Position numbers and translations under genes: made by a program. A stretch of 64,000 nt of DNA from Longimicrobiales bacterium (lineage in GTDB: Bacteria > Gemmatimonadota > Gemmatimonadetes > Longimicrobiales > Gaopeijiaceae): positions 1-64,000 of the forward strand of contig CBDFMQ010000001.1 of assembly GCA_965249725.1 (NCBI GenBank), in the 5' to 3' direction. This document shows, piece by piece, positions 1-64,000 of this stretch. Position 1 is the stretch's first letter. The number at the start of each line of letters is the position of its first letter. The notes under the pieces are model-generated. The model searched no databases. It had not been told where the DNA came from and worked only from the letters and a program-made list of their open reading frames with translations.

Positions 1-136
1 CCCTGTCGAGTTCCTTCGGGCAGCGCGGAAGCCCCGCCGGTGGCTCCGGCTCGCGGTCGTTCAACGCCCGTTTGCCGGGGTTGCCTTCCAGCACCCGCAG
101 CCGCGTGGGCTTCGGTGACGGGCCACGCTTACCCAT
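1..136 (-). CDS. terS: Phage terminase small subunit, P27 family (N-terminus only; runs off window)
   Basis: Own translation from ATG at 136: MGKRGPSPKPTRLRVLEGNPGKRALNDREP, the typical P27 TerS N-terminus; lies downstream of HNH. Confidence 0.85.
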   Translation of the reverse strand, partial: MGKRGPSPKPTRLRVLEGNPGKRALNDREPEPPAGLPRCPKELDR

Positions 137-204
137 CCGCCGGCTCCAACCGCGGCGCTAGGTCCAGCCCGTTCAAGATCAGGGGGCTGGCCACCGCTTC
201 GCTC

Positions 205-305
205 ACCTCAACCCCCCCCTCCAAAACCTGCGGTCGTGAAGACAAAGCACCCGACCGGTTTCGGCGGCTGAGGGCCACGGAGCTGCGAGCCCCCCTCCCC
301 TCCAT
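205..305 (-). other. Candidate cos/packaging-initiation region between HNH and terS
   Basis: Position typical of HK97-like cos phages; G-tract-bounded spacer GGGGAGGGGGG...ACCGG...CACGACCGCAGGTTTTGGAGGGGGGG on minus strand. Confidence 0.45.
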
Positions 306-319
306 CGTCTCTCGCCCGC

Positions 320-676
320 TCATGCCCGCACCGTCCTCGGATGCTCAGCGAGCGTCTTCTGTGCATGGCACGACCGGCACAGGCTCTGCAGGTTCGACGT
401 CTCGTGCGTGCCGCCCGCGTCCAGCGGAACGACGTGATCTACCAGAGTTGCAGCTGTCGCGCGGCCGTCCTCGGCGCAGTGGCGGCACAGCGGCTCGGCC
501 TTCGGCTGACGTGACCTGATCCTGCGCCACGGCCCGCCGTAACCGCGCGCCTTCGCACTGCCACGCGTCTTCGTGTCCAGCCGGTGGTGCGCCCGCGTGT
601 GCTCACCGCACCTGCCGCGCTCCACCAGTACGTTGCAGCCTGGCTGCATGCACGGACGCTTTGGTGCTACTGGCAC
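320..676 (-). CDS. Packaging-associated HNH endonuclease
   Basis: PxxPKRPCxxPGC N-terminus, PLCRHC...VDHVVP...NLQSLCRSCHAQKT; GTG start with GAGGAGG RBS. Confidence 0.9.
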   Translation of the reverse strand: MPVAPKRPCMQPGCNVLVERGRCGEHTRAHHRLDTKTRGSAKARGYGGPWRRIRSRQPKAEPLCRHCAEDGRATAATLVDHVVPLDAGGTHETSNLQSLCRSCHAQKTLAEHPRTVRA

Positions 677-703
677 TGTGTCACGCCCTCCTCGCCTCAA
701 ACG

Positions 704-755
704 AAAAAACCCGACACCTCATCCCCTCGCGCTCTCTGGGGCTCGTGGTGCCGGG
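704..755 (-). terminator. Intrinsic terminator upstream of the HNH-terS late genes
   Basis: Minus strand: CCCGGCACC / GGTGTCGGG 9-bp stem (one G-U, 28-nt loop) followed by TTTTTT. Confidence 0.65.
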
Positions 756-788
756 GTCAGTTAAGTCTGGTGCCCGGACTAGCTTTTC

Positions 789-989
789 CTACTGCAAAGC
801 TACAGATCCCGCCTCTCGGTGGTCAACTCCTTCCCCGACTCTACCGAATGTCTTGCACTCGTAGCGGGTTGCCTCTCCGTCGTCGAAGTGGAGCATGATC
901 GAGCCCCTGAAACCAGGCCCGCAACCGACTGCTTCTCTGAGAGCGCGTGCCAGTTCGGCAACTGTTTGGGCCCCGGCGTCACTGCTCAC
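789..989 (-). CDS. Small phage protein (66 aa), DUF2292/YezD-like pattern
   Basis: GTGA overlap with upstream stop; GFRGSIMLHFDDG resembles the FGSxxIxxxDG pattern. Confidence 0.5.
   Translation of the reverse strand: MSSDAGAQTVAELARALREAVGCGPGFRGSIMLHFDDGEATRYECKTFGRVGEGVDHREAGSVALQ
797..826 (-). promoter_or_regulatory. Candidate sigma70-type late promoter
   Basis: TTGACC-N18-TAGCTT on minus strand, ~40 nt upstream of the terminator. Confidence 0.45.
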
Positions 990-1153
990 CAGCCCAGGCC
1001 CTCCAGGATCCAGCGCCAAGCCCAGACGTTCAGCGCGATCACCGATAGCAACAGCCCGCTCAACAGGCCCCCCAGGATGAGCACCGTCAGAAGGCCGTAG
1101 AACGTCTTCCGGATGCGGGTGCCCAGGGGCAGCCTCGGCCTGATAGTGGTCAC
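986..1153 (-). CDS. Small phage membrane protein (55 aa)
   Basis: GTGA overlaps at both ends; basic N-terminus then long hydrophobic stretch. Confidence 0.6.
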   Translation of the reverse strand: MTTIRPRLPLGTRIRKTFYGLLTVLILGGLLSGLLLSVIALNVWAWRWILEGLGW

Positions 1154-1395
1154 CGGATCGGTGCCGGTTTGTCTGGACCGGGGTGCGAGCCATTGTCGAG
1201 GGTGATCGCTTCGTCGCCCAGCTGGACGAGGCGCTGTTCGTCGAACCATCGTGACCCCACAAACTCACCATCGTCCTTGGTCGGCGGGGCAATCAACGCC
1301 TGATTGCAGCCGGTGATGTACTCGCAGTATCCCGTCACCACGCCCTCAAAGCCCGTGATACGGTCCTTCACTCGGCGTCCGATGCCTCGATGCAT
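1150..1395 (-). CDS. Phage hypothetical protein
   Basis: RBS GAGAGGAG; VKDRITGFEGVVTGYCEYITGCNQ...WFDEQRL pattern familiar from phage genomes. Confidence 0.75.
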   Translation of the reverse strand: MHRGIGRRVKDRITGFEGVVTGYCEYITGCNQALIAPPTKDDGEFVGSRWFDEQRLVQLGDEAITLDNGSHPGPDKPAPIR

Positions 1396-1451
1396 ATCAG
1401 TTCTCCTCTCTTGACTGTGAGTCAACCCTTCTCGATTCTCCCCCGCCATCC

Positions 1452-2498
1452 TCACGCCACCTCGCTCACGTTCCGGTAGGCCCGGATGAACGCCGCGGCG
1501 AGTTGCGGGACGATCGCGTTGCCGTAGGCGCGCAGGCGTCCCACGCGGTTGGGAACCCCATGGGCCAGCGGGAATGTGCCGGATTCAACGCGCCGCGCTT
1601 TTCCGTCCGCACAGTCCAAAAAACTCGATCCCTCAACTGAAAAGTGGCACATGGATCCTTCCTGTTCTCCGCCGCGCCATTGTGATCCGATGCCACCGGG
1701 GTATTCCAGCCCGCGAGGGTTGCTAGCTTGCGGCCCGTCTGCCCGTCCGGCTCCGGGCCGCCCGTGCTTCCCGTCGGGCTCGGCCAGCCCGCGAGCATCT
1801 TCGCCACCAAGGGGAGGCTGGATTGGCTCGCCCCCTCTCGATTCCACTCCCTCACGGTCCCGGCCATCGTTCGCCGGTCCTGGTTGTCGTCGCTGGCGTT
1901 CGGCGTCGGCCAGCCCGCCAGCAGATCCGTCGTCTTCCGGCTGGAATCCGTGTTGCCCGCTGCGTTGTATCCCTTCTGCGCTGGCGTCCCGGCCATCGGC
2001 GTCGGCCACCCACCAAAGCCGCTGACGGATGTGCGGTGCGCCGACGCTCGCAGCCGGCAGATCGGCGGCCCCGCAGGCATATCCCACGTGCTCCAGATCA
2101 GCGCGTACTCCGGCGAGCCATTCACGTCCAAGGTTGCTCGCAACCTGCTCTCCAAAGAGCGTTGCAGGCCGGCGCTCGGCGATGAGCCGGAAAAAAGCGG
2201 GCCACAGGTGTCTTCGATCGGCATGGCCACGTCGCTGTCCAGCGCTCGAAAGCGGCTGACACGGAACGGAGCCGGTCCAGACGGGCCGCTCGTCGGGCCA
2301 TCCGGCGAGCCGGAGCGCGTGGCCCCAGCCGCCGATCCCGGCGAAGAAGTGACACTGGGTGTAGCCCTCGAGCTCATCCGGCGCGACCTCGTCGATGCTC
2401 CGCTCGTCCACGTCGCCAGGCGCGATCAGCCCCTCGGCGATCAGGTTGCGCAGCCACTCGGCGGCATACGGCTCGATCTCGTTGTAGTAGGCTCTCAC
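1452..2498 (-). CDS. DNA (cytosine-5) methyltransferase, alpha chain (no motif IX in this frame)
   Basis: FFAGIGG (I), GSVPCQPLS (IV), GEQV (VI), PHIRQR (VIII), YGNAIVP (X). Confidence 0.9.
   Translation of the reverse strand: MRAYYNEIEPYAAEWLRNLIAEGLIAPGDVDERSIDEVAPDELEGYTQCHFFAGIGGWGHALRLAGWPDERPVWTGSVPCQPLSSAGQRRGHADRRHLWPAFFRLIAERRPATLFGEQVASNLGREWLAGVRADLEHVGYACGAADLPAASVGAPHIRQRLWWVADADGRDASAEGIQRSGQHGFQPEDDGSAGGLADAERQRRQPGPANDGRDREGVESRGGEPIQPPLGGEDARGLAEPDGKHGRPGAGRADGPQASNPRGLEYPGGIGSQWRGGEQEGSMCHFSVEGSSFLDCADGKARRVESGTFPLAHGVPNRVGRLRAYGNAIVPQLAAAFIRAYRNVSEVA
1466..2224 (-). CDS. Nested alternative-frame protein, putative methyltransferase beta chain (motif IX plus WPTP repeats)
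   Basis: Same-strand ORF inside the MTase; four GW[PN][TS]P repeats and LNPAHSRWPMGFP; ATG at 2224 inferred. Confidence 0.7.
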   Translation of the reverse strand: MPIEDTCGPLFSGSSPSAGLQRSLESRLRATLDVNGSPEYALIWSTWDMPAGPPICRLRASAHRTSVSGFGGWPTPMAGTPAQKGYNAAGNTDSSRKTTDLLAGWPTPNASDDNQDRRTMAGTVREWNREGASQSSLPLVAKMLAGWPSPTGSTGGPEPDGQTGRKLATLAGWNTPVASDHNGAAENRKDPCATFQLRDRVFWTVRTEKRGALNPAHSRWPMGFPTAWDACAPTATRSSRNSPRRSSGPTGT

Positions 2499-2504
2499 GT
2501 CGTC

Positions 2505-3032
2505 TCATCCATTCACTCGACCGGTCCGGGCCTCGGTCCAGTATCCGATAGCGGGAATGCTCGCTGCGTCGTGTCTCGGACCGTCGTGGAGCACGCCCAA
2601 CCGGACCGGACCGGGGGTGGTGCGACGAACCATCCGCCCCGTCTCCGCGTCCCAGACGATCGGCTCGACTCCCCGCTCCGCAGGTGTGAGATCGCGTAGC
2701 TCGGCCCCGCAGACGGGGCACGGCCCCTCGCTGCCCCCCTCGCTCTCCCAGCGCAGGTAACGCGAGCGCAGATCCGAGGGCCGCTGTCCGTTGCTGCGGC
2801 TCGCCCGATGCGCCTTCGCCAGCTTCCTGATCTCCGCCGGCTTCGGGAAGTACCGCCCGCCGTCGCGCAGGTAGGCCGTGACCGCAGCCTCCAGATCATC
2901 CACCGGCAGATCATCGAGCACCTCGGCCCATAGCTTGGCGGCTTCGTTCGCGCTCACGTCCCTCGGCAGCGGATAGACGAAGCGCAGCCGGTTGATCGCT
3001 GCCTGTGCGTCGATGAACTTGACGCACCTCAC
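2505..3032 (-). CDS. Phage replicative helicase loader/inhibitor-like protein with C-terminal CxxC
   Basis: WAEVLDDLP...AAVTAYL...YFPKPAEIR; directly downstream of the initiator. Confidence 0.6.
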   Translation of the reverse strand: MRCVKFIDAQAAINRLRFVYPLPRDVSANEAAKLWAEVLDDLPVDDLEAAVTAYLRDGGRYFPKPAEIRKLAKAHRASRSNGQRPSDLRSRYLRWESEGGSEGPCPVCGAELRDLTPAERGVEPIVWDAETGRMVRRTTPGPVRLGVLHDGPRHDAASIPAIGYWTEARTGRVNG

Positions 3033-4042
3033 AGCTCGGCCCTCAGCATTTCGAGGCCTTGTTTGGCGGCCGCCTCAGCATCCACGCCCTTGGCTTCCAG
3101 CTCGTCGCGGATCTCGTACCAGCGCTCGCGGTTCGCCCGGTCGTTGACGATGTCGAGCGGGTCGGGCGGTCCCGTGCCGTTGCCTACCGGACGCCCGTAC
3201 TCGCTGCGTAGCCAATTGCGGAACGCCGCGTCCCAGTCGGTCTGCACCCGGCCGTTCGACAGCGCATGGTCGCGGAACCGCGCGGCCTCCAACGCGAGAT
3301 CCCGGCCCGCCGCCCCGGCGATCTCCGAATGGGTGGCGTTCGGTTCCCAATCACCCGGCAACGGCCCTTTTCTTTTGGCCCCCCGATAGGGGGGTTTTTC
3401 TTTTTCCGTATTCCGTTCTTCCGTATTCCGTTCTTCCGTATTCCGTTCTTCCGTATTCCGTTCTTCCGTTCTTCCGTGATCGGGTAGGGGATCGGGTATC
3501 CCCTTCGGAGGGGATGGGGGAGGGGATACCTGAGGGGATGGGGGAGGGGATACCTGAGGGGATGGGGGAGGGGATAGGTCCGGGAAAGGCCTGACGAGCT
3601 CGTAGTAATCCGCGAAGTCGTTGACAACCTTGAGTTTAGGCAAGCCGCAAAGGTGCTTCATTACATTCTTGCGGTGGTTGTCGTTCGTGAGCGTCCGGCT
3701 CGGCTCGAACTTCAGAGCGTTGCGCAGCCAGAAAACGTTGCGTTCACGCATCAGCCATCCCATTCGAGGGGGATTGGGTATCCCCTCCGGTATGGGATTG
3801 GGTATCCCCTCCGAAGGGGATTCGCCTTGAAGCTCGAAGAGAGCGTTTCGGACGTCTTCGGGTGGCAGGTTCGTCGCCTCGGATAGGACCGCCTCCGCAG
3901 CCGGAATGACGTCGATCCCCGTGGCCCCAAGGCGCAGCTTCAGGTGGAACCAGATCAATTGCGCGTGCGCGCTCATGTCCACGAACTCGGGGCTCTCCAG
4001 GAGCACTGTATGGATCGCCCGATAGTCGCCCCGCTCAGTCAT
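3029..4042 (-). CDS. Phage replication initiator (lambda O-like architecture)
   Basis: N-terminal helical domain, central repeat linker, C-terminal LPGDWEP...FRDH...DWDAAFRNW. Confidence 0.75.
   Translation of the reverse strand: MTERGDYRAIHTVLLESPEFVDMSAHAQLIWFHLKLRLGATGIDVIPAAEAVLSEATNLPPEDVRNALFELQGESPSEGIPNPIPEGIPNPPRMGWLMRERNVFWLRNALKFEPSRTLTNDNHRKNVMKHLCGLPKLKVVNDFADYYELVRPFPDLSPPPSPQVSPPPSPQVSPPPSPPKGIPDPLPDHGRTEERNTEERNTEERNTEERNTEKEKPPYRGAKRKGPLPGDWEPNATHSEIAGAAGRDLALEAARFRDHALSNGRVQTDWDAAFRNWLRSEYGRPVGNGTGPPDPLDIVNDRANRERWYEIRDELEAKGVDAEAAAKQGLEMLRAEL
3404..3476. repeat. Four perfect 15-bp tandem repeats (TTCCGTATTCCGTTC) plus partial copies
   Basis: Direct reading; encodes ERNTE repeats. 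Confidence 0.95.
3508..3576. repeat. 24-bp tandem repeat GAGGGGATGGGGGAGGGGATACCT (two full copies, one partial)
   Basis: Direct reading; encodes SPPPSPQV. Confidence 0.95.
3770..3813. repeat. 20-bp direct repeat GGGATTGGGTATCCCCTCCG x2 (degenerate third copy near 3488-3507)
   Basis: Direct reading. Confidence 0.9.
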
Positions 4043-5147
4043 CAACGGCCTGCCCATTCTTGAGTGTGGTGATTCCCTGGCACAGACAGCCAATGGCAAG
4101 CGCCAAAAGCAGGACGTCGCCGCCGTGGCGCACGTCGATGCCGGACACGAGTTCCAGCGCCGTCTCGACGAGTTCGCCGGGGTCGAAGTCTTGGGTCGCC
4201 AGGATCTCCCGCACGCTCGGCGGCGTCAGATGGGCCAGAAACGGAACTGCGTTGTCAGGGGAAGGGTCGCTCATGCCGGTCGCTCCACTGGCAGCTTTGA
4301 CCGGAGCGACACGAGTTCTTAAGCCAATGGTCGTCCCGCATTCCGGGCAACACCCCTTCTCGCTCGTGCCCGCCTTGGTGCACGGCTCGACCAGCTTGGG
4401 TGGGAACGTGGCGAAATGGGCGCCGGGATATGCGTGGGTCGGGATCGTCCAGGCGTTGCGCAGGTTCGCGCCTATTTCTGCCTGTTCGGCGACCGTTCTC
4501 TTTTCCTTCCATGTGCCTGCACGGCGGTCATACGTATCAGAACCCTTGCGCGGTACTCTCTCGCGACCTTTTCGCCGGGCATGTGTGTTCGGGCTGCATG
4601 TCACCCGCACCGCATCCGCGTCGTAGAAGTACCGGGCGGCCTTCGTGAGCAGGTACAGCTTCTCGTGCGCCGAGGTGGGCCGGTCCCTCACACTCTCCGG
4701 CATCGGGTTCGGTTTGTGCCACACGATTTCGCTTCTCAGCCACCAGCCGTCCGCCTGGAGCGCCAAGGCGACGCGGGCGGGCATCATCACGAGGTCCTTC
4801 GGCTTGAGGCCAGACGGTGTCTTGGGGCGTGCCAAGCCGTTTTGTACGAGGCGACCCTTATTGTCCGAGGCTCCAGCTCTGTGCGTCGAACGATCTCCGC
4901 TAGAGTACGAGTCCCCGTAGTTCAGCCAGAGCGTGCCGTCCTTGCGCAGCACTCGCCGCACCTCGCGGAACACGGTGACGATCGTTTCTAGGTGTTCCTG
5001 CAACGTCGGCTCCAGCCCGATAGCGCCCGCGACCCCGTAGTCCCGCAGCCCCCAGTACGGCGGGCTCGTCACGACGCAGTGGACGGACTCTTCCGGGAGG
5101 GTGCGCAGCCGCTCTAGGCAGTCGCCCACGTGAATCCGGACGCTCAT
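4035..5147 (-). pseudogene. N4-C/N6-A DNA methyltransferase (beta class) lacking its C-terminal SAM-binding motif; possibly fused to the next small gene
   Basis: GDC...VVTSPPY, WHKPNPMPES, HFATFPPKL present; no DPFxGxG. Confidence 0.65.
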
Positions 5148-5381
5148 CCGGGCCCCCTGAGCCACCAGGCACCCGCGTCGTCGAAGATCCGGTCTATGAG
5201 CTCGCGGAAGGGGTCCGGGCCGGACCTGCGCGAAAATGGGGCGTTGTGAAAACCGTTGACAAAGGTACCGGCCTTCGGGCGCGCTTCGGGCCTGGAACGA
5301 CGCGATCCGCTACCCCCGCTACCGTGCGTATTAGGCGTATCTGTGCGGTTTAACGGGTTCTGTGAGGTTTTCTCGGTTGAA
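5144..5381 (-). CDS. 3' end of a phage gene cut by the block boundary
   Basis: Open frame ending ...FRELIDRIFDDAGAWWLRGPG*, ATGA overlap with the MTase start. Confidence 0.5.
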
Positions 5382-5382
5382 C

Positions 5383-8300
5383 TGTGCGTTCTTCGCTTGT
5401 GTGCAGCTCGGGCTGATCCCCGTCCCGGTCTGCCCGCCGTCGAGCCACGGATTCAGGGCGGCGCTCTACCAGATGAACCACATCGCAGAGGACTGCGGGG
5501 CGGCCGCCGTTCTGACGGACCGCTCATACCTCTGGTCGATCAAGCTGCACAACGCGCGCACCAATCTCTCAACGCTGTGGGGCAAAGGGGGCTATACGTC
5601 GCGATTGAAGTGGATCGTGACCGGTGACGCCGAACCGACCACCGGGATCGGTTTTCCGGAAGCCCACTCCGAAGTCCTGTTCCTGCAGTACACATCGGGT
5701 TCGACGAGCGAGCCAAAGGGGGTCATGGTCACGCACCGCAATGTCATCAGCAATTGCGAAGGACTGTTCGGCCACGTCCCCATCGGTGTGTCGTGGCTGC
5801 CCCAGTATCACGACATGGGATTGATCGGCTCCTATCTGTTCGTGGCGCTCGCCGGCGGGACGACCTACGGGATCTCCCCGATCGATTTCATCCAACGGCC
5901 CCTGGTCTGGCTCGAAGCCATCAGCCGATATCGAGCGACAGTCACGGCAGCCCCCAACTTCGCCTACCAGTACTGCCTGCGCCCAGACAAGATCGAGGAC
6001 GACGAGCTCGATCGGCTCGACCTCGGCTCTCTCCGACTCGTCATGAACGGCGCGGAGCCGGTGCGGGCCGACGTGTTCCGCGGATTCCTCAGGAGATTCA
6101 GTGCCCGCGGTCTGACGGAGGGCAGCTTCTGCACGGCCTACGGGCTGGCCGAGTACACGTTGGCGGTGTCGAACCGCGGGACCAGAGTCGCATCGTTCGA
6201 CGCCAAGCGACTGAGGGCGGACGAAGTGCGCGTTTGCGAGAGCGAGCGGGCAGAGGGCGTGGACCTGGTCAGCTGCGGTGCGCCGGTCGGTTCGACCGAG
6301 ATTCGGATCGTGGATGTCCGGGACGAGGCTCGGATCGCGCCCGAGGGGCGGGTCGGGGAGGTGTGGGTCACCGGACCCAGCAAGTGCCTCGGGTACTGGG
6401 ATCGACCCGATCTGACCGAGCGGGTGTTCGAGGCCAGGCTCTGTGGTGAAAGCGGCGACGAGCGGAGTTGGCTACGGACGGGGGACCTCGGGTTTATGAG
6501 AGATGGGGAGCTGTTCGTCTGCGGCCGCTCGAAGGACCTGATCATCGTTCGCGGCCTCAACTATCACCCCCAGGACATCGAGGCGATCGTCGAGGAGGAC
6601 CTGCTGGTCCGTCGGGGATGTGTCGCCGCGTTCGCGGTCGAGAAGGGCGGGGGCGAGGCGCTGGTTGTGGTCGCCGAGCTCAGGAACGCGAAGCGATATC
6701 CCGATGTGGAGATGCTCAACCGGAGCCTCAGCCAACGTTTGGGCATCGTCGCCGACACCGTTGTCTACATTCGAGCGCGAACGATCCCAAAGACGAGCTC
6801 TGGCAAGATCGTGCGGCATCGAGCCCGTGCCCAATGGCTCGAGAGCCGCTTGAAGGTCGTAGCGCAAGTCGAGGCCGCTTCGTATCGCCGCCCACCGGCG
6901 GCGGCCCCCCCGGCAGACGCTTCGCGCGAGTCGCTGGCGACGATGTTCCGTCGGTATGGCCTCACGGGCTCGCAGAGCCTGGCCGTCGGCGAGGTGGGTC
7001 TCGACTCGCTTGGGGTGGCCGAGTTCGCGCTGGATCTCGAGAAATACCTGAGGGCACGAGGTGCCACCGACCTGGCGGCCGGCATCGATGTCCGGTGGTT
7101 GCAGAAGATCGCCGTCTCCGAACTGTTCGAGCTGGTTCGGCAATTGGGTGCCTCTGGCCCCCACGCGAAGGTGCGCTTGCAGCGGGCTATGGCCTCGCTT
7201 CGGCGAGAGCACCAAGCGATCGAGCACGACATGATGATGCGAGACTCTCGACTGCCCGTCGGGGTGCCGCTGCCCGACCGGGTCGAGGTCAGTGCCGGCT
7301 CACGTCATAATCTCGGATCCTCTTCCGATGCCGGCTCCACACCTGGTGAAGGTGGCATTCTTCTGACCGGAGGGACCGGTTTCTTCGGACCCTTCCTGCT
7401 CCGGAGCCTGCTCGAGCAGTGTGACGACCCGATCCACGTGGTCGTGCGGGCCGAGGACACTGCCCACGGTGAAGAGCGTCTTCGGGAGGCAATGACCTCG
7501 CTTGGCGGACCTGCGGACCCCGAATTCTGGGAGACATGGAGGCGCAGGGTGATCCCGGTTTGCGGCGACCTCGCCCTGCCCAACCTCGGGCTGTCACCGG
7601 AGGACTGGGCGTCCTTGGCCGAAGGGATCCACACCGTCTACCACAACGGGGCACGGGTCAACTATCTGCTCGACTACTCGGCCATGCGCACCGCCAACGT
7701 TCTCGGGACCCGGGACTTGGTCCGCTTCGCCCGGAGTCGCCGCTCGAAGGTCGTGAACTACATCTCCACGACGTTCGTCTTCGGATGGTCGTCGAGGGAC
7801 ACCCTGTTCGAGAGCGACGACAACCAGAACCTGGAGTTGCTCGACTTCGGATACAGCCAGAGCAAGTGGGTGTCGGAGCAGATCGTGCTCAACGCGATCA
7901 GGGAAGGGCTGTCCGCTCGCGTCTTCCGGCCGGCGCTGATCGCACCGTCCGTGACCGGAGGCGGTCAGCACTTCGACATCGCGATCCGCCTCCTGACCTT
8001 CATGCTCAAACACGGCATCAGCACCACCGCGCAGAACCAGGTGAGCTTTTCACCTGCCGATCTGGTCGCTGACAACGTCGTCGCCATCTCCAACTTGCCC
8101 GATACCGTGGGAGAGACCTTTCACGTCACGCGTGACACGCACTCGACCATGCTCGACATCACGGAGGTCCTCGGTGAGTTGACCGACACGCGATTCGTAA
8201 ACTACGACCTCGCCGACTTCGTCCCGCACGTCATCGAGCACTGCCGAAAGGACGACCTCCTCTTTCCGTTGCTCAACTTCCTCGTGCGCTCCGTCGAAAA

Positions 8301-8481
8301 CATCACCGCGATGGAGTTCAAACGATACGACAACCGGAACTATCGGCTGGCCCGTGCGAGGTCGCCCTTCGGCAGAGAAGATCCACCACTGGAGGATGTC
8401 GTCTCCGGGATCGTGCGCTTCCTGCGAAGGCACGGCCTCGTCGATGGCCTCGACGCCACGCGACTTCTCGAGAAGGTGTAG
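5383..8481 (+). CDS. Fatty acyl-AMP ligase - carrier domain - thioester reductase fusion (5' truncated)
   Basis: LQYTSGST, WLPQYHDMGLIG, RTGDLG, PKTSSGK; GLDSL; LTGGTGFFG and YSQSK; begins mid-domain at AFFACVQLGLIPVP. Confidence 0.9.
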   Translation, partial: CAFFACVQLGLIPVPVCPPSSHGFRAALYQMNHIAEDCGAAAVLTDRSYLWSIKLHNARTNLSTLWGKGGYTSRLKWIVTGDAEPTTGIGFPEAHSEVLFLQYTSGSTSEPKGVMVTHRNVISNCEGLFGHVPIGVSWLPQYHDMGLIGSYLFVALAGGTTYGISPIDFIQRPLVWLEAISRYRATVTAAPNFAYQYCLRPDKIEDDELDRLDLGSLRLVMNGAEPVRADVFRGFLRRFSARGLTEGSFCTAYGLAEYTLAVSNRGTRVASFDAKRLRADEVRVCESERAEGVDLVSCGAPVGSTEIRIVDVRDEARIAPEGRVGEVWVTGPSKCLGYWDRPDLTERVFEARLCGESGDERSWLRTGDLGFMRDGELFVCGRSKDLIIVRGLNYHPQDIEAIVEEDLLVRRGCVAAFAVEKGGGEALVVVAELRNAKRYPDVEMLNRSLSQRLGIVADTVVYIRARTIPKTSSGKIVRHRARAQWLESRLKVVAQVEAASYRRPPAAAPPADASRESLATMFRRYGLTGSQSLAVGEVGLDSLGVAEFALDLEKYLRARGATDLAAGIDVRWLQKIAVSELFELVRQLGASGPHAKVRLQRAMASLRREHQAIEHDMMMRDSRLPVGVPLPDRVEVSAGSRHNLGSSSDAGSTPGEGGILLTGGTGFFGPFLLRSLLEQCDDPIHVVVRAEDTAHGEERLREAMTSLGGPADPEFWETWRRRVIPVCGDLALPNLGLSPEDWASLAEGIHTVYHNGARVNYLLDYSAMRTANVLGTRDLVRFARSRRSKVVNYISTTFVFGWSSRDTLFESDDNQNLELLDFGYSQSKWVSEQIVLNAIREGLSARVFRPALIAPSVTGGGQHFDIAIRLLTFMLKHGISTTAQNQVSFSPADLVADNVVAISNLPDTVGETFHVTRDTHSTMLDITEVLGELTDTRFVNYDLADFVPHVIEHCRKDDLLFPLLNFLVRSVENITAMEFKRYDNRNYRLARARSPFGREDPPLEDVVSGIVRFLRRHGLVDGLDATRLLEKV

Positions 8482-8495
8482 AGGAAGGCGGGCCC

Positions 8496-9863
8496 ATGCT
8501 CATCGACCGGATCACCAACGCACCCCACGTGCCGCGTGCACGCGCCTTCCTGGACGCGCGCGCCATGATCCGAAACCCCGTGCGCATCTTCGAGAGGTAT
8601 CGGCACCAGCTCGGGCCGACATTCACGCTGCATTTGGGTGGCGGCAAACCGGCCATCGTGTCCGCCGACCCCGACTTCGTGCAGCACGTTCTGCAGAAGA
8701 ACTGGGCCAACTATCACATGTCGGATATTCGGGTCCAGCGCATGGGCGAGTTCCAGGGCCGAGGTCTGATCAATAGTCACGGGGATGAGTGGCTTCGGAA
8801 GCGCCGGTTTCTAGGTCATGGCTTCCGTCCCGACCGGCTGGCTCAGCTTCTGCCTCTACAGCAGCGGCTGGTCGAGGACTCGCTGGCGAGGTTCGACCTC
8901 GACGCTGCGGATGGTCCTGTCGACATCACCAAACTGATGGAGGAGTTGACCTTCCGATTGGGTGCCAACGCGCTGTTTGGAAGTCGGATGACGGACTCTG
9001 AGATCGAACGGCTGTCACACACCATCAACACGATTCAGGAGTTCATACTTCGCCAAATCGTGCAGCCCTACAAGATTCCGTGGTTCCGGAGAAGCGGACA
9101 GTCGCGACGGTATCAGGAGTTGCGTATCGAGACCGAGCAGATCGCAAGGAACTACATCCAGACCCGACGGCAGGCCATGGATGGTGGGGACGGAGATTTG
9201 CTCGAGTTCATGCTCGTGACTCCATTTCCGGATTCCGAGGAGCCCCTGAGCGAAGAACAGGTCCTGATCGAGTCTCTGCAGCTCCTCATTGCGAGCAACG
9301 AGACCACCACGACGGCCCTTTCCTGGGCCTTTTATCTGCTCGGAAAGCACCCGCATTACCTCGCGCAGATGCGCGATGAGATCAACACCGTGATCGGGTC
9401 GGGACCCATCACATTCGAGGGGCTTCATGAGCTGCACCTGACACTCCGCGTGTTGGACGAATCGATGCGGCTCTATCCTTCGTTCTGGATGATCGACCGC
9501 ATGGCGGTCGGAGACGATGAGGTCGAAGGGATCCACATTCCGGCTGGGCTGACCGTACTGACCCACATCTACGGTATGCACCGAAACACGGACATATGGG
9601 AGGATCCGGAGGTCTTCGACCCGAGCCGTTTCGAGCCCGAGGCGAAGAACCACCGCAATCCCTTCGCTCACCTTCCCTTCGGGGGTGGGCCGAGGAAGTG
9701 TATCGGCTCGCACATGGCGCTCATGCAGATGCTCATGATCTTCACCGTTCTCCTACGCAGGTACGACCTTGAGCTGGCGAGCGTCGAGGCGGTCGACATT
9801 GACCCCATGATGATTCTCCATCCGTCGGGGGCGATCAATATGTGGGTGCGGCGGGTGGGGTAG
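8496..9863 (+). CDS. Cytochrome P450
   Basis: ESMR (ExxR), FDPSRF, FGGGPRKCIG heme motif. Confidence 0.95.
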   Translation: MLIDRITNAPHVPRARAFLDARAMIRNPVRIFERYRHQLGPTFTLHLGGGKPAIVSADPDFVQHVLQKNWANYHMSDIRVQRMGEFQGRGLINSHGDEWLRKRRFLGHGFRPDRLAQLLPLQQRLVEDSLARFDLDAADGPVDITKLMEELTFRLGANALFGSRMTDSEIERLSHTINTIQEFILRQIVQPYKIPWFRRSGQSRRYQELRIETEQIARNYIQTRRQAMDGGDGDLLEFMLVTPFPDSEEPLSEEQVLIESLQLLIASNETTTTALSWAFYLLGKHPHYLAQMRDEINTVIGSGPITFEGLHELHLTLRVLDESMRLYPSFWMIDRMAVGDDEVEGIHIPAGLTVLTHIYGMHRNTDIWEDPEVFDPSRFEPEAKNHRNPFAHLPFGGGPRKCIGSHMALMQMLMIFTVLLRRYDLELASVEAVDIDPMMILHPSGAINMWVRRVG

Positions 9864-10029
9864 GTGCGGGCGGCCTGTGCGGGCTTGCCAAGACACAAGT
9901 CCTACGGAGCTGGCCAGCCGGTCTGATGTGTCGACCTTTGGGACCCGTTCGCCGTCCCAACCGGACATGTTCCAGCCCACCCCCGATGCGTAGAATACGC
10001 TCTAGCATCCTCCGAACGTCCGGGAACCG

Positions 10030-10473
10030 ATGACCCACCAGCAATTCCTAGAACTGAAACTCCTGATTCAGGGGAACGCACACCTGATCCGAGAGAACGC
10101 GACGGGAATCCAAGAGAACGCGACGGGAATCCAAGAGAACGCGACGGGACTCCGAGAGAACGCGACGGGAATCCGAGAAAACGCGACGGGAATCCGAGAA
10201 AACGCGACGGGAATCCGAGAAAACGCGAAGGGAATCCGAGAAAACGCGACGGGGATCACGCGAAACTACGAGATGATCGGCCGGATCTACGAGGAGCACG
10301 GTGGTCGGTTGGACAGTCTCGATGGGCGTTTGACCCGGATCGAAGGGCGCATGATCCGCGTCGAGGTAGGCCAAGAGCAGCTGAGCCACGACCTGCGTGC
10401 CGTGGCCGAGGGCGTAACAGCGAACGGCGAGCGACTCGATCGCCTGGCGAGACGTTCGATCGATTCGAGGTGA
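10030..10473 (+). CDS. Coiled-coil heptad-repeat protein
   Basis: (I/L)(R/Q)ENA(T/K)G x8 followed by further heptads. Confidence 0.75.
   Translation: MTHQQFLELKLLIQGNAHLIRENATGIQENATGIQENATGLRENATGIRENATGIRENATGIRENAKGIRENATGITRNYEMIGRIYEEHGGRLDSLDGRLTRIEGRMIRVEVGQEQLSHDLRAVAEGVTANGERLDRLARRSIDSR
10087..10254 (+). repeat. Eight 21-bp tandem repeats (ATCCGAGARAACGCGACGGGA)
   Basis: Direct reading. Confidence 0.95.
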
Positions 10474-10486
10474 GCTTCGGTCGCCC

Positions 10487-11749
10487 CTACAGAGGTCGAG
10501 GCCGCTCGTCCACCACCTGTCCGGCGTGCTCTCCAACCCCCCCCAGGGCGACCACCTCGAGCTCTAGCCTAATCTTCACCGCCTCCTCGACCGAGCGCTT
10601 CAAGCCATCCGCGTCGAGTTCGGCACCCTCCTCGACGGCTACCCGCAGGGTCAGGAGATCCTGATGTCCCTCGTTGGCCACGGCTCCCTGCCACTTCACG
10701 ACCTCGGGATAGGCCCCCAGCGCTGAAGCGATCTGCCGAGGATGCACGAACATTCCCTTCACCTTCACGCCCTCACCGACCCGTCCCAGAAAGCCACGCA
10801 GCCGCGCGCTCGTCCGTCCACACGGGCACGCTCCCTCGACGAACGCCGACAGATCGCCAGTGCCAAACCGCACGAGCGGGTACGTCTCGTTCGGGCTGGT
10901 GACCACTACCTCGCCGGTCTCACCGGCCGGCCACGGCGTCCCGGTCGCCGGGTCGGTCACCTCGATCACCACGCCCGGCGCCACGTGCCAGCCGGTCCGC
11001 TCGGAACACTCGAACCCGAGCGTGCCCGCGTCGGCCGTGCCGTACGACTCATAGGCGTCCACACCGTACTGGTCGCGGACCGCCTCGCGAACTGCGGGGA
11101 AGAACGGCCCGCCTGTGACGAGCGCTCGCTCGAGTCCCATCGGCTGGTCCATCTCGGCGGCCTTCTCCAGGAGCACGAGCAGGAACTGCGGCGTGCCCAC
11201 GTACCCGGTCGCTCCTGTCGGCCGAGCCAGCTCGACCTGTGCGGCCGAGTTACCCACCCCACCGGGGATGACGACACAACCCACCTCGCGGAGCCCTGCG
11301 TCGAGCATGAGGCCTCCGGGAGTCAGGTGGTAAGAGAACGTATTGAGCACGACCTGCCCGGCGGTGAATCCGGCTGCCCGCAGTGCTGGAGCGACCCGCC
11401 AGAAGTCCGCACCAGCGCCCTGCGGATCCAGGATCGGCCCCGGAGAGGTGAAGATGCGCATCAGGTCGTCGACGGGGACCGCGAGCATGCCTCCGAAGGG
11501 GGGGGACGCGGCCTGTAGGTCCGGGAGATCGTCTTTGGAGAGCACCGGTACCGACGCCAGGTCGGACAAGCCTCGGACGTCGGTGGCTTCCACGCCCGCC
11601 CTCGTCAAGCGCCCGGCGACCTCGGCTGACCTCTCGGAGGCATACATCACGGCCCGTCTCACCAGTTCGTCTTGGTAAGCCTGCCAATTTGGCAGGACAT
11701 CGGGCTCCGTCGTGCCGGAGAGCAGCCCGTCACTCACGTAAGCCTCCAA
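10487..11749 (-). CDS. Phenylacetate-CoA ligase family protein
   Basis: IFTSPGPILDP, YGTADAG, RFGTGDLS, KVKGMFVHP. Confidence 0.85.
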   Translation of the reverse strand: MEAYVSDGLLSGTTEPDVLPNWQAYQDELVRRAVMYASERSAEVAGRLTRAGVEATDVRGLSDLASVPVLSKDDLPDLQAASPPFGGMLAVPVDDLMRIFTSPGPILDPQGAGADFWRVAPALRAAGFTAGQVVLNTFSYHLTPGGLMLDAGLREVGCVVIPGGVGNSAAQVELARPTGATGYVGTPQFLLVLLEKAAEMDQPMGLERALVTGGPFFPAVREAVRDQYGVDAYESYGTADAGTLGFECSERTGWHVAPGVVIEVTDPATGTPWPAGETGEVVVTSPNETYPLVRFGTGDLSAFVEGACPCGRTSARLRGFLGRVGEGVKVKGMFVHPRQIASALGAYPEVVKWQGAVANEGHQDLLTLRVAVEEGAELDADGLKRSVEEAVKIRLELEVVALGGVGEHAGQVVDERPRPL

Positions 11750-11783
11750 CGGGCGCAGGTCGGCCCCAGCGGTAGAAGCTCCC

Positions 11784-12578
11784 TCACGACAACCACCGCT
11801 TCCTCCGCCGGTAGTGCTTCACATCCCGGTAGGAGCGCCGCTGATCGACCTCGGTCAGCCCCAGGTAGAACTCCCTGATGTCAGCGTTCTCCTTCAGGCT
11901 GTCGGCCGTGCCTTCGAGCACCACGCGCCCGCCCTCCATCACGTATCCGAAGTCCGCGATGGAAAGGGCGATCCGGGCGTTCTGCTCTACCACCAGGATG
12001 GTCGTCCCCTCCTCGCGATTGATCCGTTCGAGCGTCTCGAAGATCGTTCGGACCAGCAGCGGTGCCAGGCCCAGCGAGGGTTCGTCCAGCAGCATGAGCT
12101 GGGGTCTTGCCATGAGGGCCCGGCCCACGGCGAGCATCTGCTGTTCCCCACCCGACAAGTACCCCGCGTGCTGTTTGGACCGCTCGCCCAGGCGTGGGAA
12201 GTACTCGAAGACCCGATCGAGATCCGGACGCACCGCACCTCGGTCCTTTCGGGTGTAGGCCCCGGCAAGGAGGTTCTCCTCCACGCTCAGGTGTTCGAAG
12301 ACCCGCCTGCCCTCCATGACCTGGAAGATGCCGCCGCGCACGATCTCCGAGGCGCCCAGCCCGTGGATCGCGCGACCCCTGAACTCGATGGTCCCGTCCG
12401 ACACCCGTCCGTCGTCGGGCTCCAGCAGTCCGGAGATGGCCTTCAGTGTGGTGGTCTTACCCGCCCCGTTGGGTCCTAGAAGGGTGGTGATCGAGCCTTC
12501 GGCGACCGACAGCGACAGTCCCTTGAGGACCAGGATCACCTCGTCGTAGCGCACCTCGACGTTGTTCAGGTCCAGCAT
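11784..12578 (-). CDS. ABC transporter ATPase, LivF-like
   Basis: GPNGAGKTT, LSGGEQQMLA, LLDEPSLGLAP. Confidence 0.95.
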   Translation of the reverse strand: MLDLNNVEVRYDEVILVLKGLSLSVAEGSITTLLGPNGAGKTTTLKAISGLLEPDDGRVSDGTIEFRGRAIHGLGASEIVRGGIFQVMEGRRVFEHLSVEENLLAGAYTRKDRGAVRPDLDRVFEYFPRLGERSKQHAGYLSGGEQQMLAVGRALMARPQLMLLDEPSLGLAPLLVRTIFETLERINREEGTTILVVEQNARIALSIADFGYVMEGGRVVLEGTADSLKENADIREFYLGLTEVDQRRSYRDVKHYRRRKRWLS

Positions 12579-12630
12579 GACTCGGCGTCGATCAGGTCCG
12601 ACATGACTTCGCGTCGATCAGGTCCGACAT
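12553..12630 (-). repeat. 26-bp unit tandem x3 whose last copy is the LivF start
   Basis: ATGTCGGACCTGATCGACGCGAAGTC / ATGTCGGACCTGATCGACGCCGAGTC / ATGCTGGACCTGAACAACGTCGAGGT. Confidence 0.85.
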
Positions 12631-12659
12631 GGCACCGCGGTCCTCAGGCCCGGCATCGC

Positions 12660-13850
12660 TCAGCCTCCGCTGCCCGCGGCCGGGCGGCGGAAGTAGGTGA
12701 TGGGACTCCAGACGCCGCGCTCCACCCTGAACAGACGCACCCCCTTCGCTCCGCGGTGATCCTCCGGCGTGAACGTGATGGGCACCGTGACCCCACCCAT
12801 GTCCATCTCGGACAGCCCCTCGAGGGCGGACTTGATGTTCGCCCCCGTGACCTCCTGGCCGGCTTCGATCACCCATCCGATGCCTTCCGCCATCACGGCC
12901 ATCGTCCACCACCCCTGGGTGAGTGCGTTGCTCTTCTCCTCGACGACCTCACCCTTCTCCTCGAGGAACGCCTGGATGTCATGCGTGCCCGCCAGGTCGC
13001 TAACCACGGGCGCGAACGGCATAGATCCGATCACCCCCTCGGACTCTTCCGGCGCAAGGTCGATCAGCAGGCGGTTCGCGCACCAGTTGAGGCACAAGAA
13101 CCTGACATCCATCCCGAGACTGCGGGCGTTACGAACGGCCAAGGCCGCCGGTCCCGACGTGTTTTGGAAGACCACGTACTGCGCGCCGGCCTGGCGGATC
13201 TGTGTCAGCTCGCCCGTGAAGTCGGTGGCCCCGCGGGGCATCTCGTAGGCCTCCGCGTCTATACCGATGCGTTCGGCGTAGGCCTCCCCGCCTTGTTGCC
13301 AGGGTGACAGCCCGAACGGGCTGGCGTTGTGCATCAGAGCGACGGTGGGGCGACCGGTCTCGCCCCGTGCCTCGTAGTCCTCCTTGATCCAATCCATCAC
13401 GATGAAGAACTGGTCGCTGTAGCTGGTGGCCACCAGGAAGTTGTAGGGAGCCTCCGCCGGATCGCCCAACCGGTGGGAGAGGGACGCCGACGTAAACGGG
13501 AGTTCGTCCTCGACGATGCGCCTCTGCAGAGCCTCGGTATCGCCGGTGCCCCATCCCATGAACGCGACGACGCCCTCCTGCACGAACTGGCTGTAAAGCT
13601 GTTCCGCTCGACTCACGTCGTAGCCGTAGTCCTGGTAGATCAGTTCGATGGGACGACCCGCGATGCCACCTCTCGAGTTGAGCCACTCGACGTACGCCTG
13701 GATCCCCTCGGCGTAGTCCGTGCCCACATCCGCCGTGGGCCCACTCAGGTCGAAGATGGCGCCGATCTTGATCGCGTTGGGGTCGCCCGAGTCTCCCGCA
13801 CAGCCAAGGACCATCGGAATCAGAATCAGGCTGATCGCGAGTCTCCTCAT
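12660..13850 (-). CDS. ABC substrate-binding lipoprotein (LivJ/K-type fold)
   Basis: Lipobox VLGC; IKIGAIFDLSGPTA; NSRGGIAGRPIEL. Confidence 0.9.
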   Translation of the reverse strand: MRRLAISLILIPMVLGCAGDSGDPNAIKIGAIFDLSGPTADVGTDYAEGIQAYVEWLNSRGGIAGRPIELIYQDYGYDVSRAEQLYSQFVQEGVVAFMGWGTGDTEALQRRIVEDELPFTSASLSHRLGDPAEAPYNFLVATSYSDQFFIVMDWIKEDYEARGETGRPTVALMHNASPFGLSPWQQGGEAYAERIGIDAEAYEMPRGATDFTGELTQIRQAGAQYVVFQNTSGPAALAVRNARSLGMDVRFLCLNWCANRLLIDLAPEESEGVIGSMPFAPVVSDLAGTHDIQAFLEEKGEVVEEKSNALTQGWWTMAVMAEGIGWVIEAGQEVTGANIKSALEGLSEMDMGGVTVPITFTPEDHRGAKGVRLFRVERGVWSPITYFRRPAAGSGG

Positions 13851-13930
13851 CGATGGCTCCTCCTCCTACGCATTTCGTTCAGTCTGCTCTCTCGTGCACC
13901 TGGCGGGACCACTCGGATATCGCGCCACAC

Positions 13931-14980
13931 TCAGGATCGATACGCGAAGGGCCACACGTGGAAGTAATCCTTCACGTTTCGCCACAATTTCGCGAGTCCC
14001 TCGGGCTCGAAGACGACGAACAGGATGATAACCGCCCCGAACGCGGCCTGCTGAACGTGGGGGAGTACCCCGGCAATGGCGGGCGCGGAGTCCTGCAACG
14101 CGCGCCCCACGGTGCCGATGCCCGCCGGCAGAAGGGTGATGAGCACGGCACCGAAGAACGAACCCGAGATGCTACCCAGACCACCGACGATGATCATCGC
14201 CAGATAGACGATGCTGGTCTCGAGCGTGAACCGCTCCCAGGTGACGATGGTGCGGTAGTACGCGATGAGCGCCCCCGACATCCCCACGAAGAACGACGAA
14301 GTGGCGAAGGCGAGCAGCTTGTACTGGAAGACGTTCACCCCCATCGCGCTCGCCGCGATGTCTTGATCGCGGATCGCGACGAAGGCACGGCCGACTCGTG
14401 AGCGGAACAGGTTGGCGGCGAAGAGCGCGGTGATCGCTGCCATGGCCACACCCAGCCAGTAGAACCTGAAGTCCGTGTTGAGCCGTAGCCCCATCAGCAT
14501 CGGCGACGGCAGCACCAGCGCCTCAGTACCGCCGGTCAGCGCGTCGGAGTGGGTCACCACCCACTCCACGATCTCCTGTGCGGCCAGGGTGGCCACCGCC
14601 AGGTAGAGTCCCTTGAGGCGCAACGAAGGCAGGCCGAAGAAGACCCCCACCGCCGCCGTGAGCAGAGACGCTAGCACCATGCTGACGCCCCACGGCAGGC
14701 CCAGCCGGAGGGTCATGAGGCCCGCGCCGTACGCCCCGATCGCCATGAATGCACCCTGGCCGAGCGAGATCTGTCCGGTGTATCCGACCAGGATGTTCAG
14801 GCCGATAGCCCCGACCGTCGCGATGGCGATCTGGTTCGCCAACGTGAGTCCGTACGGCGACGCAACGAACGGAAAGACGAGCACGGCCACGGCGAAGAGC
14901 CACAGGCGCAGGCGCTCTGCGGGTTTCCGCCGAAGCCCCATGTCGGCCCGATAGTCGGTGAAGAAGACGCCGCATTCCAT
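13931..14980 (-). CDS. ABC permease, LivM-like
   Basis: GLNILVGYTGQISLGQGAF, LRLKGLYLA; start at 14980 overlaps the upstream stop. Confidence 0.92.
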   Translation of the reverse strand: MECGVFFTDYRADMGLRRKPAERLRLWLFAVAVLVFPFVASPYGLTLANQIAIATVGAIGLNILVGYTGQISLGQGAFMAIGAYGAGLMTLRLGLPWGVSMVLASLLTAAVGVFFGLPSLRLKGLYLAVATLAAQEIVEWVVTHSDALTGGTEALVLPSPMLMGLRLNTDFRFYWLGVAMAAITALFAANLFRSRVGRAFVAIRDQDIAASAMGVNVFQYKLLAFATSSFFVGMSGALIAYYRTIVTWERFTLETSIVYLAMIIVGGLGSISGSFFGAVLITLLPAGIGTVGRALQDSAPAIAGVLPHVQQAAFGAVIILFVVFEPEGLAKLWRNVKDYFHVWPFAYRS

Positions 14981-15852
14981 CAGACGCGCTCGATGATGGG
15001 TCGGCCGAACAGGCCGTAGGGACGAATCATCAGCACGACGATGAGCATGATGAACGGCACGATGAGGTTGAGTCCGTGCCCCACGTATCCTCCGGTGTAG
15101 GCCTCCAGCAGGCCGATGACCGCGCCGGCGACTACCGCACCGGCGATCGAGTCGAGACCGCCCAGGATCACCACCGGGAAGACCCGCAGGCCCACGGCGC
15201 TGATGTTCTGGCTCACGCCCACGATGTTGCCGAGCATGATTCCACCAAGCGCCGCCGACACACATGCGAGCGCCCAGGCGACGCCGATCACCCTCTTGAT
15301 GCTGATCCCCATGCTGAGGGCGGCCTGCTGGTCATCGGCGATGGCCCGCATGGCAATGCCATCCCGCGTATACCGAAAGAAGAGACCGAGCAGGATCAGC
15401 ACCACTGACGCGGTCGGAATCACGACGAGCCGGTCCATGCCGAGCACTGCCGAACCGATCGTGACCTCACCCCTCGGAAGGAAGGACGGGAACGTCCGGG
15501 GCCGAGCGCCCCAGATGGCGTTCACCACCGCCCGGAGCACGCTGGACAGACCGATCGTCACCATGATCATGGAGATGACCGGCTCTCCGATCAGAGGCCG
15601 CAGCGCGATGCGCTCGATGAGCAGGCCCAACCCGACGGCCAGCACCAACGTGAGGGCGACCCCGGCGGTCCAGGGGAGCCCGACCTGGGCGATCGTCGCA
15701 AACGAGAGGTAGGCGCCGAACAGGAGCAGTTCGCCCTGCGCGAAGTTGATGACGTCGCTCGCCTTGTAGATCACCACAAAGCCGACCGCTGCCAGCGCGT
15801 AGACCATGCCGTTCGAGAGCCCGGAAACGGTGAGCTGGAGAAAGACGTCCAC
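14980..15852 (-). CDS. ABC permease, LivH-like
   Basis: YALAAVGFVVIY...INFAQGE, RPYGLFG. Confidence 0.92.
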   Translation of the reverse strand: MDVFLQLTVSGLSNGMVYALAAVGFVVIYKASDVINFAQGELLLFGAYLSFATIAQVGLPWTAGVALTLVLAVGLGLLIERIALRPLIGEPVISMIMVTIGLSSVLRAVVNAIWGARPRTFPSFLPRGEVTIGSAVLGMDRLVVIPTASVVLILLGLFFRYTRDGIAMRAIADDQQAALSMGISIKRVIGVAWALACVSAALGGIMLGNIVGVSQNISAVGLRVFPVVILGGLDSIAGAVVAGAVIGLLEAYTGGYVGHGLNLIVPFIMLIVVLMIRPYGLFGRPIIERV

Positions 15853-15854
15853 GG

Positions 15855-17786
15855 CTAGGGCGCCTCCGCCCCGAGCGTCTCGATCCGCAGCTCATGCCGC
15901 ATGGTGGCCGTCCGCCCGTCTTGGTATGCGATCTCGGTCTCCACGGCCACCCGATCTCCGTCCCCATAGAGCGCGTCGACCAGCTCCACATAGCGCTCGG
16001 AGATGAACCGACGACGGACTTTGCGCGTGCGGGTCAGCTCGGCGTCGTCGGCATCGAGCGGTTTGTGCAGTAGCAGGAAGCGTCTGATGCGCGCGGCCTC
16101 GGGTAGGGTGGCGTTCACCTCGGCCGCCTGAGCGGTCACCAGGGCGTAGGTCTCAGGCTTCTGGGCCAGGTCCGTGAACGTGGTATAGCCGAGTTGATGG
16201 CGCTCGGCCCACTTGCCCGCGTTCTCATAGTCGATGGCCACCAGCGCGGTCACGAAGGGCCAGTCTCCGCCGAAGACAACGGCCTCGCGCACATAAGGGC
16301 TGAACTTCAGCTGGTTCTCGATGAACTGGGGGCTGAAGGAAGTCCCGTCGGCCAGCAGCATGACGTCCTTGGCCCGGTCGATGACCACCAGGTGCCCATG
16401 ATCGTCCATGTATCCCGCGTCACCCGATCGCAGCCACCCGTCGTCCAACGCCTCCGCAGTGGCCTCCTCGTCTCCGTGATAGCCCATGAACACCGCCGGG
16501 CTGCGGGTGAGGATCTCCCCGTCTTCAGCGATCCTCACCTCCGTGTCCGGGAGCGGCGTGCCAACGGTCTGGAAGCGGATGTCGCCATCGCGATGGACCA
16601 CGCTGAGGCCGCTCACCTCCGTCTGGCCGTAGAGCTGCTTCAGGTTGACTCCCATCGCGTGGAAGAACCGGAAGACGTCGGGGCCCAGGGCTGCACCCCC
16701 GGTGTAGGCGCGCCTTACGTGGCGTAGGCCCAACTGATCCTTGAGCGGAAGCAGCGTGACTGCCGACGCCAGGCGGTGCCGCCAGACCAACCCCGCCTCA
16801 GGCTCACGGTCCTCGAAGCGCGCGTCCGCCATGTCCTTCCCCACGGCCATCGCCCAATCGAACACCCGGCGCTTCAGTGGTGTGGAGTCCTCCATCTTCA
16901 CCTGCACCTCGGACACCATGCTCTCCCAGATTCGCGGAGGCGACACAATCGCCTGGGGCCCGATCTCTCGGAGGTCCCGCCGTACGGTCCCCGAATCTTC
17001 GGGAAAGTCGATCGTGAATCCGACGGCTAGCGACCACGACAGCGTCACCATCTGCTCGCCGATCCAAGCAAGCGGCAGAAAAGACACCACGTCGTCCTCG
17101 GGGATCATCGGATCGACCTGCTGCAACTGCTCCGCCATGCTGATGAGGTTCCGGTGGCTGAGCATGGCGAGCTTGGGCTTGCTGGTGGTGCCCGAGGTGG
17201 CGCATAGGAGCGCGACACCATCCGGATCCAGAGCCTCGAGCGTGGCGTCGAAGAGCCCCGGCTGCTCTTGATGCAACACGTCCCCGAGCTCCTCGACGAT
17301 CGGGAAGAACATCAGGTTGCCGGGCTCGTAGGCTCCCAATCCCTTGGCGTCGTGGTAGATGACGCACTCGAGGCCAGGGAGCTCACCCTGCACGTCGAGC
17401 ACCTTGTCCACCTGCTCCTGATCTTCAGCCACCACGACGCGGGCCCCGGAGGCATCAAGGACGTACTCGAGCTCGTCGAGCACGGAGTCCTGGTAGATCC
17501 CGACAGGGACCGCTCCGAGCGCCTGGGCGGCCAGCTCGGCGACTACCCATTCGGGTCGGTTGTCGCCGATGATCGCGACGGTGTCCCCGGGGACCACTCC
17601 CAAAGACTGTAGGCCCAACGAGAACCGTCGCACCCGGTCCAGGTATCCGGCCCAGGTGATCTCCTGCCAAATGCCGAACTCCTTTTCGCGCAGTGCGACG
17701 GCATCGGGGGTCAGGCGCGCTCGGTCAACGAGCAGTCCCGGCATGGTCGCGGCCAGGGCCGAGGCCCCCGATGCGCGGTCGTTCAT
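15855..17786 (-). CDS. Long-chain fatty acid-CoA ligase (AMP-binding)
   Basis: TSGTTSKPK, YGQTE, WLRSGDAG, IDRAKD. Confidence 0.9.
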   Translation of the reverse strand: MNDRASGASALAATMPGLLVDRARLTPDAVALREKEFGIWQEITWAGYLDRVRRFSLGLQSLGVVPGDTVAIIGDNRPEWVVAELAAQALGAVPVGIYQDSVLDELEYVLDASGARVVVAEDQEQVDKVLDVQGELPGLECVIYHDAKGLGAYEPGNLMFFPIVEELGDVLHQEQPGLFDATLEALDPDGVALLCATSGTTSKPKLAMLSHRNLISMAEQLQQVDPMIPEDDVVSFLPLAWIGEQMVTLSWSLAVGFTIDFPEDSGTVRRDLREIGPQAIVSPPRIWESMVSEVQVKMEDSTPLKRRVFDWAMAVGKDMADARFEDREPEAGLVWRHRLASAVTLLPLKDQLGLRHVRRAYTGGAALGPDVFRFFHAMGVNLKQLYGQTEVSGLSVVHRDGDIRFQTVGTPLPDTEVRIAEDGEILTRSPAVFMGYHGDEEATAEALDDGWLRSGDAGYMDDHGHLVVIDRAKDVMLLADGTSFSPQFIENQLKFSPYVREAVVFGGDWPFVTALVAIDYENAGKWAERHQLGYTTFTDLAQKPETYALVTAQAAEVNATLPEAARIRRFLLLHKPLDADDAELTRTRKVRRRFISERYVELVDALYGDGDRVAVETEIAYQDGRTATMRHELRIETLGAEAP

Positions 17787-18655
17787 TGCGCCGCCGTACC
17801 ATTGGTGTGGTCGTCCCCGAGGTACGCCTCGATGACAGCCAGATCCGCCCGGATCTCCTCCGGCGTACCCTCCGCGATCTTGCGTCCGAAGTCGAGCACC
17901 GCCACGTGGTCCGAGATGTCCATGACCACGTCCATGTCGTGGTCGATCACGACTGGGGTGACGCCCCACTCCTCGTTCACATCGAGCACATAGCGGGCGA
18001 GCGCTTCCTTCTCCTCGGAGTTCATTCCAGCCATCGGTTCGTCCAGAAGCAGGAACTCGGGCTTCAACGCCAACGCTCGGCCGAGCTCCACCCTCTTTTG
18101 CTGGCCATAGGCGAGGTTGCCGACACGACTGCGTCGGATGGGCTGTAGCTCGAGAAAGTCGACGATGCGCTCGACCTCTTCCCGGTGCTCGATCTCTCGG
18201 GCTTGCTGGCGTCCCCAGTAGAATCCGCAGCTCAGGACGCTGCCTTCCATGTGGCCGTGCCGTCCGAGCATCAGGTTGTCGAGCACAGTCATGTGCTTAA
18301 ACAACTCGATGTTCTGAAAGGTGCGGGCGATGCCCAGGCCCGCGATCCGGTGAGGGGGGAGGCGGTCGACCCGATGCACCTGACCCGATTCGTCCGTGAG
18401 CGTGATCGTGCCTTCTTGAGCGCGATACAGCCCGCACAGACAGTTCAACAGGCTGGTCTTCCCCGCCCCGTTGGGGCCGATCAGGGCCTGGAGGGGGCCC
18501 CGACGGAAGGTGAGGCTCACATCGTCGAGCGCTGTGACACCGCCGAAGCGGAGCGTGAGCCCTTCGACCCGAATCTCGGACCGTCCCACTGCCTCGTCGT
18601 CAGCGACCGCGAGTCCTCCCGACTGGGGGGGCAGAGGATGTTCGGATGCGGTCAT
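17783..18655 (-). CDS. ABC transporter ATPase, LivG-like
   Basis: GPNGAGKTS, ARTFQN, LAYGQQKRVE, LDEPMAG. Confidence 0.93.
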   Translation of the reverse strand: MTASEHPLPPQSGGLAVADDEAVGRSEIRVEGLTLRFGGVTALDDVSLTFRRGPLQALIGPNGAGKTSLLNCLCGLYRAQEGTITLTDESGQVHRVDRLPPHRIAGLGIARTFQNIELFKHMTVLDNLMLGRHGHMEGSVLSCGFYWGRQQAREIEHREEVERIVDFLELQPIRRSRVGNLAYGQQKRVELGRALALKPEFLLLDEPMAGMNSEEKEALARYVLDVNEEWGVTPVVIDHDMDVVMDISDHVAVLDFGRKIAEGTPEEIRADLAVIEAYLGDDHTNGTAAQ

Positions 18656-18664
18656 CGTAGCTGC

Positions 18665-19822
18665 TTAGACCCAACCCCTCCTTCGGAACATCCGAAGCGT
18701 ATCGGCGAAACGCTCCAACCCCTCGGGCATGGCCGAGAGCGACAGCCGGTTGTAGGAGAGCATCGGCGGGAACGGCCGTCCCACCAGAATCCCGTTCTCC
18801 TCCATGCGACGGATGTAGTCGTTCTGGTCCCCGCGGATCTCGTGGAACAGAAACGCGGTGTGGCTCATGAAGTAGTCGAGCTCGAGTTCTTCCAGACACG
18901 CCGTGACGACGACTTTGCATTCGTCCCAAATCGCGAGGCTTCTCTCGTACCACCCCTCGTCTTCGAGCGCACCGATCGCGGCCTCGACGGCCAGCGTGTT
19001 GGGATTGGAATGCGTGGCGTAGAGGTTGAGCCGTTCGGCGGTATCGGCACCGCAAATACCGTAGCCTATCCGGAGCCCGGCGATCCCGTACAGCTTGGAG
19101 AACGTTCGTGTGATCAACACGTTCGACCGTTCGTTCGCCCACTTCTCCGCCGACCAGTAGCGGTCGTCGTTCACAAAAGGGTAGTACGCTTCGTCCACGA
19201 TGAAGAAGACGTTGTCCGACGACGCCCCGAACCAATCATCCAGTTCAGCGCTCGGTGTGATCGTACCCGTCGGATTGTTCGGATTGCAGATGTAGACGAC
19301 CGTGGGCTCAGGCCATCCCTCGGCCATCCCTCTCATGCGCTCGACGTCGTGCGCGAAGTCATCCGTGAGAGGCACCTGCTCGAGCCGGTACGGATACGGC
19401 TGAGCATAGTCCATCGCGTTCTCATACGTAGGGTTGGCCTGCAGCAACCGAGTCTCGGGCGTCGCATGCGCCCCCATGGCCATGCGAATGACCTCGGTCG
19501 AGCCGGCACCGAGAACCACCTGTTCATCGCTCACCCCGTGGATTTGGGCAATCTTCGCCACCAGCGTTTCGTCGCGCGGACCGGGGTAGTGGGGCACCTC
19601 GTCCATCGCGGCCATCATCGCGGCGTGTGCCTTCGGCGGAATGCCGAGCGGATTGGCGTTGTGATTCAGTCGGAGAATGCCGTCCTGAGACGGCGACGCC
19701 GTCGAAAACCGTCCGCCCTCGTGTTCGTCGGCGAGAGCGGCGTTCGGGAAGACGACGTTGGGCAGGGCCGCTAGCCCCACAGAGGCCTTCGCCCCGCTGG
19801 AAACGAATACCCGGCGGTCCAT
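18665..19822 (-). CDS. HisC-like PLP aminotransferase with twin-arginine signal
   Basis: MDRRVFV; CNPNNPTG, DEAY, RTFSKLYG. Confidence 0.85.
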   Translation of the reverse strand: MDRRVFVSSGAKASVGLAALPNVVFPNAALADEHEGGRFSTASPSQDGILRLNHNANPLGIPPKAHAAMMAAMDEVPHYPGPRDETLVAKIAQIHGVSDEQVVLGAGSTEVIRMAMGAHATPETRLLQANPTYENAMDYAQPYPYRLEQVPLTDDFAHDVERMRGMAEGWPEPTVVYICNPNNPTGTITPSAELDDWFGASSDNVFFIVDEAYYPFVNDDRYWSAEKWANERSNVLITRTFSKLYGIAGLRIGYGICGADTAERLNLYATHSNPNTLAVEAAIGALEDEGWYERSLAIWDECKVVVTACLEELELDYFMSHTAFLFHEIRGDQNDYIRRMEENGILVGRPFPPMLSYNRLSLSAMPEGLERFADTLRMFRRRGWV

Positions 19823-19832
19823 TGCTACCTCC

Positions 19833-22499
19833 TTACGATCCTTCGTGTGTACAGTACGGTGCGGCCTGGTCGAGCCAGTCCGACCCAAAGAGAAGGCCGC
19901 TCGGACCGCTGGATGTCCAGCTCCGCCCGGCCTGCGTCAAATCCCAGCCGCCCGACCCCGAGCCACCCAGGAAGTCCATCGCGGGCGATCCGATCGGGGC
20001 ACCCGGAGGTGCGTTGGGAGCCGACCGCAAGCCGTACGGCTCCCCTGGTCGGTCAAGGAAACGGCCGATGTCCATGGCGAGCAGACGATCACTGGCGAGT
20101 TGGGCGTCGAACGGCGTGTCGATAGAAGCCAACGTTGCGCTTCGCTCGTCGAGGAAGTTGCGCGCTCGTTCCAGATACGCGGTCGTGAGGGCCCTGACCT
20201 GAGGCATGGACGCCCCACCCGCCAGCGCCATCATCCGATCGATCGCGACGCTGCGAACCGCCCGCCGGATCTCTGCCTCGTAGGGGGAGTCCGTGTCGAC
20301 GGGTCCAGTCTCCATGAGCAGAGCAAGGACGACATCTTCGAGCGCCGGCAACGACGGATCCAGGGCATGCTGTTCGACCAACCGAGCGGCCCGGTCCGGC
20401 CGCAGCAATTCCGAGATGGTGTGATCCGCCGCAACAACTGCTGGAGATATCGCGTCGAACATGGAGCCGGTGTATCTGGGGAACAGCTCCCGGGTACGTC
20501 CATAGCCACCCGGTCTCGGAGGCAGCGTTGCGAGCACGCTCTGCGGAATCGCGAGAGCCGACGGGTCGAGGGTCGCCAGGAGCGACTCGATAGCCGCCCG
20601 CTGATCATCGCCCGACACTGGCTCGACGGCGGTCCGTCCGTCCCCGCGGAACGCATAGATGTAGTGGAGACCACCAACCGACGACGCCGTCGACGTCACC
20701 TGGTAGCGGTGATGCATATAGACCGGCACCAGCACCTCTTCCATGGTTGCCATGGGCCTGCCGGTCTTGATGACGCGCTCGCCGAACCGGTCTAGAGCAT
20801 GCCTGCGGATGTCCATCATCGCGTCGAGGTCGGCACTGGGGTTCATGCCGTTGACCCACTGATCGACGCGCGCGTTCGCCTGCTGGTCTTGATTGCTCAA
20901 GTAGCGAATGTCCTGCGCCCAGGCGTCGTCCAGGATCTGCATGAGCGCCGGAGCGGCCTCGGACTCGTCGGCGTAGACCGAATATCCGTATGCGATCGCC
21001 ACCCGGTCCCACTCGCCGATCTCGGCCTCGTACACGTCCGAGTAGTCGATCCGACCGTTTTCGAGGCTCACCAACGCGGTGGGATAGTCCATGACCGAGA
21101 TCCGCCCGGCCCGACTGTTGTAGTAGTTGTGCCCCAGGCCGATCGTGTGGCCCACCTCGTGAGCGCTGAGTTGGCGAATCCGCGCGAGAGCCCACTCGGC
21201 CAGCTCCGGAGGGGTCTCGTCACCGTTCTCGTAGGGGGCCAACAGCCCCTCTGCAATCATGTAGTCCTGACGGATCCGGAGCGATCCGAGGGTCACCCGC
21301 CCCTTGAGGATCTCTCCGGTGCGCGGATCGGTGACCGAGCCTCCCGAACTCCACCCGCGCGTCGATCGATGCACCCAGTTGATCACGTTGTAGCGGATGT
21401 CGTGGGAGCTGACGTCGGCAGGGCGAAGCTCCATGCGGAAGCCGTTCACGAATCCGGCCTCCTCGAAGGCTTGATTCCACCAGCTACCGCCCTCGAGAAG
21501 GGCGGAGCGAATCGGTTCGGGCGTGCCGGGGTCGAGATAGTAGACGATGGGCTCGACGGCTTCACTCATCGCCGTAGACGGGTTCCGCTTCTCGAGGCGG
21601 TGTCGCCGTACGAACCGCTTGGTCATGGGCTCACCCAAGGGCGTCGAGTAGTCGTCGAACGTCATGCTGCCGAACCCGGACCTCGGATCGTACAAACGAG
21701 GGGTATATGTCCCCAACTCCGGGAGCTTGATGAACGAGTGGTGCACCCGGAGCGTAGGAGCCTCGGCACTCGCCGCGACATCTCCCACACCCTGGAAGCC
21801 GTCGGCGTCGCCGCCCCCTCCGAATCCACCGCCCCCAGCCGGTCCACCCGGCTGCAGGGCGAACGTCAACGAGACCTCGATCTCGGTATTCTCCGGGAAA
21901 CCCATGGTCATGGGCATGTATACAGCGCTACGGGCCGGATCCACCCGATACGTGCCGGGTCGCATCCGCCGGGAGTAGTTGCCCACATCCCGCAGCAGGA
22001 AGTCGGTCGCATCCACGAGGACCCGCTCGCCCGTCTCGGCAGCCACCGTGAACCCGGCGAGCGTGGCGGGTGCGAAGGCGTCTTCCACTGCCTCGACCTC
22101 GTTGGGATTGGTCGACGACGCTCGGAAGCGATAGTTGGGTTGGACCATCAGTACCTTCGGTCCCACCCGGTGGAAACGCACCGCGCGTGAGCCAGCGCCC
22201 GATCCGCGATCGAGGCCCAGGTCGTTGGACCCCAACCCGGCGGCGAGCCCGGCCATGTGCATCAGATCCGTGTCCCACAGAGCGATCTCCAGCCACACCT
22301 TGCCGGCGGATTCCTCCCAATAAATCGGAACGAAGCCGTCGATCTTCTGCATGCCTTCCGTCTTGTCTTCTATGGAAGGCGGTGGACCACTCGCCTCATC
22401 ACCCCCACCGCGACCGCCCTGGGCGAACGCATCGGTGGTAGCAGCAAGGAAGAGTGCGAACGCGAAGATGGCGAACAGCGGGGTGGGTACCCTTGGCAT
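19833..22499 (-). CDS. Secreted zinc-dependent metalloprotease (DUF5117/DUF4953-type)
   Basis: Signal peptide; HEVGHTIGLGHN, SVMDYP Met-turn, DPRTGEILKG. Confidence 0.88.
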   Translation of the reverse strand: MPRVPTPLFAIFAFALFLAATTDAFAQGGRGGGDEASGPPPSIEDKTEGMQKIDGFVPIYWEESAGKVWLEIALWDTDLMHMAGLAAGLGSNDLGLDRGSGAGSRAVRFHRVGPKVLMVQPNYRFRASSTNPNEVEAVEDAFAPATLAGFTVAAETGERVLVDATDFLLRDVGNYSRRMRPGTYRVDPARSAVYMPMTMGFPENTEIEVSLTFALQPGGPAGGGGFGGGGDADGFQGVGDVAASAEAPTLRVHHSFIKLPELGTYTPRLYDPRSGFGSMTFDDYSTPLGEPMTKRFVRRHRLEKRNPSTAMSEAVEPIVYYLDPGTPEPIRSALLEGGSWWNQAFEEAGFVNGFRMELRPADVSSHDIRYNVINWVHRSTRGWSSGGSVTDPRTGEILKGRVTLGSLRIRQDYMIAEGLLAPYENGDETPPELAEWALARIRQLSAHEVGHTIGLGHNYYNSRAGRISVMDYPTALVSLENGRIDYSDVYEAEIGEWDRVAIAYGYSVYADESEAAPALMQILDDAWAQDIRYLSNQDQQANARVDQWVNGMNPSADLDAMMDIRRHALDRFGERVIKTGRPMATMEEVLVPVYMHHRYQVTSTASSVGGLHYIYAFRGDGRTAVEPVSGDDQRAAIESLLATLDPSALAIPQSVLATLPPRPGGYGRTRELFPRYTGSMFDAISPAVVAADHTISELLRPDRAARLVEQHALDPSLPALEDVVLALLMETGPVDTDSPYEAEIRRAVRSVAIDRMMALAGGASMPQVRALTTAYLERARNFLDERSATLASIDTPFDAQLASDRLLAMDIGRFLDRPGEPYGLRSAPNAPPGAPIGSPAMDFLGGSGSGGWDLTQAGRSWTSSGPSGLLFGSDWLDQAAPYCTHEGS

Positions 22500-22679
22500 G
22501 AAGACCTCCTGAACAACTGGTTCTCTGGCTCATGGCTCGACCGAAAGTCGGACGGAGATGGTACTCGCTCGGGACGGGTACTGCCAATGCTTGTGGCGCC
22601 CCACCGGCGCCCCGCATGTTGGGGGCCACGACCCCGCCGCTGATGGTCCTTCCAGGACCGGCATCCACGGAGCAGAGCC

Positions 22680-23810
22680 ATGTCGCATCGGTGTTTCGCC
22701 CAGCCCTCGTCGACCGCCCTCTCGCCACGCCCGATCATCGTGCTCTTCTTCATCCTGGCAGTACTGAGCGGGGCGGCGCCCGCTTCCGCTCAACTCTTCA
22801 CCGAACCCGCCAACCACCATCCCAACCCGTACACCACCGTCAACGACTACTTCACGCTTCCGGATGGACGGGAGTGGGGCTCCACGAGCGCGGTGGACAT
22901 CGACCCGGACGGTACGTCCGTCTGGGTGGCGGATCGGTGCGGGGCCAACAGCTGCGCCGGATCGATAGTCGATCCGATCCTCAAGTACGACACATCAGGC
23001 AACCTCATCACGAGCTTCGGGGCCGGGATGATCCTGTGGCCGCACGGAATCCATGTGGACGACGACGGCAACGTCTGGATCACCGACGCTCGTGCCGCCC
23101 GCCCCAACGAGTTGGAACAGTTCCCCGCCGCGGCGGGCAAGGGCCATACCGTCATGAAGTTCAGTCCCACGGGAGAACTCCTGATGACGCTCGGAGAACC
23201 CGGAGTGGCCGGTGACGGCAAGGGCGCCCTCCTCGACCAGCCGAACGACGTGATCACCGCACCGAACGGAGACATCTACGTGGCCGACGGCCATTCCGGC
23301 CAGGGCGCCAACGCCGATGCGAACACCACGTCGCGCATCGCCAAGTTCGACTCGGAGGGCAACTTCCTGGAGTCGTGGGGCCGGATCGGCACGGCTCCCG
23401 GCGAGTTCCGGACACCACACAGCCTGGCCTTCGATTCCCGGGGACGTCTCTTTGTGGCCGACCGCGGCAACGTGCGGATCCAGATCTTCGACCAGGAGGG
23501 TCACTTCATCGACCAGTGGTTCCAGTTCGGCCGCTCGAGCGGCATTCACATCGACGACAACGACGTCCTTTACACGGCCGACTCTGAGTCGAGCCCGACC
23601 AGCAATCCCGGATGGCAGCGAGGGATTCGGGTGGGTAACGCAATTACGGGACATGTGCTCTACTTCATTCCCGATACCGCCGAATCTCCGCGGGGCACCA
23701 CGAACGCCGAGGGCGTGGCGGCCGATGCGAACGGCATCATCTACGGTGCGGAGGTCGGGCCCCGACAACTCGTCCGGTACGAGCCTGGGGAGGGGGTCCG
23801 CCGTCGATAG
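22680..23810 (+). CDS. NHL-repeat beta-propeller, peptidyl-alpha-hydroxyglycine lyase-like
   Basis: Signal peptide; WPHGIHVD, QPNDV, TPHSLAFD, VADRGN. Confidence 0.85.
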   Translation: MSHRCFAQPSSTALSPRPIIVLFFILAVLSGAAPASAQLFTEPANHHPNPYTTVNDYFTLPDGREWGSTSAVDIDPDGTSVWVADRCGANSCAGSIVDPILKYDTSGNLITSFGAGMILWPHGIHVDDDGNVWITDARAARPNELEQFPAAAGKGHTVMKFSPTGELLMTLGEPGVAGDGKGALLDQPNDVITAPNGDIYVADGHSGQGANADANTTSRIAKFDSEGNFLESWGRIGTAPGEFRTPHSLAFDSRGRLFVADRGNVRIQIFDQEGHFIDQWFQFGRSSGIHIDDNDVLYTADSESSPTSNPGWQRGIRVGNAITGHVLYFIPDTAESPRGTTNAEGVAADANGIIYGAEVGPRQLVRYEPGEGVRRR

Positions 23811-23832
23811 CCGGAAGAGGCGGTAGCAGCGT

Positions 23833-24984
23833 ATGCCCTTGAACGACACCACGGCCGACGTCGTCGTCATCGGCGCCGGCATCACGGGCGCCTCGTCGGC
23901 ATGGCACCTCGCTTCTCGGGGCATGCGCGTGGTCGTTCTCGAGAAGGATGCGGCGCCGGCCATGGGCTCTACGGGCAAGAGCGCGGCCGGCGTCCGCGTG
24001 CAGTTCACGACCGAGGCCAACATCCGCCTGTCCATGCACTCCCTCCCCGTATATCGCGAGTTCAAGGAGCGGCACGGCCACGACGTCGGATATCAGGACA
24101 TCGGCTACCTGCTTCTGGTGCCACACGATAGATGGGAGAGCCACCTCGAGTCCGTCGAGCTGCAGCGGAGCTTGGGAGCGCCCGTCGAGGTGCTGGATCC
24201 GGACGAGGCTCAACGCTACGTAACCTTCGAGACCGACGGTCTGGCCGGAGCGACCTACGGACCTTGGGACGGCGTGATCGATCCGCACATGGCCACGCAC
24301 GCGTGGGTCTCCATGGGAAGGGCGCTAGGCGTCGACTTCCGGCTCAACTCTCCGGTGACGGGCGTCGAGCGGAAGGGCCCGGGCTGGATAGTGCAAACCG
24401 GTGGGTCCACCATCCGGTGCGGTCACGTCGTGAACGCCGCGGGGGCGTGGTCCGCTCAGATCGGGGCGTTCGCGGGACTCGAGGTGCCGGTGGGGCCCAA
24501 GCGCATCCAGATCTTCCTCAGCGCTCCCATCGACGACCCCCGCACCTACCCGCTGACCATCGACCTGACCACGGGCGTGTACCTCCGAAGCGAAGGCAAT
24601 CGAGTCCTCTTCGGACGTGACGACCTGGATCAGGATTTCGGCTTCACCGAGGGCATGGACTGGGACTGGCTGGAGCACGTGCTGCTCACCGGCGTGCCCC
24701 GGTACCCGTGGTGGGAGGATCTGGGCGTCGACCGGAAGGGCAGTTGGTGGGGATACTACGCGGTGTCCCCGGACAACAGCCCGATCATCGGCCCGAATCC
24801 GGGAGCCGAGTACTGGATCGACGCATGCGGCTTCTCGGGCCATGGAATCATGCACGCGCCCGTCGCAGGTCTCGCAGTCTCGGAATTCATCGCCGACGGA
24901 GAGTCACACACGCTGGACATGGGCCCCTTCCAGCACGATCGGTTCGGGAAAGAAGGCGTGGCGGTGGAGACCAACATCTTCTAG
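23833..24984 (+). CDS. FAD-dependent oxidoreductase (DAO/sarcosine oxidase beta family)
   Basis: VIGAGITG, GSTGKSAAG, VVNAAGAW, GFSGHG. Confidence 0.9.
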   Translation: MPLNDTTADVVVIGAGITGASSAWHLASRGMRVVVLEKDAAPAMGSTGKSAAGVRVQFTTEANIRLSMHSLPVYREFKERHGHDVGYQDIGYLLLVPHDRWESHLESVELQRSLGAPVEVLDPDEAQRYVTFETDGLAGATYGPWDGVIDPHMATHAWVSMGRALGVDFRLNSPVTGVERKGPGWIVQTGGSTIRCGHVVNAAGAWSAQIGAFAGLEVPVGPKRIQIFLSAPIDDPRTYPLTIDLTTGVYLRSEGNRVLFGRDDLDQDFGFTEGMDWDWLEHVLLTGVPRYPWWEDLGVDRKGSWWGYYAVSPDNSPIIGPNPGAEYWIDACGFSGHGIMHAPVAGLAVSEFIADGESHTLDMGPFQHDRFGKEGVAVETNIF

Positions 24985-25027
24985 CGGCTCGCCGACAGGC
25001 TCTTCAGGAAGTTCCGGCGTTCCACGT

Positions 25028-26323
25028 CTACTCTTGTCTCAGCGCCTTGAGGATCATGCGCCCCTCCAGGTCGTCGAATACATCAGGGAGATCCACGGCC
25101 AAACGCGCCGCGATCGTCGCGAGCTCGCCGGTGGCCCACTCGGAGGCTGCCAACTCTCCCAAGCGTCCCAGGCCACGAAGAGCGGGTAGAGCCAGGAGGT
25201 CCAGGCGTGAGGGGGTACGCCCGTCGCTCAAAGCGTCCAGATCGCCCCACTCAGAGACGTCGGAGCTGGCGTCGGCCACCGCCTGATACGCCTCCCGGGC
25301 CGCACCCTCGTTTCCGAGGCGACTCTCCGCTCGCGCAAGCAGCAGGCGCACCAGACGCTCCTCCGGTTCGTACGGTTTCCCCAGCCCGAGCGACTCCGGC
25401 CATTCCAGAGCCGTCAGGAGGTGGCCCTTCGCACCCGAGTAGTTGCCGGCGTCCATGGCATCCAGCGCCCTCAACGTGTGCGCATGCTCATACAGGAGGT
25501 GACTTCCCCGGGCGTTCTCGGAGGGGAGTACGTGGATGGCCGCCAGAATGGGGGTGGCCTCGCGCGCACGCCCGACATTGATGAGGGCCCGAGCCATGAA
25601 CAAATCCAGATTGAAGTCGTCCGGAAACCGGGCCCGGGCCGCATCCAGCGCCGATAGCGCCTCGGTCCAACGGCCCTCCTCCTCGAGGTGGCGAATCAAC
25701 TGGATGTGCAGAGGCCAGCTCTGTGGATCGAGGGCGACTCCCCGCCGGAAATCCTCCGTCGGGTCGATCCCAGAGACCTGGTTCAGCAGGTGGCCACGAG
25801 CCACGTAGAAGGGCCCGTAGTCGGGCTGATTCCCCAGGGACCGGAGACGCGAGGCCGCCTCGTCGCCGCGGTCTACCGCCCAGAGGTTCAACGCGAGCAT
25901 GTACTCCCACAGCCACGCGTCACTGTTCTCGGTGGCCCACGCCAACACGGACAGAGTCTCTCGTCGGAACGGGAACTGGAAGGACGGGTCGCCCGACCCA
26001 TCGAGCAGGGCGGGATCGTTGCTCAGCCTCGCACGCCACGCCTGGTAGAGCGGCCCTCCCTCGGCGCTGGTCCGTCCCCGATCCTTCAGGGCGTCGGTAC
26101 CGGTCGTACCCAACAACGCCTCCACGCCACCAGCGCCGACCACGGGGACCTCCAACAGGGCAATGGCGTCCTCGGGCAGACCGACGTGGAGATATCCGAT
26201 GGCCATCTCCAGGAGCGTCTGGTCGGGGTACTCGCCACCGAGGGCGTCGGTCAGCGTCCGGACGGTAGCCTCGCCCGGCGCGGCCAGATACTCCTCGCTC
26301 CGAGCGAAATGGTGCAACGGATC
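25028..26323 (-). CDS. TPR-repeat protein, C-terminal part only (DUF5107-type tail)
   Basis: DPLHHFAR, FPFRRETL, WPESLGLGKPY, helical repeats; upstream part of the listed ORF is antisense to VirB4. Confidence 0.7.
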   Translation of the reverse strand, partial: DPLHHFARSEEYLAAPGEATVRTLTDALGGEYPDQTLLEMAIGYLHVGLPEDAIALLEVPVVGAGGVEALLGTTGTDALKDRGRTSAEGGPLYQAWRARLSNDPALLDGSGDPSFQFPFRRETLSVLAWATENSDAWLWEYMLALNLWAVDRGDEAASRLRSLGNQPDYGPFYVARGHLLNQVSGIDPTEDFRRGVALDPQSWPLHIQLIRHLEEEGRWTEALSALDAARARFPDDFNLDLFMARALINVGRAREATPILAAIHVLPSENARGSHLLYEHAHTLRALDAMDAGNYSGAKGHLLTALEWPESLGLGKPYEPEERLVRLLLARAESRLGNEGAAREAYQAVADASSDVSEWGDLDALSDGRTPSRLDLLALPALRGLGRLGELAASEWATGELATIAARLAVDLPDVFDDLEGRMILKALRQE

Positions 26324-28162
26324 AACCGTCCGGGCACGGTGTGGGACGGCGCGACGGGGAGCGGTATGAACTGGCGGCTCGCGCTCTCGGAGCTCGAGGC
26401 GGAGCGCAGTCACCTGCGGCTCGACGGCGAGCCGGTGATCCTGTACTCGCTCCTGTCCCCGCCCGGCCAAGCCTACGCGAACCTGCTCCGGGAGCTGTAC
26501 TGCCTCGATGCGGTGATGACGGTCTCGCTCGAGTGGCGGCCCTGGGCGATGGAAGCGGCCCGGCGCCGGATCCGTGGTGCGCAGCGGCACTACTTCGCGC
26601 GCCGCTACTCGATGATGGCCCATGTGCAGGAGACCGAAGGCACGGCCGCCGCCATGGTCGACTCGGCCGCGGCCACCGAGTCCGATCGTCTGGGCGAGGC
26701 GCTGGTCGAGCTGGAAGCGGACGGCGTGAGCTACGGCGAGGCGACGCTGACGGTGGCGCTCCACGGCGAGCTGGGGAGCATCGAGCGGCTGGACGGCGAC
26801 CTGCGTCGGCTGTTCGCTGCGCACGACGCGAAGGTGATCCGGGAGGGCTACGGCCAGCTGCCGGCGTGGTTCTCGCGGCTCCCGGCCCAACCGCGTGGGC
26901 GGCAGGTGCGGAAGGTCTTCGTGTCGGCCGGAGTGGCCGCGTGCCTGGCGCCGCTGTTCGGGCCGCCCAAGGGCCGGGCTAAGAGCAAACACCTTGGCCG
27001 CGAGTCGCTCGCGGTCTTGGAGACCCCGTGGCGCACGGCGTACCACTACGACCTGTTCGCCGGCGACGTGGGTCACACGCTGATGCTCGGCGCGACCGGC
27101 TCGGGCAAGAGCTTCACACTGAACTTCCTCCTGGTCGAAGCGCTCAGGTACGACCCGCGCGTCCTGATTCTGGACTTGGGCGGCTCCTACCGCTGGCTGA
27201 CCCGGTTTCTCGGGGGGCGCTACCTCGAGCTGTCGCCCGGCGAGGCGGAGCCGACGCTCCGGCTGCAGCCGTTCGCGCTGCCGGCGACGACGCGGACGTT
27301 CCAGTTCCTGACGGGCTGGGTGCTCCGGCTGCTGAAGCTCGGCGGTTGGGAGGCGAGCGGCGCGGACACGAGCGAGATCCGCTCGCGCATCGAGGACCTG
27401 TATGCGTTCGAGCCGGAGCGGCGCACGCTGAGCGTCCTGGCAAGCTCGCTTCCGTCCGCGACGTGGCCGGCCTGGAGCCGCTGGACCCAAGGCGGCGCCT
27501 GGGGCGCGTACTTCGATAACCCGGCGGGCGGGACACCGGATCTCGAGTTCGCCGACTGGCAGGTGATCGACCTGGCCGGCGCGGTCGAGCATCCGGATCT
27601 CTGCGACGCGGCACTCTCCTATCTGCTCGAGCGGATGCGCTTGGAGGTGGAGGACCCGTCCGAGGCGGCGCGGCTGAAGCTGATGGTCGTGGACGAGGCC
27701 TGGCGCTACCTGCAGGACCCGGCGGTGCTTAGCTATCTGGCCGAGGCGGCGAAGACGTGGCGCAAGAAGAACGCCGCGCTGATCCTCGCCACGCAGTCCG
27801 CCGTGGACGTCACGGCAACGCCCGGCGCTGCGGCGCTGCTCGAGTCGATCCCCACCAAGCTCTTCCTCGCGAACCCCGAGTTCCCCGACGCGGTCGGGGC
27901 GCTGTTCCGGCTGAACGACTCGGAGCTGGCGCAGGTCCGTGGCCTGATCCCCAAACGCGAGCTCTATCTGCGCCGCCCGGGCGGGGCGGCGGTGCTCCGG
28001 CTCGAGGTCGATCCGGAGAGCTACTGGCTCTACACCTCGTCCGCGCTCGACGCCGAGGAGAGGGCCCGGGCCGTCGAGCGTCACGGGCTCGCCCGGGCCC
28101 TCGAGGTTCTCGCGAGCCGAGACGATCCCACCCCCACCCCCACCCCCAACGCAAGGAGCTGA
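26321..28162 (+). CDS. virB4: VirB4-like T4SS ATPase (5' truncated)
   Basis: GATGSGKS, MVVDEAW, WRKKNAALILATQS. Confidence 0.9.
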   Translation: MNRPGTVWDGATGSGMNWRLALSELEAERSHLRLDGEPVILYSLLSPPGQAYANLLRELYCLDAVMTVSLEWRPWAMEAARRRIRGAQRHYFARRYSMMAHVQETEGTAAAMVDSAAATESDRLGEALVELEADGVSYGEATLTVALHGELGSIERLDGDLRRLFAAHDAKVIREGYGQLPAWFSRLPAQPRGRQVRKVFVSAGVAACLAPLFGPPKGRAKSKHLGRESLAVLETPWRTAYHYDLFAGDVGHTLMLGATGSGKSFTLNFLLVEALRYDPRVLILDLGGSYRWLTRFLGGRYLELSPGEAEPTLRLQPFALPATTRTFQFLTGWVLRLLKLGGWEASGADTSEIRSRIEDLYAFEPERRTLSVLASSLPSATWPAWSRWTQGGAWGAYFDNPAGGTPDLEFADWQVIDLAGAVEHPDLCDAALSYLLERMRLEVEDPSEAARLKLMVVDEAWRYLQDPAVLSYLAEAAKTWRKKNAALILATQSAVDVTATPGAAALLESIPTKLFLANPEFPDAVGALFRLNDSELAQVRGLIPKRELYLRRPGGAAVLRLEVDPESYWLYTSSALDAEERARAVERHGLARALEVLASRDDPTPTPTPNARS

Positions 28163-28168
28163 CACGCC

Positions 28169-29032
28169 ATGCGACCACTAACGACACCCCTCGTTCTATT
28201 GACGCTGCTCTTCGCGGCGCTTCCTGCCGGGGCATCTGCCCAGCAGGCGGACGACGACGCCTTCCTCCGGGTGCCGGTCCCGGAGGAGGGCGAGGACCGG
28301 ATCCACCGGCTGCGGACGCAGGTCCGTCACACGACGGTCATCGTGCTCCCCGCCGATGAGAACATCCTGGACTTCGTCGTCGGCGACTCGGAGTACTGGC
28401 ACCTGACCGGCGCGGCGAACGTCGCGTTCCTGAAGCCCCTCTCCCCGAACGCAGCGACGAACATCGCGCTCGTCTGCGAGTCGGGGCGCATCTACTCGTT
28501 CCTGGTGGCCGAGCAGAGCGACGGGCCACCCCATCTGGTCGTCCGCGTAGAGTCCGGAGCAGAGGCGGCGCGGCTCTCCGGAGGCAGCGGCCGTCCCGCG
28601 TTCGTCGCGCGTAGCGAGGTCGCGGCCTACCAGCAGATGGCCGCCGAGGCGGCCGAGGCGGCTCGCAGCGCCCGGGAGGCGGCCGAGGCCGGCATCCTGG
28701 AGGCCCGGTCGCAGGCCGAAGCGGCGATCGAGGAGTTCCGTGCCGGCTATCCGGAGCGTCTCGCGTTCGAGTACCGGCTCGACGGCGACGCGGCCCGGCG
28801 GCCATTCCTGGTCGAAGCGATGTGGCACGACGGGCAGTTCACCTACCTCCGGTCCCACGCGCAGGAGTCTCCGGCCCTCTATGAGCTCCGGGACGGCGAA
28901 CCGGCGCTCGTCGCTTACGACCTCAGTGAGGACGGCCTCTACATCGCCCGCCATGTGCTGGCCGACGGATGGCTCCAGATCGGCGACAAGCGGGCCAGCT
29001 GGCGGTTCACGCCACGGGAAGGCCTCAAGTGA
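28169..29032 (+). CDS. virB9: VirB9/TrbG-like outer core protein
   Basis: Signal peptide; TTVIVLP..E.I..VVGD...W; MWHDGQFTY. Confidence 0.85.
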   Translation: MRPLTTPLVLLTLLFAALPAGASAQQADDDAFLRVPVPEEGEDRIHRLRTQVRHTTVIVLPADENILDFVVGDSEYWHLTGAANVAFLKPLSPNAATNIALVCESGRIYSFLVAEQSDGPPHLVVRVESGAEAARLSGGSGRPAFVARSEVAAYQQMAAEAAEAARSAREAAEAGILEARSQAEAAIEEFRAGYPERLAFEYRLDGDAARRPFLVEAMWHDGQFTYLRSHAQESPALYELRDGEPALVAYDLSEDGLYIARHVLADGWLQIGDKRASWRFTPREGLK

Positions 29033-30303
29033 GCCGTTGGAAGCAGTGGGTCTCGCCTCCGGAAGGCGCGCTGCCGGGGGGCATCGTCACCAAGGCCGGC
29101 GTGGTGTTGATCGCCGTGCTCGTCGGCGGACTCCTCTTCTCGTGGGCGATGACGGGTCCCCAGGAAGCCGACACTCTCGTAGCCCTGCCCGAGGCGCAGG
29201 CGGTCGACGACGGGATGGGGAGGTCGCTCCAGAACCGCATTCGTGCGGAGGCCGAGCGGCAGACTCTGGAGGCCGCCGCCCGGGCGCGCGCCGAGCTCGA
29301 GCGCCGGCAGGCCGCGGCAGCCGAAGAGATGGCTTGGCTCCAGACCGAGTCGGAGACGCCGAACACTGCAGCCTTGATCCCAGGCGTGAGCGCGGCGGAG
29401 TCGGAGCTTAGGGAGGCGCTTCGCCTGGAGGAGCTGGAGCGGAGGACCCGCTCGCTCCGTGCCCTTCCCGTGGCTCAGTCGTACAGGGATCCGAACGCGA
29501 CCGCGGAGTCGTCCGAAGCCGGCACCGGCGATGCGGCCGACGCGGATGTGGCGCTTCTCGAGAACACGGTCCAAGCGGCTCTCGCCTCTTTCGAGCAGTC
29601 GCTCGGGGCGCTCGAGGGCGAACTGGCGGCGGAGCAGCTTCTCCTCGGGTCCCCGGGCATCGCTGCTGCTGCGGCGCCCGCGTCCGGGCCGCAAGCCTCC
29701 CGTCCGGCACCGGGACCGGTTCAACCCGGCCGGAGCGTCCGGCCCGCCGACCCGCCGGGTTGGGAGCGGATCCATGAGGGTTCGTTCCTCGAAGGGGTGC
29801 TCCTCACTCAGCTCTCGGGCGATTTCCCGGGACCGGTGCTCGCGACCGTCTCGGTCCCATTCTATTCGGCCGACCGCCAGCGGATCCTGATCCCGCGTGG
29901 CGCGCGCGTCGTCGGCACGGCCCGGGCCGTTCAGGACCCGGACCAGAGCCGGCTGGCCGTCGCCTTCCACCGGTTGCTCCTGCCCGACGGCAGCTGGATC
30001 GACCTCGAGTTCACGGGCCTGAACCAGGCGGGCGAGGGCGCCCTTCAGGACCAGGTCGATCGCCACTACTTCAGCACGTTCGCGGCGGCCGGAGCCGTCG
30101 GCGTCGTGAGCGGACTCGCCTTGGCCGGTGGCTCGCCGTTCGGCCTGAGGGCGGGCGTCGGTCAGGGACTCGGCCAGAGCGCGACCTCGGTTCTCGACCG
30201 GTTCCTGAACCGGCTACCCACTCTCACGATCCGCGCCGGCCATCGCCTGCGCATCTGGTTCACGTCCGATGTCCTGGTCCCGAGGGCCGGGACACGGCAA
30301 TGA
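29029..30303 (+). CDS. virB10: VirB10/TrbI-like protein
   Basis: N-terminal TM; EGSFLEGVL, LIPRGARVVG, NRLPTLTIRAG. Confidence 0.88.
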   Translation: MSRWKQWVSPPEGALPGGIVTKAGVVLIAVLVGGLLFSWAMTGPQEADTLVALPEAQAVDDGMGRSLQNRIRAEAERQTLEAAARARAELERRQAAAAEEMAWLQTESETPNTAALIPGVSAAESELREALRLEELERRTRSLRALPVAQSYRDPNATAESSEAGTGDAADADVALLENTVQAALASFEQSLGALEGELAAEQLLLGSPGIAAAAAPASGPQASRPAPGPVQPGRSVRPADPPGWERIHEGSFLEGVLLTQLSGDFPGPVLATVSVPFYSADRQRILIPRGARVVGTARAVQDPDQSRLAVAFHRLLLPDGSWIDLEFTGLNQAGEGALQDQVDRHYFSTFAAAGAVGVVSGLALAGGSPFGLRAGVGQGLGQSATSVLDRFLNRLPTLTIRAGHRLRIWFTSDVLVPRAGTRQ

Positions 30304-31229
30304 CAAACAAGGAGCTCATCATGCGTCACCGCACCCTTACCACCGTCCTCTTGGTCTCGGTCCTGATGCTCGCGAGCGCTGGGCCGGCCAACGCCCTCTT
30401 CGACATCGGCGGCGTGATCCAGCGTGCCCAGATGATCGTGAACCAAGCGACCCAGATCGCGAACCAGATCCGCCAGATGCGGACGATGACTCGCCAGCTC
30501 ACCGAGCTCGAGGAGCAGCTCGACTACATGAAGGACGTCGCGCGGGGCGAGGTGGACGCTTTGATCGAACCGTTCGCGGAGCTGTCGGCCGGATCCATCG
30601 GCCTCGTCGGCGACGGCCTCGGCTGGGGCTCCGACTTCAGCGGAGCAGCCGGCGAGCTGGTCGACGCGGTCCGTGACATGGGGAGCGGAAGCTCGTTCAC
30701 CGATGTCTGGCGGAGCGCCCAAGGGGTGGCCGACCAGGTGAGCGAGGCGGACATCCTCGAGCTGTTCCGTAACCGCCCGGCCGAGGCGTCGTCGCGCGCG
30801 GTTGAGGACTACCGCCAGGCCCGTGAGGCCGCCGACCGCCAGCGCGTGCTCGACTACGCGATGATGGACGCCGCGGCCTCGCTCGCCTCGACCGTCGAGA
30901 GCGCACAGGACTCGTTCGACGACCTGACCGCGAACGGCAATCTGTCGAATACGGCGCTCCAGCAGGCGCAAGTGGCTGCCGCGCTGACGCAGGGCCGGAT
31001 CGACGACGCCGTGGCGCAGGTGCTCGCCTATCAGGCTGTCGAGCAGGCGAACCGGATGCAGCAGGCCGAGATCGACCGGCTCGAGCGGCTCGCCGAGTGG
31101 AGGGACGCACGCCTCCGTACGAACGCGATGGCCGATGCGATGCGCACGGCCGCGTTCCAGAACCGCGACCGGCTCCGGGAGGGGCTCCTCTTCAAGATCC
31201 CTTCGTTCTACATGGGCGGCCAAGCCTAG
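30300..31229 (+). CDS. Secreted helical protein, VirB5/TrbJ-like (start may be 30321)
   Basis: Signal peptide, Gln-rich QIANQIRQ helices, position before VirB6. Confidence 0.65.
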   Translation: MTNKELIMRHRTLTTVLLVSVLMLASAGPANALFDIGGVIQRAQMIVNQATQIANQIRQMRTMTRQLTELEEQLDYMKDVARGEVDALIEPFAELSAGSIGLVGDGLGWGSDFSGAAGELVDAVRDMGSGSSFTDVWRSAQGVADQVSEADILELFRNRPAEASSRAVEDYRQAREAADRQRVLDYAMMDAAASLASTVESAQDSFDDLTANGNLSNTALQQAQVAAALTQGRIDDAVAQVLAYQAVEQANRMQQAEIDRLERLAEWRDARLRTNAMADAMRTAAFQNRDRLREGLLFKIPSFYMGGQA

Positions 31230-31247
31230 GCCCCGGGAGCGACTGTC

Positions 31248-32258
31248 ATGCAACTCGTGCCCCCCCAGTCCATCGATCCGAACGTCCCGGCCCAGATCCC
31301 CGCGGATCAGCTCCAGGACTTCAAGGGGTTCCTGGACATCGTGCTCGACACCGTGGTCGGTGGCGCCGCGCCCGACGTGCTGACGCTCGGCCACCAGCTG
31401 TGGGGCGGCCTCGCGGCGATCGTCGTCGCATGGAGCGGCCTCAAGATCGCGTTCAGCGGAACCTTCGAGCCCTGGTCCCTCGTGCGTGTCGTGCTCGGGA
31501 TCGCGATTCCGAGGACGCTGCTCCACTACTACAGCGTCCCGATCCCGGGCGTGGGCTTCACGTTCCCGGCCATGGTGGCGGCCGGAGGGATCTGGCTCCA
31601 GAACCTGTTCATCTCCGACGTCGTGTCCGTCGGCTACACGGAGATGACCGCGCTGGTGCAGGCGTTCGCCGCACGGCTCGGCGCGGCATGGTCGGGCGCG
31701 AGCCTGATGACCCTCATGACCGAGGGCGTGAACGTGTTCTTCTCGTCCCTCGTCGCGCTGATGATGGGCGTGCCGCTCGTGCTCGGCCTCGTCGCACTCT
31801 TCTGCCTGACCTACGCGCAGGTGATCTGGGCGCAGGTGGCGCTCGCGATCGTGATCCTGCTCGGGCCGGTGTTCATCCCCTGGCTGCTGTTCGAGCCGCT
31901 CGCGTTCCTGTTCTGGGGATGGTTCCGCACGCTCATGGTCTACACGCTCTACGGCGTCGTCGCCGGCGCGATCCTGAGGGTCTTCATGGGCGTGGGCATG
32001 GGCTACGTCACCACCTATACCGGCGCTCTGATGGGCACCGGCTCCTCCGACCCCGCCGAGCTCGGGCTGTGGGTCGTCGTCCTGCTCCCGCTCGTCGTCT
32101 CCGGCCTGATGGCCGGCATGAAGGTGGGCGAGCTCGCCGCGATGCTCGTCTCAGGTTCCGGATCCGTCGGGTCGGGCATGATGGCGCTCGTGGTCCGTGG
32201 CGGCGGGCGCCTCACCGCTGCCGCGAACCCGGCCCGCCCCCCAATTCCCGGAGGCTGA
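31248..32258 (+). CDS. virB6: VirB6/TrbL-like polytopic membrane protein
   Basis: Multiple TMs; LLGPVFIPWLLF...FWGW. Confidence 0.85.
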   Translation: MQLVPPQSIDPNVPAQIPADQLQDFKGFLDIVLDTVVGGAAPDVLTLGHQLWGGLAAIVVAWSGLKIAFSGTFEPWSLVRVVLGIAIPRTLLHYYSVPIPGVGFTFPAMVAAGGIWLQNLFISDVVSVGYTEMTALVQAFAARLGAAWSGASLMTLMTEGVNVFFSSLVALMMGVPLVLGLVALFCLTYAQVIWAQVALAIVILLGPVFIPWLLFEPLAFLFWGWFRTLMVYTLYGVVAGAILRVFMGVGMGYVTTYTGALMGTGSSDPAELGLWVVVLLPLVVSGLMAGMKVGELAAMLVSGSGSVGSGMMALVVRGGGRLTAAANPARPPIPGG

Positions 32259-32269
32259 AGGAGACGTCC

Positions 32270-32938
32270 ATGAACCGAGAACACGATGCCGGCCGCGAGT
32301 ACGCGGAGATCTGGGGTGAGACCGTGCAAGCGAACCGGAAGCTCAGGACGCTGGCGACCATCCTCGCCACCGCGTGCCTCGCGCTCGGCGTGCTCCTGCT
32401 CCGGGTCGCGACCGTCGAGCCGCCCAGGCCCATCGTCGTGCGGGTCGACGAGGTCGGCCGCGCCGAGGCCGTGGCCTACGAGGCCGCAACGGCGCAGGCG
32501 GATCCGCTCGATCCCACGACCAAGTACTTCCTGAACCGGTTCATCGCCGACTTCTATTCGCGGCGCCGGGCGACGGTCGAGGAGCACTGGACCCGGAGCC
32601 TCCGCTTCCTCTCGACCGAGCTGGCGAACGCCGCGTTCACGCGTGACGGCGCCGAGGTCGCCGCGATGGCGGCCGGCACCTCCGACACCGAGCTCCAGGT
32701 CGAGCAGGTCGTGCTCCGCATCCACCCCGCACCGGAGGCACCCCACGGCGCGACCGCCGACTTCGACCTGGTCCACCTCCGGCAAGGGCAGGAGACGCTG
32801 AGGGAGCGGTGGTCGATCACGCTCCGGTTCACCTTCCTCACCGTCATCCCCTCCCAGCTCGTCGTCTACAACCCGATGGGCATCCTGATCACTTACCTCC
32901 AGGCCGACCGGGCCCTGGTCACGGAGCCGCCCAGGTGA
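32270..32938 (+). CDS. virB8: VirB8/TrbF-like protein
   Basis: Single TM, PIVVRVDEVG, NPMGILIT (NPxG motif); RBS AGGAG. Confidence 0.88.
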   Translation: MNREHDAGREYAEIWGETVQANRKLRTLATILATACLALGVLLLRVATVEPPRPIVVRVDEVGRAEAVAYEAATAQADPLDPTTKYFLNRFIADFYSRRRATVEEHWTRSLRFLSTELANAAFTRDGAEVAAMAAGTSDTELQVEQVVLRIHPAPEAPHGATADFDLVHLRQGQETLRERWSITLRFTFLTVIPSQLVVYNPMGILITYLQADRALVTEPPR

Positions 32939-33870
32939 TCGCGCATCTGCGGGGACGGGAAGCGGCGCTCGAAGCGTTCGGCTGGACGGACCGCGAGGCG
33001 GAGTGGGTCGCCCTGGTCTGTCTCCACAGCGGCGTGTTCACCCGAGACCAGATCTCCGACTGGCTCGGGATCCACCGCCGCACCGCGCGCCGGTTCATCC
33101 GGGACATTTTGGACCAGAGGCTGGCGGCCATGGACAGGCTTGCGGGCCGGAGGGTCTGCCGGATCTCCGCGCGCGCAGTCTACCGGGCGCTCGGAGCCGA
33201 GGATGTCCGCCACCGCCGGATCGCCTCGGCCGAGGTGCTCCTGCGCCGCCTGCTCTCGCTCGACTACGTGATCGGGCACACCGGCCTGCCGTGGCTGCCC
33301 ACCGAACCGGAGAAGGTCGGCGCGTTCGAGGCGCTCGGGCTAGAGCGCAGCATCCTGCCCGTCCGGGTGTACCGGGGCGCCGCAGGCGAGACGCGGCGCT
33401 ACTTCCCCCTCAAACTGCCCGTCGCGCTTGACGGCCAGGGCGCGGTGTTCGTCTACGCCGATCCGGGCCACGAGACCGCCGCGGGGCTCCGCTCCTGGGG
33501 CCGCGCCCACCGGGAACTCTGGGGTGCGCTCAGGGAGCGGGGCCGACCGGTAGAGTCCGTCGCGGTCGTCCTGGGCGGCAGGGAGTTCGAGCGGGCGGAG
33601 AAGGTCCTCGGCAACTGGACCGCGCCGGCCCGGTCCCCCGGCCGGTCCAAAGCATCCGCGACCGGCCGTCGGATCCGCCGCGAAATCGACCGGATCGAAC
33701 AGGCCATCCGCGGCATGGACGAGAGCGTGATCCAAGCGTACGGCAGTCTCCAGGGCTGCCTGGCGCGGATCGTCGAACTCAGGGCCGCGCTCCCGACCGC
33801 GCCCTCGGAAACGATGATCGACGGCTTCACGGTCTGGCGTTCCCCCCGGCTTTCCGGGGGCCTGTTTTGA
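32935..33870 (+). CDS. Conserved-looking protein with N-terminal winged helix; candidate relaxase/relaxosome factor
   Basis: GTGA-coupled to virB8; LHSGVFTRDQI...HRRTARRF; lies directly before the structured spacer and coupling protein. Confidence 0.5.
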   Translation: MIAHLRGREAALEAFGWTDREAEWVALVCLHSGVFTRDQISDWLGIHRRTARRFIRDILDQRLAAMDRLAGRRVCRISARAVYRALGAEDVRHRRIASAEVLLRRLLSLDYVIGHTGLPWLPTEPEKVGAFEALGLERSILPVRVYRGAAGETRRYFPLKLPVALDGQGAVFVYADPGHETAAGLRSWGRAHRELWGALRERGRPVESVAVVLGGREFERAEKVLGNWTAPARSPGRSKASATGRRIRREIDRIEQAIRGMDESVIQAYGSLQGCLARIVELRAALPTAPSETMIDGFTVWRSPRLSGGLF

Positions 33871-33881
33871 GCGCCGCACGC

Positions 33882-34145
33882 GGGCGGCGATGCCGATCCG
33901 TGCGTGTCCGGTTCACTTCGCGGGTGACCGGACACGAAATCGCCGGTCGGACGGACACGGCATCGGCCGTCCAGGTCGCTGGCGCTCTTGCGGTTGCGCC
34001 ACGGCCAGCGGGGCGGCGTTGCCGATCCGCGTGCCTTGGCCGTGGCTGGGAGCGACCCCCCATCTCGGCATGCCTCGATCGGCATCGGGGAGGATGGCGA
34101 TGGGCATCCCCATCGTCCCCTCCGCTGCGGGGTCGCTCCCAGCCA
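33882..34145. promoter_or_regulatory. Highly structured intergenic region, candidate oriT
   Basis: 17-bp perfect inverted repeat, 13-bp bulged hairpin, 11-bp inverted repeat, 19-bp direct repeat. Confidence 0.5.
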
Positions 34146-34174
34146 GCAGTCCCTCCGGGAAGGGTGTCGGACCG

Positions 34175-36211
34175 ATGAGGCCCTGGACGCTGGTCATCAT
34201 CGGGGTGGCCCTGACGGCGGCCACGGTCCGCGCGTTCCTGGCGCCGTTTCCGGGCATCGGCGGGAACCCCGTGCTGGACCTGATCGCCTACCACGATCCG
34301 GGCCTACACACGGCGATCCACGTCTGGTACTACGCGGCGCCGGGCATCGCGTTGCTGCTCGCCGGCAGCGTCTGCCTCTCGGTCACGAGGGTCTGGCTCG
34401 AGCCGCGTACCCGGCGCGGCGCTCGCGGGAAGCTGCCCGCCTGGCCCACCTCGCCCGGCGACGAGGCGCCCTCGCTCGTCGTCGGCGAACTGCATCATCC
34501 GACCGTGCCGCGCGAGAGCGAGCGGCCCTCCTGGCTCGTCGTCCCCGAGAAGGGGCTCTACACCGGCGTCCTCATCGTGGGTGCCGTCGGCACCGGCAAG
34601 ACCACCGCCTGCATGTACCCCTTCGCCCAGCAACTGCTCTCCTGGCGGGCCGACGATCCTGGCCGCAGGGCGGGCGCGCTGGTGCTCGAAGTCAAGGGGG
34701 ATTTCTGCCACCAGGTCCGCGGCATCCTCGAGGACGCCGGCCGCGGGGACGACTACCTCGAAATCGGGCTCGACGGCTCCTGGCAGTGGAACCCGCTCGA
34801 CGATCCGCTGCTCGATTCCTACTCGCTGGCCTACGGCGTCGCGTCGCTCATCAACCAGCTCTTCGGCAAGAGTAGAGAACCGTTCTGGCAACAGGCGTAC
34901 ACGAACCTCGTGCGCTGGATCGTGGAGCTGCACCGGCTCCTGCCGGGGGGCTGGGTCACGCTCCGGGACATCTACCGCTGCACCGTGGACGCGGAGTTGT
35001 TCGCGGGGAAGATCGGCGAGGCCCGCGAGATGGCCGACAGGATCTCTCCGGTGGACGCCGTCATCTCCAGCGACGACATGATCGCCCATCCCAAGGCCCT
35101 CAAGAAGTGGGCATGGCGGCAGGTGCCCGGCACGGAGAGCGTGAGCTGCCGGCTCGATGCGGAGCTCGGAGCGCGGCTCGCCAAACTCGAGGTCGCGTAC
35201 GAAACGGAGCGGATGGGTGGCGCCGCGGGGATCGAACTCCGCGAGCAGGTCGAGGCCGTCGAACGATGGTACCTGCACGACTGGATGGCGCTCGACGCCA
35301 AGCTCCGCACCTCGATCGTCGAGGGCATCAGCGTCTTCCTCTCGCTCTTCGACCAGCCGGAGGTCGCCGGCGTGTTCTGTCCGCCGCCGCCGGCTGAGGA
35401 GCCGCCGACTGAAGCTACGCCGGCCGAGAACGACGACCCCGAAAGCGCTGGCCATCCCGTGCCCGGGCTGCGCCGCCGGATGCCGCCGCTCGCCGATCTG
35501 ATCGAAGACGGACGGGTCCTCGCGCTCCACATGCCCGCGGGCGCGAACCCGGCCTTGGCCCGCGCCATCGGCGTGCTGCTCAAGAACGCGTGGATGCAGG
35601 CGCTGCTCCGGCGGCCCGCCGAGGCCGCGCGCCGGCCCGAACGCTACCTGCGGCCCGCCGTGTTCATCTGCGACGAATACCAGGCGTTCGCCACCGTCGG
35701 GCAGGACGATCCGTCCGGCGACGAGAAGGCGTTCGCGCTCACGCGCCAGTGCCGCTGCATACCGATCGTGGCCACGCAGTCGATCTCCTCGCTCCGCTCC
35801 GTGCTGCCCTCGGGCGAGGCCTGGCGCACGCTCGTCCAGACGCTCCGCACCCGGATCTTCCTGTCGCTCTCCGATGAGGCGTCGGCACGGGTCGCGTCCG
35901 AGATGTGCGGCACCGTCATGAAGACGCAGGCCTCCTACACGTTCACCGAGAACACGGGCCGGCCCGAGTTCTCGCTCCTCTCCGGACGCGCCGGAGGCGG
36001 ACGCGGCACGATCGGCGCGAGCAAGTCGTTCCGCCAATCGAGGGAGCCGGTGTTCACGCCCCGCGAGTTCTCGCTGCTCGCCAACTACCAGGCGATCTGC
36101 CTGCCGTATGACGGGGTCGTGTCGCTCCCCGCACGGCGCGTCTACCTCAAGCCCCATTACCTGCCGAGGGAGACCGGCTACTGGCGGCTCCGCGAGGAGG
36201 GCCGGATATGA
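34175..36211 (+). CDS. Type IV coupling protein (VirD4/TraD-like)
   Basis: Two N-terminal TMs from MRPWTL; GAVGTGKT; FICDEYQ; IVATQS. Confidence 0.88.
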   Translation: MRPWTLVIIGVALTAATVRAFLAPFPGIGGNPVLDLIAYHDPGLHTAIHVWYYAAPGIALLLAGSVCLSVTRVWLEPRTRRGARGKLPAWPTSPGDEAPSLVVGELHHPTVPRESERPSWLVVPEKGLYTGVLIVGAVGTGKTTACMYPFAQQLLSWRADDPGRRAGALVLEVKGDFCHQVRGILEDAGRGDDYLEIGLDGSWQWNPLDDPLLDSYSLAYGVASLINQLFGKSREPFWQQAYTNLVRWIVELHRLLPGGWVTLRDIYRCTVDAELFAGKIGEAREMADRISPVDAVISSDDMIAHPKALKKWAWRQVPGTESVSCRLDAELGARLAKLEVAYETERMGGAAGIELREQVEAVERWYLHDWMALDAKLRTSIVEGISVFLSLFDQPEVAGVFCPPPPAEEPPTEATPAENDDPESAGHPVPGLRRRMPPLADLIEDGRVLALHMPAGANPALARAIGVLLKNAWMQALLRRPAEAARRPERYLRPAVFICDEYQAFATVGQDDPSGDEKAFALTRQCRCIPIVATQSISSLRSVLPSGEAWRTLVQTLRTRIFLSLSDEASARVASEMCGTVMKTQASYTFTENTGRPEFSLLSGRAGGGRGTIGASKSFRQSREPVFTPREFSLLANYQAICLPYDGVVSLPARRVYLKPHYLPRETGYWRLREEGRI

Positions 36212-37191
36212 AGCGCGCGAGCGGCGTCGGCCACCTCACTCCGTTCCTCCCGGGCCTTGGAGCCCTGCTCGATGACCCCGAAGTCTCCGAGATCATGATC
36301 AACGGACCCGCGAACGTCTGGGTCGAGCGGGCGGGGAAGCTCGAGCCCCACGAGGCACCCGGACTCACCGCCGCCTGGCTCCACCGCGCCGCGATCCACA
36401 TCGCCCGGCCGCTCGGGCTCGATCCCGCCGCGAGGCCCATCCTCGACGCCCGGCTCAGCGACGGATCCCGGGTCGCCATCTGCACCCCGCCCGCGGCGCC
36501 CGAGGTCGCCATCACCATCCGCCGGTTCGGGGGCCGGGCGTTCTCGCCCGAGGACTTGGTGCGCATGGGCTCGCTGCCGGAGGCGGTCCTCCGGTCCGCC
36601 CGCACCACGCTTGCGGCCCGCAGGAACATCCTCGTCTCCGGGGGGACGGGGTCGGGCAAGACCACGCTGCTGAACGCGCTGATCGAACTGCTCCCCGAGG
36701 ACGAGCGGATCGTCGCGATCGAGGACACGCTCGAGCTCAGGATCGACCGCGCGAACTGCGTCCGTTTCGAGGCCGGGGCCATCGGCTCGGAAGCACCCGT
36801 ATCGATCCGGGACCTGGTGCGCCACGCGCTCCGCCACCGGCCCGACCACATCGTCGTCGGCGAGGTGCGCGGCGCCGAGGCCGCCGATCTGCTCCAGGCG
36901 CTCAACACCGGCCACGGCGGCTCGCTCACCACCGTGCACGCCAACAACGCCCGCTCCGCGCTCTCGCGCCTCGCGAGCTGCGCCATGCAGGCCGAGGGCG
37001 CGCTCCCCTGGGAGGTCACCTGCCGGGGCGTCGTGGACGGGATCTCGCTCGTTGTCCACATGACCCGGCGAGGGGGCCGACGGTTCGTCGAGGAAGCGCT
37101 CCGTGTGAAGGGCTACGAGGCGGCCGCCAACCGCTGGCTCACCGAACCCGTCTGGAGGAAGGACGATGAAGAACCAACAGCCAAGGAGTGA
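36208..37191 (+). CDS. virB11: VirB11/CpaF family ATPase
   Basis: VSEIMING, GGTGSGKTT, IEDTLEL, RPDHIVVGEVRG, NTGHGG. Confidence 0.92.
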   Translation: MKRASGVGHLTPFLPGLGALLDDPEVSEIMINGPANVWVERAGKLEPHEAPGLTAAWLHRAAIHIARPLGLDPAARPILDARLSDGSRVAICTPPAAPEVAITIRRFGGRAFSPEDLVRMGSLPEAVLRSARTTLAARRNILVSGGTGSGKTTLLNALIELLPEDERIVAIEDTLELRIDRANCVRFEAGAIGSEAPVSIRDLVRHALRHRPDHIVVGEVRGAEAADLLQALNTGHGGSLTTVHANNARSALSRLASCAMQAEGALPWEVTCRGVVDGISLVVHMTRRGGRRFVEEALRVKGYEAAANRWLTEPVWRKDDEEPTAKE

Positions 37192-37195
37192 CGAC

Positions 37196-37396
37196 ATGGA
37201 AAGCGACGAGAAGATCGTCCGCGTCGAGACGCTCGACGACTTCGACCGGGAGCTCGGACGGGACGGGGGCGAGACCCTCCAGGTCCCGGCCTCATTGGCA
37301 GAAGAGTACGGCCTCTTCCCCGAGGACGTGGGGAGCGAGGGGGAGATCCGGGACGCCTCGGAGGATCCGCACGACCCCGAGGAGGAAGAGCTATGA
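37196..37396 (+). CDS. Small, very acidic protein (66 aa)
   Basis: RBS AAGGAG; 24 D/E versus 5 K/R; ATGA overlap with ardC. Confidence 0.7.
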   Translation: MESDEKIVRVETLDDFDRELGRDGGETLQVPASLAEEYGLFPEDVGSEGEIRDASEDPHDPEEEEL

Positions 37397-38148
37397 AACA
37401 CGACGAATACCACCGCCAGTTCGCCGATGCGATCATCGAGCAGATCCGCCAGGGCACCGCGCCGTGGCAGAAGCCCTGGGGGCCGGGCGAGCGCGTGCTC
37501 CCCACGAACGTCGATACCGGACGCTCCTACTCGGGAGGGAACAGCCTGCACCTTGCCGCCGTCCAGCAGGAGCGCGGCTACGGCGACGTGTGCTGGGGCA
37601 CCTACCGTCAGATCCAGGCCCGGGGCGGCCAAGTCAGAAAAGGCGAGCAGGGCACCCGCATCCTCTCATTCCAGGACCACCGGAGGATCGCCGTCACCGA
37701 CGAGCGCGGCCGGCCCGTCAGGGACAACGAAGGCAATCGCGTCTACCGCCACGAGCGGATGCGCGCGCCTGTCGTCCGGCAGTACAACGTCTTCAACGCC
37801 GAGCAGGCCGACGGGTTGCCCGCGCGGCCCGCGCCCGCTGCCGAACCGCTCTGGAGAGTCCACCAGCACGCCGAGAGGGTGCTGGAGGACAGCGGGGTCC
37901 CCGTCCGTCACGTGGCCGGCGACCGCGCGTTCTACTCGCTGAACAACGACGAGATCGTGCTCCCGGAGCGGGGACAGTTCCCCTCGGCCAACCACTACTA
38001 CCAGACCGCCCTGCACGAGCTGGGGCACAGCACCGGCCATCCCGAGCGGATGAACCGCGCAACGCTCACCCAAGGGATGAACGACGGGTTCGGCTCGCCG
38101 GCCTATGCGAAAGAGGAGCTACGCGCGGAGATCAGCGCCATGATGACC
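37393..38148 (+). CDS. ardC: ArdC-like ssDNA-binding/zincin antirestriction protein (3' truncated)
   Basis: APWQKPW, YSGGN, GTYRQ, VFNAEQ, LHELGHSTG, YAKEELRAE. Confidence 0.9.
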
Positions 38149-38255
38149 ATTATCCGGAGGATCGCTCGCGTGGTGTTGAGTTGGATCCTCAAGAAGATCT
38201 GACGACGGCCCGTCTCCACCTGCCACCTCGCGCGTCCCGCTATCGCTTTCCGATC

Positions 38256-38579
38256 CTAGGCCCTGCGGATCGCGGCTCCCACCACCGCGGCGGTCGAAGC
38301 CAAGACGGCGGGGAACAGCAGGGTCGCGAGCAGTAGTGCTCGGCCCGGCAATCCCATGATGGCACCCAGGGACACCGAGAGCTCCGATACGGGTCCTGCC
38401 CACCAATTCCACGCCATCAGGGCGCCCCACGCCAACAGTGCACTGATTCCGGCGGTGGCCGCAGCGGTACGGTCCGCCGAACGCCAGGCTCCATAGGCCA
38501 GTCCCAAAGCGGGAACGGCCCACCACCCAAGCGCCGCGGTACCCACGGCCATCGCGCCGGCCAGGACTAGCAGCGTCAC
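38256..38579 (-). CDS. Small membrane protein
   Basis: Hydrophobic ORF directly downstream of the acylase. Confidence 0.65.
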   Translation of the reverse strand: MTLLVLAGAMAVGTAALGWWAVPALGLAYGAWRSADRTAAATAGISALLAWGALMAWNWWAGPVSELSVSLGAIMGLPGRALLLATLLFPAVLASTAAVVGAAIRRA

Positions 38580-38601
38580 CGTTCGCCCCTCAATCGAAGG
38601 G

Positions 38602-41085
38602 TCACTGTTCGCCCCCCGGTCGGAGGATTGCGCGTGACCGGGCTAGACCCGAGAGCTCCTCCGCACCCCTCGGGAACCGCAGAGGCTGGAGTTCGCCCTC
38701 GACCCAATCGTCGATCCGATCCAGGTAGGCGGGGCTGAGGGGATGGCCCGACTGTCCGCCGGGATACGTGCCGCGTCCCTCCACCTCTTCGCCCAGCTCC
38801 ACGACCATGCGCCAGCTCGCACCGTTTCTGCCGTTGCCCGAATTGGGATTCAACGTCTCCGGTCCTCCGCGGATTGGGAGATTCAACGCCGAGAACGGCG
38901 AAAGCCCCAGGAAGTGCACGACGTTCGCCGTCGCTACGCGATTCCACACCCAGCCGTCCTCCGACTCGGGACCGTAGGCCTCGCGGGCCGCTACGAGGGC
39001 GGCGTCCAGTGACGAAGTGAGAATGTCGTCGCGACCCTCGGTGACCCCAGGAGTCGAACGGTCGTCCCACCAGGCGTTTGCCGGATCCGAGAGAAGCGCC
39101 GCGAGGATGGCGGTCCTGGGAGTCGCGACCCGCCGACCATCGGGGCCGATCAGTTCGTCCCAGGTGCGGTCCGCGAGTTCGTCCATCGCCAGCTCGAACA
39201 GTGCGGCTCGGGTGTTGTCCGTAGTGTACCTTCGGTCCCACTCGGCCAGCAGCCTGCCGGCCTCCGACGGTCCGCTTCCATCGTCTGCTGCCTCGAGGAA
39301 CGCCTCCACGAACACGTCGGCGCGTGGGCTGCCCGGGTCGGTCTGGAATCGAGACAGATCCGTCGCGGTAAAAACCGAGTCGGCCCGGAGCAATTGATTG
39401 ATCCGCATGGCGCGCCATGGTGATGGCCAGTTCGCCCCGAGATACCGATCGTCGTATCCGGGGTCCACCGGTTGCTGGTTGCTCGACGTGAGGTAGCCCT
39501 GAGCAGGGTTCGTCGACCCCGGGTAGCTGGACACCGGACGCCAGCCCTGCCAATCGCTGCTCGACGTCGTCCCGTCGAAGACCCAGTCGCCACCGGTCCC
39601 GGGCGGGCGTATCGGATAGCGACCCGTCGAGCGGACGGCGATGTTCCCCTGTCGGTCGGCAACGAGCCCGTTCTGGGTCGGTGCCACCCACGTCTCCATG
39701 GCCGACATCCACTCGTCCACCGAGCGAGCTTGGTTGACGCCCAGAAGCGCCGAGAGCTCACCCTGGTCCTCCAGCACGGTCCAACGGAGCGACACGTACT
39801 GGCCGGAGTCGTGGCTCACGGGTCCTCGGTGCGTATGCAGAATGGTGTCAACCGTGATCACCGAGCCGTTCTGTGCCCTGTATGTCTCGACGCGCTCCTC
39901 GAAGGGGTGCCACTCCCCGTCCAGCCGGTAGTTACGGGGGTGGTCGGTGTCATCGACAGTCTCCCGGTACAGGTCCATGACGTCGGACCCGGTGTTGGTG
40001 AAGCTCCACGCGATGTCGCGGTTGAAGCCGATCGTAATGGTCGGAGTCCCGGGGATCGTCACACCGTAGACGTCCAGCTCTCCGTCGACGACCAGGTGTG
40101 CCTCGTACCAGATGCTGGGCAAGGTGAAGTCGAGGTGTGGGTCACCGGCGAGGATGGCGTGTCCCTCGGCCGATCGCGACGGTCCGATGGCCCAGTTGTT
40201 CGAGCCGAGAACCGTCTCACCCCCGTCGTTGCCGCTGAAGTCCATGGGGCCGAGGAACGTCTGCAGAGCCGCGACCTGAGCCATCATCTCGGGGGCGGGC
40301 TCGCCCGGGGGTGGCAGCGTCACCCGCTCAAAGCGGGCGTCGCGCAAACCGTTGGGTTGGATGGGCTCCTGGATGGGGGCGTTCACCGGAAATAGTCCGT
40401 CAGCCGCCTCGCGCCCCGCCAGTGCAGCCACCGCGTTCTTGCGGCGCTCGGTGTTGATCATCGCGAGCGTCCAGCCCATCCGCTTGAGCAGGTACAGCGA
40501 ATGCTGAGGCTTCCAGGGGCTAGGTGTCCGGCTCAGAAGCCGATACTCCAGCGGGACGTCCGCGGGGGACATCGCGCTGATCCAGGCGTTGACGCCGTCT
40601 GAATACGCCTCGAGATAGGTCATGAGCTCAGAGCCGGACTCCATCTTTGCGTAGTCCCGCTCGGCCGACCACGCGAGGGCCAACCGCCTCGATTGTCGAT
40701 CGGCCTCGATCGCCGCCTCTCCGACGAGTTCCGTCAGCGTGCCGGCTGTAGCTCGGGTCTGAAGCTCCAGTTGGAACAGACGATCGCGGGCGACGGCGTA
40801 CCCGAGGCCGCGCATCACGTCTTCTACGCTCTCGGCGAAGATGTGAGGGACACGTCGGTCGTCGTAGACGATTTGGACCTCGCCCGAGAGCCCGGGTACC
40901 TCTAGCCTCACCTCGTCGGGCAGGGTGGCGCTGCGGGCACTGGACCACACCCCGCTCGCAGGATCGAGAAAGGCGCCGAGGGCAGGGATGGGCCCCAGAG
41001 GTCGGGCCCCAACGTAGAGGCCGACGGAGAGCAAGACGGCGCTCGCCACCGTCAGGACCAGGGACCTCAAGCTGTGCTCACTCAC
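38602..41085 (-). CDS. Penicillin acylase family (Ntn-hydrolase)
   Basis: VPHIFA, DRLFQLE, GSNNWA, GDPHL, PGGQSG. Confidence 0.92.
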   Translation of the reverse strand: MSEHSLRSLVLTVASAVLLSVGLYVGARPLGPIPALGAFLDPASGVWSSARSATLPDEVRLEVPGLSGEVQIVYDDRRVPHIFAESVEDVMRGLGYAVARDRLFQLELQTRATAGTLTELVGEAAIEADRQSRRLALAWSAERDYAKMESGSELMTYLEAYSDGVNAWISAMSPADVPLEYRLLSRTPSPWKPQHSLYLLKRMGWTLAMINTERRKNAVAALAGREAADGLFPVNAPIQEPIQPNGLRDARFERVTLPPPGEPAPEMMAQVAALQTFLGPMDFSGNDGGETVLGSNNWAIGPSRSAEGHAILAGDPHLDFTLPSIWYEAHLVVDGELDVYGVTIPGTPTITIGFNRDIAWSFTNTGSDVMDLYRETVDDTDHPRNYRLDGEWHPFEERVETYRAQNGSVITVDTILHTHRGPVSHDSGQYVSLRWTVLEDQGELSALLGVNQARSVDEWMSAMETWVAPTQNGLVADRQGNIAVRSTGRYPIRPPGTGGDWVFDGTTSSSDWQGWRPVSSYPGSTNPAQGYLTSSNQQPVDPGYDDRYLGANWPSPWRAMRINQLLRADSVFTATDLSRFQTDPGSPRADVFVEAFLEAADDGSGPSEAGRLLAEWDRRYTTDNTRAALFELAMDELADRTWDELIGPDGRRVATPRTAILAALLSDPANAWWDDRSTPGVTEGRDDILTSSLDAALVAAREAYGPESEDGWVWNRVATANVVHFLGLSPFSALNLPIRGGPETLNPNSGNGRNGASWRMVVELGEEVEGRGTYPGGQSGHPLSPAYLDRIDDWVEGELQPLRFPRGAEELSGLARSRAILRPGGEQ

Positions 41086-41500
41086 CCACGAGGTTGACCA
41101 CGATTTGTCGCTGCCGGGGCCGGGTGTCCAGATCCACCAGGACCACCTGCTGCCAGGTGCCGAGGGGCAGTGCGCCCCCGACGATCGGTAGGGCCAGGGA
41201 CGGTCCGATGAGACTCGCCCGCACGTGGCTGTGACCATTGTCGTCGTGCCACATCTTCTCGTGCTCGTAGTGGCCGTCTCGGGGAGCGAGTCGCTCCAGC
41301 GCTGCGGCGATGTCGTGGCGCACGAGTCCCGGCTCGTACTCGATGGTCGTGAGGGCTGCCGTCGAACCCACGACCATCGCGGTGAGCTGTCCGGTCGTGA
41401 TTCCACTGCCGCCGACCAAGGCCTGAAGGTCGGCGGTCACGTCGAGGATCTGATCGTTCCCTTCGGTCGACAATCCCAACTCGTGGGTGAGGGCTGTCAT
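41078..41500 (-). CDS. yjbQ: YjbQ/UPF0047 family protein
   Basis: DNGHSHVRASLIG, LGTWQQV. Confidence 0.9.
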   Translation of the reverse strand: MTALTHELGLSTEGNDQILDVTADLQALVGGSGITTGQLTAMVVGSTAALTTIEYEPGLVRHDIAAALERLAPRDGHYEHEKMWHDDNGHSHVRASLIGPSLALPIVGGALPLGTWQQVVLVDLDTRPRQRQIVVNLVGE

Positions 41501-41529
41501 TCCCTAGATGTCACGGCGGTGGCGGAACA

Positions 41530-41736
41530 CTACCGAGCCTCGGCTTGGTAGCCGGCGGCCTCGACTGCAGCGACCAGGTCGGCGTCTGCCACGTCGGTCG
41601 AAAGGGTGACTTGCGCCTGACTCTCCTCTAGCGAGACATCGGCCTCGGTCACACCCTCCAGCCCTTCCAGGGCCGATTTCACATGGCTCACGCAATGTCC
41701 GCAGGACATTCCGGTAACTGCGATTGTCTTGGTCAT
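41530..41736 (-). CDS. copZ: Heavy-metal-associated (CopZ-like) chaperone
   Basis: GMSCGHCV. Confidence 0.9.
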   Translation of the reverse strand: MTKTIAVTGMSCGHCVSHVKSALEGLEGVTEADVSLEESQAQVTLSTDVADADLVAAVEAAGYQAEAR

Positions 41737-41868
41737 GGAATTCCTACTCGGTTGTCGTTTCGGCTCCAGCGGTGGGGAGCTAGTGTGTGGAGATCGGAGA
41801 GCCCCGCTGCTCTCGAGCCCCGTATTCACACTACCCCCCAGTCTAGTCGATAGCGCCAGATCAGTCAC

Positions 41869-42567
41869 ATGACGTCACTCTTGAGGTGGACCCTGACGGG
41901 TGCAGGCGGCCTCTGCCTCCTGCTGGCGCTGAAGGTGGTGTTCGTCGACTTCAGGGCTGCGCGCCAACGTTTTCAGCTCGCGCTCGGTGCCGCTGCGGTG
42001 ATGGCCGCGGCGTATGTGTTCGTGGCGTTGGCGGTCTACCGGTCGGGCACGATCGAAGATTACGCCTCGGCCGTCCGGATGCAGGTGGCGCTCGCACCCT
42101 TGGCGTATCTGGCCCTCGTCTGGTTCTCGGCGTTCAGGACGCGGGTCGTGCCCGATTGGCTACTGTGGACGATGACCGGCGCCTCGGTCGGGGTCGTCGC
42201 GTGGAACCTCCTCTCCCCGCAGTCCCTCCTGTTCAGCTCAGTGATCGAGGTCCAGGGTGTTCTGCTCCCGTGGGGTGAGGTGATCGTGCAGGGCGTTGCG
42301 ATTCCGTCGGCCTGGTCGCACGTGGTGGAGTTTCTGACGTTCACGCTCTACGGGGTGTGCGCCTATGCGTGGTGGGGTTTCTCGGAGGTCGGCGAACCCG
42401 AGGTGGCTCTTCCGGTCGCGACCGGTATGGCGCTGCTCTTGGCGACGATGGTGGTGGAGGCAGCCGATCCGCGGGTCGTCCCGATGTTACCTGCTGACGA
42501 GTTGGGGCTCGTCGTTCTGCTCCTTGTCCTGTCCTTCGCTACCCGCGCAGGACCCACCAGGCAATAA
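41869..42567 (+). CDS. Polytopic membrane protein resembling a stand-alone membrane sensor domain
   Basis: About seven hydrophobic segments, no cytoplasmic output domain. Confidence 0.65.
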   Translation: MTSLLRWTLTGAGGLCLLLALKVVFVDFRAARQRFQLALGAAAVMAAAYVFVALAVYRSGTIEDYASAVRMQVALAPLAYLALVWFSAFRTRVVPDWLLWTMTGASVGVVAWNLLSPQSLLFSSVIEVQGVLLPWGEVIVQGVAIPSAWSHVVEFLTFTLYGVCAYAWWGFSEVGEPEVALPVATGMALLLATMVVEAADPRVVPMLPADELGLVVLLLVLSFATRAGPTRQ

Positions 42568-43810
42568 GGGCGGAGAGGATCAGAGCGGACCCGAGGAAGG
42601 TGGCCTGCAAGGCCAGCATCTTGGCCCTCTCACCCTTGGGGAGCACAGACTCCGTGCGCCGCACGCCTTTGCTGGTGATGTCGAACATCCAGGCGATCAC
42701 TAGTGCCAGCGGGAAGCCGCCCAGAGCCAAGGCAACCAGGACCGTATGTGTGTTCTCCGGAACGGGAAGTGACTCGATCGTCAGGTCCGCCGCACCCAGG
42801 ACACCGCCCGCCACCAGGACGTAGAACACCGCCACGTTGTAGACATGCCGTCGTCGAAGCTCGCCCAGGAAGCTCTGGAGGGCGGGGATGCTCTCGACGG
42901 CCGAGGGGCGTCCGTCGTCGCCGTGTGATCCGGCCCGCCCACCCACCTGAGGCTTCTCCGTCAACTGCTCCAGGGCCTTCGCCACCTCCGTCGCCCGAGG
43001 CCGGTGGTTGGGCTTCTTCGCGAGACAGCGCAGTAGCAGCTCCTCGAGGCGCGGGTCGGCATCGGGACGCAGTTGGCGCAGCGGAATGGGGTCCTTCTCG
43101 AGATGGGCCGTGGCGACCTGCACCTTCGTGGTGGCCCCGTAAGCGTGCTCCAGCGTGAGGACCTCGTAGGCGAGGATGCCCAGGCCGTACACATCCGACT
43201 CGTCGGTCAGGGGTTCGCCCAGCAGTTGCTCCGGACTCATGTACCGGGGATTCCCGAGGAGCTGCCCCTGCTGGGTGATCCGGGTGACGCTATCGGCACC
43301 GGTATCCAGTATACCCGCGATGCCGAAATCGGTGAGCACCACGCGGTCGGAGTCTCGCTCTCTAAGCACGTTCCCGGGCCTCACGTCGCGGTGAACGATT
43401 CCTTTCTCGTGAGCGGCGGCCAAAGCGGATGCCACTTGGCTAAGAACCTGGCAGGCCTGCTCGATCCCCATCGCCCCCTCGGCTTGGAGGGCGTCGTCGA
43501 GATTCCGTCCCTCGATGTGCTCCATGACGATGAAGGGTGTCTCGTCCTCCATGGCGCCGACTCGGTGTACCGTGGCCACGTTTCGATGGTGGATCTTGGC
43601 GGCCGAGCGAGCCTCGCGCTCGAAGCGCTTCCGCGCGATCTCGTCTCCCGCCAGCTCGGGCTTCATCACCTTGATGGCGACCATCCGGGACAGGGCCGTC
43701 TCCCGGGCGAGACATACTTTCGCCATAGAGCCGTCTCCCAGCAGACGCACGATCTCGAAGTCGGGCGCCAGCTCGGACTGAAGCTGAGTTTGTGTTTCTG
43801 AGTCGCTCAT
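42539..43810 (-). CDS. Ser/Thr protein kinase with C-terminal membrane domain
   Basis: VAIKV, HRDVRPGN, DFG, YMSPEQ; three TMs after ELRRRHV. Confidence 0.92.
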   Translation of the reverse strand: MSDSETQTQLQSELAPDFEIVRLLGDGSMAKVCLARETALSRMVAIKVMKPELAGDEIARKRFEREARSAAKIHHRNVATVHRVGAMEDETPFIVMEHIEGRNLDDALQAEGAMGIEQACQVLSQVASALAAAHEKGIVHRDVRPGNVLRERDSDRVVLTDFGIAGILDTGADSVTRITQQGQLLGNPRYMSPEQLLGEPLTDESDVYGLGILAYEVLTLEHAYGATTKVQVATAHLEKDPIPLRQLRPDADPRLEELLLRCLAKKPNHRPRATEVAKALEQLTEKPQVGGRAGSHGDDGRPSAVESIPALQSFLGELRRRHVYNVAVFYVLVAGGVLGAADLTIESLPVPENTHTVLVALALGGFPLALVIAWMFDITSKGVRRTESVLPKGERAKMLALQATFLGSALILSALIAWWVLRG

Positions 43811-44150
43811 CGCGTACGGTGGGTCGGCACTTGAGGTCGGGTCGCAGCGGAATGTGCCTACGACTGCCCGTCTGAGGCAATGATCCAGATAGCCGACGGG
43901 CCAATATGGCCCGGAAAATCAGGTGAGATCTTCGGCTTCAGCCCGCTGCCGTGCGTCTCTCAGGAACCACACGACGACGACGACCAACACGACCACGGTA
44001 CCGATGAGCACGCTGGTGGCCAGCATCATGTTGGCGTGACCGTCAGGAAATGCCCCACGCCTATTGCGGCCCATCTCCGACAGCCCTGGAACATTGGATG
44101 GGGCCATCGTATAAACGGTAGTCAAGTTCTTTCTGGTGAGGAGAGATCTC

Positions 44151-44621
44151 ATGCTCAAGAAGAGAATCACGGCTTTGGCTGGAGGGGGCGGCTTCGCGCT
44201 GATCATCGCCGCACTTCTCTCGTGGTATACACCGGCCACTGCTACGGCCGGTACCGTGACGGTCTACAAGAACCCGTCCTGCGGTTGCTGCGGGGACTGG
44301 GTCGAGCATATGCGAGCCGCAGGGTTCGAGCTCGATGTACGCGATGTCAACGATCTGCAGTCGATCAAGAACGAGAATGGTGTCTCGGCCCGGCTCGGGT
44401 CGTGCCATACGGCGCTGGTGGATGGATATGTGGTCGAGGGGCACGTGCCGGCCGATCTCGTGCAGAAGATGTTGGACGAGAAGCCGGACATCGTCGGCTT
44501 GTCGGTTCCGGGAATGGTCGTCGGCAGCCCAGGCATGGAAGTTCCGGGCCAGCCGGCTCAGCCCTACGACGTCATAGCGTTCGACGCCAACGGCAATACG
44601 GCCGTCTACGCCGAGCGATGA
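44151..44621 (+). CDS. DUF411 (CopG-like) periplasmic metal-binding protein
   Basis: YKNPSCGCC, SCHTA, EGHVPA, PGMVVGSPGME. Confidence 0.9.
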   Translation: MLKKRITALAGGGGFALIIAALLSWYTPATATAGTVTVYKNPSCGCCGDWVEHMRAAGFELDVRDVNDLQSIKNENGVSARLGSCHTALVDGYVVEGHVPADLVQKMLDEKPDIVGLSVPGMVVGSPGMEVPGQPAQPYDVIAFDANGNTAVYAER

Positions 44622-44627
44622 GCGTGG

Positions 44628-44651
44628 CCCGGGTCCCCGAGAGGGCCCGGG
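44628..44651. terminator. GC hairpin between convergent genes
   Basis: CCCGGGTCC / GGGCCCGGG 9-bp stem; no U-tract. Confidence 0.4.
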
Positions 44652-44718
44652 ATACCGTTCCCCCCACCGCGTTCCCCCCACCGTTCCCCCTACCGTTCCC
44701 CTACCGTAGTCCTGCGCC

Positions 44719-45408
44719 TCAGTGGCGCGTTGCCTTCCTAGATAGCGCTTCGCTCAGCGCGTTCACGCGCTGCATGATTCCTGATGCGTCGCCGTCCTCC
44801 GCCAACAGCACGGCGTAGGCAGCCAGTTCGGCCAATTCCATACGTTGGAGAGCCGATTCGACCGCCGGGCCGACCGTCACCGCCCCATGGTTGCGCAGGA
44901 GTAGGACGCCGACGTCCGACTGATCCGGCCGCTCGGCACTAAGCGCGGTGTCACCGGCGCCCCGGCGCACCGCGGAGCCTACCGCCAGAGCGAGTTCATG
45001 GCTGCCGCTTGGGAGCAGCTCGATGGTGGCCCAAACGCCCGTAGCCGACCTCAATTCCGGAAGACGCTCAATAACGGGCAGGTCGTTCAGGCCCGCGGCG
45101 GTCAGCGCTGGGGCGTGAGTGTGGATCACTGCCCCGATGGACGCGTCGGCCGCATAGCACGCGCGATGCAGGGGCAACTCGCTGGAGGCGCCATCGCTCG
45201 GGTCGTCTTCGCCTCCGTCCACGGTGACGAGGTCAGACGCAGCGAGTCGACCTTTGTGAGTGCCCGCCCGCGTGATGAGGATTCGGCCGGGCTCCAACCG
45301 GGCGGATAGATTGCCGGCCAGGCCGGCGATCAGGCCCTGCCGATAGAGATCCCGCCCCGCACTGCAGAGCCGATCCTGCACGTCGTCGCTCGTCTGTACG
45401 TCGTCCAT
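44719..45408 (-). CDS. Class II aldolase/adducin family protein
   Basis: GNLSAR, SSELPLH, HTHAP, LLRNHG. Confidence 0.88.
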   Translation of the reverse strand: MDDVQTSDDVQDRLCSAGRDLYRQGLIAGLAGNLSARLEPGRILITRAGTHKGRLAASDLVTVDGGEDDPSDGASSELPLHRACYAADASIGAVIHTHAPALTAAGLNDLPVIERLPELRSATGVWATIELLPSGSHELALAVGSAVRRGAGDTALSAERPDQSDVGVLLLRNHGAVTVGPAVESALQRMELAELAAYAVLLAEDGDASGIMQRVNALSEALSRKATRH

Positions 45409-46598
45409 CACAGGCTGCCTCCGATGCGTCCCGGAGTGCGTTCGGCTTCGGCCCGACCCACGGCTTCGGACAGCGCCTCTGGCAGCGGGGGCGAGTGCAC
45501 TCCTTGCTCGGTTACGATCCCGGTGAGCAAGTCCGCCGGTGTCACATCGAAGGCCGGGCTCCAGACCGGGATCCCGGTCGGCGCGGTCGGTGACCCAAAG
45601 CCTGCGGTAACCTCCTCGGCCCCCCTGAATTCGATCGGTATGTCGTCGCCGGACGGGGTCGACAGATCGACGGTGGACGTGGGCGCCAGCACGTAGAAGG
45701 GGACATCGTGGTGCCGGGCCAGGACGGCTAGCGCATAGGTCCCCACCTTGTTGGCGACGTCGCCGTTGGCTGCGATCCGGTCGGCTCCCACGAGCACGAG
45801 GTCCGGGGGGCTCTGCTTGAAGAGCGCGCCCGCCATGTTGTCTGTGATGACTGTCACGTCGACTCCTGCGCGGTCCAGCTCCCACGCGGTCAGTCGGCTT
45901 CCCTGGAGGAGTGGCCGCGTCTCTCCGGAGAACACACGGACATGCCGGCCTTCCTCTCGCGCCAGGTAGAGGGGAGCCAGTGCCGTGCCGATGCCTCCGG
46001 TAGCCAAGGCGCCTGCGTTGCAGTGCGTGAGGACGGAGGCCCCGTGATCGATCAACGGAAGGGCGTGCTGGCCGATCCGCCGACACATGATCCGGTCCTC
46101 GTCCAAGATGTGGCAGGCCTCCTCGTGGAGCGCCCCTGCCAACTCGGTCGCATCGTCCCACGGCGTTCCGAGCGCCACCGACCGCATGCGCTCGAGGGCC
46201 CAGGCGAGGTTCACGGCCGTCGGGCGAGCCAGTGCGAGCTCACGGCACCACTCGGTCACTTCCGTAGCCGTTACGCCGACCGCGGTCCGCCCCTCGGCGG
46301 TCCCCTCGGCGGTCTCCTCGGTCGTCCCCTCGGCGGTCCCCTCGGTCGTCCTCGCGGCGGCCAACGCGGCCACGCCCATCGCCGCGGTGACTCCGATGAG
46401 GGGGGCTCCCCGAACCCTCAGGGTGGTGATGGCCTCGTACACGTCCTCCAGTGTACGGAGTTCTCGGTACACCTCGGCTTCGGGGAGCTGCGTCTGATCC
46501 AGAACGATCAGCCCCTCTCCGTCGTCTGCCCAGCGGACCGATTCGGGCGGTCCGGGAGACGTGTCCATGTGCGTGCGCGTGTTCATCGTGGCTAACAT
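45408..46598 (-). CDS. mtnA: Methylthioribose-1-phosphate isomerase (start uncertain)
   Basis: VRGAPLIG, RPTAVNL, LTHCNAGALAT, ETRPLLQG, NKVGTY, PAFDVTP. Confidence 0.93.
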   Translation of the reverse strand: MLATMNTRTHMDTSPGPPESVRWADDGEGLIVLDQTQLPEAEVYRELRTLEDVYEAITTLRVRGAPLIGVTAAMGVAALAAARTTEGTAEGTTEETAEGTAEGRTAVGVTATEVTEWCRELALARPTAVNLAWALERMRSVALGTPWDDATELAGALHEEACHILDEDRIMCRRIGQHALPLIDHGASVLTHCNAGALATGGIGTALAPLYLAREEGRHVRVFSGETRPLLQGSRLTAWELDRAGVDVTVITDNMAGALFKQSPPDLVLVGADRIAANGDVANKVGTYALAVLARHHDVPFYVLAPTSTVDLSTPSGDDIPIEFRGAEEVTAGFGSPTAPTGIPVWSPAFDVTPADLLTGIVTEQGVHSPPLPEALSEAVGRAEAERTPGRIGGSL

Positions 46599-46713
46599 AC
46601 TCCCGAAACCCGATCCTCGCGGTTTTCGTCGTGAAGAGTGTGTCGGGCGTCATCGATGTCGCTGGCCCGGCTCACCAGCTGAGTTCCAGCGACCCTCAGG
46701 TACCGGAGTGACC

Positions 46714-47076
46714 GTGAGAAACTTCGCGATCCGCCTCATCATCAACGCCTTCGCGCTAACCGGGGCGGCCTATTTCGTAGACGGTATCAGCCTGAGTGGG
46801 GGGTATCTCGACGTCTTGTTCGTGGCCCTCGTCTTCGGGCTCGTCAACGCCCTGGTCAAGCCGATCGTGTTCTTCTTTTCGCTGCCATTCCTGTTTTTCA
46901 CCCTGGGGCTTTTCTATCTGGTGATCAACGGGGGGATGCTGCTCCTGACGGCCCAGTTGGCCGACAACTTTTCCGTGGCGGGGTTCTGGCCCGCGGTGGT
47001 GGGCAGCGTGATCATCTCGATCATATCGATGCTGCTGTCGGTGCTTCTGAAGGACGAGAAAAAGAAAAAGAAGTGA
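46714..47076 (+). CDS. YvlD-like 4-TM membrane protein
   Basis: GLVNALVKP...LP...TLGLF..VING. Confidence 0.85.
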   Translation: MRNFAIRLIINAFALTGAAYFVDGISLSGGYLDVLFVALVFGLVNALVKPIVFFFSLPFLFFTLGLFYLVINGGMLLLTAQLADNFSVAGFWPAVVGSVIISIISMLLSVLLKDEKKKKK

Positions 47077-47104
47077 CGCGCGGAAGGGTGGAACACCCTT
47101 CGCG

Positions 47105-50100
47105 TCACTCCCCGCAGGTCTGGATCACGTAGTCTTCCGACAGCACCCGATCCATCACCTCGACCACGCGGTCGGCGTCACCCTCCGTGAACACGAGGGG
47201 AGGCTTGATCTTGATGACGTTGTGATCGGGTCCGTCCGTACTCAGTAGGATGCCGTGGTCCTTCATCCTCTCGACCACATAGGTGGCCACGCCGGCGTGA
47301 GGCGTGCGTCGCTCGGCGTCCGATACGATCTCGATTCCGAGGAACAGACCGAGGCCCCGTGCATCTCCCACTGATGCGTGTCGCTGCGCGAGTCCGTTGA
47401 GTCCGTCTCTCAGGCGAGTGCCCACGCGATGGGCATGCTCTTGTAGGCCCTCGGCCTCGATCACGTCGAGGACCGCCAGGCCGACGGCGCACGAGACGGG
47501 ATTGCCACCGAAGGTGTTGAAGTACTCCATGCCATTCGCGAAGCTCTTGGCGATCGCCGGCGTGGTGACGACGGCGCCCAGCGGGTGTCCGTTCCCGATC
47601 GGCTTACCCATGGTCACGATGTCGGGTACGACGCCCTGGGTCTCGAAGCCCCAGAAGTGACTTCCCACACGGCCGAAGCCCACTTGGACCTCGTCGCAGA
47701 TGCAGACTCCACCGTCTTCGCGCACCAGGGCGTACGCCGCCTCGAGGTATCCGGGCGGAAGTTCGATCTGGCCTCCGCAGCTCAACAGGCTCTCGCAAAT
47801 GAACGCAGCGGGACCGAAGGACCGGCGGTGCGCCTCTGCCGCCGCCTCTCGCTGGTCGGCGAAGCGCTGGCCTCGATCGGGGAGGGGTCGCCGGTACTGT
47901 CCGCGGTAGTCATCGGGCATGGTGACCGCATGGATATGCGGGGCGGCCCCCTCTCCGCCCGGCCCCTCGAACTTGTAGGGGCTGATGGCCACGGTAGCTC
48001 CCGTATTGCCGTGGTACGCACCCTCCACCACGAGAAAGTCATCCCGGTGGGTGTGGGCGTGGGCCAGCCGCAGCGCCAACTCGTTGGCCTCGCTGCCTGA
48101 ATTGACCAGGAAGCAGACGGAGAGCGGGTCGGGCAAGGTCGAGGTCAGGCGTTCGCAATAGCGCCCGATGAGTTCGTGGAGATACCGAGTATTGGTGTTG
48201 AGAACGCCCATCTGCCCGCGGGCGGCCGCGACAACGCGGGGGTGACAATGTCCCACGTGACAGACGTTGTTCACGCCGTCGAGGTAGGCTTGGCCCTCTG
48301 CGTCGATGAGGTGCTGCTTCCATCCACGGACGATTAGGAGCGGATCGCGGTACGAGAGGCTCAAGGCCGATGACAGGTGGGCACGGCGGAGATCGCGGAT
48401 CTCTTTCACGGGAGGCGGCGCGTACGTCGAGCCCTCGGGCAGGGTGAGCATGACGCCCGGGTCGGGGGAAATGCTGAGCCACAGGTTCTGTTGGCTGGGC
48501 AGGGCGACGCCGGGGAAGTTCCCATCTGCTTCCAGGAGATCGGTGATCAACTGGAAGTGCAGATGTGGCGGCCAGTCTCCGTTCTCGGGGTAGTCGCCGA
48601 GCCGTGCGATCTCCTGTCCGCCGGCGACGGGACTCCCGACCTCGAGGCCCTCTAGCGATTGGGCGTCCAGGTGCCCGTACAGCGTGTAGAACTTCGGCCC
48701 GTCCTCGGGCGAATGCTCGAGAATGATCGTGGGTCCGTAGTCCAGACGCTCCGAGTTGTTCTTCAGACTCTTGATGTGGCCGGCGAGAGGGGCCAAGACG
48801 CTGCTTCCGGCCGGGAGGAAGATGTCGATGGCCGTGTGCACCGTCCTCCGCTCCGGGAACTCCCCCGCGACCCGTCCGTAGTTTTCCGAGGCGTACCAAA
48901 CTCGGGGCTCGGCATATCGGCCGATGCCCACCGTGACACCGTGGTCCTCCAGTTGGCGCATAAGGTGCCGGTCGAACGCTGCGGGATCGAGGACCCGATC
49001 CAGGTCGTCGATGTCCGGACTGGCCGCGCTCAGGTCGAAGACCACAGCATCGCCCAGGTCCTCGCGCACCACGGGCCCCATCTCCTCCCGGTGTGACTCG
49101 ATCCAGTCGATCACCTCGTGATGTCGGGGGCAGGGCTCGAGGCTACAAGCATCCCGGAAGAGGTTGCGGGCCAAACGAGGATGAACGGAGGCCAGATGAT
49201 CCAGCGCCTCCCACGCCGGGACCTCACTGATCGTGAGGTAACCGTCGTCCGCGTCGGTCCGGTCGTCTGAGGCGGAGACGCTGACGCTGATACCCAGTCG
49301 GGCCTGGACGAGGGGGAGGAGCACCTCGATCTCGCCCTCGGTGAGGGGCCGATGGCGCTGGTAGCCACGGACCACCGAGACCATCGCGGCCACAGGATCG
49401 GCCATGCCCATGATGGCGTACGCCGCGCCAATGGCGAGGTCGCATACGGTGGCGCTCTCCAGTACGTCCCCGAAGTCCAGGAGTCCGACGACCTTCCGTC
49501 CGAGCGGCGAAGCGGGGCCCACCAAGACGTTGTAGTCGTTGGCGTCATTGTGGATGACGCTCCTCGGAACGTCGGCCAGGATCGGGGCCACGGTCGTTTC
49601 AAACGTCCGGCTCACGGCTTCGACCTGGGCGCTGCGCTGCGCGTCGGTGATTCCTGATATGTTCTGAGCGATGACCTCGGGAGCCCGGGTTAGATCCCAC
49701 TGAAAGTCCTCCCGAACCGCCGCCGGATGGTCGAATCCGGCGAGTGCTGCATCGAGGCGACCCATCGCCTCACCGAAGGACTCCAGTAGAGCCGTCGTCC
49801 GGGGTCGGATCGTTCCGAGTACGTCGCCCTGCACGTAGGTAAGGAGACGCACCCAGTGGGCCTCCCCGTCGGGACCGGTGGCGGTGAGACCTCGGTCTCC
49901 CGTTGTGGTCGGCACCGTCCTCGGGAGGTCGATTCCGATGTTCCGGTCGGCTAAGAATGCCAGGGTGTCCGTCTGGAGATCCAGCAGTGCCTTCGGCTCG
50001 TCGGCGTTGGCGATCTTCAGGATGAACCGTTCACCGCCGTCGGTAACCACACGGAAGTTCTGGTCCCGCCAACTGGGCAACGACTCGACGTCGCCGACGA

Positions 50101-50179
50101 GTCCGAAGCTGGACCCGAGCAGCTCGAGAGCCTGCACGTTCGTGAGGCAAGGAGGCTGGTTCGGTGTTGGGGTTTTCAC
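47105..50179 (-). CDS. Phosphotransferase - M23 - class III aminotransferase fusion
   Basis: [54 protein letters not shown]. Confidence 0.9.
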
Positions 50180-50279
50180 GATCGCAAGGTACCCGCGTCG
50201 CGACCGCTCTGCCATCCGGAACCGGGCGGTTCTTACGGGTTCGAGGAGGCCCCGGAATCAGACCGTTGCTGGAACGACG

Positions 50280-50648
50280 TCAGGCCGGAGAGGGCCAGGG
50301 GTTCGGCTCGGGTCGCACGCCTTTGCGGGGCGGAGCCTCGAGATTGGCCATGCGCTCCATGAATGCGCGCTCGTCGCGACTCAGGGTGTCGACACCGGCT
50401 CCGTCAATCTGGCGGAGGAGGCGCTCGACGTATTCCCGATTGACCTCATGAAGCCGATCGAGCTTGATGTGGCGCCACCACTCCTCGTCCTCTTGGTCTC
50501 GGACACCCTTGGAGGCGTAGTAGGAGTTCGGGCGCTCCACCACGCGCTGTGTGGCGATCAACTTTTGCTTGTGGCTCACCCATGCTCTCCGGAGGCTGAA
50601 GCCTCCGAGAACAACGGCCAGTATCAAAGTCGGCAACCAAGTAAGCAT
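50280..50648 (-). CDS. Small membrane-anchored protein
   Basis: N-terminal TM; C-terminal VERLLRQI...GVDTLSRDERAFM. Confidence 0.7.
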   Translation of the reverse strand: MLTWLPTLILAVVLGGFSLRRAWVSHKQKLIATQRVVERPNSYYASKGVRDQEDEEWWRHIKLDRLHEVNREYVERLLRQIDGAGVDTLSRDERAFMERMANLEAPPRKGVRPEPNPWPSPA

Positions 50649-50940
50649 CTAGTCCACCACCCTGCGGGCTCCACCAACTACTCTACGTACTGTTCGACGC
50701 CCCATGTGTTCCGAGGGTTGCGAGTCCCCCGGTGATTCTAGTACGCGTGGACCTACCCGAAAGGTTTCAGGGTGGACCCGCCTGGCGGTCCGGGGCGTGG
50801 GCGCGCTGGAGGGTCCGGGCGATCTCGCGGTCGTATTGAAGTAGGAGCCCGGTCGCGTACATACGACCGTTTGACCACTGCTCGCAACCAGCAGCAGATA
50901 ATTCCCTTATCTCACTTGTTTATTTCTGGCTATCAGCTAA

Positions 50941-50960
50941 ATTCATACGAACGTTTGAAT
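50941..50960. promoter_or_regulatory. Probable TetR operator
   Basis: ATTCATACG-AA-CGTTTGAAT imperfect palindrome 16 bp upstream of the TetR start, in an AT-rich tract. Confidence 0.65.
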
Positions 50961-50976
50961 CATCCTGGGAGATCAT

Positions 50977-51603
50977 ATGAACAACGCCTCCGTGGCTACG
51001 GATACCTCCGCTCGACTCAGGGCAGCGGGGCGACAGATCTTCGCGCGCCAGGGTTATGAGGGGGCCTCGGTACGGACGATCACGCGAGAGGCGCGGGCCA
51101 ACCTCGGGGCCGTGACGTACCACTTCGGCAGTAAGGAAGGACTTTACGAGGCTGTCGTCGACGGCGCGCTCGCGCCGTTGAGAGACCGGGTCACGGAGGC
51201 CGCCTCGGTCCCCGGCCCGCCGCTCGAGAGAATCCGGGGCGTGGTCCGAGCCTTCTTTGCTCACCTGAGCGACAATCCGGACATGCCTCACTTCATGCTC
51301 CAGCAGGTGACATCCGGCGTCGAGCCCATCGAGCCCGTGCAGCAGACGATGCAGCACGTGATCGGAACACTCTCGACCCTTCTCCTCGAGGGACAGAAGG
51401 ATGGAAGCATCCATCCGTCAGACACGTTGCCCACGGTGATCGGGATCATCGCCCTCCCGGTGCACCTGACCCTGGTGGGTCAGCTGTTGTCCAGGGCGGG
51501 CGGCCTCCCCGGCGGACTTCTCGGGGGCGTGGCCGCGGACCGAGCGGAGGAGCACGCAGTGCAATTCGTCACACGGGCGCTCGGCGTCGAGGGGGGATCA
51601 TGA
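50977..51603 (+). CDS. TetR/AcrR family regulator
   Basis: FARQGYEGASVRTI...YHFGSKEGLY. Confidence 0.93.
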   Translation: MNNASVATDTSARLRAAGRQIFARQGYEGASVRTITREARANLGAVTYHFGSKEGLYEAVVDGALAPLRDRVTEAASVPGPPLERIRGVVRAFFAHLSDNPDMPHFMLQQVTSGVEPIEPVQQTMQHVIGTLSTLLLEGQKDGSIHPSDTLPTVIGIIALPVHLTLVGQLLSRAGGLPGGLLGGVAADRAEEHAVQFVTRALGVEGGS

Positions 51604-53012
51604 ACGTTCGTGCGAGTATCCATCGGGTTGTGCCACGCATCGTGACGCTCGCCGGGCCGCTCGCCGTGACGCTCGCCGTGGCCGTTGCCGCGACGTCGCC
51701 GCAACTCGCAGTGGCTCAGGTGGCAGGTGCTTCAATCGCCGATGCCACCCTGACGCTGTCCCAAGCCGTGTAGATGACCCTGGAAAGCCACCCGTTCCTA
51801 CTGGGTGGCGTGGCCCGACAGAGAGCGGCCGAGGAGGCGCACCGGGTCAGCTCGGGAGAGCGCTTTCCCTCCTTGAGCCTGCAAGGGACCGCCACCCAGT
51901 TCGAGGAGCCGATGGTCGTCACGCCCATCCATGGCTTCGAGCCATCCCTTATCCCGCCCTTCGACGAGACGCTCTTCCGGGCCGGAGCCGTAGTCGGGTA
52001 CACGGTCTTCGATGGCGGCGGGCGAGGGGCTCGGATCTCGGCATCGGCGGCGCGGGCCACGGCAGCACAGTCAGATCTCGCCGCGGCCCGGCAAGAACTC
52101 ATCGGCCAGGTGGCCGTGAGCTATCTCGGCGTGCTTCTGGCTCGAGATCAGCTGGCGGCTCATGACCAACGGATCGCCGCGCTCGAGTCCGAGCTCGACA
52201 GAGCACAAGACCTCCTGGCCGTGGGCCGGGCTCCGCAGGTCGAGGTCCTCCGTGTGGAAGCTGCATTGGCCGACGCGCGGGCGGACCGTATCAGGACGAC
52301 CACGATGCGACGGGTAGCCGAGGGGGACCTGGGCCGGTTGGTGGGCTTGCCGGACGGCTTGTTGCGCGACTGGACGTTGAGGGAGGTCACGCTCTTGGAC
52401 GATGCCGATCCCGATCGCTCGGAGCTGTTCTCCCAATCCGTAGCTGCCAATCCGAGCGTACAGCGCGCCAGGGACGATCTAACGGCGTCCGAAGCCGCGG
52501 TGAGCATCGCACGGGGAGCACGTAGACCCAACATCGACCTTCAGGCAGCCTATGTGGATCAGGGCAGCCTTGAAGGGCATTTCACCGCCGAGTGGAACGT
52601 CGGACTCGCCGTCTCCGTGCCCCTCTTTACCGGTGGGCGCCTCAGCCACGGCGTCTCCCAGGCCGAGGCCCTCCGCGAGGCTTCGCGGGAGGGTGTACGT
52701 CTCGCCGAGCTGAAGGCGGCATCCGGGGTCGACCGGGCACTGGCAGCGTGGGAGGAGGCCGAAGCCCGTAGCACGAGCCTTCGAGTCGCGGTGGATCGCT
52801 CCAGTGAGGTGGCCCGCATCGAACGACTCCGTGTCGATACCGGTGTCGGGGTCCAGACGGACTATCTACAGGCCGAGGCGACTCTCCTCTCGCTCCGCGT
52901 GGCCCTCAGTGAAGCCGAGCACGGTGCCGTGCTCGCGCGCATCCAACTAGCCAAGGCCGTGGGCGGGCTCGATGAGAGCTGGCTCGCAGAGAATCTGGGA
53001 GACGCATCATGA
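51600..53012 (+). pseudogene. TolC-family outer membrane protein with in-frame TAG at 51771-51773
   Basis: ATG 51600 (ATGA overlap) gives a signal peptide and LTLSQAV*MTLESHP, continuing in frame. Confidence 0.8.
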
Positions 53013-54050
53013 GTGGACGTAGACCCCCGAGACCCGTTCTGGCTGTCATCGTACTAGCGCTCGCAGGTGCTGTCCTTTTGGTTCGGATTCCTCCGGGACG
53101 GCCCGGCCGGCGACGGCCTATTGGTTTCCGGCACGGTAGAGGCTACGGAGGGCCAACTCGCCTTCCAGTCGGCAGGTCGAATTCTGGAGGTGAACGCGAG
53201 CGAGGGCGATCGGGTGACCGCCGGCCAGCAGTTGGCCACCCTCGACCGGTCCGAACTGGATGCCCGCCGAGCCCAGCTTCTCGCTCAGCTCGCTGCGGCT
53301 CGCGCCGGTCTGGCGGAGCTTCGGAGCGGATTCCGCGAGGAGGAGGTGGCTCAAGGGCGTGCCGGCCTCCGGGCTTCCGAGGCGCAGGTAGCCGACGCCG
53401 AGCGTGATCTGGCCCGCGCCCGGCTCCTGCACGACGGTGGGGCCGTGAGCGAGGAGGCGTTGGAGAAGAGCGAGCTCAAGTTGAGCCTGGCTCGTATCCA
53501 AGCCGACGAACGCGGGGAGGCGGTTCGCCTTCTCGAGTCAGGGCCCCGTCCGGAGAGGGTCGAGGCTCAGGCCGCCCAGGTGGCCGCGGCAGAGGCCGGG
53601 ATTCGCGTCGTGGACGCCGCCCTGTCCTTTGCGGCGATCACGGCTCCCTTCGACGGCGTGGTGACCGTGAAGCACCGAGAGCCGGGTGAGACCGCTCCGC
53701 CGGGGGCACCCGTCCTGACTCTTATGAATCCGGACGATCGTTGGGTACGCATCTACGTGCCGGAAGACCGGATCGGTCGGGTGAGCCTGGGGCAGGCGGC
53801 CACCATCACCTCCGACAGCTATCCGGACCGAAGCCACGAGGGGCGGGTGACCTTCATCGCTTCCGAAGCGGAATTCACCCCGAAGAATGTCCAGACGCCT
53901 GAGGAGCGGGTGAAGCTCGTCTATGCCGTGAAGGTCCAGGTGGTGGGCGACGGGGGGTACGAACTCAAGCCGGGGATGCCTGCCGACGTGCGACTGGACG
54001 ACGGCCAACTGGCCGAAGGGCAGCCTGGCGACCCGGGCGCGACTCCGTGA
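53009..54050 (+). pseudogene. HlyD-family membrane fusion protein with a frameshift near 53076-53079
   Basis: N-terminal anchor in frame from 53009; SGTVEA...AEFTPKNVQT body in the +1 frame. Confidence 0.75.
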
Positions 54051-55021
54051 ACGATGAAACCGGTCCGGCGGTCCGGACCGACGGGCTGACCCGATCGTTC
54101 GGGCCCCTGGTCGCTGTCGACGGCCTATCCCTCGAGGTAGCGAGGGGAGAGCTGTTTGGCCTCGTTGGCCCCGATGGCGCGGGAAAGACGACCACGCTGC
54201 GCATGCTGGCCGGCGTCCTGCCCCCGACGAGCGGGCGGGCATGGGTCTTCGAAACGGACGTCGGTGAGGACCCGGAGGCCGCTAAGGCCAAGACCGCCTA
54301 TATGTCGCAGCGCTTCGGCCTGTACCATGACCTGACGGTGAGCGAGAACCTGGACTTCTACGCCGATCTGTTCGGTGTTCCCCGATCGCAGCGACCGGAG
54401 AGGCTCGCTCGACTGTACGAATTCTCGGGCCTCGCTCCCTTCCGGGACCGCCGCGCCGAGGCTCTCTCCGGTGGCATGAAGCAGAAGCTCGGTCTCTCCT
54501 GTGCCCTGATCCATCGCCCGAGTCTGCTTCTCCTGGACGAGCCGACCTTCGGGGTGGACCCGATCTCACGACGCGATCTCTGGCTGATCATCCACGAGAT
54601 GGTCGACGAGGGCGTGACGGTGGTGGTGAGCACGGCCTACATGGACGAGGCCGAGCGATTCGATCGGCTGGCGTTTCTCGAGGCGGGCAAGACCCTCTCC
54701 GTGGATACACCCGATGCACTGCGAAAGGGCTTGTCAGGGCGGCTGCTTTCAGTGTGGGCAGGTGATCGCTCGCGGGCGGCCCGTGACGTGTTGAGAGCGA
54801 CCCCGTCCGTCGCCAGTGCCTCTGTGTTCGGAGACCGCCTGCACGTAGTGGTCGACGACGCGGAAGCGGGTATGGATGTCGTCCGGGCCGCCCTCGGCGC
54901 GGAGGGGTTCTCCGAGGTGGACGTAGACACCATCGCGGAGCCCTCGCTCGAGGACGTGTTCATGGATCAGGTGGAAGGAACCGGCGGAGGAAGCGGCGGA
55001 GATGGCGATGACATCGTCTGA
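54047..55021 (+). CDS. ABC-2 type ATPase
   Basis: GPDGAGKTT, LSGGMKQKL, LDEPTFGVDP. Confidence 0.93.
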   Translation: MNDETGPAVRTDGLTRSFGPLVAVDGLSLEVARGELFGLVGPDGAGKTTTLRMLAGVLPPTSGRAWVFETDVGEDPEAAKAKTAYMSQRFGLYHDLTVSENLDFYADLFGVPRSQRPERLARLYEFSGLAPFRDRRAEALSGGMKQKLGLSCALIHRPSLLLLDEPTFGVDPISRRDLWLIIHEMVDEGVTVVVSTAYMDEAERFDRLAFLEAGKTLSVDTPDALRKGLSGRLLSVWAGDRSRAARDVLRATPSVASASVFGDRLHVVVDDAEAGMDVVRAALGAEGFSEVDVDTIAEPSLEDVFMDQVEGTGGGSGGDGDDIV

Positions 55022-55349
55022 CGACTCCCCGCGAGGCGGAGGGCCGGTCACCGACGAGCACGCCGTCACGGCGAATGGTCTGACCTGTCGTTTCGGCGAT
55101 TTCGTGGCCGTGGACCGAGTCTCTTTCGAGGTGAGACCCGGCGAGATCTTCGGGTTCTTGGGACCGAATGGGGCCGGAAAGACGACCACGATCAAGATGC
55201 TCACCGGGCTCATTCCTCCCACCTCCGGCGAGGGTCGTGTCGCGGGTCTCGACGTGGGAACGCAGCGCCCGGCCATCAAACGCCGCATCGGATATATGTC
55301 CCAGCTGTTCTCTCTCTACGCCGACCTGACGGTGGATGAGAACATCCGC
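55002..55349 (+). pseudogene. Second ABC ATPase, truncated after YADLTVDENIR
   Basis: Walker A and Q-loop present; signature and Walker B absent; phage DNA follows. Confidence 0.85.
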
Positions 55350-55415
55350 ATCTACTACAATCGAGCGAATACAACACTCTGTGGCTTGGCATATGGCAAA
55401 CCGTTGTTTTCGCTG

Positions 55416-56666
55416 TCACCCCTGAATCCTCCTTTCGATGTACTGAACGGCGGCCCGGTAGGTGTCAGGAATAAGGTGGGCGTAGGTCTCCTCGACGACC
55501 TTGGTCGTGTCACCTAGCAGGGTGGCGATCACATTGAGCGGAACGCCGTCCTGGGCCAGCCATGAGGCATAGGTGTGACGGCCACTGTGTAAGGTGAGCC
55601 CGTCGCCTTCCCTTCCGTACTTGATCCCGGCCAGCTCGAAGGCGTCCTGGGTCCAGCGAGCCGAGGTGCCGGCCGCCACAGGCTGGTCCCCGCGATGAGG
55701 GCTCAGAATCAAGTACCGCTCCCCGGCATACCCTCTGCGGATGTGATCTTCGATGATCGTGACGAGGCTCTCGGTGATCGGTACGTCCCTTTCACCACGC
55801 CGCGTCTTCGGCCTCCAGGAGTAAACATCCTTTCGGGACTGTACCCGGATCAGTGGTTCGCTGCCATCTAGAAGGACATCAACGCCAGTCCTTAGATGTA
55901 GTATCTCGCCTTGGCGCAGGCCCGCGAGGAACGCAATCGCGATCATGGCGCGGTGTGGGGTCCCAATCATGCTACGATCCAGGTCCGCCCACTCCGGCGG
56001 AGTCAGGAACACGGCCCGCGTGGGCCGGATCTCGGGCATGTCGATGCCCTTCCAGGGGTTGCTACGGATCGCGGGCTGTACGTTGCGGCGAGCGAGCAGA
56101 TCGGCCTCCTCGTCCATGACCATGCTCCAGAGTGCCCCGCACACGACCTGGCAAGCCCCTTGGCTGGCAGGTGCCCACGGACGCCCCGCTGTGCTTGCTT
56201 TCGGGCCGTGCAGGTACGCGCGCGCCTCGTCGACCGTCAGCTCTTCCATAGGGAAGTCCGGGCCGACGTCTCTCTCAAGGTGCCCGAGAACGGTCCGATA
56301 CTTCTTGATGGTGGCCCTGCCGCGTGTGGCCTCTTTGAGCCTCAGGAACCTCTCGACGGCCGGCCCGAGCCTAGGCGAATCAGAGCCCATGCGCCGCAGC
56401 TTGGTGGCGTCGCCGTTACGTAGCGCGGCCTGAGCGTCGGTGATGTGCATGTCGCCACGGCGGATCGCCTCAAGCACGTTCCAGTCGCCACGATCCATGA
56501 GCTGAGTCAAAACGGTATGGCGCTCGGTGGCCACATCCCGATCGCCGGTCCTGAGCGAGATCGCCAGGCGGCCGCCGTTGAACCGCGAGTGCCTACGGTC
56601 GAAGTAGGCGCGGCCAGCTCGCCATACGAGGCCCTTGGGGGCACGTGAGCGCTTTCTAGGACTCAC
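55416..56666 (-). CDS. int: Tyrosine integrase
   Basis: AGLRQGEI, PKT, HSGRHTY, LLGD, TYAHL. Confidence 0.92.
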   Translation of the reverse strand: MSPRKRSRAPKGLVWRAGRAYFDRRHSRFNGGRLAISLRTGDRDVATERHTVLTQLMDRGDWNVLEAIRRGDMHITDAQAALRNGDATKLRRMGSDSPRLGPAVERFLRLKEATRGRATIKKYRTVLGHLERDVGPDFPMEELTVDEARAYLHGPKASTAGRPWAPASQGACQVVCGALWSMVMDEEADLLARRNVQPAIRSNPWKGIDMPEIRPTRAVFLTPPEWADLDRSMIGTPHRAMIAIAFLAGLRQGEILHLRTGVDVLLDGSEPLIRVQSRKDVYSWRPKTRRGERDVPITESLVTIIEDHIRRGYAGERYLILSPHRGDQPVAAGTSARWTQDAFELAGIKYGREGDGLTLHSGRHTYASWLAQDGVPLNVIATLLGDTTKVVEETYAHLIPDTYRAAVQYIERRIQG

Positions 56667-56901
56667 TGCCCACCAGCTCCTCACACTCTTGGACGAAGCG
56701 ATCGACAGCCTTCGGCGAGATTCGGTAGCGTGCCTTGCTAGAGCGCGACACGTTCAGCACCCCCGGAGACTTCAGGTGGCCTTCGTGGATCATCTTGAGG
56801 ACGAAGCCGGTGGACATTCCGCCGATGCGCTCTGCCGCCTGTTTCGGGGAGAGCCAGTTGTACTCGGCCTCGTACTGCTCTGGGGTTTTCGTTCTGCTCA
56901 C
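56656..56901 (-). CDS. Excisionase-like HTH protein
   Basis: WLSPKQAAERIG...YRISPKAVDRF, adjacent to int. Confidence 0.8.
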   Translation of the reverse strand: MSRTKTPEQYEAEYNWLSPKQAAERIGGMSTGFVLKMIHEGHLKSPGVLNVSRSSKARYRISPKAVDRFVQECEELVGSES

Positions 56902-56902
56902 C

Positions 56903-57823
56903 TCACCACGCCTCTACGGCTTCAGTGGCCCAGGGAGTTCGGGCGCACGACCCGCTGCCCCGCTCCACCATCCGCCGGAACAAAAGGACCGCGCTGTCTT
57001 GCAGTGCGCGTTTCGTGGGCTCCAGCGCGGCCCCGGCAGCGGCCCCGGCAGCGTCCCAGGCAGCGTCCCCGGCGGCGGCCCTGGCGACGGCCCAGGCAGC
57101 GGCCCCGGCAGCGGCCCAGGCAGCGTCCCAGGCAGCGTCCCAGGCAGCGGCCCAGGCGGCGGCCCCGGCGGCCCCGGCGGCGGCCCCGGCGGCGGCCCTG
57201 GTGGCGTCCACGGCGGCGGCCCTGGCGGCGGCCCAGGCAGCGGCCCCGGCAGCGTCCCAGGCAGCGGCCCCGGCGGCGGCCCTGGTGGCGGCCCAGGCAG
57301 CGTCCCCGGCAGCGTCCCAGGCAGCGGCCCAGGCGGCGGCCCTGGTGGCGGCCCAGGCGGCGACCCCGTCCGATCTGCGAACAGCTCCTAACCTCCCTCG
57401 CGCAGCATCGAGCGTTTCCATGTTTACGATCTCGGGGAGCGACTCCAGTCCCTCAGCGTCCGTGTCCAGGCGGGCCAGCCGCAGCCATGCGGGCGTATAG
57501 GTACGGACGATCCAATCCATCGCCATGAAGCCGCGAGCCTCGGCCTGGCCATCGCTCGCCGTGCCGACGAGCGCCGGGATGAGTGGCTTCAGCCGCCCTC
57601 GTCGCTCGACGTCCAGACGGTCGTTGAGGTCGCGCCCGAACGCGCCGAGCACCGGGCAGACGCATTTCGGTTCATCGCTGTGCGGCTCGCGCGCCAGCCA
57701 GGCGACGGCCTCCATGAGGCACACGCCTTCGTCCGGGCCCTGGTGCGATCCATTTTCCAGCCTCAGGCGCCCGAACTCCTCCGCGCTCCGCCAGAACCAC
57801 GGTTCGCTACGTGTCTCTTCCAT
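56903..57823 (-). CDS. Phage protein with Cys/His N-terminal domain and Ala-rich tetrapeptide repeats
   Basis: GSH...CLMEAVAWLA..PHSD.P.CVCP; AA[WGR][AD] repeats. Confidence 0.85.
   Translation of the reverse strand: MEETRSEPWFWRSAEEFGRLRLENGSHQGPDEGVCLMEAVAWLAREPHSDEPKCVCPVLGAFGRDLNDRLDVERRGRLKPLIPALVGTASDGQAEARGFMAMDWIVRTYTPAWLRLARLDTDAEGLESLPEIVNMETLDAARGRLGAVRRSDGVAAWAATRAAAWAAAWDAAGDAAWAATRAAAGAAAWDAAGAAAWAAARAAAVDATRAAAGAAAGAAGAAAWAAAWDAAWDAAWAAAGAAAWAVARAAAGDAAWDAAGAAAGAALEPTKRALQDSAVLLFRRMVERGSGSCARTPWATEAVEAW
57029..57361 (-). repeat. 28 tandem 12-bp units (one of 9 bp), consensus GCYGCC[T/G/A]GGG[C/A]C
   Basis: Direct reading. Confidence 0.95.
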
Positions 57824-57826
57824 GAC

Positions 57827-57952
57827 TTAAGCTCCCTTTGTGTCTTGTTCGTCGTCGTCCCAATCGAACGGGTCCACGCTTTTCATCGCCCAGTGCGCTG
57901 CGACCAGCAGAGCGAAACCGAGGACCACCACAGCGAGCCCGAGCCAATCCAT
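57827..57952 (-). CDS. 41-aa single-TM protein with acidic tail
   Basis: MDWLGLAVVVLGFALLVAAHWAMKSVDPFDWDDDEQDTKGA; start abuts upstream TAG. Confidence 0.6.
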   Translation of the reverse strand: MDWLGLAVVVLGFALLVAAHWAMKSVDPFDWDDDEQDTKGA

Positions 57953-58032
57953 CTATCGGTTGTCCTCTTCCACGCTCGGGATTCCGAGTGCCCCGGTAAG
58001 ATCGCGCCGCTTCGACTCCAGCCCTTCGAGCC

Positions 58033-58191
58033 TCACGAGCGAGTGTCGATGCACGTGCGGGCGAGCTCGCCGAAGCCCGTGGCCGCGTCGGCCAACCGCG
58101 CGTTGTGCGCCTCGGCCCTCCACCAGCCGACGGCCGTGAAGAGCAGACCCAAGAGCAGCAGGAACCGTTTCAGCGCTTCGACGTCGATCAT
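58033..58191 (-). CDS. 52-aa single-TM protein
   Basis: MIDVEALKRFLLLLGLLFTAVGWW...; ATGA overlap, RBS AGGAGG. Confidence 0.6.
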   Translation of the reverse strand: MIDVEALKRFLLLLGLLFTAVGWWRAEAHNARLADAATGFGELARTCIDTRS

Positions 58192-58316
58192 CGGTGGTGA
58201 GCCTCCTGGCTCTCGGACTCCTCGGCTTCTTCGCTGGCCTCGAACCACGCGAGCCCGGCGAGCAGCGCAAGGCACGGCACCACCACGTCGAGCGCTATCC
58301 ACTGGGCGGCGGTCAT
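58188..58316 (-). CDS. 42-aa single-TM protein with acidic tail
   Basis: MTAAQWIALDVVVPCLALLAGLAWFEASEEAEESESQEAHHR; ATGA overlaps at both ends. Confidence 0.6.
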   Translation of the reverse strand: MTAAQWIALDVVVPCLALLAGLAWFEASEEAEESESQEAHHR

Positions 58317-58663
58317 TGGCCTGTCCTCACGACCCAGACGGCGCACCGCCGTCCGGTATGCGGAGAATTTCTACGGTGCCCGGAGTCGCGGATCATGCCG
58401 AGCTTCACGAGCTCGTTACGGCGGGCGCATACGCTCTGGCGCAGCATCGACAGGCCGCCTTCTATCTCCGCGTCGGTGGCCCCAGCGTCGCCCCGTGCCA
58501 GGATGTAGCCGTAGACCTCGGCCCGCTTGGTCGGCGCACATTCAGCTGCGCTCCGTGCCGCCTCGCGCGACGTGTCGGAGCCCTTCTGGTGCGGGGGCAG
58601 CCCTCCGTAGGGCTGCCGCTCATCGAGGAAGAGCGGCAGGCCCGTCAGTTCGGCCGGCCTCAC
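58313..58663 (-). CDS. Phage winged-helix protein
   Basis: DTSREAA...GATDAEI...ARRNELVKLG.IRDSG.RR. Confidence 0.75.
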   Translation of the reverse strand: MRPAELTGLPLFLDERQPYGGLPPHQKGSDTSREAARSAAECAPTKRAEVYGYILARGDAGATDAEIEGGLSMLRQSVCARRNELVKLGMIRDSGHRRNSPHTGRRCAVWVVRTGQ

Positions 58664-59796
58664 ACCGGCCTCGGGATGGAGTGTTCTGCCCGCAGAGGTA
58701 CTGCCACAAAGACCACCGGGTCGCCGTCTACGGGTTCGATGCGTATCGGCCTAGTGGCTTCGCTCAATTTTTCGCTCAATCTCAGGATCATGCGTCCACT
58801 GACACTGCGCGCGATCTGGCGCAGATACACAGCGTTGACAGCGAACGTGATGTCTCCCTGAACGTCGGCGGCGAGCGTCTCCTCGTATCCGCCCCTGTCT
58901 GTGGAGTCCGAGCGGAAGAGCGCCCTACCGTCGTAGAGATCGACCTGAAGCCGGAAGAAATCCTCGCGCATGACGGAAACAGCCAGCCCACAGGCTCTGG
59001 CAACGGATGTCGCTTCCAGCTCGGCGCTGACCGGGCAATCGGCGGCGTCAGGGGTCACACGATCGAGGTCGGGATACTTCCCTTCCTTTTGCGATACCCG
59101 AAGCGTCTCGTACCCAGCGGCGAAATCGGCCCAGCGGCGATCCCAGCGAAAGCGTACATCCTTATCGCCCGCGCGCTTGGCCAATGCCGCCAGCAGAGGT
59201 GCGTCCTGTCGCGCAATCATCAGGGACAGCCCGGCGGGCGCCTCGATCCGTGAGTCGTACCGGCCGAGCACGTGGCCGCTCGTGGCTTCGACTGTGAGGT
59301 GCCCTTCGCGCTCCCGAAAATGCACACAGGCGAGGAGCGGGCGGGCGACGTCCTCGGTGGACGCGGCCCAGGTGGTCCGGTCCAGCGCGTCGCGTAGTAC
59401 GGATGCCGGCACCTCCACCTCTCCCGCCGACTCGATGTCCCCGAACAGAGGCCAGTCGCTAACCGATAGCGTGGGCAGGGTCACCGAGGCGGAACCGCCG
59501 CGCGCCGTGCGTGGCCCTTCACCGTTTCCAGACAACTCGATCGTCTCGCCGGATGCGTGCTCGGCGAGCGCCAACAGGCCGTCGGGCCGGATCAACATCC
59601 GGCCTTCCTCGCACACGTCGCACTCGACCTGCACAGAGCCCCAACGCTGCAGGTCCGTGGCCTGGAGCTCCAACCCGTCCTCGCGGGCCGCAACATGGAT
59701 CATGTCCAGCACCGGCAAAACGGAGCGGGACGCCTGGACCTTGGAAACAGTGGCCAGTGCGGTGCGTAACGCCTTGGCTTCGACGGTTGCTTTCAC
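58660..59796 (-). CDS. dnaN: Prophage-encoded DNA polymerase III beta clamp homologue
   Basis: 378 aa; LPVL...ATDL, RPLLACV, ATSGHVL, GKYPD..RV.P, NAVYL, VAVPLR. Confidence 0.88.
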   Translation of the reverse strand: MKATVEAKALRTALATVSKVQASRSVLPVLDMIHVAAREDGLELQATDLQRWGSVQVECDVCEEGRMLIRPDGLLALAEHASGETIELSGNGEGPRTARGGSASVTLPTLSVSDWPLFGDIESAGEVEVPASVLRDALDRTTWAASTEDVARPLLACVHFREREGHLTVEATSGHVLGRYDSRIEAPAGLSLMIARQDAPLLAALAKRAGDKDVRFRWDRRWADFAAGYETLRVSQKEGKYPDLDRVTPDAADCPVSAELEATSVARACGLAVSVMREDFFRLQVDLYDGRALFRSDSTDRGGYEETLAADVQGDITFAVNAVYLRQIARSVSGRMILRLSEKLSEATRPIRIEPVDGDPVVFVAVPLRAEHSIPRPV

Positions 59797-60059
59797 GTGG
59801 CCAGCTCCTCTTCATGGATCGCCAGCGCGAGGCGTTCCAGCTTGGCAAGCTCGGCGACCATACTCTCGATGTCGGCGCCCAGCCGGAACCGCTCGTCCTC
59901 GTCGTCATTCGCCCTGCGTCTTTTGGCCTCAAGCCGAGCAATTGTGCTCCGACACGAACGCAGCTCGCCGAACACCCGCGCTCGCCCCTCGCCGGGCGGC
60001 GGGATCTTGGGCGCCGCGCCTGTGCCAGCCTGTGTCTCCGTGGACGGCTCCATGCTCAT
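59793..60059 (-). CDS. Phage coiled-coil protein (88 aa)
   Basis: ATGA/GTGA overlaps; heptad pattern. Confidence 0.6.
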   Translation of the reverse strand: MSMEPSTETQAGTGAAPKIPPPGEGRARVFGELRSCRSTIARLEAKRRRANDDEDERFRLGADIESMVAELAKLERLALAIHEEELAT

Positions 60060-60166
60060 CGCCGGGCGAGTGCGTTGGCGTGCTGGATGGCGCTGTGGTC
60101 CCAGTCGAGCCGGGCCTCGATCGCCCAGTACTCGTGACGGGCCAGCTCGCGCTCCTCGTTCTGCAT
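60056..60166 (-). CDS. 36-aa phage protein
   Basis: MQNEERELARHEYWAIEARLDWDHSAIQHANALARR; start abuts the recT stop, ATGA overlap downstream. Confidence 0.5.
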   Translation of the reverse strand: MQNEERELARHEYWAIEARLDWDHSAIQHANALARR

Positions 60167-60904
60167 CTAGTGGCCCTCCACCTGGGCGGTCGGCCGGGTG
60201 TGGTGATCCCCGAGCGGCAGTTCGCCGTCGTCGGTAGGCTCGGGCTCGGCTTGTTCCAACTCTTCGGCCTCGATCACCTCCGGTGGATCGCCACCGTCGA
60301 GCTGCTCGGCGAGCGCGGCCTTCCGGTCGGCGATCGAGGGGCCGATGTCCTCGGCTTCCTCGGCTGTGTGAAGCCCTACCGCGAGTTCCGGGCAGTGCGT
60401 CCGGGACCAGAATGCGGCGGCACGGTAACGCAGCATCTGCTCCGGCATCGTCTTCCACTTCGAGCCGTTCTTCGTCGCCCAGCCCTCCGCCTTCGCCATC
60501 CCGACCGTGACCAGTGTTCCGATCAGCTCCTCGCCATCCCCTAGGTCCACCGCCACGGCTCGGCAGCCCCATGAGTCCTCGCCCTCCGTGCCCTCGAAGC
60601 GGAAGCGCAGGGGAGAGAAGCGCCCCGAACGGTTCACGGCAGCGATCAGGAACTGAGCGCTCCAGCTCGGACGGCCGTTGATGATGTGAAGGTTCTGCAT
60701 CACGGCCAGGACCGGGACCTGAGTGCGCTGGGCCATCTCCATCGCCACAAGCACGTTCGAGGCATTGTCCCGGTAGTCGCTCGGGATGATCGAACTCTCC
60801 GATAGCGCCTTGGCCTTGCGAGCTACCAGATCCCAGCCCTCTTCCGTGTCGGTCGATAGGATTCCGGGCTCGGTGCGAGTCAGCGCAGTTCCGTTGCTAG
60901 ACAT
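60167..60904 (-). CDS. RecT-like single-strand annealing protein
   Basis: MQNLHIINGRPSW, KWKTMPEQMLRYRA, GLHTAEE; paired with an exonuclease. Confidence 0.85.
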   Translation of the reverse strand: MSSNGTALTRTEPGILSTDTEEGWDLVARKAKALSESSIIPSDYRDNASNVLVAMEMAQRTQVPVLAVMQNLHIINGRPSWSAQFLIAAVNRSGRFSPLRFRFEGTEGEDSWGCRAVAVDLGDGEELIGTLVTVGMAKAEGWATKNGSKWKTMPEQMLRYRAAAFWSRTHCPELAVGLHTAEEAEDIGPSIADRKAALAEQLDGGDPPEVIEAEELEQAEPEPTDDGELPLGDHHTRPTAQVEGH

Positions 60905-61793
60905 CGGTGTCCTCCTCGTTGCGGGTGGCCCATCCAGGTAGGCGCAGCGTCAGGAACTCGTCGCCGTAGCCCGGCCAGTAGTCCTCGGCTTCGCAGTACT
61001 TGAAGTGATCGAGAAGCCGCGTGACCTCGTCGCTCGTGATGCGCAGATCATCCTCGTCGATGAGGTAGCAGGCCACCGAGTAGGGTGGAGCCGATTCGAC
61101 GGTGACCAGCGCGGACGCCGTGCACTCGGTGCCGAGAGCCGCCAGTCCACGCCGATAGAATGCCTCCCTGCGGTGGTAGCCACGCCGCGCGGCATCCGAG
61201 CCGAATACCCACGGTGAAGCGTCGCGCGTGCTCTTGAGGTTCACCGACAGGTTGGCACGCTCGACCAACCGATCGGGCCGGATCTTGCAAAGCACCCCGG
61301 TCTCGGGGTCCTCAAAGACGCCCGTGACCTCCAATTCGCCACGGCCCTCGAACAGGCTGCCGGATCGTGGGTGCCTTAGCACCGCATCTCGCATGCCGAG
61401 CACCGATGCGTAGTCGGCCTCCGCGAGCACCGCGATCGTCGGATCATCCGGCGCTTCGCCCTTGCCTGGGTCGTGGGACTTGCAGAAGCTCTGGCCGTCC
61501 CGGTAGACCGAGCCCTGGTATGCGCAGCGCTCTCCGTCCTTCCTCTTCCCCTCGCACCGGCCCAGCGTCACGTAACGGCCCTCGAACGTCTCGGGCTCCA
61601 GGATCGCCAGGTGTAGCGCTGTGCCCCGCTCTAGCGCCGGGGTCGCGCTGCGTGGCGCCTGGAGCGTGTAGCGGTAATGCTCGGGGCACCGCCTGAATTC
61701 TTCCAGCAACGACGCGCTCATCGCCGGGAGCGCCAAGTAGTCGGACAGCGCTAGGTCGCGCGTCCATCCTGGGTTAAGGGTTGCCGTTGTCAT
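60897..61793 (-). CDS. RecE/exonuclease VIII-like PD-(D/E)XK protein (DUF3799-type)
   Basis: SASLL, GTALHLAILEP, CKIRPD, VESAPPY, WPGY. Confidence 0.85.
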   Translation of the reverse strand: MTTATLNPGWTRDLALSDYLALPAMSASLLEEFRRCPEHYRYTLQAPRSATPALERGTALHLAILEPETFEGRYVTLGRCEGKRKDGERCAYQGSVYRDGQSFCKSHDPGKGEAPDDPTIAVLAEADYASVLGMRDAVLRHPRSGSLFEGRGELEVTGVFEDPETGVLCKIRPDRLVERANLSVNLKSTRDASPWVFGSDAARRGYHRREAFYRRGLAALGTECTASALVTVESAPPYSVACYLIDEDDLRITSDEVTRLLDHFKYCEAEDYWPGYGDEFLTLRLPGWATRNEEDTDV

Positions 61794-61832
61794 CGTTTCC
61801 CTCCTATCTTCCGGTTGTGGGTTGTTGGATCG

Positions 61833-61871
61833 AACGCCCCGGGACTGGTTTGGTCGCCTGCCCGGGGCGTT
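61833..61871. promoter_or_regulatory. 11-bp perfect inverted repeat upstream of recE
   Basis: AACGCCCCGGG-N17-CCCGGGGCGTT, followed by a T-rich tract on the plus strand. Confidence 0.6.
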
Positions 61872-61928
61872 TCGTTTTATTCCCGCGTCCGCTCATGACC
61901 ACACCTTGCGGGTACAATCAGACATCGG

Positions 61929-62159
61929 ATGACGACCTTTCGGATTCGTGACATGGATGATCGCCTGCTTGAGTATTCAATGGCGACCATGAAAGACGGC
62001 CTCGCAGAATTTGCCTTACTGAGATTTCGGACCCCTCACGGATGGCAAACTTTCGTGGCCACTGAAACACACCTGAGAGAATTGGCTGCGGCTCTGCTGA
62101 AGCTGGCATCTGTCATGACTCCTGATGATCTGGAGCCGCCAAGCTCCCTAGATCCCTAG
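61929..62159 (+). CDS. Small counter-oriented hypothetical protein
   Basis: Lower-GC ORF filling the gap between minus-strand genes. Confidence 0.5.
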   Translation: MTTFRIRDMDDRLLEYSMATMKDGLAEFALLRFRTPHGWQTFVATETHLRELAAALLKLASVMTPDDLEPPSSLDP

Positions 62160-62711
62160 GGGGCCGGCGGCAGGTTCGCGGACCTTCATTTCGGTACTGC
62201 CCTCCCACACCTTGCGGACCGCACTCACGGGGCTGGCCGCCCGGTAGTAGCTGTCCTGACGATGAGCGTACTCTGCTGCGAGCTCTGCCCCGGACTTGCC
62301 GGTGGGGTCGACTTGCGTCCCGTCCCGCACCATCCACTCGAAATCGCACAGGTAGCACGTGTGCTCGGTGTGGCCGTCCTCGTAGTCCTCGTAGAGCACG
62401 GGCAGGCAGAGCTTCGAGCACTCGCGGCACTCGCGCAGGCCCTTGCGGTCGGTGAAGTCCCGGGCGAGATCGGCGCGCATGGTCTCCGGCCGCTCCTCGC
62501 CCTGCCGGTCGATGTAGACGACATCGACGCACGTCTCACACGCCGGCAGATCGTCCGGCACACGCCCGTTCATGCCGCCCGCAGGCACCAGGCCTATCCG
62601 CTTGCGAAGCGAATGCGCGTCCTCGCCGAGCATCTCCGCTCGTGCTTCCTCGCCATCGTCCCACGCCATCTCCGACGCCGCCTCCAATTCCCTGAGTTCC
62701 TTGACGCTCAT
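62148..62711 (-). CDS. Phage Cys-rich (three CxxC) protein
   Basis: RBS GGAGGT; CETC, CREC, CYLC. Confidence 0.7.
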   Translation of the reverse strand: MSVKELRELEAASEMAWDDGEEARAEMLGEDAHSLRKRIGLVPAGGMNGRVPDDLPACETCVDVVYIDRQGEERPETMRADLARDFTDRKGLRECRECSKLCLPVLYEDYEDGHTEHTCYLCDFEWMVRDGTQVDPTGKSGAELAAEYAHRQDSYYRAASPVSAVRKVWEGSTEMKVREPAAGPLGI

Positions 62712-62845
62712 CTGCCTTACCTCCTCGCTTCTGGTGCATGAACCTCGGTGCGCTTCACCCCGCCACCTCCTCGGCTCCCTCACCCGCCGTGACATTAATC
62801 CTCGGCGTTGAAGGCCTCCATTCGGTCTAGCCTGCTGCTGCTCGC

Positions 62846-63109
62846 TCATCGCCGACCTCTCTCTGGCTTCTCCTCACCCGCCAGCACCCGCTCCTCCAGC
62901 GGACTAGCCAAACGCTCGGCCTCTGCTAGTTTGGCCACGCCATCGGCGAACTCCAGGAAGTCCTCGGTGCTGATCTCGAAACTCAATCTCCGCTCGTCGG
63001 CCCGGTTGAAACCCCGGTAGGCCGTCACGAAGTAGCCCTCGCCCATGCGACTGACGTTGAGGCCGACAGAGAGCCGAGCGAGGGCGGACAGCGAAACGGA
63101 GGTAGGCAT
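62846..63109 (-). CDS. Phage hypothetical protein (start uncertain; may be 63046)
   Basis: YFVTAYRG...LSFEISTEDFLEFADG; ATGA overlap downstream. Confidence 0.45.
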   Translation of the reverse strand: MPTSVSLSALARLSVGLNVSRMGEGYFVTAYRGFNRADERRLSFEISTEDFLEFADGVAKLAEAERLASPLEERVLAGEEKPERGRR

Positions 63110-63395
63110 GTCAACGCTAGAAAGCATTCTGAGTCTCCTGGACAAGTGGCCTGCGTGGAAGCGGATCAGGAGTTCCCCAGAGCGGCTGGACGATCTCGAA
63201 AAACGTGTCAACGAACTGGCCGAACGGTTGAATCGCGCACCCGGCGACGCGTGCCCGTTCTGTGGGGCCCTGGAATACCGCGTAAAGACATCCGCGCCCA
63301 TCGCCGGCCATCTCGGGAGGTTGGGCGTCATCCGGCGTAAGATGCTCTGCGGAGAATGCGGGAAGGGCGAGACCAAGACCGTTACCCCGGAGTAG
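63108..63395 (+). CDS. Counter-oriented coiled-coil plus zinc-ribbon protein
   Basis: RBS GGAGGT; LDDLEKRV, CPFCG...CGECG. Confidence 0.7.
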   Translation: MSTLESILSLLDKWPAWKRIRSSPERLDDLEKRVNELAERLNRAPGDACPFCGALEYRVKTSAPIAGHLGRLGVIRRKMLCGECGKGETKTVTPE

Positions 63396-63468
63396 GGGGG
63401 TCACGAGATGGCCTCGGTGGGGGCCTCGCTGGGCTCTTCACCTCCCGCCATCACCCGCTCGCGGGCCA

Positions 63469-63930
63469 TCAGCCTCTCACCTCGTCTTCGGTGATGCCCC
63501 TCGCAGCGAATTCACGCTCGATCGCTGCTTTCTCCGCGTTGATCGCCGAGTCGCGCTCGCTCGCCCGCGCCCTGTTCAGCCAGCAAGCCCCCACGCTCAC
63601 ATCGAGCGTCCGGTCGTCGCTCTCTACCTGCGGCTCTGTTTGCAGCGTTTCGTGATAGAGCGCGATGAGATCGGCCTTCGTAAGACCTTTGATGTCCATT
63701 TGGATCATCCGGGACTCGAAGTGGGCTTGGACGCGGAAACGATCCGGCGCGCCCTCGAAGTACTTCACGAAAGCATTGACGAGACCGCCGTTTCTCTTGT
63801 ACCGATTGGCGCTGTACCGAGTGATCCCGAGCACCAGCGCGCACTTCTTGTCGTTCGGGTAGGTATCCGCGTGCGCATGCCCGCTGCTCGCTTCCATCAC
63901 GGCGCGACGCCTCGGGTCCTTGAGAGACAT
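63469..63930 (-). CDS. Phage regulatory protein, possibly CII-like
   Basis: HTH-like DKKCALVLGITRYSANRY followed by helical domain. Confidence 0.5.
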   Translation of the reverse strand: MSLKDPRRRAVMEASSGHAHADTYPNDKKCALVLGITRYSANRYKRNGGLVNAFVKYFEGAPDRFRVQAHFESRMIQMDIKGLTKADLIALYHETLQTEPQVESDDRTLDVSVGACWLNRARASERDSAINAEKAAIEREFAARGITEDEVRG

Positions 63931-64000
63931 GTTCACATCCCCCCGTTTGTAACGTGATTTGTCGGCGTGCAGGACCCACCGTTCGGGATGGTCGAACACG

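Follow-up and report, generated by a model that had tools for sequence, protein, structure and literature searches.

A phage C5-methyltransferase gene with a second conserved chain in an overlapping frame, carrying exchangeable cassettes that may recognise DNA targets

M.EcoHK31I of E. coli, which recognises YGGCCR, is an alpha/beta C5-methyltransferase (PMC2836561, PMC3404938), and M.AquI, with the target CYCGRG, is a C5-methyltransferase of two polypeptides (PMC3404938). The temperate Bacillus phages SPR, SPbeta, phi3T, rho11 and H2 are described as encoding multispecific C5-methyltransferases, and anti-restriction is the usual reading of such orphan phage enzymes (PMC8936443). The accessible portions of PMC5537653 and PMC11954522 hold no description of a two-frame cassette layout. 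Here we analyse a C5-methyltransferase gene near the start of a 64,000-nucleotide stretch of DNA from a Longimicrobiales bacterium (the window), in which a main frame (alpha) overlaps a +1 frame (beta) carrying tandem W-P-T-P cassettes (Table 1).

Table 1 Features of the methyltransferase gene and its surroundings, in window coordinates
Feature	Position	Strand	Basis or remark
Alpha chain, 348 aa	1452..2498	minus	C5-methyltransferase catalytic domain + linker
Alpha motif I, FFAGIGG	2328-2348	minus	
Alpha motif IV, PCQ	2256-2264	minus	
Alpha motif VI, EQV	2142-2150	minus	
Alpha motif VIII, RQR	2019-2027	minus	
Alpha motif X, YGNAI	1512..1526	minus	alpha tail aligned to motif X
GAGGT, ribosome-binding-like site	2386..2390	minus	8 nt upstream of ATG 2377
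Beta chain, +1 frame	1466..2377	minus	likely 303 aa; phrog_1008, phrog_31772, open frame, stop depletion
Conserved beta N-domain, predicted helix + hairpin	2012..2224	minus	overlaps alpha motifs V-VIII; both frames constrained
Cassette 1, WPTPMAGTPAQ..., 32 aa	1913..2008	minus	widespread type: 27/415 cassettes in other loci
Cassette 2, WPTPNASDD..., 42 aa	1787..1912	minus	
Cassette 3, WPSPTGSTGG..., 26 aa	1709..1786	minus	
Cassette 4, WNTPVASDH..., + linker to motif IX	1589..1708	minus	
IX-like stretch in beta frame, LNPAHSRWPMGFP	1550..1588	minus	profile alignment
Helicase-loader-like gene	2505-3032	minus	upstream context
Replication-initiator-like gene	3029-4099	minus	upstream context
N4/N6 DNA methylase	4035-5165	minus	upstream context
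HNH gene	320..700	minus	downstream context, near contig start

The alpha frame matches PF00145 over residues 75–170 (E 3.2e-14) and phrog_363 over its full length (E 1.1e-77). The motif labels in Table 1, which we take to be established knowledge, were checked against an alignment with M.HhaI. The initial annotation of this DNA had described the frame as carrying motifs I, IV, VI, VIII and X, lacking motif IX and being of low complexity from VIII to X, all of which holds: residues 175–285 are rich in G, R, E and P, and entropy drops there to 3.57 bits from 3.91 for residues 1–170. Among 162 alphas of the family, pattern searches find PCQ in 161, GE[QN]V in 160, HxRxR in 156 and motif X, which is also present in the window, in 152; an IX-like motif is found by pattern in none of the 162. 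The structural model has pLDDT mostly >85 over residues 1–170 and 331–347 (catalytic domain and motif X) and <50 at 178–199 and 204–286, indicating predicted disorder, and its top Foldseek matches are M.HaeIII and M.HhaI (E ~6e-7, TM ~0.33 over the whole chain). Alpha residues ~175–286 are an unconstrained, predicted-disordered linker.

The +1 frame is a real, conserved gene. Openness was examined in 80 viral loci chosen on alpha alone plus the window (81 in all), from which 10 with cut-off or broken alphas were left out, with 61 remaining after dereplication. The +1 frame is stop-free from motif IV to motif X in 59 of these 61, compared with 1.6 expected when synonymous alpha codons are resampled, and the +2 frame is open in none of them. 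In the two exceptions, L010 and L064, long alphas made the test region overrun the beta stop, and both betas get to motif IX. When loci were picked with the beta alignment instead, a PCQ-bearing alpha lay at offset +1 in 80/80. Ahead of the conserved N-domain, dN/dS in the beta frame is 2.4–2.6; it falls to 0.70–0.75 within that domain and to 0.32 at motif IX and rises to 1.9 at motif X, with alpha values for the same regions of 0.07–0.12, 0.33–0.39, 0.75 and 0.17; the pairs compared are non-independent by common ancestry, and these ratios are descriptive. Over alpha codons 105–149, third positions are frozen where beta residues depend on them, and fourfold alpha sites are held so as to preserve beta residues, the third position of V119, for example, being invariant. 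Conservation and dN/dS among homologues had been proposed at the outset as the check on the two-frame claim; both frames prove to be under selection, and the second is rarely interrupted.

Beta matches phrog_1008 (E 3.3e-21) and phrog_31772. Its profile has no meaningful match among PDB sequences or in Pfam and none in NCBIfam, and the protein atlas returns unnamed viral clusters only. Modelled alone, beta reaches a mean pLDDT of 57.6 and a pTM of 0.26, with no Foldseek match at E<=0.001 and a best Z of 2.7 in a wide structure search. The beta leader contains, at alpha codons 71–73, a DLF motif in 29/120 loci (e.g. L041, L048, L054, L060) compared with 0.9 expected. DLF resembles the QL(S/D)LF clamp motif as given in PMC11139829, usually lacking a correctly placed Q. 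Its distribution among the loci is patchy, with 15 changes on a quick tree, of which at least 6 are forced, synonymous sites being saturated; the motif is absent from the window's beta (2280–2288). In some loci, ~185 codons resembling an endonuclease VII/HNH domain have been inserted into the beta frame immediately past alpha motif VI (L184:2049-3605, L185:2079-3425, L186:2019-3611 and L188:1974-3350; proteins P0166, P0189 and P0211), with both frames still open in 4/4 loci examined; the insert is possibly a homing nuclease that invaded a dual-coding gene. The missing Pfam and PDB matches, a clamp-motif-like DLF selected in a quarter of betas and the nuclease insert in some of them would leave room for other roles, such that beta might be a protein in its own right, for example, a scaffold with cassettes that bind proteins of the host or the phage, and alpha might methylate alone or with a host partner. 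We nevertheless regard this as very unlikely, given that alpha has neither motif IX nor a constrained variable region, that beta has an IX-like motif at the canonical place and that the two frames occur together in 162/163 loci.

The second frame had been given as 1466–2224 (252 aa), with four repeats and an end in LNPAHSRWPMGFP. The four repeats are there (GWPTP, GWPTP, GWPSP and GWNTP) and the frame is open, but its start probably lies at 2377, giving 303 aa, and 28 residues come after LNPAHSRWPMGFP. ATG 2377 corresponds to alpha codon 41, and its computed ribosome-site energy is -7.1 kcal/mol vs -3.0 for ATG 2224. Across 120 dereplicated loci, +1 stops are as numerous as under the null at alpha codons 9–30 (160 vs 160.8) and depleted downstream (25 vs 64.6 at codons 31–45, 3 vs 46.3 at codons 46–70 and 0 vs 9.8 at codons 71–93); in the same loci, ATGs in the +1 frame are enriched at alpha codons 27, 37 and 41. 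The proteins of the window's closest relatives are called from the same ATG as 2377. Given the stop depletion, the ATG enrichment, the GAGGT site and the relatives' calls, beta likely starts at 2377 and comprises 303 residues, the first 50 of which are mostly unconstrained. ATG 2224 is a possible internal start; as the family-wide start it was rejected, many homologues having no start codon there and stops being depleted upstream.

Read along the DNA, the elements succeed one another as is canonical for single-chain enzymes (VIII, cassettes, IX, X), with the cassettes and motif IX shifted to the +1 frame; the space from motif VIII to motif IX is taken up exactly by the cassettes, the first one starting where VIII ends. 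Such order and such an exact boundary would also suit a single polypeptide for which the ribosome moves into the +1 frame once past motif VIII and returns to the alpha frame ahead of motif X. This alternative appears extremely improbable, however, because the depletion of stops in beta sets in near alpha codon 31 and selection on beta covers codons 94–157, upstream of any such shift, because ATGs are enriched at codons 27–41, and because alpha remains open across the cassettes, which under a shift would be needless.

The C-terminal beta profile, LNP..GFP..W, aligns to motif IX of 6 single-chain C5 enzymes with a score of 17.4 (P 0.0075), the best of 30 shuffled controls scoring 13.1. We consider this match modest because a plain HMM of the beta IX missed motif IX of SPbeta. 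Together, the conservation and selection in both frames and the match of the beta profile to motif IX lend good support to the two-chain reading that was put forward initially, and alpha and beta very probably act as one two-chain enzyme.

The window departs from the family within motif IX itself. Its W-P-M-G reads W-L-M-G in 144/145 matched loci (17 unmatched) and in 325/330 matched proteins (29 unmatched); proline is found in 1/145 loci, namely the window, and in 0/330 proteins. The Leu-to-Pro change, at base 1563, is synonymous in alpha, and both genomic copies of the gene encode an identical beta. In contigs from four public runs of three samples, most of them from relatives, A (Leu) accounts for the entire depth at base 1563 in three runs and for 43.1/45.1 in the fourth. 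The proline may be a consensus error or a private mutation; if it is real, the window copy may be weakened. That the family is as described here with the window copy inactivated by this change strikes us as rather unlikely: the rarity of the proline and its presence in both copies speak for it, whereas the public reading of Leu fits a consensus error, albeit mostly from relatives, and the copy retains two intact frames and every catalytic motif.

We collected 415 cassettes from 142/162 loci, with the consensus W-P-T-P-x-x-x-D...L-x-x-x-A-x-L-A-G and a median length of 36 aa for internal units. The number of units varies among homologues, a count that the initial annotation had called for, from 1 to 6 per gene, and the longest family proteins have up to ~10 matches to the cassette pattern. 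The 415 cassettes fall into 152 clusters, 39 of them with at least 3 members; the window's own array stayed outside this clustering because its proline broke the IX pattern. Common types occur first, in the middle and last in the array, and some types prefer the first or the last position. Between internal cassettes of the same type (187 pairs, all internal), dN/dS is 0.15 in beta and 2.46 in alpha.

Gain, loss and reordering affect the cassettes as entire units and take place at a GCGGGCTGGCCGACGCC-like junction that they have in common. The C-terminal half of a cassette tracks its own N-terminal half in 170/239 pairs and the N-terminal half of the next cassette in 20/239, and same-type cassettes have a common successor in 24/688 pairs; the unit of inheritance spans WPTP to LAG. 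Among 28 proteins with an N-domain at least 92% identical to that of the window, 25 get to motif IX, and these close relatives display ~20 different arrays made from ~10 types; in these arrays, the types of window cassettes 1 and 2 are found in either order. The junction DNA is alike at all four window cassettes, a similarity that would permit recombination. As a separate observation, contigs of runs X1 and X3 are about tenfold shallower over window positions 1629–2004, within the cassettes, than over the constant parts, which fits many alleles with common ends and different cassettes, depth being read here as something other than copy number.

What these cassettes do can be judged in part from the motif that opens them. 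The TL consensus is given as P(STCA)PT(ILV)(TASV), located 10–50 residues before motif IX, and in known enzymes the key contacts are described as lying N-terminal to TL (PMC2413257). W-P-T-P-T resembles this consensus (PMC2413257): T or S is present at 263/263 cassette positions (by definition of the pattern), and the next residue is P in 244, compared with I, L or V in the TL consensus. The distance from T to motif IX in the loci has a median of 55 (5–95%: 37–71), above the published range, and the exchanged unit begins at the TP motif. G, T, R, D, S, N and K abound in the cassette loops. A comparison of the cassette profile with single-chain variable regions was not significant (P 0.47), and an HMM comparison with the SPbeta enzyme gave no match. 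Among 359 proteins examined, none has motifs IV, VI, VIII, IX and X in one chain, and none is a single-chain protein carrying these cassettes. Natural single-chain fusions were also sought among longer proteins and rejected: of 96 matches, none has all motifs, and the mixed ones look frameshifted. From position, selection and the TL-like motif, it is plausible that the cassettes are target-recognition domains; the initial claim that the WPTP units are modules stands as far as exchange and variable number are concerned, and its recognition part is plausible, with a profile comparison that is not significant.

There could also be two chains without a specificity for each cassette: one cassette, for example, the last before IX, would be used and the others kept as a silent reserve, or all would jointly provide relaxed, low-specificity binding. 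The preference of certain types for the first or last place would fit this, as would the absence of detected homology to known recognition domains, and PMC5537653 describes related phage C5 enzymes whose specificity is relaxed. We find it unlikely, given the strong purifying selection on internal cassettes, the spread of common types over all positions and the maintenance of ~150 distinct types, which suits diversifying specificity. If the two-chain model is accepted, one specificity per cassette seems just slightly more probable than its absence.

The reading we favour, with some confidence, is thus a two-chain C5 enzyme whose beta chain contributes exchangeable cassettes that are probably alternative DNA-recognition modules. 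Beta would be translated from its own start inside alpha, and its N-domain and motif IX would dock on alpha, rebuilding the small domain. The T or S of each W-P-T-P would correspond to the threonine of the TL motif, and the G/R/K/N/T-rich loop behind it would read bases; with the cassettes alternating in the DNA cleft, one enzyme could methylate several sites. The alpha stretch opposite the cassettes would be a passive linker that need only stay open to motif X. The likely benefit would be to shield phage DNA from host restriction enzymes during replication, and recombination would retune the set of recognised sites. A bolder proposal, offered tentatively, is that the overprinted beta is a programmable specificity subunit in thousands of phages, with hundreds of cassettes of 26–48 residues, each with its own DNA sequence, shuffled at a short junction and thereby retuning which host restriction sites are masked, and that in many members the same chain also docks on the sliding clamp, so that DNA would be methylated as it is copied. 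If true, the pool of cassettes would amount to a naturally occurring code book from short peptides to C5 target sequences.

The genomic context suggests an anti-restriction role. The genes of the upstream block (2505..5165) are joined to alpha by start/stop overlaps, and no restriction endonuclease gene was found among the scanned neighbours. A second copy, 99.3% identical, lies on contig C1, where genes for large terminase, portal and tail come after the HNH gene, with an integrase, sliding-clamp and exonuclease block at the far end. Given this continuation and this far end, the C1 copy belongs to a ~41-kb prophage that is present about twice; the integrase, clamp and exonuclease genes speak against the copies being prophage remnants. 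No attachment-site repeat of at least 12 bases was found at the ends of the second copy. The two methylase copies are the only PF00145 matches of the genome. In a third, related prophage, an internal deletion (G000:C2:92327-92395) leaves a 24-codon stub that keeps the start/stop overlap, and in genome G011 (L085) a clean internal deletion leaves only the ends of the methylase gene; as these remnants demonstrate, the gene is dispensable.

Several further observations concern the same prophages. The window segment 55351–62893 contains an integrase (55416–56684), a sliding-clamp homologue (58660–59796) and a DUF3799 exonuclease-like gene (60897–61793), and blocks ~99% identical to it are present on C1 and C3, which suggests that the methylase prophage encodes a clamp of its own. 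The replication-initiator gene includes short tandem repeats at window positions 3400–3580 and 3765–3825 (five copies of TEERN and three of PPPSPQVS), which may be iterons of an origin. Adjoining the prophage end, at 5362–8481, is a host gene for a fusion of a fatty acyl-AMP ligase-like protein with a terminal reductase domain. Two further features, at G000:C1 ~518627-520198 and 522843-523993, are a multi-copy 1.57-kb element within the tail region of the prophage and an array of 108-base tandem repeats.

The family is large. At the level of 50%-identity representatives, the beta profile matches 34,007 clusters with a cutoff of E<=0.001 and 8,020 when the cutoff is E<=1e-30, as well as 150 GenBank phage records. 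To our knowledge, a same-strand overlap of ~900 bases that is selected in both frames is on record for this enzyme class in one case; here, with 8,020 clusters at 50% identity and E<=1e-30, dual-frame overlap is a mass phenomenon. The suggestion that annotation pipelines miss the second chain is partly right. Among 60 GenBank phage matches listed, most have one feature over the match and 5 have two, and phage N15 has alpha alone annotated, its +1 frame containing two cassettes and motif IX; on the other side, the PhiXhv-5 record annotates both ORFs, PHROGs includes families for beta under the label DNA methyltransferase, and beta is matched by 3918 called proteins. The overlap explains the truncated or low-complexity look of many phage 'DNA cytosine methyltransferase' entries, and codon-optimised alpha clones would be expected to destroy beta and so to seem inactive. 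If the cassettes are recognition modules, the family would be a large anti-restriction system, often hidden by single-frame annotation, and how short variable peptides set the specificity of a C5-methyltransferase would become directly testable. More distant subfamilies share the two-frame layout: L088 (genome G004; 628–1959 and 633–1880) has four WPTP units, and L087 (genome G037; 1179–1964) places an IX-like motif and motif X together in a single frame, which reflects either a split as in M.AquI or a frameshift.

Compared with the described systems, the two-frame layout is known from M.EcoHK31I and tandem recognition domains are known from Bacillus phages; their combination in this phage family was not found in the open literature searched. 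The window gene is a member of PHROG 363 (alpha) and 1008/31772 (beta), labelled only 'DNA methyltransferase', families whose members include phage N15 gene 58, BcepC6B g33 and PhiXhv-5. By analogy, it may work like M.EcoHK31I, beside which we set it by description rather than as shown kin; among the best 40 of 61 plasmid tblastn matches of alpha, none is a record named EcoHK31I. The likeness noted initially is confirmed for the nested arrangement: in both, beta is nested entirely within alpha in another frame, alpha carries motifs I–VIII as well as X, and beta has IX. It does not extend to the recognition domain, which in M.EcoHK31I is described as residing in alpha (PMC2836561, PMC3404938), whereas here the alpha stretch from VIII to X has a dN/dS of 2.46 and pLDDT <50, and it is beta that holds the constrained variable part, in the form of tandem cassettes. 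Moreover, M.EcoHK31I is described with one specificity, and the window gene is in a prophage without a neighbouring restriction gene. With M.AquI, the gene shares the separation of the catalytic motifs from the distal variable region and motif IX on different chains, but motif X of M.AquI is described on the small chain and here is on alpha. Like the Bacillus phage enzymes, finally, it encodes an orphan phage enzyme with tandem, exchangeable T-motif modules between VIII and IX, as judged here by DNA position and shuffling. Those enzymes are described as single chains in one frame, with the TL motif late in the module, whereas the window gene uses two frames and its TP motif opens the exchanged unit; no sequence homology to them is detectable (SPbeta mtbP compared), and the cassette pool, with 152 clusters among 415 cassettes, is far larger than theirs.
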